From positions 62,001-126,000 of the forward strand of contig JAANOX010000026.1 of NCBI GenBank assembly GCA_020184695.1: a stretch of DNA of 64,000 nt, given 5' to 3'. The DNA comes from Histomonas meleagridis 2922-C6/04-290x. Taxonomy: Eukaryota > Protista > Parabasalia. How positions within the stretch are numbered: the stretch's first letter is position 1; the number at the start of each line of letters is the position of its first letter. The translations under genes were made by a program, and so were the position numbers. The notes under the pieces are model-generated. The model was not told where the DNA came from. It ran no database searches and saw only the letters and a list, made by a program, of their open reading frames with translations. This document shows, piece by piece, positions 1 through 64,000 of this stretch.

Positions 1-567
1 GAAATTAATCATGGCACGATACATCGTGACTTAAAATTCGAGTTTTCGGTGGTAAAATCAATCGCTTTTGATGAAATATTTAACGCTATTTGGATTGCTA
101 CAAATAAATTCGGTTATTTCGTATCAATTAATGGTGATACACTTGCTTATATAAAAATAGAAGATAACGTTACAGCAATGGCTGTGATGCCTCTGAGTAT
201 CGAAGAAAATGACAGAAAAGTAATTTGCGGATGTAGTAATGGTTCTTTATTCATCGCTTCTTCAAGGATAGAGAACAAAACAATAGAAATGAAAAGACTT
301 CCAAGTGAACACAAGGCAAAAATTGATCATATTGTTATTAACCAAAATAATAAAAGCTTTATGAGCGTTGACAAAGACGGAATTGCATACATTTGGACTG
401 CGCAAGGAATGAATGCACAAATAGTAAAGCCTAGCTTTTTCGACGGATGCGCAATATGTGGTAATCCACAAATACATAATTGTTGCTCATCTTGTGGAAG
501 AGGTATCTGTGAAAAGTGCATGTTCGGTGGTACATGTTCACTTTGTGCGGCGCTCGTTGTTTGTTGA
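1..567 (+). CDS. 3' end of a WD40-repeat protein with C-terminal Cys-rich zinc-finger-like tail (partial; BEACH/WD40-like architecture possible)
   Basis: Frame is open from base 1 to TGA at 565-567. Beta-propeller-like segments (ICGCSNGSLF, FMSVDKDGIAYIW) followed by CxxC..CCxxCxxxxCxxC..CxxC. Confidence 0.65.
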   Translation, partial: EINHGTIHRDLKFEFSVVKSIAFDEIFNAIWIATNKFGYFVSINGDTLAYIKIEDNVTAMAVMPLSIEENDRKVICGCSNGSLFIASSRIENKTIEMKRLPSEHKAKIDHIVINQNNKSFMSVDKDGIAYIWTAQGMNAQIVKPSFFDGCAICGNPQIHNCCSSCGRGICEKCMFGGTCSLCAALVVC

Positions 568-652
568 GTTTAAGTAAAATTTTAAGTGTGGAAACAAAAT
601 TTTTAATTAAATGGTTTACATGTATTCAAAATGTAAATTACTGAAATTGAGT

Positions 653-1036
653 TCAAAAAGGTGAAATAGCACATTTAGAATAGTCAATTCTGGATAAGAA
701 TTGTTGCCTTTCTCGTGATGCTTTTACTATGTTGATTGTTTCGTCAAGTTGTTTTATAATTTTTTTAAGGTTTTTGGAAGTCTTTTCATTTTCAAGATAT
801 TCTGTTAAAATTTGATTATATTTTTCTTCAAAATCTTCCTTTGATGTACATATGATTCCTTCGTTTTCTTTTTCTATTTGTTTTTTCTCTTCTTCCATTT
901 TTTGAATTGATTCTTTTAATGCCATTAATTTTTTTGTTTTTCTTTCCTTTTTTAATTTTATGTCTATAACCTTTGCATTTAATACTTGGATCTCATTTCT
1001 TAAGATTTTGAGTTCTTCAAATGTTTTTTCGTTCAT
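653..1036 (-). CDS. Small coiled-coil hypothetical protein (127 aa)
   Basis: ATG-initiated ORF with K/E-rich heptads; head-to-head with 1086 ORF (49 bp apart). Confidence 0.65.
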   Translation of the reverse strand: MNEKTFEELKILRNEIQVLNAKVIDIKLKKERKTKKLMALKESIQKMEEEKKQIEKENEGIICTSKEDFEEKYNQILTEYLENEKTSKNLKKIIKQLDETINIVKASRERQQFLSRIDYSKCAISPF

Positions 1037-1085
1037 TTTTCTTATGAACGTTTAAAATTAAAAAAATACGTTTGAGAAATTCCAA

Positions 1086-2723
1086 ATGCAAAAAGAAGAA
1101 ATCAAAAAACAAACTCAAGCATACCCAACTCGTAAACGATTGACTGAAAATGAAGAAAAAAAGAAATTTTCACAAATACAAGATGAACTTGAAAGAATAT
1201 GTGATCAAGGAAATCAAGAACAAGAAGAATTACAAAATAGTATGAGTCAAAAAATGGAAGAACTTAAATCTTCCCATATTAAGAAAATGGAATCTATTCG
1301 TCTACAAAATGATAGTGATGAAAAAGCTTTAAAAGATATTGCGCAAAACATAAGCAGACGTAGAGAATCACTTCAAAGTGAACTTAAACAAATCGAAGAT
1401 TTATTTAATAAGGAAAAAGAACAATTAAAATTAAATCACAATAAAGAAATTATTATTTTAAAAAAAAAACATGAAAAAGAAAAATCAGAGCTTAAAAACA
1501 AATTTAATGATGAAATCGAATTTGAGAAAACAAAACACGAAAAAGAAATTGAAGATATGAAATCAAAATCAGAACTTCAAAAGAAGCAAAAATCCGAAGA
1601 ATTGTCCAAAGAACTTGAAAACATTTCGACGCAAAATGAAGCGGAATTATTAAACATGAAAAATATGCACATTAATAAGCGAAAAGAAATTGAAAAAGAA
1701 TATAAAGCAAAAATTGACAAACTGAATATTGAATTTAAAGAAAGACTCGAAAATAAGAAGAAAATATTACAGAAACAATTCGAAGCAGAAATTAATGGAA
1801 TTAAACAAAAGAATAATGAAATTAAACAAAAGCAAAAAGAAAACTTACAAAAACAATTAGAAAACGAATTAAACGATTTTAAACAAAAACATAAAGAAAA
1901 TTTGCAAAAACAATTTGAAAATGAATTAAATGAAATCAAACAAAAACAAAAAGAAAATATACAAAAACGAAAAGAAAGAATTCAGAAACAGTTTGAAACA
2001 GAAATTAATGAAATCAAACAAAAGAACAAAGAAAATATACAAAAACAAAAGCAAAACTTACAAAAACAATATGAAAAAGAAATAAATGAAATTAAACAAA
2101 AAGAAGAAAACTTAAAACAATATTCAGAAGCACAAAAACAAAAACGAAATTTAACAATTTGTTCTTTATCAAGTTTTTCTATTTCCGATGAACCCAAAGA
2201 AAATTCATTTGATTATATATATAATAACAATAACAATCGTAAATCATCAAATCCAAAATTGGATAAAGTTATTTCCAAAATCGATTTAAGTACAAATGAA
2301 ATCAAATTAACAATTGATAACAACTCAAATAATGTTAAAAATGTAATTGATAATTATCGAACATTTATATATAATCAAAACAAAGAAATTCTTCAAATGA
2401 ATACCGAATTCCAACAAAAAAGTGTTCAAGTTTCGCAATGTTTTCATAATGCTTTAATGGATATCGAAAATTCATTTAGAAATGTAATGAATACAATTTC
2501 GATTCCAAATGTACAGCAGCCGCAGTTTTATCAGCCGCAATTAAATAATCAAATTCCTTTGGTGAAAAAGAAAAAAAGGAAAATTGAAATAATCGAAGAA
2601 CCCGAAAAAATAGAAACTGAATACGAAAGAAAATTAAGAAAATGGAAAAAGGAATCGTCACAAGCTAAGAAAGATATCAAAGATACAAAAGCAAACTTTA
2701 AATTATTGAAAAATGATATTTGA
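1086..2723 (+). CDS. Coiled-coil protein with internal QKQ(F/L/Y)ExE(I/L)NxxKQK repeats (545 aa)
   Basis: Long ORF, K/E/Q-rich, about 6 degenerate repeats at ~1820-2110. Confidence 0.8.
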   Translation: MQKEEIKKQTQAYPTRKRLTENEEKKKFSQIQDELERICDQGNQEQEELQNSMSQKMEELKSSHIKKMESIRLQNDSDEKALKDIAQNISRRRESLQSELKQIEDLFNKEKEQLKLNHNKEIIILKKKHEKEKSELKNKFNDEIEFEKTKHEKEIEDMKSKSELQKKQKSEELSKELENISTQNEAELLNMKNMHINKRKEIEKEYKAKIDKLNIEFKERLENKKKILQKQFEAEINGIKQKNNEIKQKQKENLQKQLENELNDFKQKHKENLQKQFENELNEIKQKQKENIQKRKERIQKQFETEINEIKQKNKENIQKQKQNLQKQYEKEINEIKQKEENLKQYSEAQKQKRNLTICSLSSFSISDEPKENSFDYIYNNNNNRKSSNPKLDKVISKIDLSTNEIKLTIDNNSNNVKNVIDNYRTFIYNQNKEILQMNTEFQQKSVQVSQCFHNALMDIENSFRNVMNTISIPNVQQPQFYQPQLNNQIPLVKKKKRKIEIIEEPEKIETEYERKLRKWKKESSQAKKDIKDTKANFKLLKNDI

Positions 2724-2810
2724 AGTTTTGTGTTCCGTTTGTGTAAATAAATATAAAATAATTTTTAATATCTTTTATTTTGATATAAAATAATGGGAAG
2801 TTACTGGTAA

Positions 2811-3602
2811 TTAATTTAATGAAAAAGATTTTAAAAAAGTACCTGAGATTAGATTAGTTTCAAGCCAAATTAATGATTTCATAAGAATTGGAAATCCTCC
2901 TTTTTTAGAATCAATTGGACATGCATAAAATACAAAATAATAATGAATAATATCGGTTTTGTTTGCTTCAATGAAAGCATTGAAGGCTTCAAGTGATTTT
3001 TTTAATTCTGTTATTTCATCTGGCTCAATCTCCACTTCATCTAGTAAACCATCAATTTTCCCTTTTTATGAATCACTACATTTGGTTTTACCCCAGCAGC
3101 ATCTACTGCTAGAACGATTTTGACATTCTTATAATCATTGTTAATAAAATATTCGAATAACTTTTAAATACTTTGTAAAGAACCATTAAATAGATCCATA
3201 GATAAACCTATACGACAAAAATTCTTCTTATATCCATCTTCTGACTGTTTTGTAACTTGGAAATCCCATTTTTTCGACAAAAAATGTCCACATTGATTTG
3301 CCGATCATTGACATTAATATGTAGTCGCTTCTAATTGATTTGTCATATCTTTTCGAAGACAATAACAAAACATGTTGGTTCATAAAAGGATAATTTTCCA
3401 ACGATTTAATTACATTATTATTGTCCTCTTTTGTTATTTGAATTTGATTTTTGCTGAAGTTCATCTTTATAACTTTTTTCAATTGTTCATTTTTCTTTTG
3501 CAGAGTAGAAATCTTTGCTTTTAGATTGGCCTCAATTGAATTACAGACTGGTGAATTCCTGTTTTGGAATCCTCTTGTACACTGAGGCGAAAAATTACTC
3601 AT
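2811..3602 (-). mobile_element. Decayed DNA-transposon transposase remnant (P-element-like N-terminus)
   Basis: Fragments read RYDKSIRSDYILMSMIGKSMWTFFVEKMGFPSYKTVRRW, then VLAVDAAGVKPNVVIHKKGKIDGL upstream of ORF 2811-3035. Resembles the RY...LPSxxTLxxW and first acidic-residue motifs of P-element-type transposases; interrupted by stops. Confidence 0.45.
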
Positions 3603-4122
3603 AAATGAAATAACGGGTTAAGATTTTGACTACGAAATTTACCTCAAAATGCAACAAAGTAACGTGTTTTCAACAATTTTTCATATATAAATACCTCAAA
3701 ACGTTATGCGGTAAATCCTTAGATATTATGAATTTTTGATAGATAAATATCATATTATAAAGTATTATTTTAAATTTATAAATAGATTTTCAAGACCATT
3801 TTTTTTGTCCCATGTTCTGATGTTACAACCAACTGGCCATATATATAAATTTACAAACTCCGATTTATATAGTTAACTATAAATGAAATTTACAGGGCGC
3901 CCCTTATAACAATTTATGGCAAATTATTGTCAAAATAAGTCAAATCGTTTTGCAGCTTGATCGGTTTTGACTGAAAAAATAAACATTTCACTTATGATTT
4001 CATAATTTTTGCTTGTTGGTACTCACCATCTGATTTCAGAAGTTTTTTAAAAAACAAAAAAACACAAAACTAAAAATGATTTACTTTAGAACACACTATA
4101 TTTTATTATATATTTATCGTAG

Positions 4123-5340
4123 TTACATTTGCACAATAAATTTATCTTCTTTGAAGTCATCTGCAAATGGGTCTTCTTCAATATTTGAGATAGATATTCC
4201 TGTTGTGAATGTGTTTGTTGTTTGGTTATTATCATTTTGTTGTTCTGAAATTTCATTTTCAACAATTTCTTCTTTTTTATTTTTAATTCGTATCAATAAT
4301 ATAATTAGTAATGAAATTATAATAATAACAACAACAATAACACAAACAATTATTATGATAATTGCTGTTTTGTTGTCATTTGTTTGTAAAATGTTCGTGT
4401 GAAACATTGTAATGAAATTTGAATAATAATTATAATATGTCGAATACATAATAACTGTGTAATCATAATAAATAAATTCTGTTTCGATATAAGAAAATGT
4501 TGAATTAATTATGGATAATGAAAGTGATCTTGTTTGCGTTTCAGAATAAGTAAATGAATTTGTAATTGTCAATGTATATGTTAATGTATATGAAAATGAA
4601 AATGTTAAATCACTTTGATATGATCCAGTGAATGTATTACTTCGACTGAATGTGTGTGATGAAGAAAATGAAATTGTTGCAATCGGGCTGCAGTTTCCTT
4701 CTGTGTTGTCTTTGTCAACACCTAAATTTCCAAATTTACTTCCTGCATATGTTGGATATGTGATAACACTTGCTGTAACATTATAAAATGCATTTTCTCC
4801 AATACTTGGTTCTGTATATCCATAATAATAAATGCATTCAAGTGAATTACAATTACCAAATGCTGATTCTCTAATTTCTCTTATTCCAGACCCAAGTGTT
4901 AATATTCTTAAATTAGAACACAATGAAAATGCTCCACCACCAATTGAAGTGACTGAATTTGGAATTGTAATGATGTCGATTGATAAACACAATGAAAATG
5001 CTGAACCACCAATTGTTGTAACATTTCCGCCAAATATAATCCTTTCTAAATTAGAACATGACGAAAACACATAACCACCAATATCTGATATAGAATTACC
5101 AAAATTAACTGAAATAACTAATGGCCATTCTGAAAAATGCACTACTCGGAATCGAATAAATTCCTTCACTAATGTTTATAAATTTCGTGATGTCTTTATA
5201 TTGATCAATTTGTTCAAAATCATTTAAATTTGTTATTATTAATGTTGAATTATTATCATATAATATTTGAAAGGAATTTATGAAAAATATAACAAAAATT
5301 AAAACGTTTTTATGTTTTTTCTTTTCGCATGTTTTCAATT
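4123..5340 (-). pseudogene. BspA-like (TpLRR/LRR_5) surface protein, copy 1, frameshifted near the 5' end
   Basis: Repeats xIGxxAFxxCxxLxxIxIPNSVT, Ser/Thr stalk, TM helix and acidic tail EEDPFADDFKED. Has one extra A (5 vs 4) at ~5132-5136 relative to copy 2, splitting ORFs 5105-5353 and 4123-5169. Confidence 0.8.
4379..5340. repeat. Segmental direct duplication, copy A (962 bp)
   Basis: Matches 8675-9635 base for base by eye, apart from a 1-bp A-run difference. Confidence 0.95.
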
Positions 5341-5349
5341 CGTAATTGG

Positions 5350-5925
5350 TCAAAAAAAATTCTGAAGAAAAAGTGGTTTTTTCTGAAAAATATTGACATA
5401 AACCACTAATATCATTGAAAAAACGGCGGTTAAACGAGCAAAAGCATTGAATTTAAGTGGTCGGTCTTTTTTATCGTTTTGCATCAATGAAAAACAAAGA
5501 AATTTACTCTGGGTCAAAGATAGATTCTCATAATATCTTTTCATGGCTTGCTTTGATGTATTATCTTCAGTCAGCATACTGGCTATAAAGGATTTATTTT
5601 GGGTAATTGTAAAGTATGATTCTGATAATTTTAATTTGTCATTAAATATTTGAAGCACAACTAATGTGTTCTCTGTAACAACCAAGGAATCTGGAAATAA
5701 ACTGGTTTTAAAGAAAATAGAATTCTTGTTAAATATATCAAAATTCTGGTGATGAATTTCAACGAATGGATCTTCTGCACTGCGCCCATGCGCAAGTCCT
5801 TCTTTGCAAAGGCTCTTTTTCATATTTGATATTTTTATAGTCGTAAGGAATGGGCTTTCTGGTATAATACTGTTACTAAATTGCTTTGTAATGGACGAAA
5901 CGAGCAGCAAATGAAGAATTCTCAT
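5350..5925 (-). CDS. Hypothetical protein with N-terminal signal-like and C-terminal hydrophobic segment (possibly truncated at the duplication breakpoint)
   Basis: ATG ORF of 191 aa starting MRILHLLLVSS; stop lies 10 bp from the duplication edge at 5340. Confidence 0.5.
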   Translation of the reverse strand: MRILHLLLVSSITKQFSNSIIPESPFLTTIKISNMKKSLCKEGLAHGRSAEDPFVEIHHQNFDIFNKNSIFFKTSLFPDSLVVTENTLVVLQIFNDKLKLSESYFTITQNKSFIASMLTEDNTSKQAMKRYYENLSLTQSKFLCFSLMQNDKKDRPLKFNAFARLTAVFSMILVVYVNIFQKKPLFLQNFF

Positions 5926-6519
5926 GATTCAAGACCTGATATAGTCGAAGGCCTTAACCAAATACACATCGGCTAATACAAAAGTTAAAAATCATACGGT
6001 TAATATATAAGAAATTTGTTGTTGTTTTTTTTGAGGTTTTTCAATTTAACCTGAAATTTTATTTCAATAATTAAAGGCGCCTACAAAAGGTGGCGCTTTA
6101 AATGATTATAAAGTCACTTTTAAATAATATAATGAATGAACGCGATAAAACTGAGTCTGGTGGTCGTAATGATACATCTTTGTTGGTGGTAAACATGTTA
6201 TAAGTTATTAAATTTCATTAATTTCACGAGATATGAATTTTTAATGACATATTAAACATTTCCTTCAAGATTTATCATATTTTTAAATGAAATATATTAA
6301 TGTATGTGTGTAAGTATTAAGGTCCATATCTAAATACTTCTAAATTAATTGTAATTATATTTCATTGACTTTGTAAAGTTATTCTCTTTAGCTTTTGATG
6401 GAATTTCATAAATTTCGAAATATATTTTTGAATAACCAAAAATTCGACTAATTCTTTAATAATGCTTTTAATATAATAATATGAAGAATGTCAATTAATA
6501 TTATAGAAAACAAAGAGAA

Positions 6520-7080
6520 GAAAAAACACTTCAGCTCATAAAAAGTATTAAATTTTGTGACTGTGTGTGGTTGTGTAAATGAATTAGATCTTGAAAATGT
6601 ATTCGGTTTTGTAAATGAATGTGTTGAAATTGGTGAACACGCACCACAGCATATTCATTATTCACTGGAAATGTCCAAATATTGTTGAATATGTAATAAC
6701 TGATGACAATATACGGCTTTGAATTGCCAAAATAATAAAAGGTTACGTCATTTGGTGTCGCTGGATTCTTTTAGTTATGTTCCAAGTGTTAATATCGTTA
6801 AATTATAACAATTAGAAAACGCTGAATCTCAATGTTTTGAACCGGTTCGGAATTCGGAAGTGTAGCATTTATTAGTGATGGACAAAATGAAAATGCTGAA
6901 TTACGAATTGTTGTAACATTTCCTCCAAAATATGAGCATGATAAAAATACTGAATTTCCGATATGATTTACAGTGTTAGAAAAATGAATATATGTAACTG
7001 ATTTTGCAAATGAATTCATATGAATTACCTATTAAAAGTGTAAAATTACAATCATCGAAAAATATTTGAAAAGAATTCAT
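6520..7080 (-). pseudogene. Degenerate BspA-like gene
   Basis: Fragments MNSFQIFFDD, TVNHIGNSVFLSCSYFGGNVTTIRNSAFSFCPSL and a Ser/Thr stalk (STHSFTKPNTFSRSNSFT) with frameshifts; paralogous to 4123-5340. Confidence 0.7.
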
Positions 7081-8445
7081 GAAAAATAGAGCAACAGCAA
7101 AAGCATTTTTGGCTTTGTTTCCTTTGATTTTCAACCTAAGCCCTGAACTAAAATCGATTTTTTTCCGAAGAAACTATTTGATATAAACCGCTGTTAGATA
7201 ATTGTAAACAATTGAATTTGGATGATTCAAAATATTTTGCACCAATGAAGAAAATAAAAAAACTCCCAATGTAATTATAATATTTATCCAAGGTTTGTAG
7301 AGGAAGGTTACGTTCATCAAATGTAATGATTTTTAAATGATTTTTGAGAAATTGTGAGATCTGATTCTAAAAAGTTTTTGTTTAAATACTAAAACATGGT
7401 TCGACGGAATCGTACATATATTGTCGGATGGGTTTTACATTTAAATTGTAATTAGTGACATCTGTAGAAATAATGCATAAAATTAATAAAAATTATTGTT
7501 AATTATTTCAAAAATTGGAACCTTATCATTGCGTAGATGGTAAATGCCTCTTTATTTCTGTCCTTTATATATAAAAATTTTCTGTATTTGAAAAATGAAT
7601 TTTGAAGCTTCATTTGAGTTCTGAATAATTTCAAGATGTACAAAATGAGCAGGAATTGAATAGCTTTCATGTTTCAATTTGAAATATAGCTGAAGACCTT
7701 AGTCACATTGGTCAATACAAAACTTGAAAATCTCACATTTAAATGATAAAAAGTTTGTTACTTTCTTGAAATTTTTCTATTTGCCTTTAAATCTTTCGCT
7801 TAATGTTTGAAAACAACAATGATAACAAGGGAACAACAAGGTGATAAACGCACTTTTATATAATATTATGAATATACTTTGTGTTATGCGAACATTGCAA
7901 TGAAGCAACTTTTTTGTTTATGAATTTATTTAGAAACTGAATGAGTTTTGTGCGTTGTTCTATATCGCTTTGAAATATAATTCTTCATCTTGATTATATC
8001 AAATAAATGAAGAATCTACTTTCTTGTATATTAAAGTCAAAAATGTTTAAACATTTATGCAAAAAGAAAACATTAAATATTTGTGCAAAATTAATCATAT
8101 GTGTTTCAAGTTGAAATTTCAACAAGCATCTAAAAATATTATCAGCAAATCATAATATTAATATTTATAATTATTGTTATATATAAAAAATTGATGATTA
8201 ACTAATAACCAATGATACCAAAAAGGAGTACTTAAATTGAAATTTCTATTACAAACAATAAATCATTTAGTCGATGAAAAGTGTCCGCTTTAATATAATC
8301 ACATTTTTACCTCAAAACAATATTAATATATATAAACAAATTGTTAATCGATTAACATTTCAAATATTATCATTTCTCATTACGAATCATTTCATATTTA
8401 TATTACGATATATCAAATAAAAAATATATTTTATTTTACATCAAA

Positions 8446-8674
8446 TTATAGCCAATTGTCTTCATCTTCTTTAACAATATCTTCAACTAAAGTATTTACT
8501 TCCTCCATTTGTTTTGTACTTGATGTAGTTGTATCCTTAAATTGTAATTTCGATGTCGATTTTACTTTTTTGTTATTACTTTTTATATTAAGAATATAAC
8601 AATTCCAACAATTATTAACACAAATGCAATTGCCCCGCAAATAATTCCAATCATTGCATTAGTTGTAAGTCCAT
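8446..8674 (-). pseudogene. Orphan TM + cytoplasmic tail of a surface protein (…MIGIICGAIAFVLIIVGIVIFLI… EDEDNWL)
   Basis: TM helix read in the frame adjacent to ORF 8446-8640; broken by a stop/frameshift; abuts duplication copy B. Confidence 0.65.
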
Positions 8675-9642
8675 TTTGTTTGTAAAATGTTCGTGTGAAA
8701 CATTGTAATGAAATTTGAATAATAATTATAATATGTCGAATACATAATAACTGTGTAATCATAATAAATAAATTCTGTTTCGATATAAGAAAATGTTGAA
8801 TTAATTATGGATAATGAAAGTGATCTTGTTTGCGTTTCAGAATAAGTAAATGAATTTGTAATTGTCAATGTATATGTTAATGTATATGAAAATGAAAATG
8901 TTAAATCACTTTGATATGATCCAGTGAATGTATTACTTCGACTGAATGTGTGTGATGAAGAAAATGAAATTGTTGCAATCGGGCTGCAGTTTCCTTCTGT
9001 GTTGTCTTTGTCAACACCTAAATTTCCAAATTTACTTCCTGCATATGTTGGATATGTGATAACACTTGCTGTAACATTATAAAATGCATTTTCTCCAATA
9101 CTTGGTTCTGTATATCCATAATAATAAATGCATTCAAGTGAATTACAATTACCAAATGCTGATTCTCTAATTTCTCTTATTCCAGACCCAAGTGTTAATA
9201 TTCTTAAATTAGAACACAATGAAAATGCTCCACCACCAATTGAAGTGACTGAATTTGGAATTGTAATGATGTCGATTGATAAACACAATGAAAATGCTGA
9301 ACCACCAATTGTTGTAACATTTCCGCCAAATATAATCCTTTCTAAATTAGAACATGACGAAAACACATAACCACCAATATCTGATATAGAATTACCAAAA
9401 TTAACTGAAATAACTAATGGCCATTCTGAAAATGCACTACTCGGAATCGAATAAATTCCTTCACTAATGTTTATAAATTTCGTGATGTCTTTATATTGAT
9501 CAATTTGTTCAAAATCATTTAAATTTGTTATTATTAATGTTGAATTATTATCATATAATATTTGAAAGGAATTTATGAAAAATATAACAAAAATTAAAAC
9601 GTTTTTATGTTTTTTCTTTTCGCATGTTTTCAATTTGTTCAT
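8659..9642 (-). pseudogene. BspA-like surface protein, copy 2, lacking its own TM/tail
   Basis: Same LRR and stalk as copy 1 but ends …LQTKWTYN* right after the breakpoint. Start codon uncertain; nearest in-frame ATG is 9642. Confidence 0.7.
8675..9635. repeat. Segmental direct duplication, copy B (961 bp)
   Basis: Matches 4379-5340; flanks differ on both sides. Confidence 0.95.
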
Positions 9643-11257
9643 TAAAAGTTTAATTTCAAAAAATAATAAAAATCCCAAAATAAAAATGTTATGCATCAGA
9701 ACTTGAATAACTTTAATGAATTTGAACATTTTCTTTATGAAAATATTATTCATTGAAAATGCTAAGTGTTCTTTTAATGTAAAATGATTAAGTACAAAAG
9801 AAAAGAATTTGAAATAATGTTTAACATATGAAATTGGTAATTCTAATAAAGGGAAATGCCAATGATATTTTTCTGCACTGATGTTAAATGTATAGGTTTG
9901 ATTATCCTTTAGAATAATAAAATTTGTTACTTTAATGGATACATTCGCTTTTTTTCGTGGGATGAAGATGTAAAGTATATGTCCTCTTTGGATTTCGAAG
10001 TAAGGCAAGTGTAATGTTTGAAAGTTTGAGGAGTAGATAATTGATCATCAAAAATCTTTAAACCTGAATTTTGTGGAGAGATTTGTAACGAGCAAAAGAA
10101 ATGCATGGGGAAAGCCAAGAAGAAATAACACATTCGTGAGAAAACTTGAGAAACTTATTGATAAATCAGTCAAAAACGATACAGAGAGCTTCAACCGCTT
10201 CGCTTTTTAGTTATTTCATTGGTTAAACTTTTGCTGATGCATGTTTTATAGTTTTTGCGATCGGAAGATGTTCACAAAGCTGAAACTCAATATTTTCTTA
10301 TAAAAAGTGACAGAAGGTTCCATAATTAAATTGTATTAAAATACTGTTAAAAAACAAAAGAAAGAAGAAGACATCGTTCGCAACCAAGAAAACACGATGA
10401 ATAAAAACATACAAAAAGTTTATTTCAATACAATTAACAGATCACACTGAATTTTGAATGCAGCATTTCTCCAAACAACGGTTTGATTTTAACCAATATT
10501 GATCGTTCGAAACCGTAGCACTTTTGAAAAAGTGTGTAATGATTCCAAAAAATATGGCATTTCTTATTTCCTTTGAATTATTTCGTCAATGATTCGCCTC
10601 AGAAATTGAGAGAAACCACCAAAAAACATGATCGTACAGTTATTGAAAAATTGGACTTCGAACTGAATGTAAAGTAAAGAAAATTGAATTATTCATCAAA
10701 AAACCAAATAAGAAATTATAGTTAAAACTTACAAGCTACAATCAACTTCCTGAAATTCCAATGCCCCTTGAAAATCCAGAAGAAAATTGTGTCAGCACAA
10801 AAATATGCACAGAAAACAAAAAAACATTAAATATTTTGTGTTATGTAGCAGTTGCAACCATTTTGATAATACCCTTTAGGGAGAAATTTCATTTTGCATT
10901 AGTTCGTTCTTAACACAGCAAATCTACATTGTGTTTTTATATATAAAAATATATTAAACATATATTGAAGAACAAATAATTTTATTTTGAAATAGAATTG
11001 TAACCTTGTTATTATTTTGGCATTTTTACGATGTCACGCAAAATCTTCAACTGTAGGTAACTATCATATTCAAAATTACTTACATTTTTTACTCAGACAT
11101 TGATATAAAATGAAATTAAAAATCATGATTCCATGGAACATTAATTATGTAATTGAGTTCAAACAAATGCTGATCTAAACTTTTTATGGATGGATACATC
11201 GAATAATTTTGAAATTTTAATATCAGAAATAAACGCTTTCTATACTTTATTCAAACA

Positions 11258-13324
11258 TTACATCCATTGATCATCATCTTCTTTTGCCATTTCTCCTAAT
11301 GTTTGTATCATTTCATATTGCTGTTCTTTTTCTAAATTGGAACTTAACGAATCACTAAACATTCCATTAAGTTCCGAATATGATTTATCTTTTTTACTAA
11401 TTCTAAATAACCAAACAATAACACCAATGATAATTAACACTAAAGCTATAGATCCACATATAATCCCAATAAGAGATACACTGTTTAAAACAGGTTCATC
11501 AATAATACGATATAAAGATTGAAATACAAATGTATAATAATCTGAATAAAAACTAATGATTGTAGTCATGTGAATAATTGAATATTCATAAAATATTAAT
11601 GTCGAATCGGATAAATACTGAGTGCGGAAAATTTGGGTGAATGAACTGATGTCAGATGAATATATTGTCAGAATAAACGAAAAACTGAGTGACGCACCAA
11701 ATGGAAATGAAGAAGTGAAAGAATTGGACTCTGAAAACGAATTAGAATTTGTAAATGAATTCGACTTCGTAAATGTATTTGATTGCGAAAATGTGTTGGA
11801 CTGTGTAAACGTGTTTGACTCTGAAAATGAATTTGATTGAGTAAGTGTATTCGACTGTGAATATGTATTCGATTGGGAAAATGTATTCGTAGAGAAATTT
11901 AGTCGAACTGTAGTGATATTTCCTGTGATATTTTTATTATCTGTTGGAGCAACATGAAGATACATTTGATCCACAACATCATGAGTTGTAAATTTAATAG
12001 TATTATCATAAGTTATATTTGTTAAATCATTGAACTCACAATTAGCATTAGCGCTAAATGTATAATTATAATGCAATTCCTTTTGTAACGTTAACAACAA
12101 CTTCTGACTCATTGATGCTTTGGCCTGTTCTATTTTATGCAACAACTTTAAATGTATATTGTGTACCAACATTTGCGTCAATTGTTATTAAATAATTTGC
12201 TTGATCTATTACTATGTCATTAATTTCTGGTTGCGATGTGTCAGGCAAATTTAGATAATGATCTTCAAACTCAGTTTCATTAGTTTTTTGCTTAAGATAA
12301 AATATAGTGTTGGCAAGGATTTTTCGTTCAAAAGATGTTGCCGAACCAGTGTGACCTGTTTGAACCATTGCTGTGTTTCCAAATGTGGTAAGATAGAAAT
12401 TATCTGTTTCATTGCAGTTGGTTATATTATATTCGGGGGTACTAGCAAATGAAAACCAAATATCACCATGAGCTTTATGATGCAAAGTGTGAGAAAAATT
12501 AATTGACTCATCTTCTTCTCCTATATTAATGAGGTTCCATGGGTACATTAATAGTAATCCTTGCTTGTGAACTTCTATTTTGTCAGACTGTATGTAATTG
12601 AAATAATCTTTATCATGTTCTTTAACTGTAACATTCGAATAGCAACTATACCTTCGGCATTACCTTTATCATCTTCAAAACCAGAGGTGATTGAATCATG
12701 TCCAGTAATAAAGCCATATCCTTTTTTGATGTAATCACTGATAACTCCTTCTGCTGTTTCTGTTTTGATTGAGTAGCAGTCACTATAATCCCAAAATCCA
12801 GAAGCAGTGACATCATAATGGTACACCATGGTTTGATTGTACTTTTCCAACTCTTTTCCGAAATCATCTATAGATTTGAGTGTTACATTAATAATTTGTT
12901 CACCATTAGAATCAGCACAAGCATCGTAATTATCGTTTTCAATAAAGCCACCTTCCATCCAAACTTTTAAAGAAGCTGATTTGGGATAACTTGATATAGG
13001 ACCAGACGTGAAGCTCGTATATACTTCATCATTTGTTAAAAAAGGCTCGCATTCATCAATGTTAATCAAAGCTGTACCATTGATACTATTTGATTAATTA
13101 ATATTTAAAACATTTATAGTAGTTTCTAATTTGTGCGTGCTAACTGGTTCCCAGCCGCTTTCTGTTTCCAAAAATATTTAATAATAATCAGTTTGATTTT
13201 TTTCTTGATAATTAATTGTCCTATTGAGATATACTCCACCAGCCCCATTTGCATATGTTGCATTGTATTTTGCATTGAGTATTAGTTCTTTGGAAAATAT
13301 GAAGAAATAAATGAAAATAAACAT
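11258..13324 (-). pseudogene. Disrupted type-I surface protein with bacterial-like ectodomain (PKSASLKVWMEGG…GHD…YPW…NFYLTT.GNTAMVQTGH…KILANTIFYLKQ), Ser/Thr stalk, TM and EDDDQWM tail
   Basis: ATG at 13324 (MFIFIYFFIFS). In-frame TAA at 13178-13180, 13094-13096 and 12135-12137, plus frameshifts near 12620 and 12080, join ORFs 12575-13069, 12135-12548 and 11258-12181. Confidence 0.75.
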
Positions 13325-13519
13325 TTAATCCTTTCCAAGTCCCGGACAACGATAAATTATTCGATTTTTTGATGAGATATCATTATTTTATAAAAACGAT
13401 AATTCAATTTGTTTCAATTTGAATCGTTACGACATAGCGGTTATTTTATACAGTTCGAAGTGTTGAACGAAAAAATTTAATAAAAATTAACTTTATTCGT
13501 GATGAAACAATTAGAATTA

Positions 13520-14103
13520 GAATTAAATTTGGTTTTATTGTTATACAGGATATTTAGCATCTGTGATTCGATTATTAATTTTTGAAAAATCATAAAAAAT
13601 TCATCAATGGGTTTCGAGGTACAATTGAATAGATTATCCAAAAAAGTTGTTATAGATGATAAAGAGTTTAACATTAAGTCTTTGATACTCCTTCACAACG
13701 GGAACAATATAAAAACCTTTTGGGGTCTTGCTATCGTGATTCTGATATTATTATAATTGTTTTTGCTGTAGGAGATCCTGAAACTGATGAAATAAGTCAG
13801 ACATCATTCGAATCTTTAGAAGGATGGCTTGATTATGCACAAAGTTCCAAACCAGATGCTATTTTTTGTTTTTGCGGAAATTTGAAAGATATCAAACCCC
13901 GCAAAATAACGCACGAAGCAGCGGTCAAAAGAGTTGAAGAATTATGTAAAAAGTGCATGTACTTTGAAACGAGCGCTGCAACTGGAGATGGTGTTGATGA
14001 CATGTTCTTCTCTTTGATCAAAAAGTATATTCAACAAAAAGATGCTAAAAAACCCGTAGAACCTCAAGAAAAAAATAATGGTTCACCTTGCACCATCTTT
14101 TGA
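13520..14103 (+). pseudogene. Small GTPase (Rab/Ras-like) with decayed 5' part
   Basis: KKVVIDDKEFNIK / FDTPSQREQYKNLLGSCYRDSD (G3-like), CGNLKD (G4), FETSAATG (G5), C-terminal CTIF. 1-nt frameshift at ~13679 and stops further 5'. Confidence 0.65.
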
Positions 14104-14345
14104 TTCTAAATTTTTGAACAATTTATTACAAAGCAACGAGTATTTTTATCAAAATAAGTATCAATAATTTGTCATATGAACGAAGAAGATTTTGCGATGA
14201 TTTCCATTGACATTTCTATAATTATTAAAAAAAAAAAATAATATTATTAGTGCCAAAAATTTGCCTATAGACAAGGATCAACTAAAACAGTAAATATTAA
14301 AAGAAAAAATAGCATAAAAAAATAAAATAAAATAAAAATAAATTT

Positions 14346-15728
14346 TTATAAATAATTCTTTGGATCAAAAACACCAGGAAGATCGAACTTTGTTGCAAAT
14401 TCAATAACACGCTTTTTCAAATCTTTCACTTTCTCATCATTTGATGTAACTTTTTTGAATTCGTTTAACTTTTTGGTGGCTTTTTTAATTCTTTTCGTAT
14501 GCTGAATTCCTTCGATAATGAACTCGCCGACTTTTTCGAAATCCTTTTCGAGCAAGCCACGAGTTGTTAACGCCGGAGAACCAATCCTTAATCCTTTAGG
14601 CATTCCAGCGTTTTTATCGCCAGGAATCGTATTTTTATTTGTTGTTATGTTAGCGCAATCCAATAAATATTCCAATCTTGCGCCATCGATTTTATGTTTT
14701 CTTAGATCAAGAAGTGCTAAATGATTATCAGTACCTCCCGATACTAAATCAATTTTATTTTTCATTAAAAATAGTGAAAGCGCTTTCATGTTTTTTAATG
14801 TTTGTTCTTGATATTTTTTAAATTCGGGTGTTAACGCTTCTTTAAGTGAAACAGCTATGGCAGCTATTTGATGCATATGTGGTCCGCCTTGAAGTCCAGG
14901 GAATACGGCCAAATTTATGGCTTTTTCATATTTTTTTTTATAAAAAATTAATGCGCCACGTACAGAGCGTAATGTTTTATGTGTTGTAGTTGTGACAATA
15001 TCACAATGATCAAATGGTGATGGAATAATTCCAGCACTGACAAGTCCGCTAATATGTGCCATGTCTGCCATTAATATTGAACCAGTTGAATCCGCTGTTT
15101 TACGCATTAATGAGTAATCAATATTTCGTGGATATGCAGATGCACCAGCAATGATTAAATGTGGATTAAAAAGTTTTGCATTATGATCAAGCTCATCATA
15201 ATCTATAAGTTGTGTCTTTTGATTAACTATATATGGAAGTGATTGCCAAAATAAAGAGCTTGCTGAAACTGATCGATTCTTGTTTCGATACCCATGTGTT
15301 AAATGACCTCCATCAGAAAGATTTAATCCCATAATTCGACCATTTGGTGGCACTAAAGCTGTATAAACAGCAAGATTTGCAGGTGAACCAGAAAGAGCTT
15401 GAACATTAACACCCCATATGTTTGGATCAAGATGAAAAGCTTGAAGAGCTCTTTTTTGACATAATTGTTCAAGTTTATCAACAACTTGAGTTCCACCATA
15501 ATAACGTGCTCCTGGATATCCTTCTGAGTATTTGTTATTAAAGTGTGAAGAAAGGGCGGAAAGAGAAGCATGTGATGCAAAGTTTTCTGATGCAATTAAT
15601 TCAAGACTTTGAAATTGCCTTTTAATTTCTTCTTGATTAAGTTGGTATACTTCTGGATCAACTTCTTGAAGTAATTTATTACCTGTAAATAAGGTTCGTT
15701 TATTAATATTTTTGGTGATTACTAACAT
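14346..15728 (-). CDS. SHMT: Serine hydroxymethyltransferase, likely hydrogenosomal
   Basis: LELIASEN, NKYSEGYPGARYYGG, DGGHLTHG, TTTTHKTLR (PLP Lys), GGTDNH, GLRIGSPALTTRG; N-terminus MLVITKNINKRTLF resembles a hydrogenosomal presequence. Confidence 0.97.
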   Translation of the reverse strand: MLVITKNINKRTLFTGNKLLQEVDPEVYQLNQEEIKRQFQSLELIASENFASHASLSALSSHFNNKYSEGYPGARYYGGTQVVDKLEQLCQKRALQAFHLDPNIWGVNVQALSGSPANLAVYTALVPPNGRIMGLNLSDGGHLTHGYRNKNRSVSASSLFWQSLPYIVNQKTQLIDYDELDHNAKLFNPHLIIAGASAYPRNIDYSLMRKTADSTGSILMADMAHISGLVSAGIIPSPFDHCDIVTTTTHKTLRSVRGALIFYKKKYEKAINLAVFPGLQGGPHMHQIAAIAVSLKEALTPEFKKYQEQTLKNMKALSLFLMKNKIDLVSGGTDNHLALLDLRKHKIDGARLEYLLDCANITTNKNTIPGDKNAGMPKGLRIGSPALTTRGLLEKDFEKVGEFIIEGIQHTKRIKKATKKLNEFKKVTSNDEKVKDLKKRVIEFATKFDLPGVFDPKNYL

Positions 15729-15760
15729 TTTGATAAAATTAAAAAAATTTTAGATGATAA

Positions 15761-15770
15761 AACGTACGTT
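15761..15770. promoter_or_regulatory. AACGnnCGTT palindromic promoter motif (representative site)
   Basis: AACGTACGTT between divergent SHMT and RRM starts; other copies are listed under findings. Confidence 0.5.
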
Positions 15771-15821
15771 AAGAGCACTTTTTCATTTCATTTTTATCCA
15801 AACAAACTCTGTCAAATCAAA

Positions 15822-16460
15822 ATGGAACAAACACAAGAACCCAATACAGAACCATCTGATATTTCAGCAAGTACACATAGCGATGGCTCGAATGAAAAAC
15901 AAACACGGAATTTTGTGTGTAATTTTGGCCCAATTATTGGAAGCTTAGAAGAATATGATGAATTATTTAGAAGAGAAAAATTTGATACATTTGTTGATTT
16001 ATGTTTTATAGGAAAACATGGAAGCATTAAATTTCCATCACAAGCAGAAGCAGATTTGTTCATTGAACATTTCTCAAATTTTGAATTTAAAGGTCAACAG
16101 ATGTGGGCAGAAAAGCCAAGAAGATTACAAAATGGTGTAAAGACATTGCATTTATCCGGTTTCACACCTGGCAACTTATCTGAACGAAGTATTTTTTTTG
16201 CTTTATCAGGGGCTGGTTTTATTCGCAGGATTTCAGGGAAAAGGGATTTTGCTTTTGTAGAGTTTGATACCCCTGAGGAAGCTCAAAATGTTTTAAAACA
16301 ATATCCAACAATTCAAATTGATGGAGATTTGATCAAATTATCATTTGCAAGAACAGAGCATAACCCCAAGTTAACAATCCCACTTAAAGAGTTGGTGCCT
16401 TTAGATCATCCGTTTTGGTACCAACTTCAAGAAATGCTTTACGAACAGACATTGCATTAA
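15822..16460 (+). CDS. RNA-recognition-motif (RRM) protein, two RRMs
   Basis: RNP1-like RDFAFVEF, RNP2-like TLHLSGF. Confidence 0.85.
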   Translation: MEQTQEPNTEPSDISASTHSDGSNEKQTRNFVCNFGPIIGSLEEYDELFRREKFDTFVDLCFIGKHGSIKFPSQAEADLFIEHFSNFEFKGQQMWAEKPRRLQNGVKTLHLSGFTPGNLSERSIFFALSGAGFIRRISGKRDFAFVEFDTPEEAQNVLKQYPTIQIDGDLIKLSFARTEHNPKLTIPLKELVPLDHPFWYQLQEMLYEQTLH

Positions 16461-17526
16461 ACTTTTTGTATGTTACCCATTCGTTATCTGATAGATAAAT
16501 AAATAATTTTGTTTATAATTGTAATCATAAACGAATATTATTGAATTGAAAAATAAATGCAAATAATAGCAATGCACAAAAAATTGAGTTTTGATACCTC
16601 ATCATGTTAATGTGCTCCATAACATTGGCATTATATTTATACATAAAAAAAAGATTGCAAAATATATTATAATGTTTGAGAAAATGAAATCAAAATGGAA
16701 TTTAAACAAAACCAAATTGAAAAATTAACAAGAATACCTTACGCGTTTTGTTTCGCTTTGATTGTTTCGCAAATTAAAAGGAATTTTAAAACAAATTCAT
16801 TTGTTGATTTTAAAAGAAACGTATGCGCTTATGTAATTTAAATTTAAATATTTGTAATAATGAATAATAAATAGACTTTTTAAAATTAAATAATAAATTA
16901 AAATAAATTTAATAATATAAACTTTGAAAAAAAAAAAAGAAAATATCAAAAACATGAGTGCACCCATCAAAACATAAACCAATAAAAATCATCTTAAACA
17001 TAAATATAAAAACACTAATGCAACATTATCATATGAAACGTTACATGGGATTGACAAAATGAAAAATGTCAAATTTCTTAATGAATATCATTAGTTTGTT
17101 CACGAATTTCTTCGAATTTTTCATTGCCATTAAAGTATTTTTTTAATGAATAAGTTCTATAATAATTTTATGTGATATAATTTTCATTCTTTTTGACAAT
17201 CTTTTGTTGAATTTTTTCTTTAGGTTTTTCCTCTTTTTGTTCCTTTTGTTCTTTTTCTTCTTTAGGTTTATCTTGTTCAAATGCATCTGCAAATAAGGAA
17301 TTTAAACGATGTTCAGAGACTATTAAAGTATCTGTTCATCGCATTAAACTCTTGCAAATCTTTATTCCACGAATGGGTCATAAAATAACAAACATAATTA
17401 AAACGAATTATTTTCTTCATAATAATAATAAATCAAAACATTTATCAAATGAAATTTTCTTAAATCAAAATATTTATCAATTAATCAAAACTTATTATTA
17501 ATTTGTGGTTTAAATATCATTTTTAT

Positions 17527-18456
17527 TTATTTCATTTCCACGATCTGATTGTGCACTTCAATTGCGACGCCACTATTCACGAACTGCTTGAGTACGACGT
17601 CTCCAAACATTTCCTTTATTTTGTCATACGATAACTTCCTTCTCAGCATCTGACTGATCACTGAATGTTTAACATTATTTTGGTACAAGACTTTGTATTC
17701 TTTTGCGACGCACAAACACTTTATGATGTTTTTTAGCAATGTGTCAGTAATTGTAATTTTGTAATATTCTTCTTTCGGCCGATATAATGGAACGAAGTTA
17801 TTTACACTTTTTGCTTTTTGTGGGAAACTAATTTCATCGAAAATGTTTTGCATTAACTTTGGATCGCGTAAATTCGTAAGGATTTGTGATATTGGATAAT
17901 AAACATGTTGAAAAGTGTTTTCAAGAAATAACAAACGGCCAATGCGCCCATTCCCATCATGATGAGGATGAATTCGTTCATATAATAAATAACAAATCAT
18001 CGCGCAAATCTCTCGAGGTATGTTGGGATAAAATTCATTTCGATAAAACTTGTTAACTAATTGTTGAAGAGAATTTGGTTCAAGATCTGATGCTTTCATG
18101 CCAATATTATAGAATGAATATTCACGTTTGTTTTGCTTTTTAACTACACCAACAAAGCCTTCATATGAATCTGTTGATTCACGAAAACATTTATGTTTGG
18201 GAAAGACAATTTGATATAAATCTTGAATGTTTGGTGGTTGTCCATTGAGATTTTGGAAATATTGTAAAACATTTTCAATACGTTCAGGTGGCATTTGATC
18301 TTTTTCGTTTTCGTTGGAACATGTTAGATAATAACGAAATTCTTTTGACAATTCATCTTTATCATTTATTTCATTTTCAGGAATAGATCCAAGTATCGCA
18401 GCAGCCATATTTAGGTCCTCTTGCAAGATTATTTGGAAGGGAAACACTTCTTCCAT
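17527..18456 (-). CDS. Fic-domain protein
   Basis: YERIHPHHDGNGRIGRLL matches the HPFxDGNGRxxR Fic signature (with F to H). Confidence 0.85.
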   Translation of the reverse strand: MEEVFPFQIILQEDLNMAAAILGSIPENEINDKDELSKEFRYYLTCSNENEKDQMPPERIENVLQYFQNLNGQPPNIQDLYQIVFPKHKCFRESTDSYEGFVGVVKKQNKREYSFYNIGMKASDLEPNSLQQLVNKFYRNEFYPNIPREICAMICYLLYERIHPHHDGNGRIGRLLFLENTFQHVYYPISQILTNLRDPKLMQNIFDEISFPQKAKSVNNFVPLYRPKEEYYKITITDTLLKNIIKCLCVAKEYKVLYQNNVKHSVISQMLRRKLSYDKIKEMFGDVVLKQFVNSGVAIEVHNQIVEMK

Positions 18457-18816
18457 AATTTTATGGCCGGAGGCGAGTGAATTTCACAACCGATTTTTTT
18501 TCTATTGAATTTAAATTAAACCGTTGATATCCTTTCAAACACTGGATTTTACGGTTCTGATAAAAATATGCCAGAAATTGAATGTGGCCAATAACTTTTT
18601 GCGTGTTTTTTTCGGTTTGATTTAAAATAGCTACTCTCCCACATCATCTGATTTCAATTATTCCCTCTCTAGTTCAAGAAGAATAGAAAGAGACTATATG
18701 TCTATGATGTACTGCTAAAAATATCATAAAGTGTTTTGAAAGAATATAAAGTTTTGCACTAAAATAATGTTTAAACATTCAGTGATCTCGGATGAATTCT
18801 GAAAAAAAAAAATTCA

Positions 18817-18888
18817 TTCCGATACGGGGAGTCGAACCCCGCTCCCGTGGATGAAAACCACATATCCTAACCGATGAACGATATCGGA
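18817..18888 (-). tRNA. tRNA-Glu (TTC)
   Basis: 72-nt cloverleaf TCCGATA…TATCGGA-A, anticodon loop TT-TTC-AT, GGTTCGACTCC T-arm, downstream T-run terminator. Confidence 0.97.
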
Positions 18889-19024
18889 ATACGAATTGTT
18901 TTTTTATAATTAATATAATTAGATTATTGAATATTAAAAAAAGGAAAATTTTAACGAAAATTCAAAACACATAATAAAAGCATTTTATAAGAAACAATTA
19001 TTTTATTAACAAATATAAATGTAT

Positions 19025-20332
19025 TCACCATCCCAATTCTCGAATTATAACTTCTGCTTTTTCAGAAATTAGGGGATCATCGGAATCTGCAAGATTATAA
19101 AGAATATCCGAATTTTCTATTTCATTTGCAATTTGTTGTGCATCAGCTTGTAGAAGAAGAATAGAAATAATATGTAAACAAGTTAAAGCACTTTTTGCAT
19201 TTACTATTGACATTATGTCAGCTATATAATAACATATATGAATTTGTAGAAAATAATTTGTTATTTGCTGATTATTAAAAGACAAAATTTCATCAATTAA
19301 CTGACATACTTTAACCTTTCCCTTGAAGCTTCCATTGTTTAAACAATAAACAATTGAATCTGTTAATCCTGATTCTATCAATTGCTGAATTGAATGCTGA
19401 TTTTTCCTGATGTACTCAACCAAGCAGATGATGGCTTGTGCTTGGATTGCGCAAATTCCAAACTTCATCAGTCCAATCAAATATGGAATGTTGAAAATTG
19501 AAAAGCCAACAGAGTTTTTGAAAGACATCCTTATGAAAGAAAGTATTCGCGATTTCAAAACAATTGATTTTGTATTGATCAATATTTCATTAAATTTTTC
19601 AAGTAAATTATATTTAATTACAGGTATGCTCCACTTAAAGTATCGGCGAGTCATGTTTTCACAACACCAAATTGCTTCACCACAAAGGTTAATGTTTTGT
19701 GATTGAATTATTATGTCAACCATTTGACAAATAAAATCTGCAAACTCTGATGAGACTTCAATTCCCATACAGATATTTCCTATAATAAATAATGTTTTGT
19801 GTATGATCTTAAGATCTCCACATTGAATGAGAGAGCTTAAAATTTCTAAATTAAAAAATTGTGCTATAATTGAAGAGTGTTTAACAGACATACCACTTAG
19901 TTTTGCAATTACATATAATGCAGTTCGAGTATAAGGAATGTTTTTTAAGTCAAGTAATTTTAAAATTTTTTCTGTTAACTTTGGTAAAAATTCTAATGGA
20001 TACCTTTGCTTTGGTTGACAAAAAGCATTGGTAAAGCATGCTAAACCAAATATAGAAATATTTAGATTTGGGTTTGGAAACAAGGAAATAAATAATGAAG
20101 ATACATTTTCAATATCATGCAAATCTGTAATTGGATGTGCTTTACAAAATTCTGTTATAGTTTTTAATGTACATTGTGCCATTTGTAGATTCATTGGATT
20201 TGTTGAATTTATCATATCAATCATTTCATTTAATGATGCTGGTATATTACACATTTCTTTTTCGTCAAAGTCTGTTCTTGATCTGTATATTTTTGTTTCT
20301 GTTTTATTGGAAGAATTAATGTTTTCATTCAT
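19025..20332 (-). CDS. ARM-repeat protein, importin-alpha-like
   Basis: Helical repeats with TLFIIGNI and EAIWCCEN-type motifs; ends AEVIIRELGW. Confidence 0.7.
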   Translation of the reverse strand: MNENINSSNKTETKIYRSRTDFDEKEMCNIPASLNEMIDMINSTNPMNLQMAQCTLKTITEFCKAHPITDLHDIENVSSLFISLFPNPNLNISIFGLACFTNAFCQPKQRYPLEFLPKLTEKILKLLDLKNIPYTRTALYVIAKLSGMSVKHSSIIAQFFNLEILSSLIQCGDLKIIHKTLFIIGNICMGIEVSSEFADFICQMVDIIIQSQNINLCGEAIWCCENMTRRYFKWSIPVIKYNLLEKFNEILINTKSIVLKSRILSFIRMSFKNSVGFSIFNIPYLIGLMKFGICAIQAQAIICLVEYIRKNQHSIQQLIESGLTDSIVYCLNNGSFKGKVKVCQLIDEILSFNNQQITNYFLQIHICYYIADIMSIVNAKSALTCLHIISILLLQADAQQIANEIENSDILYNLADSDDPLISEKAEVIIRELGW

Positions 20333-20455
20333 TATTTATATTTTAAACGTACCCTTAAACGGACGAACGCTTCACCTCACAAATGCTTCTCAACATAAAT
20401 GTCACACAACACGTCCAATACATTTATTAAATAATAATAATGTATATAAATATAT

Positions 20456-21640
20456 TTATTCAGTTTTTTCTTTTGTTTGCTCTTCATATTCGATTTCCTC
20501 TATAAACAAATGTCCATATTCCATCATAATTGCGTATGATGCATAGACAATTAAATCGAACACTTTATCGCATGACTCAATAGGAATTTTCACATACATA
20601 TGTACAAATATAAGTGACACAACAGTTAATGATGAAAAAGTATAATATTTATACCTTTGAATTTGTTTATTATTATTCAAGAAAAATCCTTTTACAATTA
20701 AACAAATTAAAAAAATGAAAAAAACAAATAATATTTTCTTATGTATTTCATTAAAATTACGTGAATCAAATGGCGAATATTCTGCAAATGTTTGTTTTGA
20801 TTCGAAAATTGGTAATGAAAAATCATTTTTAAATATAACAATTAAAGATAAAATCGAAAAAATTAAAATAAAAATATAAAAAATTTTTGTTCTTCCAAAA
20901 TAATTTAATAAATTAAGACAATAAAACATGAAATACACAATAAAAATATCTTTTATAAATAAAGTAATTAAATCAATTTTTGGTATATGAATTAATGCAT
21001 CAATAAAATATATCGGAAATGAATACAAAAAAGTAAAAAGTAAAAGAAAACCAGTAAGGTGTTGTTCAATCGTAAGTTTATAATTGTTTGATTTGTCGAA
21101 ATACGCTTTAATAAGTGTGAAAAGAAACAAAGAAATTCCAATGCAGATTACATTATGAAAAAAATTAAAAACAGGATCAATCGTTTCCCACGTAAAATAT
21201 CCACTATTGGAACAGTTGAGTTGGATGGTTGCGTTAAGAGAGTCATAACATATGATATTGTCTTGGAATAAAATTATTGGATTTGTTTCTTTAGTTTCAG
21301 GATTTGTTGTTAAGTTTATTATTGTAGTCGATTCTAAATCATAAACTTTTGTTTCATTTTGAAGTGAAGATATTTTGACATCAATTGCACTAACAATGTT
21401 ATCGTAAAAAACGCATGAAAGACGAACTTTTTGTGATGCAAGTACAAGTGTATTTATTGCTGTAGTTATGGTGTTGTTCGATTGAGTTAAATTAAAATTT
21501 GAAGTTGTGACAATAATAGATGTCTTAAATAAATATGCAAGATATAACAAGAAAATAAATGCTACAAATGGAAGACTTCCAGCACCACTTAAAGATTTTT
21601 TGAATGGAAGGTCAGCAACTAAAATTTGTTCTTTTTTCAC
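20456..21640 (-). CDS. Multi-pass membrane protein (N-terminal TM, luminal domain, ~6-7 TM)
   Basis: 394-aa ORF with a clear hydrophobic helix pattern. Confidence 0.75.
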   Translation of the reverse strand: MKKEQILVADLPFKKSLSGAGSLPFVAFIFLLYLAYLFKTSIIVTTSNFNLTQSNNTITTAINTLVLASQKVRLSCVFYDNIVSAIDVKISSLQNETKVYDLESTTIINLTTNPETKETNPIILFQDNIICYDSLNATIQLNCSNSGYFTWETIDPVFNFFHNVICIGISLFLFTLIKAYFDKSNNYKLTIEQHLTGFLLLFTFLYSFPIYFIDALIHIPKIDLITLFIKDIFIVYFMFYCLNLLNYFGRTKIFYIFILIFSILSLIVIFKNDFSLPIFESKQTFAEYSPFDSRNFNEIHKKILFVFFIFLICLIVKGFFLNNNKQIQRYKYYTFSSLTVVSLIFVHMYVKIPIESCDKVFDLIVYASYAIMMEYGHLFIEEIEYEEQTKEKTE

Positions 21641-21702
21641 TTTGGGTTGGTGTTCACTTTTTATATAAACACATAACGTTCGGGATGTTAATTTTTAACT
21701 AA

Positions 21703-21870
21703 GTTTGTTCGGATCAATGCGGCTCGTCTCTGGGTGTTCGTCTTTACGGATATCTTTCTGAAGGGTCGCAATATCCATGATTTCTCGCAAGAGCGAACCA
21801 ATGGTACCTGGTTGGCGACCGAGAATCCAACATTCTTAATATATACGAAAATTATTATTATTTTTTTTTT
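21703..21870 (+). ncRNA. Candidate structured RNA (GC-rich intergenic island)
   Basis: Nested helices with G-U pairs, a GCAA tetraloop hairpin and a downstream T10 run; identity unknown, and a coding-relic alternative exists. Confidence 0.25.
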
Positions 21871-22418
21871 CCTTTCTGAGTGGATTACTTTAAGGTCAAA
21901 TATGTACTTCAGCCTACACCTACTTCTTTCTTTTTGGTGAAAGGTTTTCTACTTGTAAAAGAATTATTAATTTTCATGTTTCAATTCTTACACATTCGTT
22001 CTTTTAAATAGATAAAAGCATAATATGCTTGCTTTTGGCTTGCGCTTGTATAGAAATTTTTATCAATGGTTTTTGAATAAATAATTTATCTTTTTCATGC
22101 TGATTACAAGCTAAGATTTTAAAAAAGGGACACGATTTTGTGCTGGTTAGATTATAATTTTTTTAAAAAAAAGTTTCTTACTAATTGCAATTAGTAAAAT
22201 ACGATAAACGCATACGCACAAAGATATTTTTAGTAATAAGCCGTATTTTCCAACAGTTATATTTTAATCGATAAATAAAGTAAGGATGTTTTGTCTAAAA
22301 CTGTTTTACAAACTTTTAATTTGCACACTGGAAGAAAAACTTTTTAAATACATTATTTCGATAAAGTATACAAAAAGTGGTCTATAACTAAGATGTAAAC
22401 AAAGCTAAATTTGAGTTT

Positions 22419-23615
22419 TTATATGAATTCGGATGGAACAAGAAGAGGATGGTCAACATCTGGATCTTCCACATTGCCATGAGTAGGTCTCCTGATTCTC
22501 TTGTATATCAAATAAGCGAAAATAGCGAGAAGAACAATGATTAAAATGATAACAACAGCCAAAACGCCGTTCTGTGCCTTCGTGTCGCCGCCTGACGATG
22601 AGCTTGCAGGCGACTGCGATGGCGTGGCTTCGGGCGATTCGGAAGTTGCCTCAGATATAGCCTCAGATGTGATATCTGACGTTTTTTCCGATTCCATTTC
22701 TTCTGATGATGCTTCAGAAGCTTTTTCTGATGAACTTTCTGCTCCTGTAGGCGCTTCTGATGATGCTCCTGTATGTGCTTCTGATGAACTTTCTGCTCCT
22801 GTATGTGCTTCTGTTGAACTTTCTGCTCCTGTATGTGCTTCTGATGAACTTTCTGCTCCTGTATGTGCTTCTGTTGAACTTTCTGCTCCTGTATGTGCTT
22901 CTGATGAACTTTCTGCTCCTGTATGTGCTTCTGATGAACTTTCTGCTCCTGTATGTGCTTCTGATGAACTTTCTGCTCCTGTATGTGCTTCTGTTGAACT
23001 TTCTGCTCCTGTATGTGCTTCTGTTGAACTTTCTGCTCCTGTATGTGCTTCTGATGAACTTTCTGCTCCTGTATGTGCTTCTGTTGAACTTTCTGCTCCT
23101 GTATGTGCTTCTGTTGAACTTTCTGCTCCTGTATGTGCTTCTGTTGAACTTTCTGCTCCTGTATGTGCTTCTGATGAACTTTCTGCTCCTGTATGTGCTT
23201 CTGTTGAACTTTCTGCTCCTGTATGTGCTTCTGATGAACTTTCTGCTCCTGTATGTGCTTCTGTTGAACTTTCTGCTCCTGTATGTGCTTCTGTTGAACT
23301 TTCTGCTCCTGTATGTGCTTCTGTTGAACTTTCTGCTCCTGTATGTGCTTCTGATGAACTTTCTGCTCCTGTATGTGCTTCTGTTGAACTTTCTGCTCCT
23401 GTATGTGCTTCTGATGAACTTTCTGCTCCTGTATGTGCTTCTGTTGAACTTTCTGCTCCTGTATGTGCTTCTGATGAGGTTTCTAGAATTTTAAATAATT
23501 TTATATTTGTAATTTTTTTGGATTCTTTTTTAAGCAAACTCTCTTCTATGCTTTTGCATGAGAGTTGCACCAAAGGTTTTGCCTTGATTTTGAAAAAAAG
23601 TAAGATTAATAGCAT
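22419..23615 (-). CDS. Type-I membrane mucin-like protein with 10-aa tandem repeats (AHTGAESS[S/T]E)
   Basis: Signal-like MLLILLFF, about 24 repeats, TM VLAVVIILIIVLLAIFAYLIY, short tail. Confidence 0.88.
   Translation of the reverse strand: MLLILLFFKIKAKPLVQLSCKSIEESLLKKESKKITNIKLFKILETSSEAHTGAESSTEAHTGAESSSEAHTGAESSTEAHTGAESSSEAHTGAESSTEAHTGAESSTEAHTGAESSTEAHTGAESSSEAHTGAESSTEAHTGAESSSEAHTGAESSTEAHTGAESSTEAHTGAESSTEAHTGAESSSEAHTGAESSTEAHTGAESSTEAHTGAESSSEAHTGAESSSEAHTGAESSSEAHTGAESSTEAHTGAESSSEAHTGAESSTEAHTGAESSSEAHTGASSEAPTGAESSSEKASEASSEEMESEKTSDITSEAISEATSESPEATPSQSPASSSSGGDTKAQNGVLAVVIILIIVLLAIFAYLIYKRIRRPTHGNVEDPDVDHPLLVPSEFI
22741..23476. repeat. 30-bp coding tandem repeat gtatgtgcttctg(a/t)tgaactttctgctcct, 23 full copies plus partial flanking units
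   Basis: Directly visible; units differ only at one A/T position. Confidence 0.98.
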
Positions 23616-23698
23616 TTTTTAGTTGGAATATATTTGAACTGCTAAGGGTGCCCCAATTAATCGTACGTTAACTTTGCAAAGAACTTTGCATTGTTCAC

Positions 23699-24319
23699 AT
23701 GGACGAAATTCAGGAATTGCGCTTGGAGGCTCAAGCTTTATTCAATGACAAACACTACTACGAAGCATGCTCTGCCTATAGTGAGCTTCTTGAAAAGATA
23801 TTCACACCTGAAACCCCATTAAGTTTGGAAGTTTGTCGCGATTTTACCAACTATGGAAAATGTTTAATCCTTTCAGCTGAATCAGATGAGGAAGAAGACG
23901 TTGATGCATCTTTAGAAATAGCTTGGGAAGTATTAGAAAATGCGCGCCATGGATATGACCTTATTGACCAAGACGGAAGCTATGACTCTGAACTCATAGA
24001 GGTACATGAACTCCTTGCTGAAGTTGCAACTAAGAACGGAAATATTGATGAAGCTCAAGATCAATACAAAATAGCAGCAGATATCGGATTATTAAATCCA
24101 AGTATATCATGGAGAATAACTTTAAATAATCTTTTTATGCGCTCTGTTATACTTAAAGCTGGCCGATTGCTTGTTCCAGCTCGAGATGCATTAGATGAAG
24201 CAATTAGATACATAGACGAACAACTTAAAAAAGTGGGTAAGGAACAAGACAAAACAGAGCTCCTCAAATTCAAAGAAGAAATGATCACACGTAAAGAGGA
24301 GCTTAAAGATGCAAAATAA
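23699..24319 (+). CDS. TPR protein, NASP/Hif1-like (SHNi-TPR) histone chaperone candidate
   Basis: AQALFNDKHYYEAC, NYGKCLI, LEIAWEVLENAR, EVHELLAEVAT resemble NASP TPRs. Confidence 0.6.
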   Translation: MDEIQELRLEAQALFNDKHYYEACSAYSELLEKIFTPETPLSLEVCRDFTNYGKCLILSAESDEEEDVDASLEIAWEVLENARHGYDLIDQDGSYDSELIEVHELLAEVATKNGNIDEAQDQYKIAADIGLLNPSISWRITLNNLFMRSVILKAGRLLVPARDALDEAIRYIDEQLKKVGKEQDKTELLKFKEEMITRKEELKDAK

Positions 24320-24419
24320 ACAACAAGCATAAAATCATTTTTTTCAAAATTTGTCATGACAAATTAGATGTGTGAAATCTTTCTAAACCCTTTGGACAGT
24401 TTAGATATCAAAAATATAA

Positions 24420-25149
24420 TTTCACAATTCAAAGTTATAATATTGATTTTTGTATTACAAATGATATAAAATAACAAATTAAAGTCTCTTTAAAAGGATG
24501 TGTTCGGAGTTCTCTTCCTAATTTTAATATAAATTAATAAATATATATCCTAATAAGAGAGTAATAAAATCAAATCTAATATATTCGATATATTTGGGCG
24601 ATTTCTTAATAATAAACAGACACACGAATCATCTTATCTTCTTGAAGATATGATTGAACATAATTTTATTGAACCAAGCATTGTAAAAAACAACCAAGTG
24701 CTTATTTTGTACATCATCTTAATAATAACGTCTAAAGATATATTAGTAATCCATTTAAGGGAATATGATTTTGTAAATTATGAAGAACTATCAAAGAATG
24801 ATTAGGAATTACAAAAGAAATCATTTAAAGATAATCCAAATGAAATTGCAAAAATAAATCGAAATGATGAAATAGAAAAACTTTAAGAAATATCATCACA
24901 AACAAATTTTGATTTTAATCAAATATTTGAACCATCAATTTATCATAGATATTCATATATTAATAAAGAAAATGTTCATTAATTGATTACGCAGCATTTT
25001 TTGGATCAATTAAATGCTTTAAATATTTACTTATGAATGGCATATTTCAAAATAATATTTGAAAATTATTTTAAATATTTAGAACAGCACTTATTTATGC
25101 ATCAGGGATTGGCTATACAGAAATTGTTAAATTACTTCTTGCGACTTAA
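24420..25149 (+). pseudogene. Decayed DUF3447-ankyrin gene, paralog of 51900-55168
   Basis: Fragments ESSYLLEDMI, EISSQTNFDFNQ, LIDYAAFFGSIKCFKYLLMN with stops and frameshifts; then the spacer 3' motif and one ankyrin core (TALIYASGIGYTEIVKLLL). Confidence 0.8.
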
Positions 25150-25418
25150 TTTTATTCATTTATTCATAATTTTTTGTTAACAATAAAATTCATAACCAAA
25201 ATATAAATATTTGTAATAATTATCTCAGAATCCACAAAATATATTTTGGAATGAAACCAATGCAAATTTCATCAACACCAAAATCTTCACAGGTTATGTG
25301 TAATTACACATGAAATTTCATCTTTTAAAACATCTTGTAGAAAAAGTTTAGATTTTTAAGTGAAAGTATTATATAATATATATTTATTTATAAACAGATT
25401 ATTAAGTGCTAATTAAAG

Positions 25419-26096
25419 TCATTTTTTCCGCTTCTTCTTTGTGTTTGATAGATATGCTATTCTTGCACTTGGGAGTTCTATCTTTTCCTTATGAGTCTGC
25501 TTTAAACTTTTGGTATTTTTAGCAGTTTTCATATTTTCAAGCTTTGCTTTGATTAAATTAATGTTCTTCTGTTCTTCTTGAAGACTTCGCAACGTTTGAC
25601 GTTCCCTTTCATATTCTTCTCGAATAAGTGAACACTCTTTATAAAGTTCATATTCTGCTTGCTCTTGATAATATTGCATTTCTAATTGACTCATTTCTTG
25701 TGCTTTTTTCTCTTCATTGTGAGCATCTTTTTGTAAACTTTTAAGTATCTCCTTTTGCTCTAGTTCCTGAGATTTTAATAAGTCGTCTGCTTCTTGAAGT
25801 CTTTCTTGATAGTTTTGTTGAATTTTTTGAATTTGTTGTTGATATTCGAGATTTGCTTGTTCTAAAATTTTTTTTTCTTCTTCAATAGCTTCCAATGAGG
25901 CTATGAAGTTAGAAATTGCAAAGCGACGATTTGATAAAATATTCGCAGAGTCAATATCATATTGAATATATTGCAAATTTTGTTTTGCAAAAAGAATTAA
26001 TTGAGGTCTACTAAATGAAACCCTATGACGATTTCTTGTGTTATTTTTGATTTCTTCACTTGAATAAATTGGTGAAGAATCAAAATTAACATTCAT
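25419..26096 (-). CDS. Coiled-coil hypothetical protein
   Basis: 225-aa ATG ORF, Q/E-rich heptads. Confidence 0.7.
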   Translation of the reverse strand: MNVNFDSSPIYSSEEIKNNTRNRHRVSFSRPQLILFAKQNLQYIQYDIDSANILSNRRFAISNFIASLEAIEEEKKILEQANLEYQQQIQKIQQNYQERLQEADDLLKSQELEQKEILKSLQKDAHNEEKKAQEMSQLEMQYYQEQAEYELYKECSLIREEYERERQTLRSLQEEQKNINLIKAKLENMKTAKNTKSLKQTHKEKIELPSARIAYLSNTKKKRKK

Positions 26097-26307
26097 TCAA
26101 TTCTTGCCAGAATTAAAACCTTTCAATTTAAGGACATTCAAATACGGTTAATTTTATTGGTAATGTCTTTTTGCTCCCATATATTTTGAAATAGAATTTG
26201 TGAGCATAACGATATATATTTCCTCCGATAAAAAACTTCACCATACAAAAGTAATTTTATCGTTTTCGTAAATTCAAGAAGTTAATTTGGCGGGTTTTTA
26301 AAAAAAG

Positions 26308-26874
26308 ATGGCTTACCAAACAATCATACCAACTGCACAAAATATCCCAACTCAACTTATGAATTGGCTTCAAACATCACAAGCTGTATTACAAACCACT
26401 CCACAGCTTCCTAAGCCAGCAATTTCAAGAAGAAAGTTTTCACATGAAGAAGATGAAAAGTTAAAAAGCTTTGTTGATACTTATGGAGAAAATGATTGGA
26501 GGAATATAGCTTCTAGGATGGAAAACAGGAATGCTCGTCAATGTCGTGAAAGATGGAAACATTATCTTTCTCCAAATGTTTCGACAGGGCCATGGACTAA
26601 TGCCGAAGATACGCTTCTTTTCGAAAAATACAGTGAATTTGGACCACAATGGGCAAGAATTGCCAAATTTTTCACCAACCGAACTGATATCAACGTAAAA
26701 AATCGCTGGATTAGTTTGAACGGGAAGTCACGAAAGCAAGTAAAATTGGAACAAGAGCGATCAAATGCTCAACAACCAGTTCAGTCATTGGAAACTCCTC
26801 AGCCAATCCCTACTCAGCCAGAACAAGAGCACTTGCAACAACAAGAACAAAGTCAACAGCAGTCCGGTCAATAA
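26308..26874 (+). CDS. R2R3 Myb DNA-binding protein
   Basis: RRKFSHEEDEKL…W…ARQCRERWKHYL…GPWTNAEDTLL…GPQWARIAKFFTNRTDINVKNRW. Confidence 0.95.
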   Translation: MAYQTIIPTAQNIPTQLMNWLQTSQAVLQTTPQLPKPAISRRKFSHEEDEKLKSFVDTYGENDWRNIASRMENRNARQCRERWKHYLSPNVSTGPWTNAEDTLLFEKYSEFGPQWARIAKFFTNRTDINVKNRWISLNGKSRKQVKLEQERSNAQQPVQSLETPQPIPTQPEQEHLQQQEQSQQQSGQ

Positions 26875-26927
26875 ATGTACATTTCCAAACGATTTTAAAA
26901 GGTTTAAAAACGACCGTTAATCTATGT

Positions 26928-27776
26928 ATGAAAACAAATGTACGGAATGAAGCATTGTTAAAAACAATTACTGATCTTGGGAAATTTCAATCTAAAACAT
27001 TTCATCCAGCTCGTAGAGAAAAAAGTATTATTCAAGATGATACTGAACAATTAGCATTAACAGCTGAAACACTTCGCACATTGCAAGCGAAAAACTCTCA
27101 TCTAAAGAAAAGCGTGAACTCAATTGAGAAAGAAATATCATATCTTCAAGAAATGATAGATCGCCATAAAAATTACATAAATCAAGTTATTGAAGAACAT
27201 AATAAACATGTTTCCAGTCTCAAGCAGCAAATTAAAAACAGGCGTGAGCAAATTGAAAAAATAAATGATACTAAAGAACCCCCTACAATGAATCAAATTT
27301 ACGCACTTATTAGGCAAATTCAAGTCGAAGGAATGGCAGCCAAGAGGAGGGCTGAAAGCGCGATGAAAATGCAAGATGTCAATTCGGTATTATCTGGAGA
27401 AAGACTTCGAAGATTTCATGATTATCTCCAACCAAAACCCACAGATAAAATTTTACAAGTCGACCCAAAGGTTCGAAAATCGTATATACGAATGGAGGAG
27501 AACGTGTTCAAGGTCTCCGAATTACAAACGCAACTCAAAAGCCTCAGGATATTTAACAAAAATTTAGAAAGGAAAATCATAGAACTTAACTCTAATTATG
27601 AAAATCTCCAGTCAAATGAGGCCGCTGTCCAAAAGGAAATTGCTAATAAGAAAGAAGAACTAAGAAACGAAATTACAATGAGAAGCGAAGAAATGGGAAA
27701 ACTTGAATGGAAAATTGAATGCTTCGAAATTACAAAGGAAAATCTCAATTTGCAACATAATACAGTTCTGTACTAA
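26928..27776 (+). CDS. Coiled-coil hypothetical protein
   Basis: 282-aa ATG ORF. Confidence 0.7.
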   Translation: MKTNVRNEALLKTITDLGKFQSKTFHPARREKSIIQDDTEQLALTAETLRTLQAKNSHLKKSVNSIEKEISYLQEMIDRHKNYINQVIEEHNKHVSSLKQQIKNRREQIEKINDTKEPPTMNQIYALIRQIQVEGMAAKRRAESAMKMQDVNSVLSGERLRRFHDYLQPKPTDKILQVDPKVRKSYIRMEENVFKVSELQTQLKSLRIFNKNLERKIIELNSNYENLQSNEAAVQKEIANKKEELRNEITMRSEEMGKLEWKIECFEITKENLNLQHNTVLY

Positions 27777-28304
27777 TGCTATACATTGTGTTATACAAAA
27801 TACATTTAATGATGCTTTTTCTTTAAGCAACGATATATTGTATTAATATTTTAAAGAATTTTTATTTTGGGCAACTGAATTATTTTTTTTTTATTTCAAA
27901 GATTTTAGTGAAACCTAAAAATAGATAATAAACGTTCTCGTCAACTTTTTGTTTCGTCTTGACTTTTTGAGATATTTATCAATTTTTATGTTATTATCGG
28001 TTCCACTTTTTGAACAAAATTGAGATATCTCAAAAAGTTATTTTTCAGGCAAACCCAAATTTTTTTGTTTGATGGGAAACAACTACAAAAATCGAACAAA
28101 AGCAGAGCTTAGCCAAACATATCCTTTTTTGCTTACAAATTATGTGCAAGATTTAGAATCTCTTGAATAATTTATTTTTAATATGAGTGAAGATATCATT
28201 GCAATGAATTTGATAAATCATTTTTTCAAGCTTGAATTTGGTTCTTAATCAATTAATACCTCATCAATTCTATCACAAATGAATTATATTTTATTTATAG
28301 AGTT

Positions 28305-29777
28305 CTATGGGAATTCGAAGTTATTGTCTTCTTTAAAATCTTTTGCAAATGGATCTTCATCAACATGTGAAATATTTGAAACCACTGAAATATGATCAAT
28401 AATTTCATTATCTTCCTCACTTAAGTTAATTGATTCGTTTTTAATTTTATTTTTTTGCATACGAATTATTATAACTAAAACGAAACAAATTATAACAATA
28501 AATACAACAACACAAATTATAACAATAATTATAATATTCATTTTGTCATTGCCATCGTTATAATTATCGTTGTGATTAACATTTATAAAATACATTGAGT
28601 AATATGTATAATATGTTGAATAATGAACAACACTGTAAACATAAAATATATATTCAGTGAACACGTAAATGTGCGACGAATTAACAAATGACATGAAAAA
28701 CGTATTCGATGCAAATGAATCCTCAATTACAAGCGTCTTAGTAACAGAATGTATAAATGTTAAAGAATTTGTTAATGTTAAATTCGCAATATCACTATCC
28801 GAACTGAATGCACTCGTTTTTGTATATGTGTTACTTTTAGTGTATGTATTAGACTTAGTGTATGTGTTAGATTTAGTGTATGTGTTACTTAGCGTGAATG
28901 TGCTTGTTTCGCTAAATGTTTCTGTCTCTATGTTATCGACGTTGAATGTGAGGCTGTAAGAGTACCCGCTGTGCAGCTCATCAGTTCGATATGTTGCGTT
29001 GAAATATCGGCCATCATCGAAAAATGATAAAATAATATCATTTTCGAGTGTCTGTGGGAAGACAATGATTGAGTAAGTAATTTCAGTATATGTTTCATCG
29101 AATGAATAAGGACAATCCGTGATGCACCAATTCGATAGTACATCTCCAGTTGCCGTGGCAGTGCCTGTTGGTATGTTGAATACCCCATTGTGCCTCAGGC
29201 CACTAAGGTATATCGAAAAATTACGACTAGGTAATTTGGCAAAATGTAATTGTATTAGAAGCTTAGTCATAACATGTGTAAAGTTCAATTTTACTGTGGG
29301 TGATTCTGATGAGCCGGTTCCAACTGCATACATGAAATCGATGTTACTTTGGTTCAATTGAATACTAGTATCTGCTGATATAATTGTTGCTATTTCAGTC
29401 ATCCACGGATAATAGGCAGTAAATGCAACTTCATCTGGAGTATTATAGTATATTTCTGTATAAGCTTTTAGAGGAGTGAATGCTGACCCATATGTGATGT
29501 AAGGAACATTAGCATAGGTTTCAGCTCCTGATGTACACGTTATACCAATTGTATCACCAGGCTCCCAAGTAATGTCAAATGCAAGAAGGATTCCTTCTGT
29601 GGAAAACCAGTCTTCAATTGAACAAGTTATATCTGGTATACCAGGTATCGACGGTTCAAGTTGAAGAAAATTTGAGTTTAACTTTAACGCAGTTCTTGAA
29701 GTCATTTCTGTTGTGTTATTCATAACTCCATTTGCCTTGCTAATTAACAAAGTAATCCCAAAGATAATAAAACTCAT
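28305..29777 (-). CDS. Type-I surface protein with Bacteroidetes fimbrillin-like (Mfa-like) ectodomain
   Basis: Likely start ATG 29777 (MSFIIFGITLL). WEPGDTIGI, NVPY, FTAYYP, DFMYA, VKLNFTHVMTKL, LSGL..NGVFNIPTG, IIVFPQ, LHSGYSY; then Ser/Thr stalk, TM and DEDPFAKDFKED tail. Confidence 0.8.
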   Translation of the reverse strand: MSFIIFGITLLISKANGVMNNTTEMTSRTALKLNSNFLQLEPSIPGIPDITCSIEDWFSTEGILLAFDITWEPGDTIGITCTSGAETYANVPYITYGSAFTPLKAYTEIYYNTPDEVAFTAYYPWMTEIATIISADTSIQLNQSNIDFMYAVGTGSSESPTVKLNFTHVMTKLLIQLHFAKLPSRNFSIYLSGLRHNGVFNIPTGTATATGDVLSNWCITDCPYSFDETYTEITYSIIVFPQTLENDIILSFFDDGRYFNATYRTDELHSGYSYSLTFNVDNIETETFSETSTFTLSNTYTKSNTYTKSNTYTKSNTYTKTSAFSSDSDIANLTLTNSLTFIHSVTKTLVIEDSFASNTFFMSFVNSSHIYVFTEYIFYVYSVVHYSTYYTYYSMYFINVNHNDNYNDGNDKMNIIIIVIICVVVFIVIICFVLVIIIRMQKNKIKNESINLSEEDNEIIDHISVVSNISHVDEDPFAKDFKEDNNFEFP

Positions 29778-29872
29778 GGAACATTTTTGGGGCACTCCGG
29801 TAAAAACGGTTTCGTGATTAATAAAGTCCGTTTGAATGCCATTGACCAAATTTTAACGGTTTTAGGAACAAA

Positions 29873-30067
29873 ATGTCAACAACAACTTCATCCAAAACCC
29901 CAGAATCTGACGCCAACATACAACAAGAACACAATCAACGCGAACAAGATTGGAAAGACTTTGAAATTCCGGAGATTCCTCCAATGGATGATTCAACAAT
30001 TGAAGCAACATTATCGACCAAATATGATTTGAACACATTATTCCAAAAGATGCGATCAATTAACTAA
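29873..30067 (+). CDS. Small acidic protein (64 aa), possible real small gene
   Basis: ATG in an aaaATG context, divergent from the 29777 gene, protein-like composition. Confidence 0.4.
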   Translation: MSTTTSSKTPESDANIQQEHNQREQDWKDFEIPEIPPMDDSTIEATLSTKYDLNTLFQKMRSIN

Positions 30068-30272
30068 AAATTATTATTAATATGGTTAGGTTGTACTTTT
30101 TATGGAAAACTATTTTTTTTTAGAATAAATGATTACGATAACTTTTGCCAAATATCGAACTTCTTAATTTTAAATGTGTATCACCTCTGCTAATATCTGA
30201 CCTGAGTCAAAACAAAATAACAAATATATTATTCTTCATTTGAGTGTCTGATATGTAAAAAAAACAAAAAAC

Positions 30273-30344
30273 TGGGTGAACCGTGAATCGAACACGGATC
30301 TATTGAGCCACAATCAACAATACTAACCACTATACCATTCACCC
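30273..30344 (-). tRNA. tRNA-His (GTG)
   Basis: 72-nt cloverleaf GGGTGAA…TTCACCC-A, anticodon loop TT-GTG-GC, TTCGATT T-loop; G-1 not genomically encoded, as is usual in eukaryotes. Confidence 0.96.
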
Positions 30345-30538
30345 TTTCATTTATTTAAAATTATTATATATTAAATGCATCAAAATTATACCTCAAGAAA
30401 TACCTTATATAAGCTCAAAATAAAAGCCACAAAAAATTTATTTGTACGCAACCCAATCTAAAGGCTCTTTGTATTTTTTCAAAAAAATAAAACAAAAAAA
30501 CTGATTTTAATAAAAAAAAATGTGTCACAAATTTGTGC

Positions 30539-30985
30539 CTATATGTTTTGTTCCAATATTTTTGTTATAATATCTCTATATTTTTCTAGAATAAAAAAAT
30601 ATGCTCTATTTCCAATTTTTGAAGAAATGACTAATTCAATAAAACAGTTGTTAAACCCTGGTATCTCAAGAATTTTGTATGATTTTATTTCGTTGTAGAA
30701 TATCCTATCCTGAAATTTTTGGGAATAAAGAAATATAGCATCTGTTTCGAAAAAAAGTTCTGCTTCATTTCCTTCCCAATCACGAACTTTTAGTGATGAC
30801 TTGGGAAGAGTTTCTGCTTGAGTTTTATCACCTTCGTAAATTGCATAAAGTGGGCCCATTTCAATAATTTTTTTATGATTTTCTTGATTTTCTCGTAGAT
30901 ACCTTTGAATTGATTTAGGCGATGAAAAATTGCTGATTTCAACTTTGTTACTACTTCCTGCACAGCAACCACAAAATGAACCCAT
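30539..30985 (-). CDS. Small protein with N-terminal acylation motif (MGSFCGCC)
   Basis: Gly2 plus Cys cluster typical of myristoylation/palmitoylation; beta-rich C-terminal part. Confidence 0.65.
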   Translation of the reverse strand: MGSFCGCCAGSSNKVEISNFSSPKSIQRYLRENQENHKKIIEMGPLYAIYEGDKTQAETLPKSSLKVRDWEGNEAELFFETDAIFLYSQKFQDRIFYNEIKSYKILEIPGFNNCFIELVISSKIGNRAYFFILEKYRDIITKILEQNI

Positions 30986-31852
30986 TTTTGGTTTGTGCTT
31001 TGTTTAACACGATAGCGCCGATAAATAGTTGTAAAACGACCGTTATATCACTTAATTTTGTGAAAAAATGATTTGAAAACCTTTTCTTCGCAAAAGCATC
31101 TGCGGGTGGTGCGACAAACATTGAAGAGTTGATTATGCAATTTTTGAGTAGAGTACTACAAAAAGGCAAATAAAAGCAATTAAAGATTCAATATTTCATG
31201 ATTAAACACTATTTTTCAAACTAATTCATTTATTTATGCTATTATTTTACATACTTTGTAAAACTATATCTGAAGAATTAATAATGTGATTCATAAACCA
31301 ATATGTTGCATGATTTGTATATTGCCTTATAAAAAAGATTAATAAAATTACTTCTTTTAATTAAAAATATTGTTTTAAATTTATTTTATATCTGTCGTAA
31401 GAAAAATAAATTATGTTACTTTTAATGAAAAGAACCAAGTTTTCATACCAAAGTGAAGAAAAATTTAATTCAAAAAATATTCAAGAAAGAATTTTCAAGT
31501 CAATCTTCCAGATTTTATGTTACATGCCATTTAAGAAATCGGATTTTAATTTTTTTTTTTTCTTCATTAATATTTAAGTTTAGAATTGATAAAGCTGATT
31601 GAGACAAAAGGAATTTTATCAATTTCAGTGATTTCAATGTAACCATTTGATGCTAATATAAAATCCAAGACTTCGTATTTAAAAATCATGATTAAAAACA
31701 TTTAGACCAAAGAACAAAAAACTGTTTCACACAAAATTGAAAACCTTATTTGCAGTTTTTATATGATCATTAGGGGTTTAATTTCAATTAATTTTTTTGT
31801 TTCCTAAAATTAAACGTCCGTTAAACCAACGTACGTTTAGATTTCATTTTTC

Positions 31853-34657
31853 ATGAGCTCAATCAAGGTGGCAATACGTGTTAAGCCTTCAGCAAGCCAT
31901 CTAAAAGTATGGGACATTAATGAAAATGAAAACAAAATTTCATTAGCTAATAATGGAACAATATTTCAATTTAATAAAGTATATGTTCCTTCTACAACTA
32001 CTGAAAAAATATACTCTGAGATGGCCAGTGATATTGTTAATGGTGTTATGAATGGTACAAATGGTACAATCTTTGCATATGGTTCTACTGGATCTGGAAA
32101 AACATTTACAATAATGGGTGATGCACAAAATCCTGGAATTGTTCCTCTTGCTATAGATCATATCTTTAATTATATTGACGATCATCCAGAACGAAGTTTC
32201 ATTGTTAACTTATCCTACTTTGAAATATATAATGAAAAAATCAAAGATTTGCTTAAAGAAAATTCGATTGCTGATTCCAGAATAAATTATTCCAAGCAAG
32301 TATTTAAATCTTCACATTCACTGATTCAAGCTATTCTGATGGCAGAATCAAATCGATCTACAGGTTCAACTTTAATGAATGAACACAGTAGTCGCTCGCA
32401 TGCCATTGTCCGTCTTGAAGTTAAATCATATAACAAGAAAGTAGGAGATGGAATTGAACTCCGATCTGTTCTTAATCTTGTTGATTTAGCAGGTAGTGAA
32501 TGTCAAAAAAATACAAATGCTGAGGGCGATCGCCAACACGAAGCATCTATGATTAACAAATCACTTCTTGCGCTTTCTAAATTAATTGATGCTCTTCAAA
32601 ATGGAAAAGCAATTGCTGTTTATCGTGAATCAAAGCTTACTCTTTATCTTCGTGATTCCATTGGAGGAAATGCACAAACCACTATTATTTGTGCGATTAG
32701 TGGTGAAAATGATCAACGTAGCACATCTGAATATACTCTTAGATTTGCTTCCAAAGCAATGAAAATCAAGAACCAGCCAAAGGTTAATGAAATTAAGACA
32801 GAAAAAGCCAAAATCGAAGAACTTATTCGAGAAAATAATCATCTTAAAGAACAGCTTTCTCAATATGAAAGTGCAAGTATGAAGTCAACACGTAATACAG
32901 AGATTGACTTTACATATCTCTCGCCTAAAAAGCAACGATCAACCAATCGTAAACGTAGTAATTCATATAGTTCAGGGGAATCATCACCAATTAAAATTGC
33001 CAATTCTACATCCAATGAACAAATTTCATCACAATCAAGTTCCGATAGTGAAGATACAACATTATTATTACCAAAGAAGATTTTAACTCGGAAAACAAAT
33101 CCAGCAAAGATATTCAATAGTCTTTCAGCAACTCCATCGCCAAATAATGATATCAAAGAAGACGAAGAAATTTCATCAGAGTATGAACCAATTCTTCCTA
33201 AGAAGAAGAAAACAATTCCACAAATTAATTTGCCGCCAATTGACCAGTATTATGATCAAGACGATGAAGAAGCTGATCGACAAGCTGAAACATTATCAAG
33301 AACAATCATTGAAAATAGCATCCACAGCGGTTTTATTGATTTACCACTTAAAAAGAAGCCAAACAACAAAGAAATTGAACGTCTTAAGAAAGAAATTGAA
33401 GAACTTAAACTTCAAAATGAGAAATTAATTGAAGAAAAAGAAGATCTTGAAACACAATTAGAATCATTAGACAATGATTTCACAATGGAACAAACAACAC
33501 TTTTAGACAAGATCAAAATTCTTGAGAAACAAAACAATTTTAATGGCGTTTCATTAACTTCTAATATTGATTACAAAGGAAAACTTCTTGAACTTGAAGA
33601 AACAATCGAAAAGTTAACTAATGAAAATTCGGAAATTAAATTGAAACTTCTAAGAAGAGAAGCCGAAGTTAAAGGCGCATTAATTACACAGAAATTTACC
33701 AAAGATAAACTTGCGCAAAAAGATTCGACGATTGTTCAACTTGGTGAACGAATTACTTCTCAACGAGAACAATTAGGCGAATGCCAAAAAGAACTTGAAG
33801 AAATGAAAAAGCGAAACGAAGAATTAACGAACAAATATTGTAATTTAGAACAAAGTTATTTGTCACAAGAAGAAATTATTATTCAACAAAACGAAGAAAA
33901 AATGTTACTTCAAAAGACATCTAAAGAAAATCATAAAAATTATTGCGATGTATACACTGAAACAGATTTAAAGAGTACTGAAATCGATGGAATTAATGAT
34001 AATTTATCGATATTAAGGAAGAAATTAATGAAAGAAACAGAAGTTTCAAATCAAACAAATGACTTTAGGAAACTTCAAAGTTCAATGATTCAAAGATTAA
34101 AAGAAAGACAAAACATTTTCACGGGTAAATCTTCATTAATTCATCAAAATACTGAAGGCGAAAATGTGCAAAAAGTTTTTCATGTTCAACAAAGAGGTAT
34201 TTTATGTCAATCGAACTTGTTAAAAGATACAACAAATAAAATATTAAAAATTGCAAGTTCAACAAAACCGAAATTTTCTATTAGTAAATTCGACGTTTAT
34301 ACAACTGATCCAATCGATGAAGAAAACGAAGTCGATAAAGTAAATTTGGGTCAGTTAAGTTGGCAGCCACTGTATGATATTGTTCTCGAAAGTTCGGAAT
34401 CTCAAATTATTGATATTTATAATAATTATGAAGAAAAAGAAGAAGAAACTCAAACAATTGATGAAATTGTTGATGAAGATGAATACGAAACAGAAGAAGA
34501 AGAAGAAATTGATGATGAAAATGAAGTTATGGAAAAAAGTGAAAGAAATATTGAAAACAAAAATAGAAATAATATGATAGAATTCTTATACGTGATCAAC
34601 TTTGGTTTGTTGTTTGTACTTTGGATTGTGCAATTCGGCTTTTCAGAAAAATTATAA
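31853..34657 (+). CDS. Kinesin (N-terminal motor, kinesin-7-like) with coiled coil and C-terminal hydrophobic segment
   Basis: IFAYGSTGSGKT, YFEIYNEKIKDLL, NEHSSRSH, LVDLAGSE, INKSLLAL, YRESKLT. Confidence 0.95.
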   Translation: MSSIKVAIRVKPSASHLKVWDINENENKISLANNGTIFQFNKVYVPSTTTEKIYSEMASDIVNGVMNGTNGTIFAYGSTGSGKTFTIMGDAQNPGIVPLAIDHIFNYIDDHPERSFIVNLSYFEIYNEKIKDLLKENSIADSRINYSKQVFKSSHSLIQAILMAESNRSTGSTLMNEHSSRSHAIVRLEVKSYNKKVGDGIELRSVLNLVDLAGSECQKNTNAEGDRQHEASMINKSLLALSKLIDALQNGKAIAVYRESKLTLYLRDSIGGNAQTTIICAISGENDQRSTSEYTLRFASKAMKIKNQPKVNEIKTEKAKIEELIRENNHLKEQLSQYESASMKSTRNTEIDFTYLSPKKQRSTNRKRSNSYSSGESSPIKIANSTSNEQISSQSSSDSEDTTLLLPKKILTRKTNPAKIFNSLSATPSPNNDIKEDEEISSEYEPILPKKKKTIPQINLPPIDQYYDQDDEEADRQAETLSRTIIENSIHSGFIDLPLKKKPNNKEIERLKKEIEELKLQNEKLIEEKEDLETQLESLDNDFTMEQTTLLDKIKILEKQNNFNGVSLTSNIDYKGKLLELEETIEKLTNENSEIKLKLLRREAEVKGALITQKFTKDKLAQKDSTIVQLGERITSQREQLGECQKELEEMKKRNEELTNKYCNLEQSYLSQEEIIIQQNEEKMLLQKTSKENHKNYCDVYTETDLKSTEIDGINDNLSILRKKLMKETEVSNQTNDFRKLQSSMIQRLKERQNIFTGKSSLIHQNTEGENVQKVFHVQQRGILCQSNLLKDTTNKILKIASSTKPKFSISKFDVYTTDPIDEENEVDKVNLGQLSWQPLYDIVLESSESQIIDIYNNYEEKEEETQTIDEIVDEDEYETEEEEEIDDENEVMEKSERNIENKNRNNMIEFLYVINFGLLFVLWIVQFGFSEKL

Positions 34658-35120
34658 TATATTATTAATAAAACTTTTTAATGTTTTACTTCATTTTTCT
34701 TTTTATGTGTTCATGAACCTTCAAAATTTGTAGTTTGCTGGATGTTGTTAGGACGCTCATTCCAAAGCATTAGATCATTAATACAACATACCTAGATCTA
34801 AATTTATAATAAAATACTCCATTGCTTTTTTTGACTTTTTGATGAGTTTACACAACCCAAAAATCGGAATGAGTTTACAGAAGTTCGGTCATTCACACTT
34901 CTGACTTTCTTGGTGCTTTTTAATTTAAATATTTAAGTAGCTGAAAAACAAGTGAAAATGTTACTCTGAATTTCGGTGTATTAAAAAAGAAATTCATCAT
35001 TTTAAAATGATCTTTGAAGAAATTCTTATCAGAGAAATAACAAATTTTTAACATTTTTGATTAAAATTTGAAAAATTAAATAAAGAAAAATGTGTAAATT
35101 TTTATTAATTAATTGATAAT

Positions 35121-36212
35121 TTATTCACTGATTGCAGCCTTTTGTTTCCTTTTCTTTTCCGAATAATAAAATATAGTATCTAACAATCTAAACAATCCTA
35201 AAACACCACCAATAACAGTTAATAATCTTGTAGCCAAATGAAGAACAGGTTCTCTTTCTTTATACTCATATACTGATATTGGTGAAATATCATATCTGAA
35301 ATATACTCCAGGCATTAATGTCGGATGATCATACAACGAATATCTGGATGCCGAATATTTACGGTTAGAGATGTCTAACGTATAAACCGCGCGCCAAGCT
35401 TTTGACTGGTTTTGAATGTTTACGAAACCGTCGAGAACCGGCGATGGGTCACTTGGGCCCTCAACAAAGACGCCAAGGTGATTGATGATGTGTGAGAGGT
35501 TGAGGGATGAGCTTGGGACGCCAAAAACATTCATGTCATGTACGTGCCAGCCTTCTCTCGAAAATGGAAGTCCAGGAGCAATATGAAATTCACCAGCAAC
35601 TCGAATAACTTTAAATACTGAATATACATTGCACCCTTCACCTTCCATCGATTTTATCTGCGTTTGAAAGTCGCTGCATTGTGGAATTCTGGAAATTTCG
35701 GGTTGAACATTATTTTCTCTGTAAAAATTAATAACATCTTTACATGAACGACAACAAGAATTAGGTGCTACATTCGGTTCGCACGGAAAACATTCAGATG
35801 ATATTGATGTGTTGAGAAAATTTTTATCTAATTTTGTTAATGGACGACCATCTTTTGATAGTCTTTGTAAATCTAATTTAATCCTATTCAGGGGAATTGG
35901 AAGTTGTGTGAAACTATCAATAACATCTAAATGAAGAAGATAACATGGAACATGTGGAAATGTGATGTTGAGCATTACATCTATATGAGGTTGAATTTCC
36001 GGGTTAATTGTAATGCCGTCTTTACCTGTAGGACGGTATCCTGTAATTAAAAAGTTTTGACGAGTTCTTGGCTGTAAAAATGAATGAATTTCTATATACG
36101 AAAGAATTATCGTAGATAATATTGAAAGTATAGAAAGAATCCCCCCAATCGGTGTTCCAACTCGATATTCGTTATCTAATTTTGGAAACACATCGAACTT
36201 TCGAAGAGACAT
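35121..36212 (-). CDS. ER-Golgi intermediate compartment protein (ERGIC3/Erv46 family)
   Basis: LRKFDVFPK, CCRSCKDV, EGC..V.GEFHIAPG, NLSHIINHL, PGVYFRYDISPI, LLTVIGGV. Confidence 0.92.
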   Translation of the reverse strand: MSLRKFDVFPKLDNEYRVGTPIGGILSILSILSTIILSYIEIHSFLQPRTRQNFLITGYRPTGKDGITINPEIQPHIDVMLNITFPHVPCYLLHLDVIDSFTQLPIPLNRIKLDLQRLSKDGRPLTKLDKNFLNTSISSECFPCEPNVAPNSCCRSCKDVINFYRENNVQPEISRIPQCSDFQTQIKSMEGEGCNVYSVFKVIRVAGEFHIAPGLPFSREGWHVHDMNVFGVPSSSLNLSHIINHLGVFVEGPSDPSPVLDGFVNIQNQSKAWRAVYTLDISNRKYSASRYSLYDHPTLMPGVYFRYDISPISVYEYKEREPVLHLATRLLTVIGGVLGLFRLLDTIFYYSEKKRKQKAAISE

Positions 36213-36372
36213 TTTAACCTAACAGAGTTAGTCAAATCATGATTATTCTATCACAAGATTGTACCCAAAATTGTTTTTTTTACAAAACCCAAAAAAATTA
36301 TCACAGCCGTCCAAGTGTTCGTTGATATATCTATCAATGAATATATTCATCTTTATAGAGATGTGGAAAATG

Positions 36373-36497
36373 GGTTAGGTACCTAACCGTAAATTCTATC
36401 GGAGGGTACCATTCGATAGGGTACCACCTTTTTTATGCATGCTCTATCGTTGTCAAAATGGGTACCCCAACGTTTTGTGACGGTTTTTGGGTACCCA
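36373..36497. promoter_or_regulatory. Cluster of five GGTACC-centred palindromes between divergent ERGIC and CAF1 genes
   Basis: GGTACC at 36378, 36405, 36420, 36461 and 36490, including a perfect 16-bp palindrome at 36373-36388. Function inferred only. Confidence 0.4.
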
Positions 36498-36840
36498 GAG
36501 TTTTCATATCATAATTTTTTGTTTGAATGGTTTACAATGTATGATTGTTAGGTTTATCTCCAAAAATTGCCAGGCAGTTTTTTGGCGGCAAAAATTCAAT
36601 AATATAAGCATAGGTAAGCATCAAAAATCATTGTTATTATCCCAATCGTATATTAATTATGAAATATTTAATTCAATCTGCATAAAATCATCAAAAGTGA
36701 ACGTTTATCGTATTTAATAAGTTTACTTAATATAATTTTCAATTAATATTTAGTCGGAACTCCTTACAAACGGTCGATTTTCACTTTTTGAACCATTGCT
36801 GCGGTTATAAAACTGACAAGATAGCAATCCCATTAGTTAG

Positions 36841-37626
36841 ATGTCTGACGAACTCATTATAAGGGAAGTTTGGAGTCATAACCTAGAACAAGAAATGGCT
36901 ATAATTGCCGATCTAATAAATGATTATCCATATGTTGGTATGGATACAGAATTTCCTGGTGTAATTGCACATCCATTTGGGCAGTTTCAGTCACAAGAAG
37001 CATTTCAATATACTCTAATGAGAATTAATGTTGATTACCTAAAAATTATTCAAATTGGAATTAGCTTAGGAGATGCCAAAGGAAATTTCCCATCTCCTTG
37101 TTGCTGCTGGCAATTTAATTTTAAATTTAATCTAGATGAAGACATGTTTACCACACCAGCCATTGATCTACTTCAGCAATCTGGAATTGATTTCAGCAAA
37201 TTCAATACAGATGGAATCAACGTCTACGAGTTTTCTCAACTTCTTTACACTTCTGGACTTGTAATGAACGACGACGTCACATTTGTAACCTTTCACAGTA
37301 GTTCTGATTTCGGTTATTTATTCAAGATGTTATCATGCAAACCACTTCCAAGCGATCTAAAGACATTTATGAACAGTCTTTGCGTATATTTCCCACATTT
37401 TTACGACCTTAAGTTGATGGCTAATGATATCGAACAAATATCTACTGGTGGTCTCCAAGGCCTTGCAAACGAATTAAATGTTCTTCGTGTCGGCCCGCAA
37501 CATCAGGCAGGGTCAGATGCTCTTATAACACTTAAAACGTTCACTGCGCTTGTGAATAAGTTCTTCAATGGTAATCTCCAGAACAAAGCGTTTGAGAACA
37601 AGTTGTTTGGACTTGTTGAGGAATAA
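36841..37626 (+). CDS. CAF1: CCR4-NOT deadenylase CAF1/POP2 (DEDD)
   Basis: YVGMDTEFPG, LKIIQIG, WQFNF, FHSSSDFGYL, HQAGSDA. Confidence 0.96.
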   Translation: MSDELIIREVWSHNLEQEMAIIADLINDYPYVGMDTEFPGVIAHPFGQFQSQEAFQYTLMRINVDYLKIIQIGISLGDAKGNFPSPCCCWQFNFKFNLDEDMFTTPAIDLLQQSGIDFSKFNTDGINVYEFSQLLYTSGLVMNDDVTFVTFHSSSDFGYLFKMLSCKPLPSDLKTFMNSLCVYFPHFYDLKLMANDIEQISTGGLQGLANELNVLRVGPQHQAGSDALITLKTFTALVNKFFNGNLQNKAFENKLFGLVEE

Positions 37627-37765
37627 TAAATCTATTTTATTTTTCGAGTTTTTCATTATGTATAATATTATATGCTTATATTATGTTATTCATCTTCTGA
37701 GTTATGAAATCTAATTTTGCTTAATAAAGATAATTTAAAAAAAATTATTCAGAAGCTGTCTTCTA

Positions 37766-37882
37766 AAAATAAAGTGGCTGCAGAAAGGTTTCCCAAACAC
37801 TTGAGTTTTTAAATATAAATCCGATGGTTTTTCATTCATTCGATTTTATCGATGGGAAACCTTTCTGCAGCCACTTTATTTT
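37766..37882. mobile_element. MITE-like element / hairpin with perfect 30-bp terminal inverted repeats
   Basis: AAAATAAAGTGGCTGCAGAAAGGTTTCCCA (37766-37795) is the exact reverse complement of 37853-37882; 57-bp spacer. Confidence 0.65.
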
Positions 37883-38345
37883 GTATTACATATTATATAG
37901 ACTGCAGTGAAAAACATGAAGACAGACACCTTATTATAACCCACGTCTACAATGAAGCATTATTCATAGAGAACATACTTAGTAATAGATATTTAATAAA
38001 TTTTTTTTCGATTTAATTTTGTAATTTCCGCAATATTCCTATTTTTCACTCACTTCACTCAGGAGAACGTTAACAGTATTTTTTTTTCCCCTCCCAATTT
38101 TCTTTTCATATTTTTGGGACGAAACATATGTTAAAATTTCTATTTACTAACAAATTATATAACTTATTTTGTATTTAAAATTTTGTTATCGGTCTACAAG
38201 TTTTTCACGTCAGTCTATAAATAAACAATTTCTTTACCATTAATTGATTCATTTAAAATAATTTTATTTATTAAAGCATTTTTAACTTTATTAAAATCAA
38301 TACTAAATTTTTATTTGTTTGTTACATATAAATAAAATATTTTAA

Positions 38346-40268
38346 TTATTTTCTATATTTACTGATAATTACATTAAAATGTTCGAATCCAATTTTATCA
38401 TCTCCCTGCTTCAAAGCTATCAATGCTGCCTCACGACACAAGTTATCTATTTCAGCACCAGTTATTCCTATTTTCAACAACTCACAAACCTTATCACATA
38501 ACTCATTATTCTCAATCGGCATATTCTTAGTACACACTTTAAAAATATCTTTGATATCCATTAAGTTTTGTGTTGGTTTCACTTCGATTAATATATCGAA
38601 TCTTCCAGGTCTACATAATGCTTCATCCAAAGCTTCGACTCTATTTGTCGCGGCTATAACTATTACGTCTTCCAAATTCGTAATTCCGTCCATTTCGTTT
38701 AAGAAAGTTGATAAAACTCTTTCTGTGACTCCGGTCGAATTACCTCTTTTGCCGACCATTGCATCAATTTCATCGATAAATATAATCGATGGCTTTTTTT
38801 GATTGGCTAAGACAAACAATTCTCTAATGATTCGTTCTGATTCACCTAAATACATTTGATAGATCGATGCGCCTGATATAGAAAAAAAGGATGATGATAA
38901 CGTTGTTGCTATAGCTCTCGCTATCATTGTCTTACCACAGCCTGGTGGACCATATAATAATATGCCTTTCGGTGGCTTAATCCCAATTTCTTTTAATTCA
39001 GTCGATCGGATTAATGGCCATTCAATGGATTCGCGAATTAATTGCTTCGTTGATGATAACCCACCAATGTCTTCCCAATTTGTTTGTTTAATTGTGCCTT
39101 TGATGATATTATTTGATTGATTAATTGCGAAATTGACTTCGGTGTTATCATTTTGACTTAAACGAAGAATTTGTTCTGTAGTTAAACCATTTGTTAATTC
39201 GATTACTCGTTGTGAAAAGTTTTTATTAAATATATACTTAAGATCTGTTATTGATAATGGTGGTAATAACATATAAAATGATAATCGCTTGGATGACAAA
39301 AGAAATGAATGAATTGGATCTTTAGAAAGTGTTGTCATTATATAAAATACTTGTGTTGATGAATCAATCAAATTAGAAAGTTGCGCTACAAGACGTTTCT
39401 CAAATGGAGTATCATTGCCAAGCAAATGGATATCAAAATTACGTAATAATACAATAGTTTTTGGAGGTGGAATACGTGTTAATATAGGAAAAGTGACATC
39501 TGACGATGAAAAATTTTCGGCATCAATTTCGTAATATTTTAAAGATAATTTGTCACATAAACATTTAACTAAAAAACTACGACCACTATTCGAGGAGCCA
39601 CATAAAATACAACCTTTTGGATGAATGTTTACTGTAGTTTTTGCCTTTTGATTTGATCCAAATAATGTGGGTTGAGGAATCGTGGAGGAATTAAACATGG
39701 AATAGGTGACATACTTAGTAAGCTTGTCAAGAGATGCAGTAAATGAAGGATAATAGATAGGATTGGAAGCATACGGTGAATGAATATAATTAATCTTGGT
39801 AGTTGGTGATAAAGTAAAAAATTTAATTTGACGAAGAGAAGAATTGAGTTCGATTTGGATAACTTCTTTGGTGATGATTGGAACAGTAATAATTGTACCA
39901 TTGATAAAAGCAACATGTTGAGTTCGAAGAAAATTGGAAAGATGACGTTCTATATGAGTCCATTCTGGGTATGTAAATTTATGATTAATAAGAGTAACAT
40001 TGAGATTAGAACATTGAACTATTTCTTTCGGATCAATAATAGATATAAATGTTCCATCTTGAAGTTCAGCAAATTGACGAGATTTTATAAAGCTAACTGA
40101 AGGAAGTTGAACATTTGAAGAAATATCAGATGATTCTGTAAAAACTTGTTCATCAGGTAAAAGTTCAGCTGAATAAAAATTACCTGATCGATCTCGAACA
40201 ACTGCAAGTGTTCCCCATTTTGATTCAAGAGCTTCAGCTGTAAAGAACCCGATTTTGCAGAAGTTCAT
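38346..40268 (-). CDS. AAA+ ATPase (Cdc48/AFG2-related; degenerate D1, intact D2)
   Basis: WEDIGGL, GILLYGPPGCGKT, IIFIDEID, LNEMDG, AATNR, RPGRFD; D1 Walker A GSSNSGRS is degenerate. Confidence 0.92.
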   Translation of the reverse strand: MNFCKIGFFTAEALESKWGTLAVVRDRSGNFYSAELLPDEQVFTESSDISSNVQLPSVSFIKSRQFAELQDGTFISIIDPKEIVQCSNLNVTLINHKFTYPEWTHIERHLSNFLRTQHVAFINGTIITVPIITKEVIQIELNSSLRQIKFFTLSPTTKINYIHSPYASNPIYYPSFTASLDKLTKYVTYSMFNSSTIPQPTLFGSNQKAKTTVNIHPKGCILCGSSNSGRSFLVKCLCDKLSLKYYEIDAENFSSSDVTFPILTRIPPPKTIVLLRNFDIHLLGNDTPFEKRLVAQLSNLIDSSTQVFYIMTTLSKDPIHSFLLSSKRLSFYMLLPPLSITDLKYIFNKNFSQRVIELTNGLTTEQILRLSQNDNTEVNFAINQSNNIIKGTIKQTNWEDIGGLSSTKQLIRESIEWPLIRSTELKEIGIKPPKGILLYGPPGCGKTMIARAIATTLSSSFFSISGASIYQMYLGESERIIRELFVLANQKKPSIIFIDEIDAMVGKRGNSTGVTERVLSTFLNEMDGITNLEDVIVIAATNRVEALDEALCRPGRFDILIEVKPTQNLMDIKDIFKVCTKNMPIENNELCDKVCELLKIGITGAEIDNLCREAALIALKQGDDKIGFEHFNVIISKYRK

Positions 40269-40285
40269 GTGTTTGTTTCTTGTAA

Positions 40286-40293
40286 GGGCACCC
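40286..40293. promoter_or_regulatory. GGGYRCCC palindromic promoter motif (representative site)
   Basis: GGGCACCC 17 bp upstream of the AAA ATPase ATG; other copies are listed under findings. Confidence 0.45.
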
Positions 40294-40315
40294 TAGATCC
40301 GTGTGAAAAAAAAAA

Positions 40316-40387
40316 CTCCGGCCCGGGGAGTCGAACCCCGCTCGCACGGATGAGAACCGTATATCCTAACCGATGAACGAGGCCGGA
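40316..40387 (-). tRNA. tRNA-Glu (CTC)
   Basis: 72-nt cloverleaf TCCGGCC…GGCCGGA-G, anticodon loop TT-CTC-AT, followed by a T10 terminator. Confidence 0.97.
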
Positions 40388-40573
40388 AGACATTTATTTT
40401 TTAAACAATTATTATTTGAATAATAAAAAATGGATTATTTGATTTCAAATAAATCACTATTTGATCATAAATAAGTCACATTGCTGTACTTATCATTGCA
40501 AACGAATAGAAGATTATTTTTTTTTGATTAGGAAATTATTTTGAAAAATCAGATATTTACTTAGGAAGCCAAC

Positions 40574-41152
40574 TTATAAGAACATTCTAAGTTGATTGTC
40601 TAGTTTCTTATAGAAGATGAGTCCTAAAACAAGTAAAACCTGGAAACAAACAAAAAAGATTACTGATCTAATGAGAGATGTGTTTTTGATATTTCCGAAA
40701 GTATCTTGTACTCTTTGATATGAGTTCTTAACCCATCCTTCTTGAGCATTTCCGGATGTTGTAGCAAGTTCTCTTAATGAATCGATAAGTTGTGCCTTAA
40801 AAAGAGCCATATCATTAATAATTTGTTGCTTTGCCCCCTCAACGATACTACTTACAGCATCTCTTGTTGCAGTAAATTCTTGTCTCATTGAGTTAAAATC
40901 TTTTCTAAGGACGGCATCTGCAATTTCAACTCTTTCAAGAATTTCATTAATTTTTGATCCAATTTCAGTTTCAACTTCTTCAGCGGTAACACTCTTATCA
41001 ACCTGACGAGCTAATTCTGCGAGTGACCAAAGTATTGCTTGTTCTTCCTTTGCTACAGAATGATCACCTTTTAATTGTTCCTTGTATTTATTTACTATTG
41101 ATTCGAATTTTCTTGAAGCTGCAAAAGAGAAAAGAAATAAGACTCCAATCAT
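40574..41152 (-). CDS. Signal peptide + coiled coil + C-terminal TM protein
   Basis: MIGVLFLFSFAAS; TM SVIFFVCFQVLLVLGLIFY. Confidence 0.75.
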   Translation of the reverse strand: MIGVLFLFSFAASRKFESIVNKYKEQLKGDHSVAKEEQAILWSLAELARQVDKSVTAEEVETEIGSKINEILERVEIADAVLRKDFNSMRQEFTATRDAVSSIVEGAKQQIINDMALFKAQLIDSLRELATTSGNAQEGWVKNSYQRVQDTFGNIKNTSLIRSVIFFVCFQVLLVLGLIFYKKLDNQLRMFL

Positions 41153-41515
41153 TAGTAGGATCTAACCTCCACCGGACATGTTATGTGAAATGTTTTATCT
41201 TGTTTGGCCAAATAAAGGACTGGGACTTATGTACATTTTCCATTACTGGGATAAATCAATTGTTTTAACAAAAAATATCATGTTTTTTTGGAAAAATTTT
41301 TATTTAAACAATTAATAATTTTAAAACACTTTTTTCTTTCAAAACTTGCTGAGATGTAAACTCAAGTTATTTTCATTTAAATTAAAAATAATTTCTCGAT
41401 TTCAATAATTTCATTTGGAACAATTCGTAAGGATAATAAACTTAATGGATGAGGAGGAATGAAGAATTTACTAAAATAAAACGAAATTGTATAAAAAAAA
41501 AAAATAACATTTTTA

Positions 41516-43093
41516 TTATTCTTTTGAGTCGATTAATTGTATAAATCTATTCTTTAAATCTATTTCCTTCAAATGACAGCTCCACAATCTTTCTATTAAT
41601 TCATCGTCGCTTAATTTCTCTATATTTAATATTTTGTTCTCATTTTCATCACTAATTTCCACAACTCCTGTTATCGTAACTATACCTGGTCCAATCACGA
41701 AAATTGTTGCGTTCATATTTTTTGAGATAACAAATTCCATTACTTGGTCATTATTATTCTCGAACAACACTAAAGGCAAAGGTGTTCTAATATGTTTTTT
41801 CTCATTATCATTTTTCAACCCATCATAAAGCGTTGTTACTAAAGTTGGTCTATTTCTATCCCAACCATCGATATGAGCCTTTATTAATTTAATTCTTTTA
41901 ATATTATCATTAAATTCAGGAGTAATACTTTCATCTTGTTTTACTTTATAAATGATTTGATTATTTTCTTCATTATTTTGTTCTTCTTCTTCTTCTTCAT
42001 TGTTTATATTATTCTCCATTTGCATTCTTAAATCATTTAAGTTTGGTATAATTCGATGTAATTTAATATGATGAATATCGCCAATTAAATCTAATAAATC
42101 ATATTGACATAATGGACATTTGGTATGACCTATAATCCATTGCTGTAAACATGAAGTATGATAACAATGTTTACATGGTAATCGTTTCGCTTCCCCTATT
42201 AACATTTGCCCTCGACATATAATACAATTATCTTCATTCATTAAATCTTCGATTGTTGCATTTGGGAGTTTTTCTTCGAGGACTTTTGTTAACTTTTTCC
42301 ATTTGATATACGTGGAAATTGTGTTTAATATTGTAAATAATAAATAAATGGACTCAACTAAACATAAAGATAAAACTAATATATTTAATTTATAGGCAAA
42401 TATAAAACGTAAAATGAAAATTAATAACTGGAAAAAAATATCACGAATAAAATCTAGTCGAATACTTTCATAACTTTGGCCAAAGTTCGCAATGTCTAAA
42501 AATATAATGACATGCTTAAAGAAATCTGATAGAAATGTGTTGGAGGATTGGATGTTTTCTAAAAAAAGATAAAAATTATATGGAGTAGGTTGCTCCATGC
42601 AAAATTTGTAAAATCCAAATGATGAGTAAAGTGATAAGAAAAAGAGAATAACTTGAAAAATAAATAGTTTGGCATGTGAGGTAATTGAGTAATACTGTTT
42701 TCCTAGTGAAAAATTATTTACTTTGGAACTAATGATAATGGAAAAATATCGGAATCCAAAACAAAGGCCAATATAAAATAATACTGATGCATTACAATCA
42801 AGGTTGAGAAAGAACATTGGATATAAAAGATCAAGTAAAATGAATTTTGTTTCATCATTAGCTTCTCGAAGTTGAGGTGGAGTTAAATTACCAAGGAAAA
42901 ATTTTGTTGATCCGCAAATTAACTCTATTGATAGTGATAGTAATAAATTCAAGAATAAAAATTGATTAAATTTTGAATCAAAAAATGAAATAAATGCATT
43001 AAAAATATCACGAGTTGACATGTAGCTTATGACCATTGTTGAAATAAAAATTGAAATCGAAATTAGTGTATAAATTGGATTTATTAGCTTCAT
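41516..43093 (-). CDS. HRD1/synoviolin-like multi-TM RING-H2 E3 ligase with extra C-terminal beta domain
   Basis: About 6 TM, LPNATIEDL, CIIC…LPCKHCYHTSCLQQW…CPLC. Confidence 0.85.
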   Translation of the reverse strand: MKLINPIYTLISISIFISTMVISYMSTRDIFNAFISFFDSKFNQFLFLNLLLSLSIELICGSTKFFLGNLTPPQLREANDETKFILLDLLYPMFFLNLDCNASVLFYIGLCFGFRYFSIIISSKVNNFSLGKQYYSITSHAKLFIFQVILFFLSLYSSFGFYKFCMEQPTPYNFYLFLENIQSSNTFLSDFFKHVIIFLDIANFGQSYESIRLDFIRDIFFQLLIFILRFIFAYKLNILVLSLCLVESIYLLFTILNTISTYIKWKKLTKVLEEKLPNATIEDLMNEDNCIICRGQMLIGEAKRLPCKHCYHTSCLQQWIIGHTKCPLCQYDLLDLIGDIHHIKLHRIIPNLNDLRMQMENNINNEEEEEEQNNEENNQIIYKVKQDESITPEFNDNIKRIKLIKAHIDGWDRNRPTLVTTLYDGLKNDNEKKHIRTPLPLVLFENNNDQVMEFVISKNMNATIFVIGPGIVTITGVVEISDENENKILNIEKLSDDELIERLWSCHLKEIDLKNRFIQLIDSKE

Positions 43094-43159
43094 TTTATTT
43101 GGGGTGTCCTTTTACGAACGTTAATCCGTAATTACACATAACATATCCTCATAAAGGAA

Positions 43160-45748
43160 ATGGACAATGAATTTGCATTTTATATTGAATGTCTAGAAAA
43201 TATCACATCAAGTGACGAAATGACAAGAAGTAAAGCAACAGAATTTGTTCAACATATATATTCTACAGATGTATTTAAAATAATCGAATATTCAATAAGA
43301 ATTATTCAATCAGATGAAATATTTAGTATTAACGTTATCATGCAATCTCTTATTTTAATTCAACGAATTTTCAAGCCAACACGTGCACAAACAAAAAATT
43401 TATTAATGAATCGTTGGAATACGAATTTAAAACAAGAAATGCGAGATGGAATCAAATCATCTGTGATACGTGGGTTATTTTATGAAAATTTAAGTATTCG
43501 ACAAACGGCAGCTTATTGTTTTTCTTTAATATATTTTCTTGATGAAAAAAATGGTTTTCGAGAAGAAGTTTTAGGTATTTTAACTGAGCCATTTGGTAAT
43601 CCGAGCTATGGTTTACATGCCACAATGGGATGTTTTTATGCGATAAATGAATTAGTTCAAGCAAATCTCATCAGTAGGAAAACACCATACCATGAATTAG
43701 CCACCAAGCGCATCTCCGAAACTTTTGTTTCTCTTTTACAAGAGCCAAATCTTTTACCGGAGAATGAATTTATTTTATTAATTGACATTTTTGCCAATAT
43801 TTTCCTTATCTTTGGTGACATGTTTCAAAGCTCCAATAATCTTTCCTTGTTAGTTCAATTAATTAATCAAAAAATGGGGCAATTTCAAGCCCCACCACAT
43901 CATACAGTTTTCTATCGTTTATTGTATTCAATTTTCGAACGTTTTTATATAGACGTAGGACCAACTATGGGAATTATCTTTAATATTACTGCGTCATCAT
44001 TACAATGTGGGAATCCAGATCTTATTATTCCATGTTTAACCTTTTTGGATAATGTTAGTAAATATGAAAACAAAATTCAACAAAATCATAAAGATATATA
44101 TGATTCGATAGCTTTCACAGAAAAGTCTTTTAATATATTATCACAATTTCTTGTTGAGATAATTCAAGCAAATAGTAATCCCGAACCTAATGAAGATGAA
44201 TTTAATGGAACTGGTTTAAGCTCAATTGCAGCTAATAGTTTTAAGAACATTAGTACTTTATGTGATAACTCATTAAGTTTTATCTGTAATTTCTTCGAAT
44301 CGAATTATAATAATCCAGATTTTAGTATTCGTAACACTTCAGTTTTGTTATTACTTGCATTATTAGATAATAATTCGAAAGGTTATGTCAATCGATTACA
44401 ATTTTTTCAAATTCATTTCGAAGCAATCTTAAATATGGTTAATGATCCGAATATAGTAATTCAAGATTCAGTTATATTTATCTTACGAAAACTCATAAAT
44501 GAATTCGTTGAGTTTCGAAATCCCGAAATATTAAAAATGATAATATTTACTTTAAAAGAACATCAAAATCAAGAAATACTTTTAATAAGGACGTGTGAAT
44601 TTATTTGTGAATATTCGAACATATGTAAACGGATTAAAGAGTATTGTGATGATTTCTTTTATAATGAATGTTTAATACTTGAGTTAAACATATTTTATCG
44701 AAATGATCAAATAAATGAAAATGTTGTCTCTAATTCATGTGAATGTCTTGTTTCTTTAATCGAAGTTGCACCTGATGAACGAATGAATCAATTAGCTGAG
44801 TTATTACGCTCAATGATTGATCAAATAAATCAAATCATTCAAGCAAGTTCACAAGTGCTCGACAAACATATTCCACATTTATTAATACGTTTTCGATGTA
44901 TAATAATATATGGAATATCGAAACGATTAAAAGAGAAAATCAAATTCATCGGTAATGATTTGATTCAATGTTTAATAAATTGTTTATCTATACATAGTAC
45001 CATTATACATGAAGAAGCTCAATCAGCTTTAGCTTATGTAATCGATGGTATTGGAGTTGATGTTTTTAATCGCGCACAAGAAATCGTGAGACTTTTAATA
45101 GATTCACAAAACTCTGGCGCGCCAAGTTTAATAGTTTTGAGTGCAATCGTATTCCAACATTTGTTTAAAGCTTTGCCAGGGAAAATTCCTTTGGAAGTTT
45201 GTAAACAAATCATCGATAAGTTCGGAGTGAATTTGCATAATTCCATTTTATCAATAGAACAAAAATTTTATATTCTGGATGCTATCGGTGAAATGATATC
45301 TTCGATTGGATCTGATGGGCTTCAATTATTCGACGTGTACTTGTTGGAATTGAATGGCGTACAAAATATTGAGCTGGATATTAGAAATAGAAACGATTTC
45401 GAAATCGCTTCGCCTTTGTTCCATTCTTTGGTCCACGGTTATAAGTGTATCGTTTCGGTTGCTATGAATAATGAATACATTGAAAAAGTGGTGAAAAGTT
45501 ATAAACAAATAACCGGCGCATTCAAAAAAATTTCCGATTTTAAGAAAGCTATAAATGATGTTGTGTTACAGGACATATTGGAATTCTTGGAGTTGGTGTT
45601 AAGTAATCCTGGGTTTGCGATGAGAATTAATCAACATCTAACATATAAAGCAATTGCCGATATTTTGGATTATTGCTTGTCAACATTTAAAGATTCAGAA
45701 ATTGCATTTAGAATTGAAAATATAAAGAAAATTTTACCAAATGCATAA
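43160..45748 (+). CDS. Importin-beta/karyopherin-like HEAT-repeat protein
   Basis: 862-aa all-helical ORF with an importin-N-like start. Confidence 0.7.
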   Translation: MDNEFAFYIECLENITSSDEMTRSKATEFVQHIYSTDVFKIIEYSIRIIQSDEIFSINVIMQSLILIQRIFKPTRAQTKNLLMNRWNTNLKQEMRDGIKSSVIRGLFYENLSIRQTAAYCFSLIYFLDEKNGFREEVLGILTEPFGNPSYGLHATMGCFYAINELVQANLISRKTPYHELATKRISETFVSLLQEPNLLPENEFILLIDIFANIFLIFGDMFQSSNNLSLLVQLINQKMGQFQAPPHHTVFYRLLYSIFERFYIDVGPTMGIIFNITASSLQCGNPDLIIPCLTFLDNVSKYENKIQQNHKDIYDSIAFTEKSFNILSQFLVEIIQANSNPEPNEDEFNGTGLSSIAANSFKNISTLCDNSLSFICNFFESNYNNPDFSIRNTSVLLLLALLDNNSKGYVNRLQFFQIHFEAILNMVNDPNIVIQDSVIFILRKLINEFVEFRNPEILKMIIFTLKEHQNQEILLIRTCEFICEYSNICKRIKEYCDDFFYNECLILELNIFYRNDQINENVVSNSCECLVSLIEVAPDERMNQLAELLRSMIDQINQIIQASSQVLDKHIPHLLIRFRCIIIYGISKRLKEKIKFIGNDLIQCLINCLSIHSTIIHEEAQSALAYVIDGIGVDVFNRAQEIVRLLIDSQNSGAPSLIVLSAIVFQHLFKALPGKIPLEVCKQIIDKFGVNLHNSILSIEQKFYILDAIGEMISSIGSDGLQLFDVYLLELNGVQNIELDIRNRNDFEIASPLFHSLVHGYKCIVSVAMNNEYIEKVVKSYKQITGAFKKISDFKKAINDVVLQDILEFLELVLSNPGFAMRINQHLTYKAIADILDYCLSTFKDSEIAFRIENIKKILPNA

Positions 45749-46806
45749 AAAAAATAGATAATAAATCCTTTATTCTACTTAAGTAGTTTTAATTTTTTTT
45801 TAAATCATTTTCATGTCCGTGAAATAAATGTGAAAATAAACAAAAATTTTAATGTTGTTGCAATAGCAATAAAAACAAAAAGTTTAAGTTCGACTTTTTT
45901 ATCAATTCCTTTTTGATTAGCATGTAAATTATATATATCTTTTTTACATTACATTTTATTAAACATTAGTATTATACTCTGTTTATATAATTTATACATC
46001 CATACACATATTCTATTAAAAAGAATTTGGATTCAATCTATATAATTACTAAATAAATATATTTCGAAACCGATTTTCTTTATTTTAACTTTTAGGCTTT
46101 TTTCAATGGATTTTAATCGTATTTTTTGATTGTAAACAACATTATTTCAATAAATAAAGATAATTACAAAATATAAACCCAAGAATAGAGCTGAGATACA
46201 ACATTAATTATAATTTTGCATTATAGAAAAATTCTAAAATTTGGATTTCAAATGACTAGAACTTTATAAATAACTAATAAAAATCAAAAACAGCTAAATA
46301 CTTATTTATATATTAGAATTTGTAATAATGTAATAGAACGATTTTTTCATTATTTTAATATAAAATTTAATTGTCTGTCATATTTTATCAAAAATTTTAA
46401 TATTTCAATAAATAATAAGTACATCATTATGTAGAGATATTGTATATTTTTAATCGTAAGTATTACATTCAACCACCGAGATTTCTTGGGAAAAAATAAA
46501 TTTCCGAGGAGACCGTTTAGACCGATCCTCTAAATATATTTTTTGTTAAAGGGGTAATAGTTGCAATCCCTTTGGCAATTTTTCCTATAGTACTTACAGG
46601 TCCAGGTAGTTTTCCGATTAAAAGTATTTTACTTATATTTTCAGCAACCGGTTTCATCTCATTATTGATAACATTCCCTACTAAACCGGTTCAAATAATC
46701 CGACATTACGATAGATTGAAAATTGACATGAATTTTTGTAAACTTGTTAAAATTGACAATGAGATTAATGTCGAAATAGTTTCTAAAATCTCTTATATGT
46801 TCTTGT

Positions 46807-48042
46807 TTATATATTTATATATTTCATGCAACTTTTTAGTTCTCTAAGGAGGTAATCATCTTGTCTTCTTCTTAATGAGGTAAACCATCTGTTTTTACAC
46901 TGTAAATGATCTCTTTCATCAGCATACTTTGAAGTTATTTTCCAATGGTGACCATGAGAACGCACTAATTTATATAAGAGATCATCTTCTTCTTGTGTCC
47001 ATAGTTTCCTTGTTCTTGTTTTACTCATAGCTTTATATTCACCTGTCATATCTAAAAATCGGAAAATTGATAACCCATCCATTTCCAAACACAGTTCTAA
47101 ACGTTCACGAAATCTCAAACAAAGTTTGTTAATTAGGTCCGACGATAAATTATCCCAAATTTTTTTGATGACATCTATCAACTCGTCCTTGGTTTGTGGG
47201 TTCGCCTCGGTAACAGCTCTTTTCATGATAGCCCATAGTAGATCTATCGGATCGAGATCTGGAGAATTGGCGGGCCAATCAGCAATTACATCCATAAATC
47301 TTTCCAACCAATCCATTGTTGCAGCAGAAGTATGCGAGCGTGCTCCGTCCTGCATGAATAACCATCCATATTCACCATATTTTTTGTTCATTTCTTCGAT
47401 GAATCCAGACTCAAGAATATTCAAAATATAAGTATCAGAATCCACAGAACCATCAATAATTACCAAATTGCTTTTAATATCAACAGATTTAACACCAAAA
47501 ATCATTACAGAAACAGGAAATTACGTTTCATTAATTACTGAGTTTTTTGTAAAATCACCTTTTCGAATCCAGACCCATCGGTTATCATTCCCAAGGACAA
47601 ACCTGGATTCATCTGAAAAGGCAATTTTGTCAAGATAAAAATCTTCATTCAACATTCTTTGGCAATATTTTTTACGATTATGTATTTGCTTTTCTGTCAA
47701 ATCTTGTTGATGTTTTGGTGGTTTAAAATGAAAATTCATATCATTTCTGAGTTTTGAAATATATTGTGGTGTTACTGATATACCAAAATTATATTTAACA
47801 CATTCTGACAACACTCTTGAAGGCTGTGCTGCATCTAGTAATGTATTAATTTCAATAAATTTTTTAATATCTTCTGTAATTTTTGGTTTAGCACCTCTTT
47901 TTACTGGTGATGGTATTTTACCAGTTTCATTGTATTCATTTATTACTCTTCCTACCCTATGGCTACCCACATGTAGGATTTGAGTTATTTGTTGGTGCGT
48001 ACAACCATTTTGATAAAGATCAACAATGGATTTTTCGACCAT
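46807..48042 (-). mobile_element. Tc1/mariner (IS630-Tc1) transposase with C-terminal Myb/SANT domain, one in-frame stop
   Basis: IAFSDESRF, FMQDGARSHTS, WPANSPDLDPIDLLW. TAA at 47521-47523 splits a single frame (ET*FPVSVMIFG). Tail LWTQEEDDLL…W…HLQCKNRW. Confidence 0.88.
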
Positions 48043-48604
48043 TTTTTTAATAAACGGTATTAATTCAAAATATTCAATGACTTGACTCAATGTCGAATTA
48101 TTTGAACAAGTTTACTTTTTCTACAGGTTTAATAATTTTATTTTTGATCCAATTACCAGCTTTTTTTAAGCCATTTTTAATTTTATTCCATGCTCCCCAA
48201 GCCATTAATAATTAAAAAATAAATTTTATATGTTTTTTGTTTAAATATAGGTTGAATTATATATCATCAGTTACATTAAAGATTTTATTTAATAGTATTT
48301 TTTTTTTCAAAGGTTTAGTATTTTGTAAAGTTTTTCGATTCTTTTGAATTACTTTATAACTTAAGCTTCTAAATTTTTTTTAACACTTTCTTTTAGAATA
48401 AGTAGAACAGGTTTTAATAAAGCACCTACTTTTTTTAATACCATTTTTAATTTTATTCCAAACTCCCCAAGCCATTAATAAAGCAGTGAAGGATTAATTT
48501 CATTATAATCTTATTGAAGTTTATATACAAATTACAAAACCAAAAATAAAATTACAAATAATTACAACTTTATTTAAACGCATTTTATATCTATATACAA
48601 TATT

Positions 48605-51424
48605 TTATGAGCACATAACGGACATGAAAAACGTTTTCACTACGTTTTGTTTTCTTGGTGAATTAGGTAATGTTTCTGTAATCACTAAACCCAAATCACA
48701 TTTCAAATCGTTTGCCACATGCAAAGCGAATTTAATCAACCAAATTATATAATCGGAGTTAATTTTATGGCAATAACGAATTGATTTTCCCACTGACAAC
48801 AAACGAATTATACCTTTTAATAACTCAAATTTAATTTGCGGGTCGAAAGAATCGAATTTCGGCGCATTATTAATCAACAAATCACAAATTTCATGTGTCA
48901 CAATTTTAATTGAAGTTGGGAAATTTCGAATTGCCGAAATAAAGATCTCATTATTTATCACATTATTAATACCCAAATAAAACAACAAACATGACAAATA
49001 TGATTTCGATTGATTCATGGCGGAGTTTTCTTGAATAGAAATCCAAAATTGTATCAAAATGTTCATTTTCTCTTCATTCAAGAAGTTAATTGATTTAAAA
49101 ATCGCTTCTTTAATACATAACAATGAACTACTTGCATCTAAGTTCGAGCGAACCTTTTGTAATATGACAAATGCATCATTAATTAATTGTTGTGCCATGT
49201 TAATTTCGATTAAGTTTTGTTTGAAACATTCGGAGAATATGAAGAACGTGTAATGTGAATAATATAAAGGGTTTTCTTTAGTTTTAATGAATAATTGATT
49301 CAAAAACATTTTTATGTTTTCCGGAATTTCGGTCTGAAATGCTTTGATCATAAATGTACATAAACTACATAACGAACCAATGAAATTAGTAAATATTTCA
49401 CTTGAAAATGATTGGAATATTGGCATTATTTGTTGCGATATTTGCACCCGATTTTCAAGTGGACTTCTTTCTTTTAACATAGACCTTAACATTAATATGT
49501 TATACTTAAATAATGCCTTCGATTCATCTAAAAATAAAGAGTTACAAATAGTTTGTGTTAATTGGATTTGGATCTCAAGAGGAAATTGCCAAATGATTTT
49601 CTTGATACATAAACTCGCAATTTTATATTGCTTTAAAAGTTTATGTTGGGTTATAATGTTTAATAACAAATTTATGAAATTCTCTTTGCCGGGTATGTTT
49701 TGGGATGATGTTTTAAATATTTCGGATAATAATAGTGGCTCATAACTCGTGGAAAGCTTGGAATCACGTACTGAATAAAATATTAAATCTTGATAAAATG
49801 GAATTAATGAATTGTTATATTTGCCAAAGGTACATTTAATGAACTTAATTAAACCTATTGACATCGTCTTTCGTAGCGCTTTGTTTTGTGATGTTAATGC
49901 TTGAAATAATGTGCCAATTGCAACATTTGCAATTGAAAAACACATATCAGCATCATTTTGAAATAATGAACATAATAGATATGCAGCTGATATCCTAATG
50001 CTGATATCTCTTTTAGAATTTAAGACTTCGGCTATTATATTTATTAAAATATCAATTTGTTCATCCGGTATAAAATGTGGACAAATTGATATGGAGTCTG
50101 CTATTATTTCAAAAATCGGTGATATTTCGGTGATTTTTACTAAGTTTAATATCGATACAAATTTATTAAAAATCCAAGAAATGTCAACAAAATTTGAATG
50201 AGAATATTTGTACGAGAAATTGACTGCTTTATTACGAATAAACTCATTTCCGTTTATTAATAATTCAATGATATCGTTAAAGATTGACTCGAATGACAAA
50301 TAACTTGCTAAAGGTTTCCCAACAATAATTTCAAGAATTTCGAAACTTGCCTTTATCATTAAGATATTATTCGATTGTAAAAAAGGATGTAAAAATTCTA
50401 GATCATTCAGAATTTCATGTGATAAATCAGGTACATTATCTATTAAATAAGCAAGTGAATATAACCCAAACACTTGAAGCGGAGGATTACCTGATTGAAT
50501 CAGTGGCAAAGTATTATCTTTTATTATATTAAATCCCGGAATTCTTAATTCCGAATATTCAAACATTCGTTGATACAAAAAAAATAATGACGGATCAATA
50601 TCATCTGTTTCATTAATAAATATCAATTGGAATTGTAATAATTGTAATTGTAACATTTGAATGGTGGAAAACATTTCTGGTTTAAAATGTGATATTATAA
50701 ATTGGAAACATGAAACGCGTAAATCAAATTCGTTTTGTTCATTCTGTAATAGTAAAAACGAAGTTTCTAAAAATGGAACTGAAAATTCAAATGGTAAATC
50801 AATCAAATAGCCCCAAAATAAACTCGATGGTTGCTCAGCAGATAGTGAAACAAATCTGCCTATGAATGTACTAAAAAATTCTTGTGAACGAAATGATATT
50901 AAATATGATGTAAATAATGATAAACTGACTAATATGCATTCTTTAATAGATGATTCTAATGCGACATTGATTGCATTGGTAACAAATTGATGGAACTCGA
51001 GTATAGGTTCAATCTTGTTGAGAAATAATATAATAAAATAATTTAATAAGGGATTAAGTGAATTTAAATATCCAAAAATAAATTCTTTGGAAAATTGTAA
51101 CTCTTTGGAAATAAAATCAAAAATATCAGCGATGATTGGTGATAAAAAAATTGGATCTTGGGGAATTATTATCGGTATTAAAACATATAAAATAAAATTT
51201 GAAATCATTTCTTTTTCTTGGTCAACCATTTTGTTGAACTTAAGGTTTACAACTCTTTTAAAAAAAACAACAGCTGATCTTCGAAACTCATTTGAATTTT
51301 GAATAATTCCAATTAATAAGTCCATTGAATTTAATGAAATGGATATGATTTGCTTTCCACTAGAATCAGGATCCTGATTTTGTGGATCTAAAAAAATCGA
51401 GAAAAGCTGAAGAAGTTGTTCCAT
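48605..51424 (-). CDS. HEAT-repeat protein (importin-beta-family-like)
   Basis: 939-aa helical, Leu/Ile/Phe-rich ORF. Confidence 0.65.
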   Translation of the reverse strand: MEQLLQLFSIFLDPQNQDPDSSGKQIISISLNSMDLLIGIIQNSNEFRRSAVVFFKRVVNLKFNKMVDQEKEMISNFILYVLIPIIIPQDPIFLSPIIADIFDFISKELQFSKEFIFGYLNSLNPLLNYFIILFLNKIEPILEFHQFVTNAINVALESSIKECILVSLSLFTSYLISFRSQEFFSTFIGRFVSLSAEQPSSLFWGYLIDLPFEFSVPFLETSFLLLQNEQNEFDLRVSCFQFIISHFKPEMFSTIQMLQLQLLQFQLIFINETDDIDPSLFFLYQRMFEYSELRIPGFNIIKDNTLPLIQSGNPPLQVFGLYSLAYLIDNVPDLSHEILNDLEFLHPFLQSNNILMIKASFEILEIIVGKPLASYLSFESIFNDIIELLINGNEFIRNKAVNFSYKYSHSNFVDISWIFNKFVSILNLVKITEISPIFEIIADSISICPHFIPDEQIDILINIIAEVLNSKRDISIRISAAYLLCSLFQNDADMCFSIANVAIGTLFQALTSQNKALRKTMSIGLIKFIKCTFGKYNNSLIPFYQDLIFYSVRDSKLSTSYEPLLLSEIFKTSSQNIPGKENFINLLLNIITQHKLLKQYKIASLCIKKIIWQFPLEIQIQLTQTICNSLFLDESKALFKYNILMLRSMLKERSPLENRVQISQQIMPIFQSFSSEIFTNFIGSLCSLCTFMIKAFQTEIPENIKMFLNQLFIKTKENPLYYSHYTFFIFSECFKQNLIEINMAQQLINDAFVILQKVRSNLDASSSLLCIKEAIFKSINFLNEEKMNILIQFWISIQENSAMNQSKSYLSCLLFYLGINNVINNEIFISAIRNFPTSIKIVTHEICDLLINNAPKFDSFDPQIKFELLKGIIRLLSVGKSIRYCHKINSDYIIWLIKFALHVANDLKCDLGLVITETLPNSPRKQNVVKTFFMSVMCS

Positions 51425-51899
51425 TTGAAGGTTTTACAAAAAGCTTATTTTAAAAGTGGCGTTATTTAATGTGTTTGGATTTTAAAAAAATTTTCAAATT
51501 CGAAAATATTTATTTAAACAAATTTAATTTGCGATTGACTTATAGAATGCTAGCTTGAGGTACGTTTTTCAATTCCTTTTATTCTTTATCACACCTCATA
51601 TTATTCTTCGAATATAAATTCAATTTTAATTTGGAAAAATTATAGTTAATAATAAATGGAATATATTGTATATACAATATAAATGAGTTTTTAAAATTTT
51701 TTAATTAGGGGAAAATTATATTTTAAAAATTTTCATACGTAAAACTTGACTTCTTAGTAATGAACCAAAATGATGATTTAAAAAATAATTACATATTATA
51801 AAACATAATCAACTTTACTTTATTGTCAACTCAGAAGCACTTCGAAAGCTTAGGAAAGTTTCTGATAAGAAAAATAGATACGAGCATTTACTATGTTAT

Positions 51900-54800
51900 T
51901 TATTTTCTTATGTTAAATAATTCAACCACTTTATTATAATTAAGTGCTGTTGCCCAAGAAATTGCTGTTTCATTTTAATTTAATATATTCCATATTTTGT
52001 TAAGAAATCCAAAATTATAATAATAAATTTTGAACAAAATAAAGAATCATTTTTTGCATTGATATCAATATCTTCTTTTTCAAGGAGAACTTTAACAATT
52101 TCCACATGATTATTACCAGATGCATACATAAGTGCTGTATAAATTAATTTGAGTAATTACCAAAAATTATTTTGAGATTTCAAAAAAAGAAAATTGATTT
52201 CATATAAAGTAAATTAATATCTTTCTCATTGATTTTAATATCTTCATGATTAAGAAGTATTTTAACAATTTCAGTATAACCTTTTAACGATGCTAATATA
52301 AGAGCTGTTTGCTATAATTTGAAAAAATTTCAAATATTAAAATGAAATATTAAATCATAAAATAGAAAATTAAATATTTTAAATAAATATCTTTAACATT
52401 AACGTCAATTCCTTCTTGCTCAAGAAGTAATTTAACGATTTCCATATTATTATGATTTAATGCCCAAATAAGTGCTGTTCGAAATAATTTAAATAAATTC
52501 CAAATTAAATTTTGAAATATTATATTTCTAAAATTTATATGAAAAATTACATATAAATATCTTCAGCATTTATATCAATATCTTTTTGTGCAAGAAATGT
52601 TTGTATAATTTCGATATATCCTTTTTCAGATGCAATCATTAATGCATTTTTAAAAATTATATACAAAATCCAAATATTTCAAATAAATATTAAAATGTTG
52701 AAGTATTCACTGAAAGAAACAAATAAATATCTTCATCATTTATATCAATTCCTCCGTTATCATAAAGAATTGTGGCAATTTCAGTATCACCATTTTCTAC
52801 TGATAATAAAAATGCTGTTTGAAATATTTAAAATAATTTCCAAATAATATTTTAATATCTTAAATTTTCAATTTAAATATTAAATATGATAATATAAACA
52901 TTTTTGGCATTAATATCAATTTCTTCTTTTTTGATAAGTAATTTAACTATTTCTATATGACCATTTTTAGATGCAAACATTAGTGCAGTATTAAATATTT
53001 TTAATAATTCCCAAATGTTATGTTGGAATATCATGTTATTAAAATAAATATCAAATAAAACAAACAAATATTTTTGGCATTAATATCAATATCTTTATGT
53101 TGTATAAGTAAATTAACCATTTCTATATAACCATCTTTAGATGCAAACATAAGAGCAGTATTAAATATTTTGAATAATTTCCAAAAATTATTTTGAATTT
53201 CCATATTATTAAAATAAATTAGCAATAAAATAATTTTATATTTTTAATATTAACATTAAGTTCTTCATGTTCAAGAAGTAATTTGACTATTTCAACGTAA
53301 CATTTTTTCGGTGGATTTTTATTAGTCATCGAAAATATTTTAAATAATTTCCTAATATTATTTTAAAACCTTATTCCATTTAAATAAATTTTATATAAAT
53401 TAGACAAATATTTCCGACATTATAAGTACTTCCTTTCTGTTGAGAAATGATTTTAAGCGTTTTTGTTCGACCTGGGCGTGCGTGTGCACAACCATTTCGA
53501 GAAGCGAATGAAAGTGCATTCCAAATTATTTTGAATAAATTCCAAATATTATTTTGAAATATAAAATTATTAAAATAAATTTTAGATAAAACAAATAGAT
53601 ATTTTGAGCATTAATATCAATTCCTTCTTGATCAAGAAGTAATTTAACTATTTTTGCATGACCATATTTAGATGCTTTTAGTAGTGCTGTTTCAAATATT
53701 TAAAATAATTTCCAAATATTATTTTGAGGCAAGAATAAGAAGTAATATAAATAAATATCTTGTGTATTAATATCAATTCCTTCTTGATCAAGAAGTAATT
53801 TAACAATTTTTGTATAACCTTTTTTAGATGCATACATAAGTGCTGTATTAAATAATCAAATTAATTTCTGAACATCATTTTGAATTATTCAATCACTCAA
53901 ATAAATATCAAATAAAACATAAAAATATCTTTGGCATTAATATCAATTCCTTCTTGTTCAAGAAGCAATTTGACGATTTCAATATTATTTGATAAAGAAG
54001 AAACTACTAAAGCACAACCAGATCGAAAATTATTTTCTAAAAAATGCTTCAATAGGTATAAATTACCACTTCTTGCTGATTCATTTATTATATAACTATC
54101 GATTAGCATTCCATCTCTTTTCAAAAATGAGAAAATTTCATAATTATTATGAATTTCACAAAGAACTCCTAAGTTATTAATATTTTCAGGTTTGAGTCGG
54201 CCAATGATAAAACTTATTGGAACAAAATCATAATCATAATAATAATTTATATCATTGAAATCATAATTTACAAATCTATCTAATTTCTTTTCATAAATAT
54301 ATTTAAAGATATCATTTTTATGAAATATAATTGCTGCTTCATATGCACCTTCAAATGATGAATGATTTTGTTCACATAAATGAATTAACTCCAAATTTCC
54401 ACTTGCAACTGCATATTTACCTGTGTTTTCTACTTTAGCATTATTCATAAGTAAATATTTAAAGCATTTTACTGAAGAAAAAAATGCTGCATAATCAATT
54501 AATGTAACATTTTCTTTATTTATAAATGAACATCTTTCATAAAGTGATGGCTCGATTGTTTGATTAAAGTCAAAATTACTTTGTGATGATATTTCTTGAA
54601 GTTTTTCTATTTCATCACTTCGAAGTACTTTCGCGATTTCTAATGGATGATGTCCTTCTTTAACATATTTCTTATGGAGCTCCCAATCATTCTTTGAAAG
54701 TTCTGAATAATTTTCTGAAAAGTATTTCGAGAATTGTTTAGATATCAAAGAGTCTATTTGAATATCGTCCATATAATGAATAAAATATCTTGAATCAATT

Positions 54801-55168
54801 CTTTCTACAATATTTTTATCAATCAAATTTTTCGAAATCATCTTTTCAAGAAGATAATGTGATTCTTGTGATTTGTTATTAGAAAGATTTTCACTAAAAA
54901 TTTTCATTATAGAATTTTCAAGATTTTTTTCCTTTTCTTTTGCTTGTATTGAGACTAAATAATTTAAATATTTATCTTCCACTCCTTTTTGAGCAATGAA
55001 TGCCGAAAATACAAAATTGCATAATACAATATTGAATGAATATGGAAAGTTTGTATCATACAAATTCATTGTTTGATCGACTGCTGATTCTAATTTCCCA
55101 TTGTGTAAATTAAAAACAATATGTTCAAGTGAATTAAGAATTTGGACGTCAGTGAAGTTATTATTCAT
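51900..55168 (-). CDS. DUF3447 + ankyrin-repeat protein in 13 coding segments separated by 12 non-canonical intervening sequences
   Basis: Segment 1 is 55168-53924 (LIDYAAFFSSVKCFKYLL…QEGIDINAKDI). Cores: 53846-53754, 53690-53598, 53520-53407, 53329-53237, 53159-53067, 52989-52897, 52818-52726, 52648-52556, 52478-52386, 52308-52216, 52138-52046. Terminal segment 51968-51900 ends in TAA. That it is expressed as one protein is inference. Confidence 0.7.
51969..53923 (-). repeat. ~170-bp periodic array: 93-nt ankyrin core + 77-nt AT-rich spacer
   Basis: Spacers: 53923-53847 (77), 53753-53691 (63), 53597-53521 (77), 53406-53330 (77), 53236-53160 (77), 53066-52990 (77), 52896-52819 (78), 52725-52649 (77), 52555-52479 (77), 52385-52309 (77), 52215-52139 (77), 52045-51969 (77). 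Lengths counted from the codon after N/D-x to the T/N/M of TAL. Confidence 0.95.
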
Positions 55169-55284
55169 TTCCGATAGAAATACTTTTTAGTAAAGTTCAT
55201 AATAATTTGAATTAAAACCGATCGATATATTTGCTTTTTATTTTGAAAAGTTTCACTTTTTCAACGTATGAAAACTGACATCAA

Positions 55285-56250
55285 ATGAATGAATTTTTTA
55301 GGCATATTGCATTTGACCAAAGAATTGAACAGGCAGGTGCTACTACACCTCATGGATTTATGATATTCGAGTGCGCTTCATCAGTTGTTCTTTATGAAGC
55401 CAAATTTCCAGATGGTGGTGCAGATCAAATTTCATTATTAAGTGACTCCAATGTTATAGCAGTGTCGGGAGATGACACCACAGGGGGATTTACTAGTAAT
55501 ACTGTTATTTTATGGGATCGAACCATTGACAAAGTGATGCGATTATTTGATGTTGAAACTCGAGTTCTTGGTTTAGTTCTTCGTGCTGATGCTCTTGTTA
55601 TTATTCATGGATCTACAATTACATTTTATAATACATGTGATTTTACACGATATTGTGTTGTCAATAATCCCACCTCATCCATGAACTGTTTTTCATTAGT
55701 TCAATCTGTCACAGCTAACCTTGTTTCTTATCCCTCTGATGATGGTAGTTGTATTAATATTTGTGATTATCATGATCCCGAATATGTATTAGGAACAATC
55801 AATGTTCCACCATCACGAGTTGTTTGTGTTGAATTTTCACGCCAAGGGGAGTTGTTAGCTATTGTTGTTGATGAAGGCAAGAACATATTATTATATTCAT
55901 TATCACCATATATCCAACTTCTAGCGACTTATCATCGTGGATTTCGTTCCACTGAAATCACTGGAATAACGTTTGATAGTTTATCTAATTATTTTTTGCT
56001 TACTTCTAAACGCGGTACTTTGCATGTGTTCGCTGTGCCACCTGCAAACCAACCGCCTGCGCCAAACATAACGCGGAAGTCGAGTTTTACATTCGAATTT
56101 CCTAAAAACTGTGAGATTCATTGTCAATTCGATATTGCAGGCTATTTGATAATCGGAATGACTTTGTCGGGTGTGCTCAAGCAAATGAGATTAGACATTG
56201 AGAAAAAGGCTATTGTGCAAGTGTCTGAAAAGCAAATTGATATTTCTTGA
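55285..56250 (+). CDS. PROPPIN (WIPI/Atg18/Hsv2-like) WD40 protein
   Basis: VILWD, EFSRQGELLA, TYHRG, TSKRGTLHVF match PROPPIN blade 5/6 motifs. Confidence 0.8.
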   Translation: MNEFFRHIAFDQRIEQAGATTPHGFMIFECASSVVLYEAKFPDGGADQISLLSDSNVIAVSGDDTTGGFTSNTVILWDRTIDKVMRLFDVETRVLGLVLRADALVIIHGSTITFYNTCDFTRYCVVNNPTSSMNCFSLVQSVTANLVSYPSDDGSCINICDYHDPEYVLGTINVPPSRVVCVEFSRQGELLAIVVDEGKNILLYSLSPYIQLLATYHRGFRSTEITGITFDSLSNYFLLTSKRGTLHVFAVPPANQPPAPNITRKSSFTFEFPKNCEIHCQFDIAGYLIIGMTLSGVLKQMRLDIEKKAIVQVSEKQIDIS

Positions 56251-56502
56251 ATTTCGAGCTTTGGCGTTGTCAATAAACAATATGTATATAAACATTTTCA
56301 AATTCATTTATTTAATATTAAATATTTAAAATTCAGTCAACAAAATTTGACTTTATTCTCTTTTGATTTCAAATGAAAGTATAAAAACCTTTAAAATGAT
56401 ATTATAAACTGATGTAAAATGTTTTTCGATTCAATGCAGATAGCGTTTTTGTTTCAATAATTGGTATAAAGCCTTCGAAGTCTTCACTTTTTGTAATACT
56501 TG

Positions 56503-57969
56503 ATGTTAATCCTCCCAACAATACTAACAATAAATGTTCATTGTATTTTCGAAAAAAGCAATAAAGATATATATAATATCAATTATAATATTTATAAAAA
56601 TAAAAATGATGCTGATTCAACACCTCAAAATTGGTTTAACATAAAAAACAGAGTTGTTGATAAATTTTTAAAAAAATCTCATCCAATTTCTTATCACCAA
56701 CCAAATTCAAAAAATTATTTATATAATGGAAGAGATCTTGAAATAAAACATAATGCCAATGAATTTGAACAAAGATCTATGATTTCTCTTTATGATAAAT
56801 CATTTTTACATCCTGAAATATATAAAAATAAAAATGATTTTAACCAATATGCTAATGATAATTTCATTACTGAAACAAAAGGATTTTTTAAGAAAAAAGA
56901 AATTCCTGCTATAAAAAGAGCTAAATACACAAGAAAGCCACTCAGAACAAGCCTTACTAAACTCGAAACTCCTGAAGATGAAAAGCATGCAATTCAGTGT
57001 TCCACCTTCATTAAAAATTATCAAAATAATGGGAAAACCATATATATTGATAAAATATTGGAAATTCTAGATCAACATCCTAATTTATGTGATGAAATAT
57101 ACTTTCAATTAATTACACAAACTCAAGAAAATAAAAACAAAGTTTATGAAATGAGAACATGGCAAATTTTACTTGTTATTTCTACAATATTCCCATCATC
57201 AAAAAGAAGTGAACCAGTAATTAAATCATATTTTTTGAAACATGAAAATGTCCAAAAAAATGATATTGCAAATATTGCACAATTATGTTTTATAAGATTT
57301 TCAATTCGATGTTATTATAATATGCAAAAGAATAATTATGAAAGTGCAAAAACAATCCTTTACAAATATAAAAATGATATTTGTGATTTTTATTCAAGTG
57401 TTTATGAGCATCTTTGGTTCGATCGTAAAACAAATCCTTCTTTAAATATTCCATTTGTTCTTGAGGATATGGTACAAAATATTTTAATGAGAATAGAATT
57501 ATGTAATATTGATCAAGTACAAGGAATTTTTAATGACATTGATTTAGAAAATATACCAAAAGATTTTATATATGAATATGAAAATATGCAAACATCATTT
57601 TATTATATTCCCTTAAAGCAAGTATTTAATATTTTAATAAAATGGATAAAAGAACAAATTCCTATGTTTCAAAAAGATATAATTCCTTTAATGATTCGAG
57701 CAAGAAATCCAAATTATTTCTTAAAAATAATAATAAATCATTTAGATCCAACAAATAGAGAACTTTTGGGATATTTGGTTGGTTTCTTTAAAGAAGTAAA
57801 CAAATTTAGCCCTTTAACAGGAATTCATGTATCTAATCTAGCAAAAATATTAATGCAAAGCGTTATTGATTTTGAATCATATTCCTTAAAAGATTGCATG
57901 AAATTAATCTTTTTCTTTCAAGAAATGTTGATGAATTGGGACACTACAGAATATTTTCCTACATCATAA
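56503..57969 (+). CDS. MyTH4 + RhoGAP-fold protein
   Basis: LCDEIYFQLITQT…WQILLVISTIFP (MyTH4); IPFVL…QGIF…LDPTNRELLGYLVGFF…SNLAKI (RhoGAP). First ATG at 56503. Confidence 0.8.
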   Translation: MLILPTILTINVHCIFEKSNKDIYNINYNIYKNKNDADSTPQNWFNIKNRVVDKFLKKSHPISYHQPNSKNYLYNGRDLEIKHNANEFEQRSMISLYDKSFLHPEIYKNKNDFNQYANDNFITETKGFFKKKEIPAIKRAKYTRKPLRTSLTKLETPEDEKHAIQCSTFIKNYQNNGKTIYIDKILEILDQHPNLCDEIYFQLITQTQENKNKVYEMRTWQILLVISTIFPSSKRSEPVIKSYFLKHENVQKNDIANIAQLCFIRFSIRCYYNMQKNNYESAKTILYKYKNDICDFYSSVYEHLWFDRKTNPSLNIPFVLEDMVQNILMRIELCNIDQVQGIFNDIDLENIPKDFIYEYENMQTSFYYIPLKQVFNILIKWIKEQIPMFQKDIIPLMIRARNPNYFLKIIINHLDPTNRELLGYLVGFFKEVNKFSPLTGIHVSNLAKILMQSVIDFESYSLKDCMKLIFFFQEMLMNWDTTEYFPTS

Positions 57970-58288
57970 ATAATTTATCTATCCATTCAACATATATAAA
58001 TAATATCATGATAATCTATCGGTTTAAATGCATTTTTCATTAACAATCGAATAAAAATTAATCTATTTCAAATCATTTTTTTTTTTTTTTCTCCATTTAT
58101 TTTTTATTTTTTATTAATTTATTTTTTTGTTATAAATGAATGAAATATAATTTAACAGTATTAAATATATTTTGTATACGCACATTATATCCCATTTTTA
58201 ATATAATATTTAAATCATTAAAATAAATTTCACAATTTTTTCATATTATAACATTTATATATTATTTCGAACATTTCAAATATACAAT

Positions 58289-59836
58289 TTAATGCACATG
58301 GAAATCGACGTATTCCGAGTCCGTTGTTTCCAAGAAGTCGGTCAGTGTTATCTCGGCAGGGTCCTCAGTCTCCGCCTCTGTTACCTCTGACTCATCTCTA
58401 ATTATTGGCACTGCGTCGCAAGAATTCTCTTCGCCTTCGTTTTCATTTTTTTCTTCTTTTTGTTTTTCGTTATTTATATTTTCTTCTTTCGACTGATAAT
58501 ACATTGTTCCGTTTGGTAATATCTTTATAGTACTTCCAGAAATGTCATCGTAGTATATCATTCCTTCTTTCACCAGCGAGTTCAACAAGTCCTGCACCGA
58601 TGACTTCGTTGTTGTGTCTGCGATTTCTTGCGCGTTCTTCATCGTTTTAATCGCTTTTAATGTGTTCGTCTTCGATGTCAACTTTTGCTTACGTCGGCGC
58701 CACACTGAGTTTAGGAACGTAAGCTTTTGCGTCTTCGGATCAAACATTGTCGGGCGCCCTTGTTGTTTCTTTAGGTACGAAAACAATGTCTGATGCATTG
58801 TCTCTAATGAGCGATCGATGTTTCGATTGTCGATTTTCGGTATTAAGTATTGACTCGCGCCTTGTGATAAAGAGCGTTGAACAAGACGAATCGCAGGGAA
58901 ATTAGATATGTATCTGTTCTGAGATGGATCAGTGGTCATATACTTGGCGCGTACTGCAAATCGTTGCCGATGAAAATCTTCTTTCTTGATGTAGATTAAG
59001 AAGGGAACGACGTTAAGGAATTCGCGGACAAGTTTCATGATCAAATCAACGCTTAAGTGGACCCCTTCGACAATTAATGAGGTGCGAGACTTAACAAACG
59101 AAGAAATAACTGATGTAAGTTGGGTGCCAACAAGTTCGGATTGCGCAAGATATCCTTTCAGACAGCGTTCTTCATCGGATAAAAGATGATCAGGATCAAC
59201 AATGTCACCACACTCATAAGTGGAGCAATGGAGAATGGGATATTGCGATTTGGGATACTTGGACCGCATCGAATGTCGGATGGAATCAGTGGATAGGATG
59301 TGACAGACTGACATGCTGGAGGCAAGAAGTGAAGCAATGGTGGATTTGCCAGTGCCTGGAGCTCCTGATAATAAGATGATGAAAAATCGTCGCTCTTCAA
59401 TAAAATCAAGGGCAAGGCGAAAGTCAACGGAATAACGGACTTTACGGAATTGATGGATATATAAGGAGGCTGATATTAGACGATGAAATTGAATTCGGGA
59501 TAAAACAATGTATTTACGTGAGGGTGAAAAACGACGTGGATCTGTAAATATATCATTGTTCTCATTGCCAAGAATTGTGTTGACAGCTTCGGAAGGACAT
59601 TCCCTTAAAAAAGTAAAAGCCCACTCACTTAAACTTTGATTTAAAGGTGCTTGGCATCCAATCGCTTTGAAAACAATGGAAAGTTTTAAAGGAGTATATC
59701 TTTGCATAAAACGTGGAAGATCTTCATTAATAACTGGTTGACTTTCTTCGGAAAAAATTATATCAGGATAACCATCAACAATGGTGTATATAGCATCAAT
59801 GTTTCGATGCTGGTTTATTGGTTGCAAGCTTTTCAT
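58289..59836 (-). CDS. P-loop NTPase, 2-phosphoglycerate-kinase/LPA1-like
   Basis: LSGAPGTGKSTIASLLA, ILSTDSIR, STYE, LIVEGVHL, RFAVRAKYMT. Confidence 0.85.
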   Translation of the reverse strand: MKSLQPINQHRNIDAIYTIVDGYPDIIFSEESQPVINEDLPRFMQRYTPLKLSIVFKAIGCQAPLNQSLSEWAFTFLRECPSEAVNTILGNENNDIFTDPRRFSPSRKYIVLSRIQFHRLISASLYIHQFRKVRYSVDFRLALDFIEERRFFIILLSGAPGTGKSTIASLLASSMSVCHILSTDSIRHSMRSKYPKSQYPILHCSTYECGDIVDPDHLLSDEERCLKGYLAQSELVGTQLTSVISSFVKSRTSLIVEGVHLSVDLIMKLVREFLNVVPFLIYIKKEDFHRQRFAVRAKYMTTDPSQNRYISNFPAIRLVQRSLSQGASQYLIPKIDNRNIDRSLETMHQTLFSYLKKQQGRPTMFDPKTQKLTFLNSVWRRRKQKLTSKTNTLKAIKTMKNAQEIADTTTKSSVQDLLNSLVKEGMIYYDDISGSTIKILPNGTMYYQSKEENINNEKQKEEKNENEGEENSCDAVPIIRDESEVTEAETEDPAEITLTDFLETTDSEYVDFHVH

Positions 59837-60124
59837 CAAAATTCAAACTTGTGGCCACCCCAATAAGAAAAGTGACTGTGATAACTGAAATCTGATTGTA
59901 AACATGTGAAATCCCGAAAAAATGTCTTTCAATTTTCTTATCGGTTAAATATTAACCTTTTTTTCAGATCAAACAAACTTAGTCAAAAATCGTTTTCTGG
60001 AAAGTAAATTACTGAAAAGTGAAACCGATTAAATAAACCACACAAAAGTTATGGAAATTGTTTTACAACGTCATCAAACAAAAAAAATTAAATCTATTCA
60101 TAATATTTATGAAAAACAAAAAAA

Positions 60125-62476
60125 TTATATTATTGTATGATTAACAAGTACTGTATCGCTTATAGAGAAAGCATTTTGAAATGGATATAAATATTTTGGG
60201 AACAATTTTAGAAAGTCTGTTAATTCTGATGTGTGTTGATTCCAATTAAAAGCAATGTCAACCAACACCGGATCTTTATATCTAATAACAAACGAGAGTT
60301 TTGTGTAATCGTTTACAGGAGAAATACGAACAACAAATCTCGTTTCATTATATACATTGAAATGTGTAATTTTATGATGAAACTCATCAATTTTTTCAAC
60401 ACATTTATTTTTAGTACCAGGACAACGGATAATTATATTTACATTTTTCATTCCATAATTATTTTTAGGAATAATGAATGTAATATTTTTGATGTTTTTG
60501 TTCAACTTTTTTGTAATCAATTCAAATTCCGGCCAGTTTTTAATAAAGTTTGGAATTTTAGACGATACGTTTTTATAAATACAATCATAGTTCTTTAGAG
60601 GATGAACTTTATTATATTGAAGTTTTATGTCAATAGTATTATTATTTAAAAATCGTTGAGAATATATCATTGGCAAAAGCCTTTTTTTAGATAATAATAC
60701 TATTGACATAAAACTTTGTTCTTCATCAATTATATGAGAAATATTTATTGGTAATTTAAATTGTTTATGAAAACATTTACAAGAAAGTAACAAAAGAATT
60801 ATTATCGAAACAATAACAATTCCGAAAGGAAATTGTTTTTTAGGTCTTATCGAAATAGGTGCCACGATTAATGTATAATTAAATAATAAATAACATATTA
60901 AAATAATTGGAATTAAATCGGATATAACTTTTGGTGATGTCATATATATTAACATTATAGTTCTATATGAATAATACCATGAAACTAAAAAAGGAAATTG
61001 ACAACAAAAGTTTACTATCATTGAAAAAAATGGAATTGGTAAAGTCACAATTACGATTGCTGAAGCTATTAATTGTATTTTAAAAATTAATGAAATATCA
61101 TAATAATGAGTCGAAAGATATAAAAAGATATTAATTAGTAATGAACAATATTGATAATATTGTGGACGAAAATTTGAGCGTAATATAAAATACATTACTA
61201 AACAATATATAGTTATACCAACAAAAAATAATAACAAAAATGTTAAAATAGATGGTAAAACAAATGCTATTGGATTAAAACGTAATATAATTAACCCAAT
61301 TATTATCATGGAAACTAATATAAAAATAAAAGCAAAAATTATATGAAAAAAACATTTCAATAAATGAATCATCGAAAGATTATATTCTTGAAAAAAGATA
61401 AACATAACACTACATGAAAATACCAAAAAAGTAGTGGTAGACATTGCTGTTTCTATGTTAAATAGTAAAACAAATGGTGAAATACCAATTGCAATTTCAT
61501 CATGATTAATTCCAGTCTTATCATAATTATTAATAAAATTTAATAAAACATCTCCAGTTGTTTGGAGATCAGATGAAAATGATTTTCGGATTTTGTGATT
61601 ATATGAATATGGTTCTGATGCCTTCCCAAAAAATACTGCTTCACCACCGGGTAAACCATTCAACTTGAAAAGGTGCGATACAGAAATTCTATCAAAAAGA
61701 TGCGTTTTGAATAAGTCATTGGAAACGGTCGAAACAAGGGCGCCCCGTTTAGATACCCAAGAATCAATTTCAACACTTGATGATGTTCCTTTATGACTAA
61801 AAATTAAAGGAGGTCTTGGACAGAGAACTTCAAGATTTAAAAACCCTGATATGTTATGTGTATGATTTAGATAAAGAGTTGTTCCATGAAGACCATGTGA
61901 TTGTCCTCCAATAAAAAGAAGCTGAATTGGAATATTAAGAGGTTGAGTAGATTCAACTAATGTCTGAGAAAGTTCTAACATTGATGAAGCACCTGTTGGA
62001 TTAATCGATAATCCTGGAATGAAAGGTTGTGGTGAAATTTGAGAGCTTATTAAAAATGGAGCCATTAATGCAGTAGAATTAATTGGTGATAAGGTTACAA
62101 CAATATTACGAACATCCTTTTGGAAAGACATAATTGGTGAAAGATAATTTTCAGCAACAACACCATGTTGTTCTAAAATTGTAAAATTAATTATTTTCTT
62201 GGAAATTGCAATTTTTTGAATTTCGAAAAGTTGATTTAAAATATAATCATAACTATTGTCATAATCTTTTTGTGCTAATTGATAATAAGGTTTTGGTAAA
62301 GCAATTTTTTGGAAATGATTAATACATCTGTTACCTGAGAATCTTCCATTTTTTGGGTTTACACTTTTTGATTTCTGGAAAAATATATATAATGAAAACC
62401 CACAATATATAAGCAGTGGATCTATTAGCACTAGCAGTATGACCGATTTTGGAGAAATTAAATTCCCTTGGGTCAT
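60125..62476 (-). CDS. ERMP1/peptidase-M28-like multi-pass membrane protein, catalytic residues degenerate
   Basis: GASSMLELSQ, LLFIGGQSHGLHG and FLNLE luminal domain, then ~8 TM; first ATG at 62476. Confidence 0.65.
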   Translation of the reverse strand: MTQGNLISPKSVILLVLIDPLLIYCGFSLYIFFQKSKSVNPKNGRFSGNRCINHFQKIALPKPYYQLAQKDYDNSYDYILNQLFEIQKIAISKKIINFTILEQHGVVAENYLSPIMSFQKDVRNIVVTLSPINSTALMAPFLISSQISPQPFIPGLSINPTGASSMLELSQTLVESTQPLNIPIQLLFIGGQSHGLHGTTLYLNHTHNISGFLNLEVLCPRPPLIFSHKGTSSSVEIDSWVSKRGALVSTVSNDLFKTHLFDRISVSHLFKLNGLPGGEAVFFGKASEPYSYNHKIRKSFSSDLQTTGDVLLNFINNYDKTGINHDEIAIGISPFVLLFNIETAMSTTTFLVFSCSVMFIFFQEYNLSMIHLLKCFFHIIFAFIFILVSMIIIGLIILRFNPIAFVLPSILTFLLLFFVGITIYCLVMYFILRSNFRPQYYQYCSLLINIFLYLSTHYYDISLIFKIQLIASAIVIVTLPIPFFSMIVNFCCQFPFLVSWYYSYRTIMLIYMTSPKVISDLIPIILICYLLFNYTLIVAPISIRPKKQFPFGIVIVSIIILLLLSCKCFHKQFKLPINISHIIDEEQSFMSIVLLSKKRLLPMIYSQRFLNNNTIDIKLQYNKVHPLKNYDCIYKNVSSKIPNFIKNWPEFELITKKLNKNIKNITFIIPKNNYGMKNVNIIIRCPGTKNKCVEKIDEFHHKITHFNVYNETRFVVRISPVNDYTKLSFVIRYKDPVLVDIAFNWNQHTSELTDFLKLFPKYLYPFQNAFSISDTVLVNHTII

Positions 62477-62610
62477 GCTGCTGCTTTTATTTAGATAAAA
62501 GTATGAATAAACGCTCACAAATATATTGTATAGTTTATTTCCGTCCTGGTGAACGTTACTTTATCCACAAAATTTTAAACGGACGTAATTTGGGGTGAAG
62601 AAATTAGAAA

Positions 62611-64000
62611 ATGGGCGATTTTCTTAATAGGAAAACTAATAAAGTATGTCAACAATTTCAAGAACTTTATAATTACACAAGATATGAAGAATCTGAGCTC
62701 GAACCATATATTAGAAAAATATTTCCAAATGGTAATCCACCAGATTTTATCACAAATTCTTTAATTTTTAGCCCATTAACTATATCATTTGATAATGACA
62801 TCTCTAAAATTCAACAATCAATCAGAAGCAAACAGCATCAACTCCAAAGTTTACTTGAACATAAAAATCGCTTACAAAATCGTAAAACCAATGTTAATAC
62901 CAAGGAAATCATTCAAAAATTACGAGATGATATACAAGCACTTGAAGCAGAATTAAAAGAAATATCATCATCAAATACGTATTCATATACTTATACATAT
63001 GACAAGAGCGCCTTACTTCTAAAATATAATTCTGAGATTGCCACACAAGAAGAATCAGCACGTCAACTTCAATTAGAAATCCAAGAACTTGAATATCAAC
63101 TTAAAGAATGCATGAGTGAACTTAATAAAACTCAAGCAACAAATGCGATGTTTAAAGAACAATTCGACAAATCTACAAAAGCACTTGTAGACTATAGACG
63201 AACCTTAAAGCGTCTGAACGTTGCTGCTGATGAACTGAACAAAAACCGTCAGCAACTTTTTCAACGCAGTCAAAATCTCACACAATTAATTCAAGAGCTC
63301 CAAATCAGCAAAAACAACAATGAGAAAGAAATTCATTCTCTAGATGAACAAGTTATGGAATATCAACAACTAATTTCATCATATCAATTTTTAGAAGATC
63401 AAATTAATGATCAAGGAAAACAACAAGAAAATGCATTAATGAAAATGGTTGAAGCTGTAGAACGCTATGAAGAATATAATGCTGAGACTCAAAAGAGCAT
63501 AATGTTACGTGATTCATATTTACAAGAAATTAAACGATTAAAAGAATTAGTTAATACAACAACAAAACAATTTGAAGCATCATTAAATGAACATGAAAAA
63601 TTTCTTCGAAACAAATTCGAAGAAGTCATTGAACAAATTCGACAAAAAATATTTTCACTTGAAACAGAAAATCTTCACCTTAAAAAAGATAAAGAAAATT
63701 ATCTTCAACGATTAGTTACATCAAAACAAGAAAATCATCTTTTAAAGATCGCGAAAGAAGATTTAGGCTTTACAAAGTTTATCGAAACTATGGCACATCT
63801 TAAAGCTGAAATAGAATCGTTATATTCGAAACGTAATCAACTTAATTCCGACATAACAAAATCGACGAATAACATCGATGAAATTAATAGTCAACTTATA
63901 ATAACAGGAACAAACGCTCGAAATGAACAAACTGAAATGAAGAAAAGAATTCAAATGATTGAAACAGAAATCGAATTACAAAAATCGACTTTTGACGAAA
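62611..64000 (+). CDS. Long coiled-coil protein, 5' part (runs off window; absent from ORF track)
   Basis: ATG at 62611 (MGDFLNRKTNKVCQQF…); frame read as open to the window end; Q/E/K-rich heptads. Confidence 0.8.
   Translation, partial: MGDFLNRKTNKVCQQFQELYNYTRYEESELEPYIRKIFPNGNPPDFITNSLIFSPLTISFDNDISKIQQSIRSKQHQLQSLLEHKNRLQNRKTNVNTKEIIQKLRDDIQALEAELKEISSSNTYSYTYTYDKSALLLKYNSEIATQEESARQLQLEIQELEYQLKECMSELNKTQATNAMFKEQFDKSTKALVDYRRTLKRLNVAADELNKNRQQLFQRSQNLTQLIQELQISKNNNEKEIHSLDEQVMEYQQLISSYQFLEDQINDQGKQQENALMKMVEAVERYEEYNAETQKSIMLRDSYLQEIKRLKELVNTTTKQFEASLNEHEKFLRNKFEEVIEQIRQKIFSLETENLHLKKDKENYLQRLVTSKQENHLLKIAKEDLGFTKFIETMAHLKAEIESLYSKRNQLNSDITKSTNNIDEINSQLIITGTNARNEQTEMKKRIQMIETEIELQKSTFDE

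Follow-up and report, generated by a model that had tools for sequence, protein, structure and literature searches.

The gene g8743 of Histomonas meleagridis lies on the reverse strand of the window, by which we mean the whole 64,000-nucleotide stretch of DNA that was analysed, and is read as one intact frame from an ATG at 29777 to a stop codon at 28305-28307 (Table 1). The public annotation has a 490-aa gene at the same place, on contig WSYJ01000166 of the H. meleagridis genome, and the automatic name of this gene, 'fimbrillin family protein', appears uncommented in the supplement of the 2021 genome paper (PMC8529796). A single open reading frame suffices at the locus and no spliced model is required, and a TTG at 29849, upstream of the ATG, was set aside as a mechanical start of the open reading frame only. 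The neighbours of g8743 are eukaryotic genes, namely Myb, coiled-coil and kinesin genes.

The first-pass annotation had described this frame as a Bacteroidetes-type fimbrillin domain grafted onto a protist surface-protein chassis, and the parts that it named are all in place. The motifs WEPGDTIGI, NVPY, FTAYYP, DFMYA, VKLNFTH, LSGLRHNGVFNIPTG, IVFPQ and LHSGYSY follow one another in the claimed order, and the eukaryotic-type signal, the (SNTYTK)n stalk, the transmembrane helix and the DPF tail were each found within the 490-aa open reading frame. The N-terminal hydrophobic signal, MSFIIFGITLLISKANG, contains no Cys, in agreement with the reported lack of the bacterial lipoprotein Cys, and the tail terminates in EDPFAKDFKEDNNFEFP. 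The stalk repeats have a period of 18 nt and are present in 4.1 copies at 28817-28890 (TRF), and in the aromatic-rich region that follows TMHMM calls two additional transmembrane segments (genome-paper supplement, PMC8529796). The GC content is 38.4% in the domain, 32.6% in the stalk, 26.6% in the aromatic region and 22.9% in the transmembrane helix and tail, and the ectodomain is thus indeed more GC-rich than the stalk, as had been noticed at first sight, while the third-position GC (0.316) differs modestly from that of the adjacent host genes (0.18-0.29). LRR_5 (PF13306) was absent from the g8743 protein in a Pfam search.

Table 1. Position, strand and supporting evidence of g8743, its parts, and the related module genes of the window.
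Feature	Position	Strand	Evidence
Complete CDS, 490 aa + stop, gene g8743	28305..29777	(-)	ORF list; public annotation
Eukaryotic-type signal peptide, aa 1-17, without lipobox Cys	29727..29777	(-)	Sequence; modelled helix 2-15
Linker, first beta-strand (aa 49-54, equivalent to the bacterial 'anchor strand') and next loop	29598..29726	(-)	Domain-model strand E10-15
Mfa_like_1 (type V pilin-fold) domain, aa 68-289	28911..29576	(-)	Pfam, PDB sequence match, AF2, Foldseek, VIA
Stalk: Ser/Thr-rich hexapeptide repeats SNTYTK x4 + linker, aa 290-330	28788..28910	(-)	TRF; alignments
Aromatic (F/Y)-rich membrane-proximal region, aa 331-404	28566..28787	(-)	Conserved in P0002, P0004, P0006, P0034 and window gene 4123-5169
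Transmembrane helix, aa 413-437	28467..28541	(-)	AF2 helix 410-447, pLDDT 79-93; TMHMM 415-437
Cytoplasmic tail, aa 438-490, with terminal acidic EDPFAKDFKED (~28326-28367)	28308..28466	(-)	Motif common to P0004, P0034 and window gene 4123-5169
BspA-type LRR head on stalk/aromatic region/TM/EDPFADDFKED module	4123..5169	(-)	phmmer with the chassis, E 1.1e-26; Pfam LRR_5 E 3e-26; translation
Near-duplicate BspA-LRR head + stalk, ending before the TM helix (truncated copy)	8659..10008	(-)	Translation; Pfam LRR_5
Third gene with the chassis, carrying a SNTFTQ stalk, an aromatic region and a TM; other tail class, ends DDDQWM	11258..12181	(-)	phmmer with the chassis, E 1.3e-14; translation

The C-terminal ~210 aa of g8743 recur at the C-termini of BspA-LRR and 'Ig-like' proteins of H. 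meleagridis: P0002, P0004 and P0006 match them at 36-38% identity across 170-217 aa. This part of g8743 follows the order of a module made of S/T-N-T-F/Y-T-x repeats, an aromatic region, a single transmembrane helix and an acidic EDPFAxDF tail. The SNTYTK stalk can be aligned with repeats of SNTFTQ type both in H. meleagridis proteins and in a metagenome sequence (P0034) that is considered below. Among the module genes of the window, the one at 4123-5169 lies 23 kb from g8743, and the translation of the truncated copy at 8659-10008 is identical over the LRR, stalk and aromatic region and then stops. The segment that encodes the tail motif of g8743 (28327-28365) is matched by many other contigs and has a DNA depth of about 18 times that of its flanks, being multi-copy in the DNA contigs. 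A feature search of the ESM Atlas with the chassis returned sub-threshold mucin/syndecan-like leads only.

A comparable layout is known from the BspA-like LRR proteins of trichomonads, such as TvBspA of T. vaginalis, in which a surface domain of bacterial type is likewise carried by a eukaryotic anchor that crosses the membrane once and has a short, conserved tail (PMC8529796, PMC2843621, PMC6701047). In H. meleagridis, 77 BspA proteins bear transmembrane segments (PMC8529796), and the BspA proteins of this species have the identical type of stalk/transmembrane/tail module, but with an LRR_5 head where g8743 has a pilin fold. Similarly, the H. meleagridis-specific 'bacterial Ig-like' family HOG02302, represented by P0002, P0006 and the window gene at 11258-12181 and proposed to act in adhesion or feeding on bacteria (Palmieri et al. 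2021, PMC8529796), has its hexapeptide stalk, aromatic region and transmembrane helix in common with g8743, whereas its head is different and has no Pfam match, and some of its members carry the other tail class. As such, the occurrence of one module on BspA-LRR and 'Ig-like' proteins of the same parasite bears out the description of a protist surface-protein chassis, and the fimbrillin head is a third head type on this stalk/anchor module.

The identity of that head is supported by profile, solved-structure and fold comparisons, all of which agree with the fimbrillin assignment that had been made from motifs. The Pfam profile PF13149 (Mfa_like_1), which had been suggested as a check, matches aa 68-289 over profile positions 5-239 of 246 with 124.1 bits and an E-value of 1.2e-35, which is far beyond chance given the curated cutoff of 27 bits. 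A sequence search of the PDB retrieved 3ufi (E 1.7e-14) and also 4k4k, and the identity to these solved Mfa_like_1 structures is ~25%. The AF2 model of the domain (pLDDT 88.7, pTM 0.85) has the N-terminal and C-terminal transthyretin-like beta-sandwiches of the pilin fold and superposes on 3ufi with a VIA Z of 21.5 and an rmsd of 3.0 over 231 residues, and on 4k4k with a Z of 19.1. In the proposed AlphaFold/Foldseek comparison, 3ufi was again matched (TM 0.73, E 6e-15), while Mfa4, Mfa3, Mfa2 and FimA ranked lower among the structural matches (Z 7-11). The structures 3ufi and 4k4k are those of Bacteroides Mfa_like_1 'putative cell adhesion proteins' (BACOVA_04980, 3ufi; BACUNI_00621, 4k4k) with a homologous domain, the same fold and the core motifs, and FimA and Mfa1-Mfa4 of Porphyromonas gingivalis share the superfamily fold at 6-8% identity. 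In the ESM Atlas, the nearest structure clusters are all Bacteroidota Mfa_like_1. In the full-length AF2 model the stalk and the aromatic region are not confidently modelled (pLDDT <50). The g8743 protein sequence is contained in the ESM Atlas, and the exact sequence was absent from a table of 15 billion proteins, just as the exhaustive phmmer search described next did not retrieve g8743 itself.

Type V pili have been described as unique to Bacteroidia (PMC13655056), and the relatives of the g8743 domain are bacterial in their distribution. An exhaustive phmmer search gave 675 matches, the best of them at 48% identity, and we inspected the best 150, beyond which weaker matches in other eukaryotes could lie. 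A lipoprotein signal with its Cys is present in 133 of these 150 proteins, and among the best 150 of the 675 the closest relatives are Bacteroidales lipoproteins and not a eukaryote-wide set, the family being otherwise confined to the donor lineage. When GTDB loci were searched with a six-row alignment, 62 of 64 fell in named Bacteroidales or unclassified bins, and the other two, in bins labelled Oscillibacter and Butyrivibrio, are likely to come from mis-binned MAGs. The best named bacterial locus, in a MAG from chicken caecum, has an Mfa2 anchor gene and three tandem Mfa_like_1 genes. Word-index protein searches found few relatives, and one of them was dominated by low-complexity stalk words.

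Among the best 150 of the 675 matches, the protist architecture is seen in only two other sequences, P0034 and P0031, which lie on AT-rich contigs from metagenomes (31-38% GC). Both also exceed the Pfam threshold of PF13149, and they are 31-36% identical to g8743. The three sequences form one clade with a support (UFBoot 98, SH-aLRT 93) that concerns the grouping only, in an unrooted tree whose long branches and skewed composition leave the place of this clade within the bacterial family unfixed. In all three, no more than ~10 residues separate the last strand of the domain from the start of the stalk repeats, and this common junction, together with the shared clade, points to a single capture. 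A metagenome scan with protist-specific patterns gave two weak loci. Thus, the origin in gut Bacteroidetes by lateral transfer that had been proposed at the outset is supported by the Bacteroidales relatives, by their lipoprotein character and by the clade of protist-type sequences, and we conclude that H. meleagridis has captured a Bacteroidales pilin-family gene.

Two observations would fit bacterial contamination, or a chimeric assembly of a Bacteroidales gene and protist DNA: the relatives of the domain are bacterial, and no other part of the gene is as rich in GC as the domain. For practical purposes, however, this explanation is refuted. One open reading frame runs from the eukaryotic-type signal through the domain into the protist-specific stalk, transmembrane helix and tail, the best bacterial identity is just 48%, the third-position GC is near the host range, and the same fusion occurs in the two independent metagenome contigs. 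The linkage to eukaryotic flanks, for which read-level confirmation had been advised, is provided by a DNA contig from a second sample that spans 28323-30255 at the depth of its flanks and by contigs of further studies; in total the locus was found in three independent studies with its junctions spanned, and both deposited assemblies carry it. A joint 28366->28870 that could have been taken for a deletion or an intron was rejected as a de Bruijn artefact, since it connects repeated segments and its shorter arm comprises just 21 nt. The gene also appears to be transcribed, with contigs of cDNA type from 2013 covering 28243-29751, although the RNA status of runs X3-X7 is a guess from the run table with which intergenic gaps and loose poly-T/poly-A ends fit. 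That g8743 is transcribed yet without function, a relic of an ancient transfer under neutral drift, seems to us improbable. It would be in line with such a relic that 'fimbrillin' was not found in those parts of the surfaceome tables that were searched, that the truncated chassis gene in the window shows the family to yield dead copies, and that three of the four differences seen in g8743 of a 2023 strain are non-synonymous (V435F, D329Y, N304K). However, none of the three amino-acid changes falls within the pilin domain, where one synonymous change is the only difference between the two strains, the 490-codon frame is intact in an AT-rich genome, the tail motif is conserved, and at 31-36% identity to the metagenome relatives the protein still has its core pilin motifs and a domain whose fold is modelled with confidence.

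In P. gingivalis, Arg-gingipain cleaves the type V pilins during their maturation, and the subunits assemble into polymers by strand exchange (PMC13655056). The bacterial Mfa_like_1 proteins are lipoproteins of ~300 aa that are lipidated at a Cys, have a conserved Thr-Arg-Ala loop and a C-terminal Trp segment, and are encoded in pilus operons. Unlike these, g8743 has a eukaryotic signal, a Leu for the Arg, a repeat stalk, a transmembrane helix, a cytoplasmic tail and eukaryotic neighbours. In the loop after the anchor strand, 64 of the 66 bacterial rows of alignment A1 have Arg and the remaining two Lys, while g8743 and P0034 have Leu, and g8743 contains no Arg or Lys anywhere from the first strand to WEPGD. 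At the other end of the domain, a median of 25.5 residues still follows in the bacterial rows, 63 of 66 of which have a Trp there; in g8743 the stalk repeats replace this segment and the chain runs on into the transmembrane helix. With its complete two-sandwich pilin fold and its first strand, g8743 might be imagined to assemble into functional type V pili on the surface of the parasite through donor-strand exchange, yet we regard this as very improbable. The features that the gingipain-matured, strand-exchanged P. gingivalis pilins require (PMC13655056) are absent from g8743: it has no lipobox Cys or other lipoprotein signal and no Arg/Lys protease site, a free C-terminal donor strand is impossible with the C-terminus tethered to a transmembrane helix, and the locus has no operon with an anchor gene of the Mfa2/FimB type and further pilins. 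Indeed, no other Mfa-like open reading frame was found in the window or in ~65 kb around three other chassis genes. With lipobox Cys, maturation Arg and Trp segment all missing, we read the ectodomain as a monomeric displayed domain. A different use of the same losses is conceivable, namely that g8743 is a candidate acceptor for the donor strands of Bacteroidales pilins, by which the parasite would capture or cap type V pili in prey capture or biofilm attachment. Its own C-terminal donor segment is missing, as in tip pilins, which lack donor strands (PMC13655056), the donor lineage shares the habitat, as the chicken caecum MAG with the best named locus illustrates, and H. meleagridis feeds on bacteria, a habit to which the genome paper links its bacterial-type membrane proteins (PMC8529796). 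Nevertheless, g8743 has kept the first strand, which closes the groove, and the loop after it offers no Arg/Lys cleavage site, and a predicted model cannot display an open groove, so that we give this idea only a small chance. If true, a eukaryote would have turned a pilin into a receptor for bacterial pili, Histomonas could seize, cap or take up caecal bacteria that bear pili, and the long-known dependence of the parasite on bacteria would gain a molecular basis.

Returning to the monomeric reading, we consider it likely that g8743 is a type I membrane protein of H. meleagridis whose ectodomain was laterally acquired from a Bacteroidales Mfa_like_1 gene and is displayed as a monomer. In this reading, a Bacteroidales gene of the type V pilin family (Mfa_like_1) entered H. 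meleagridis by lateral transfer and shed what serves export and assembly in bacteria, namely the Cys-bearing lipoprotein signal, the Arg at which maturation occurs and the C-terminal Trp segment. What was left, a domain of two beta-sandwiches, gained a signal peptide of the parasite at one end and the stalk/anchor module at the other. With its first strand staying in place, the domain would be a closed monomer, lifted off the plasma membrane by a stalk that is probably glycosylated. There it may bind a ligand in the caecum, either on bacteria that are eaten by the parasite or in mucus or epithelium, and the conserved tail could couple such binding to the endocytic or phagocytic machinery. The protein is thus a putative adhesin or receptor.

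The transfer of surface genes from gut bacteria into trichomonads is a well-known general phenomenon and the automatic name of g8743 was already public, and the surprise is therefore moderate. In the literature that was searched, fimbrillin or Mfa domains were linked to no trichomonad. H. meleagridis is a gut parasite of poultry whose requirement for bacteria is unexplained, and to our knowledge there is no licensed treatment for the histomonosis that it causes. In g8743, a pilin fold that has been described as confined to Bacteroidia was re-engineered by a eukaryote into a single-pass membrane protein, which adds a head type to the modular surface-protein system of an economically important parasite and offers a natural example of which pilin parts are dispensable when only the displayed domain is wanted. 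In addition, g8743 represents a concrete candidate for a molecule that may act in the contact of the parasite with bacteria or with the mucosa of its host.

The first-pass annotation had read this gene as a fimbrillin (Mfa-like, type V pilin) domain on a protist surface-protein chassis, and all of its fimbrillin motifs were recovered, in the same order, in the translation of the 490-aa ORF (the query). The Pfam profile PF13149 (Mfa_like_1) matched aa 68-289 with 124 bits against a cutoff of 27 (E 1.2e-35; profile positions 5-239 of 246), and a PDB sequence search returned BACOVA_04980 (3ufi, E 1.7e-14) and BACUNI_00621 (4k4k), while an NCBIfam search of the query yielded nothing specific. Profile, PDB matches and motifs together take the fimbrillin-like observation far beyond chance, and we therefore regard it as real. 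An AlphaFold2 model of aa 40-295, based on a 68-row alignment, reached a pLDDT of 88.7 and a pTM of 0.85, and the expected likeness to fimbrillin structures was found: its top Foldseek matches were Bacteroides 'putative cell adhesion' or fimbrial proteins, namely 3ufi (TM 0.73) followed by 4k4k, 3t2l and 3sy6, with P. gingivalis Mfa4, Mfa2, Mfa3 and FimA lower down. Alignment with VIA-align gave Z 21.5 over 231 residues for 3ufi (rmsd 3.0) and Z 7-11 for the P. gingivalis pilins. In the ESM Atlas, every one of the closest structure clusters was an Mfa_like_1 family of Bacteroidota, and several represent bacterial fusions of Mfa_like_1 with CBM, Glug, endonuclease or Fib_succ_major domains. No confident fold was predicted for aa 288-408, and TMHMM, as tabulated in the genome paper (PMC8529796), assigns two additional TM segments to the aromatic region.

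Features of the query ORF and further chassis genes in the window
Feature	Position	Strand	Remarks
CDS	28305-29777	(-)	490 codons, no interruption, ATG start
Short hydrophobic signal	aa 1-17	(-)	query sequence
Linker with one beta-strand	between signal and motif region	(-)	query
SNTYTK hexapeptides, four in exact register	28817-28890	(-)	TRF period 18, 4.1 copies
F/Y/S/T/V-rich (aromatic) region, ~75 residues	28566-28787, aa 331-404	(-)	conserved
One strongly hydrophobic helix	after the F/Y/S/T/V-rich region	(-)	query
Tail, 53 residues, C-terminus EDPFAKDFKEDNNFEFP	end of the 28305-29777 ORF	(-)	query
Chassis gene, LRR_5 head	4123-5169	(-)	same stalk, aromatic region, TM helix and EEDPFADDFKED tail
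Near-duplicate of the 4123-5169 gene	8659-10008	(-)	stop before the TM helix
Chassis gene, other tail class	11258-12181	(-)	same stalk and TM helix

Searched exhaustively with phmmer, 1.84 billion representatives yielded 675 matches to the ectodomain at E<=1e-3; a Bacteroidota-type signal peptide and lipobox Cys stand at the start of 133 of the best 150. A prokaryote scan with one genome per species returned 64 loci from gut Bacteroidales (Bacteroides, Prevotella, Muribaculaceae, Porphyromonadaceae, Odoribacter, Rikenellaceae and others) and from two bins labelled Oscillibacter and Butyrivibrio, which look mis-binned. The top locus belongs to 'Candidatus Bacteroides intestinavium', a MAG from chicken caecum. 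With an Mfa2-type anchor gene and three tandem Mfa_like_1 genes after it, the locus represents a type V pilus operon. In addition, the best Mfa-like ORF of scan loci L043-L057 and L060 is a 306-aa frame with identical scores and coordinates in each (match at ~5001-5630), in species of Parabacteroides, Leyella, Bacteroides, Phocaeicola, Prevotella and Paludibacteraceae; it looks like mobile-element cargo spreading among gut Bacteroidales.

The chassis likewise proved to be a real, reused module, as indicated by its homologies, by three further chassis genes in the window and by a multi-copy tail. The C-terminal ~210 residues of the query share 36-38% identity with the C-termini of three H. meleagridis proteins, of which P0004 has a BspA-type LRR_5 head and P0002 and P0006 have 'bacterial Ig-like' heads without a Pfam match. 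The 39 nt encoding the tail motif (28327-28365) are common to many other DNA contigs, at ~18x the flanking depth. Many other contigs carry the ~39 nt for HVDEDPFAKDFKED (within 28326-28367(-)) with a single mismatch, which suggests that gene conversion or strong selection keeps the tail alike at the nucleotide level throughout a large gene family. The two near-duplicate chassis genes do not differ in BspA-LRR head, stalk or aromatic region. The upstream one ends in QTKWTYN and a stop just before the TM helix and would thus be a dead duplicate or else a truncated form, possibly a secreted one. In animals, DP[FW] is a binding motif for adaptor appendage domains, which provides a lead for the query tail.

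Only two of the best 150 phmmer matches, P0034 and P0031, are of non-bacterial style, and both come from short ENA metagenome contigs of 31-38% GC. P0034 (559 aa; 31% identity to the query over 489 aa) has the full query architecture, with Mfa-like domain, SNTFTQ repeats, aromatic region, TM helix and EDPFAADF tail, whereas P0031 runs through the domain into the first stalk repeats and then goes out of frame. The phylogeny called for by the proposed lateral transfer went part of the way: an unrooted ML tree (54 rows, LG+C20) united the three protist-type sequences in one clade (UFBoot 98, SH-aLRT 93), but with long branches and skewed composition it did not fix the point at which this clade attaches inside the bacterial family. 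Independently of the tree, the stalk begins <=~10 residues after the last domain strand in all three, which argues that a single capture and a single fusion would have preceded their divergence. Third-position GC of the query domain is 0.316, slightly above host genes (0.18-0.29), and the top ectodomain identity to any bacterium is 48%, for a partial match; together, these values point to a transfer that was probably old.

Type V pilins are lipoproteins with an N-terminal anchor strand and a subsequent loop that is cut at a conserved Arg, so that the C-terminal donor strand becomes available for strand exchange, while tip pilins do without donor strands (PMC13655056). The query keeps the first strand in the model and, as the first-pass annotation had claimed, lacks the lipobox Cys. 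In the alignment with 66 bacterial rows, the residue preceding A-x-D-x-x-W is R in 64 and K in two, whereas the query has Leu (GILLAFD) in this column and no R/K between the first strand and the WEPGD motif. Past the last shared strand, the bacterial C-terminal segment has a median of 25.5 residues and contains a Trp in 63 of the 66 rows, in contrast to the stalk repeats found there in the protist sequences. No partner pilin gene was found near the query. With the assembly features missing, the query is a member of the domain family that fails every test of a working pilus subunit, the most economical interpretation being a closed domain, monomeric and presented on a stalk.

The adjoining genes are eukaryotic (Myb, kinesin, importin-beta-like, SHMT, AAA ATPase, Ank/DUF3447), and nine runs, which come from three studies of a single organism, contain the stretch. 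Linkage to these flanks was upheld by a second DNA sample, in which one contig (28323-30255, one difference) runs through at the depth of the flanks, so that the query domain is single-copy at at least 95% identity. A 2023 study gave one 2282-nt contig (27876-30152) without coverage of adjacent intergenic DNA and with poly-T/poly-A loose ends at nearby genes, a pattern that fits RNA, and contigs of a 2013 run are limited to 28243-29751, essentially the CDS; the 'RNA?' mark of both in the run table is a guess. The 2023 strain differs at four positions (V435F, D329Y, N304K and synonymous S273), leaving the pilin domain unchanged in protein. The 2023 contig extends ~430 nt past the stop (27876-28304) and ~375 nt past the ATG (29778-30152), which is long for trichomonad UTRs, and the 2013 contigs stop ~60 nt after the stop codon; these stretches may overlap with antisense RNA or with small transcripts that lack annotation. 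In the part of the surfaceome paper's tables available to us, 'fimbrin' occurs and 'fimbrillin' does not.

Elsewhere in the window, a 148-aa ORF (30539-30985(-)) with a weak PH-like match (PF25343, E 2e-4) has RNA-like contig coverage and a poly-T loose end at 30493, and the public record has no gene call there; its MGSFCGCC start is likely an N-terminal acylation motif. Two ORFs on opposite strands overlap almost completely, the called, mucin/TM-like gene at 22419-23615(-) (398 aa) and a 361-aa frame at 22537-23622(+), whose Kazal_2 match (E 8e-10, no single stretch passing) probably stems from Cys-rich low complexity.

The gene, its product and the automatic label 'fimbrillin family protein' are already public. 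The annotation of GCA_020186115.1, contig WSYJ01000166.1, has a gene of 490 aa at precisely this location, with no Pfam match recorded, and in the H. meleagridis genome of Palmieri et al. 2021 (WSYJ00000000; PMC8529796) the supplementary membrane-protein table lists 'g8743.t1 fimbrillin family protein, 490 aa', adjoining kinesin g8744. The main text of that paper does not mention fimbrillin, Mfa or lateral transfer, and our literature search found no fimbrillin/Mfa domains tied to Histomonas or any trichomonad. Trichomonads are well known to carry surface genes resembling those of Bacteroidales. A first eukaryotic type V pilin-fold domain, without assembly features and on a shared anchor, appears to be undescribed. 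From how the bacterial family is annotated and from its biology, from the BspA-like parallel and from the proposal in the genome paper (PMC8529796) that membrane proteins of bacterial type help the parasite to feed on bacteria, we infer that the query may function in adhesion or as a receptor.
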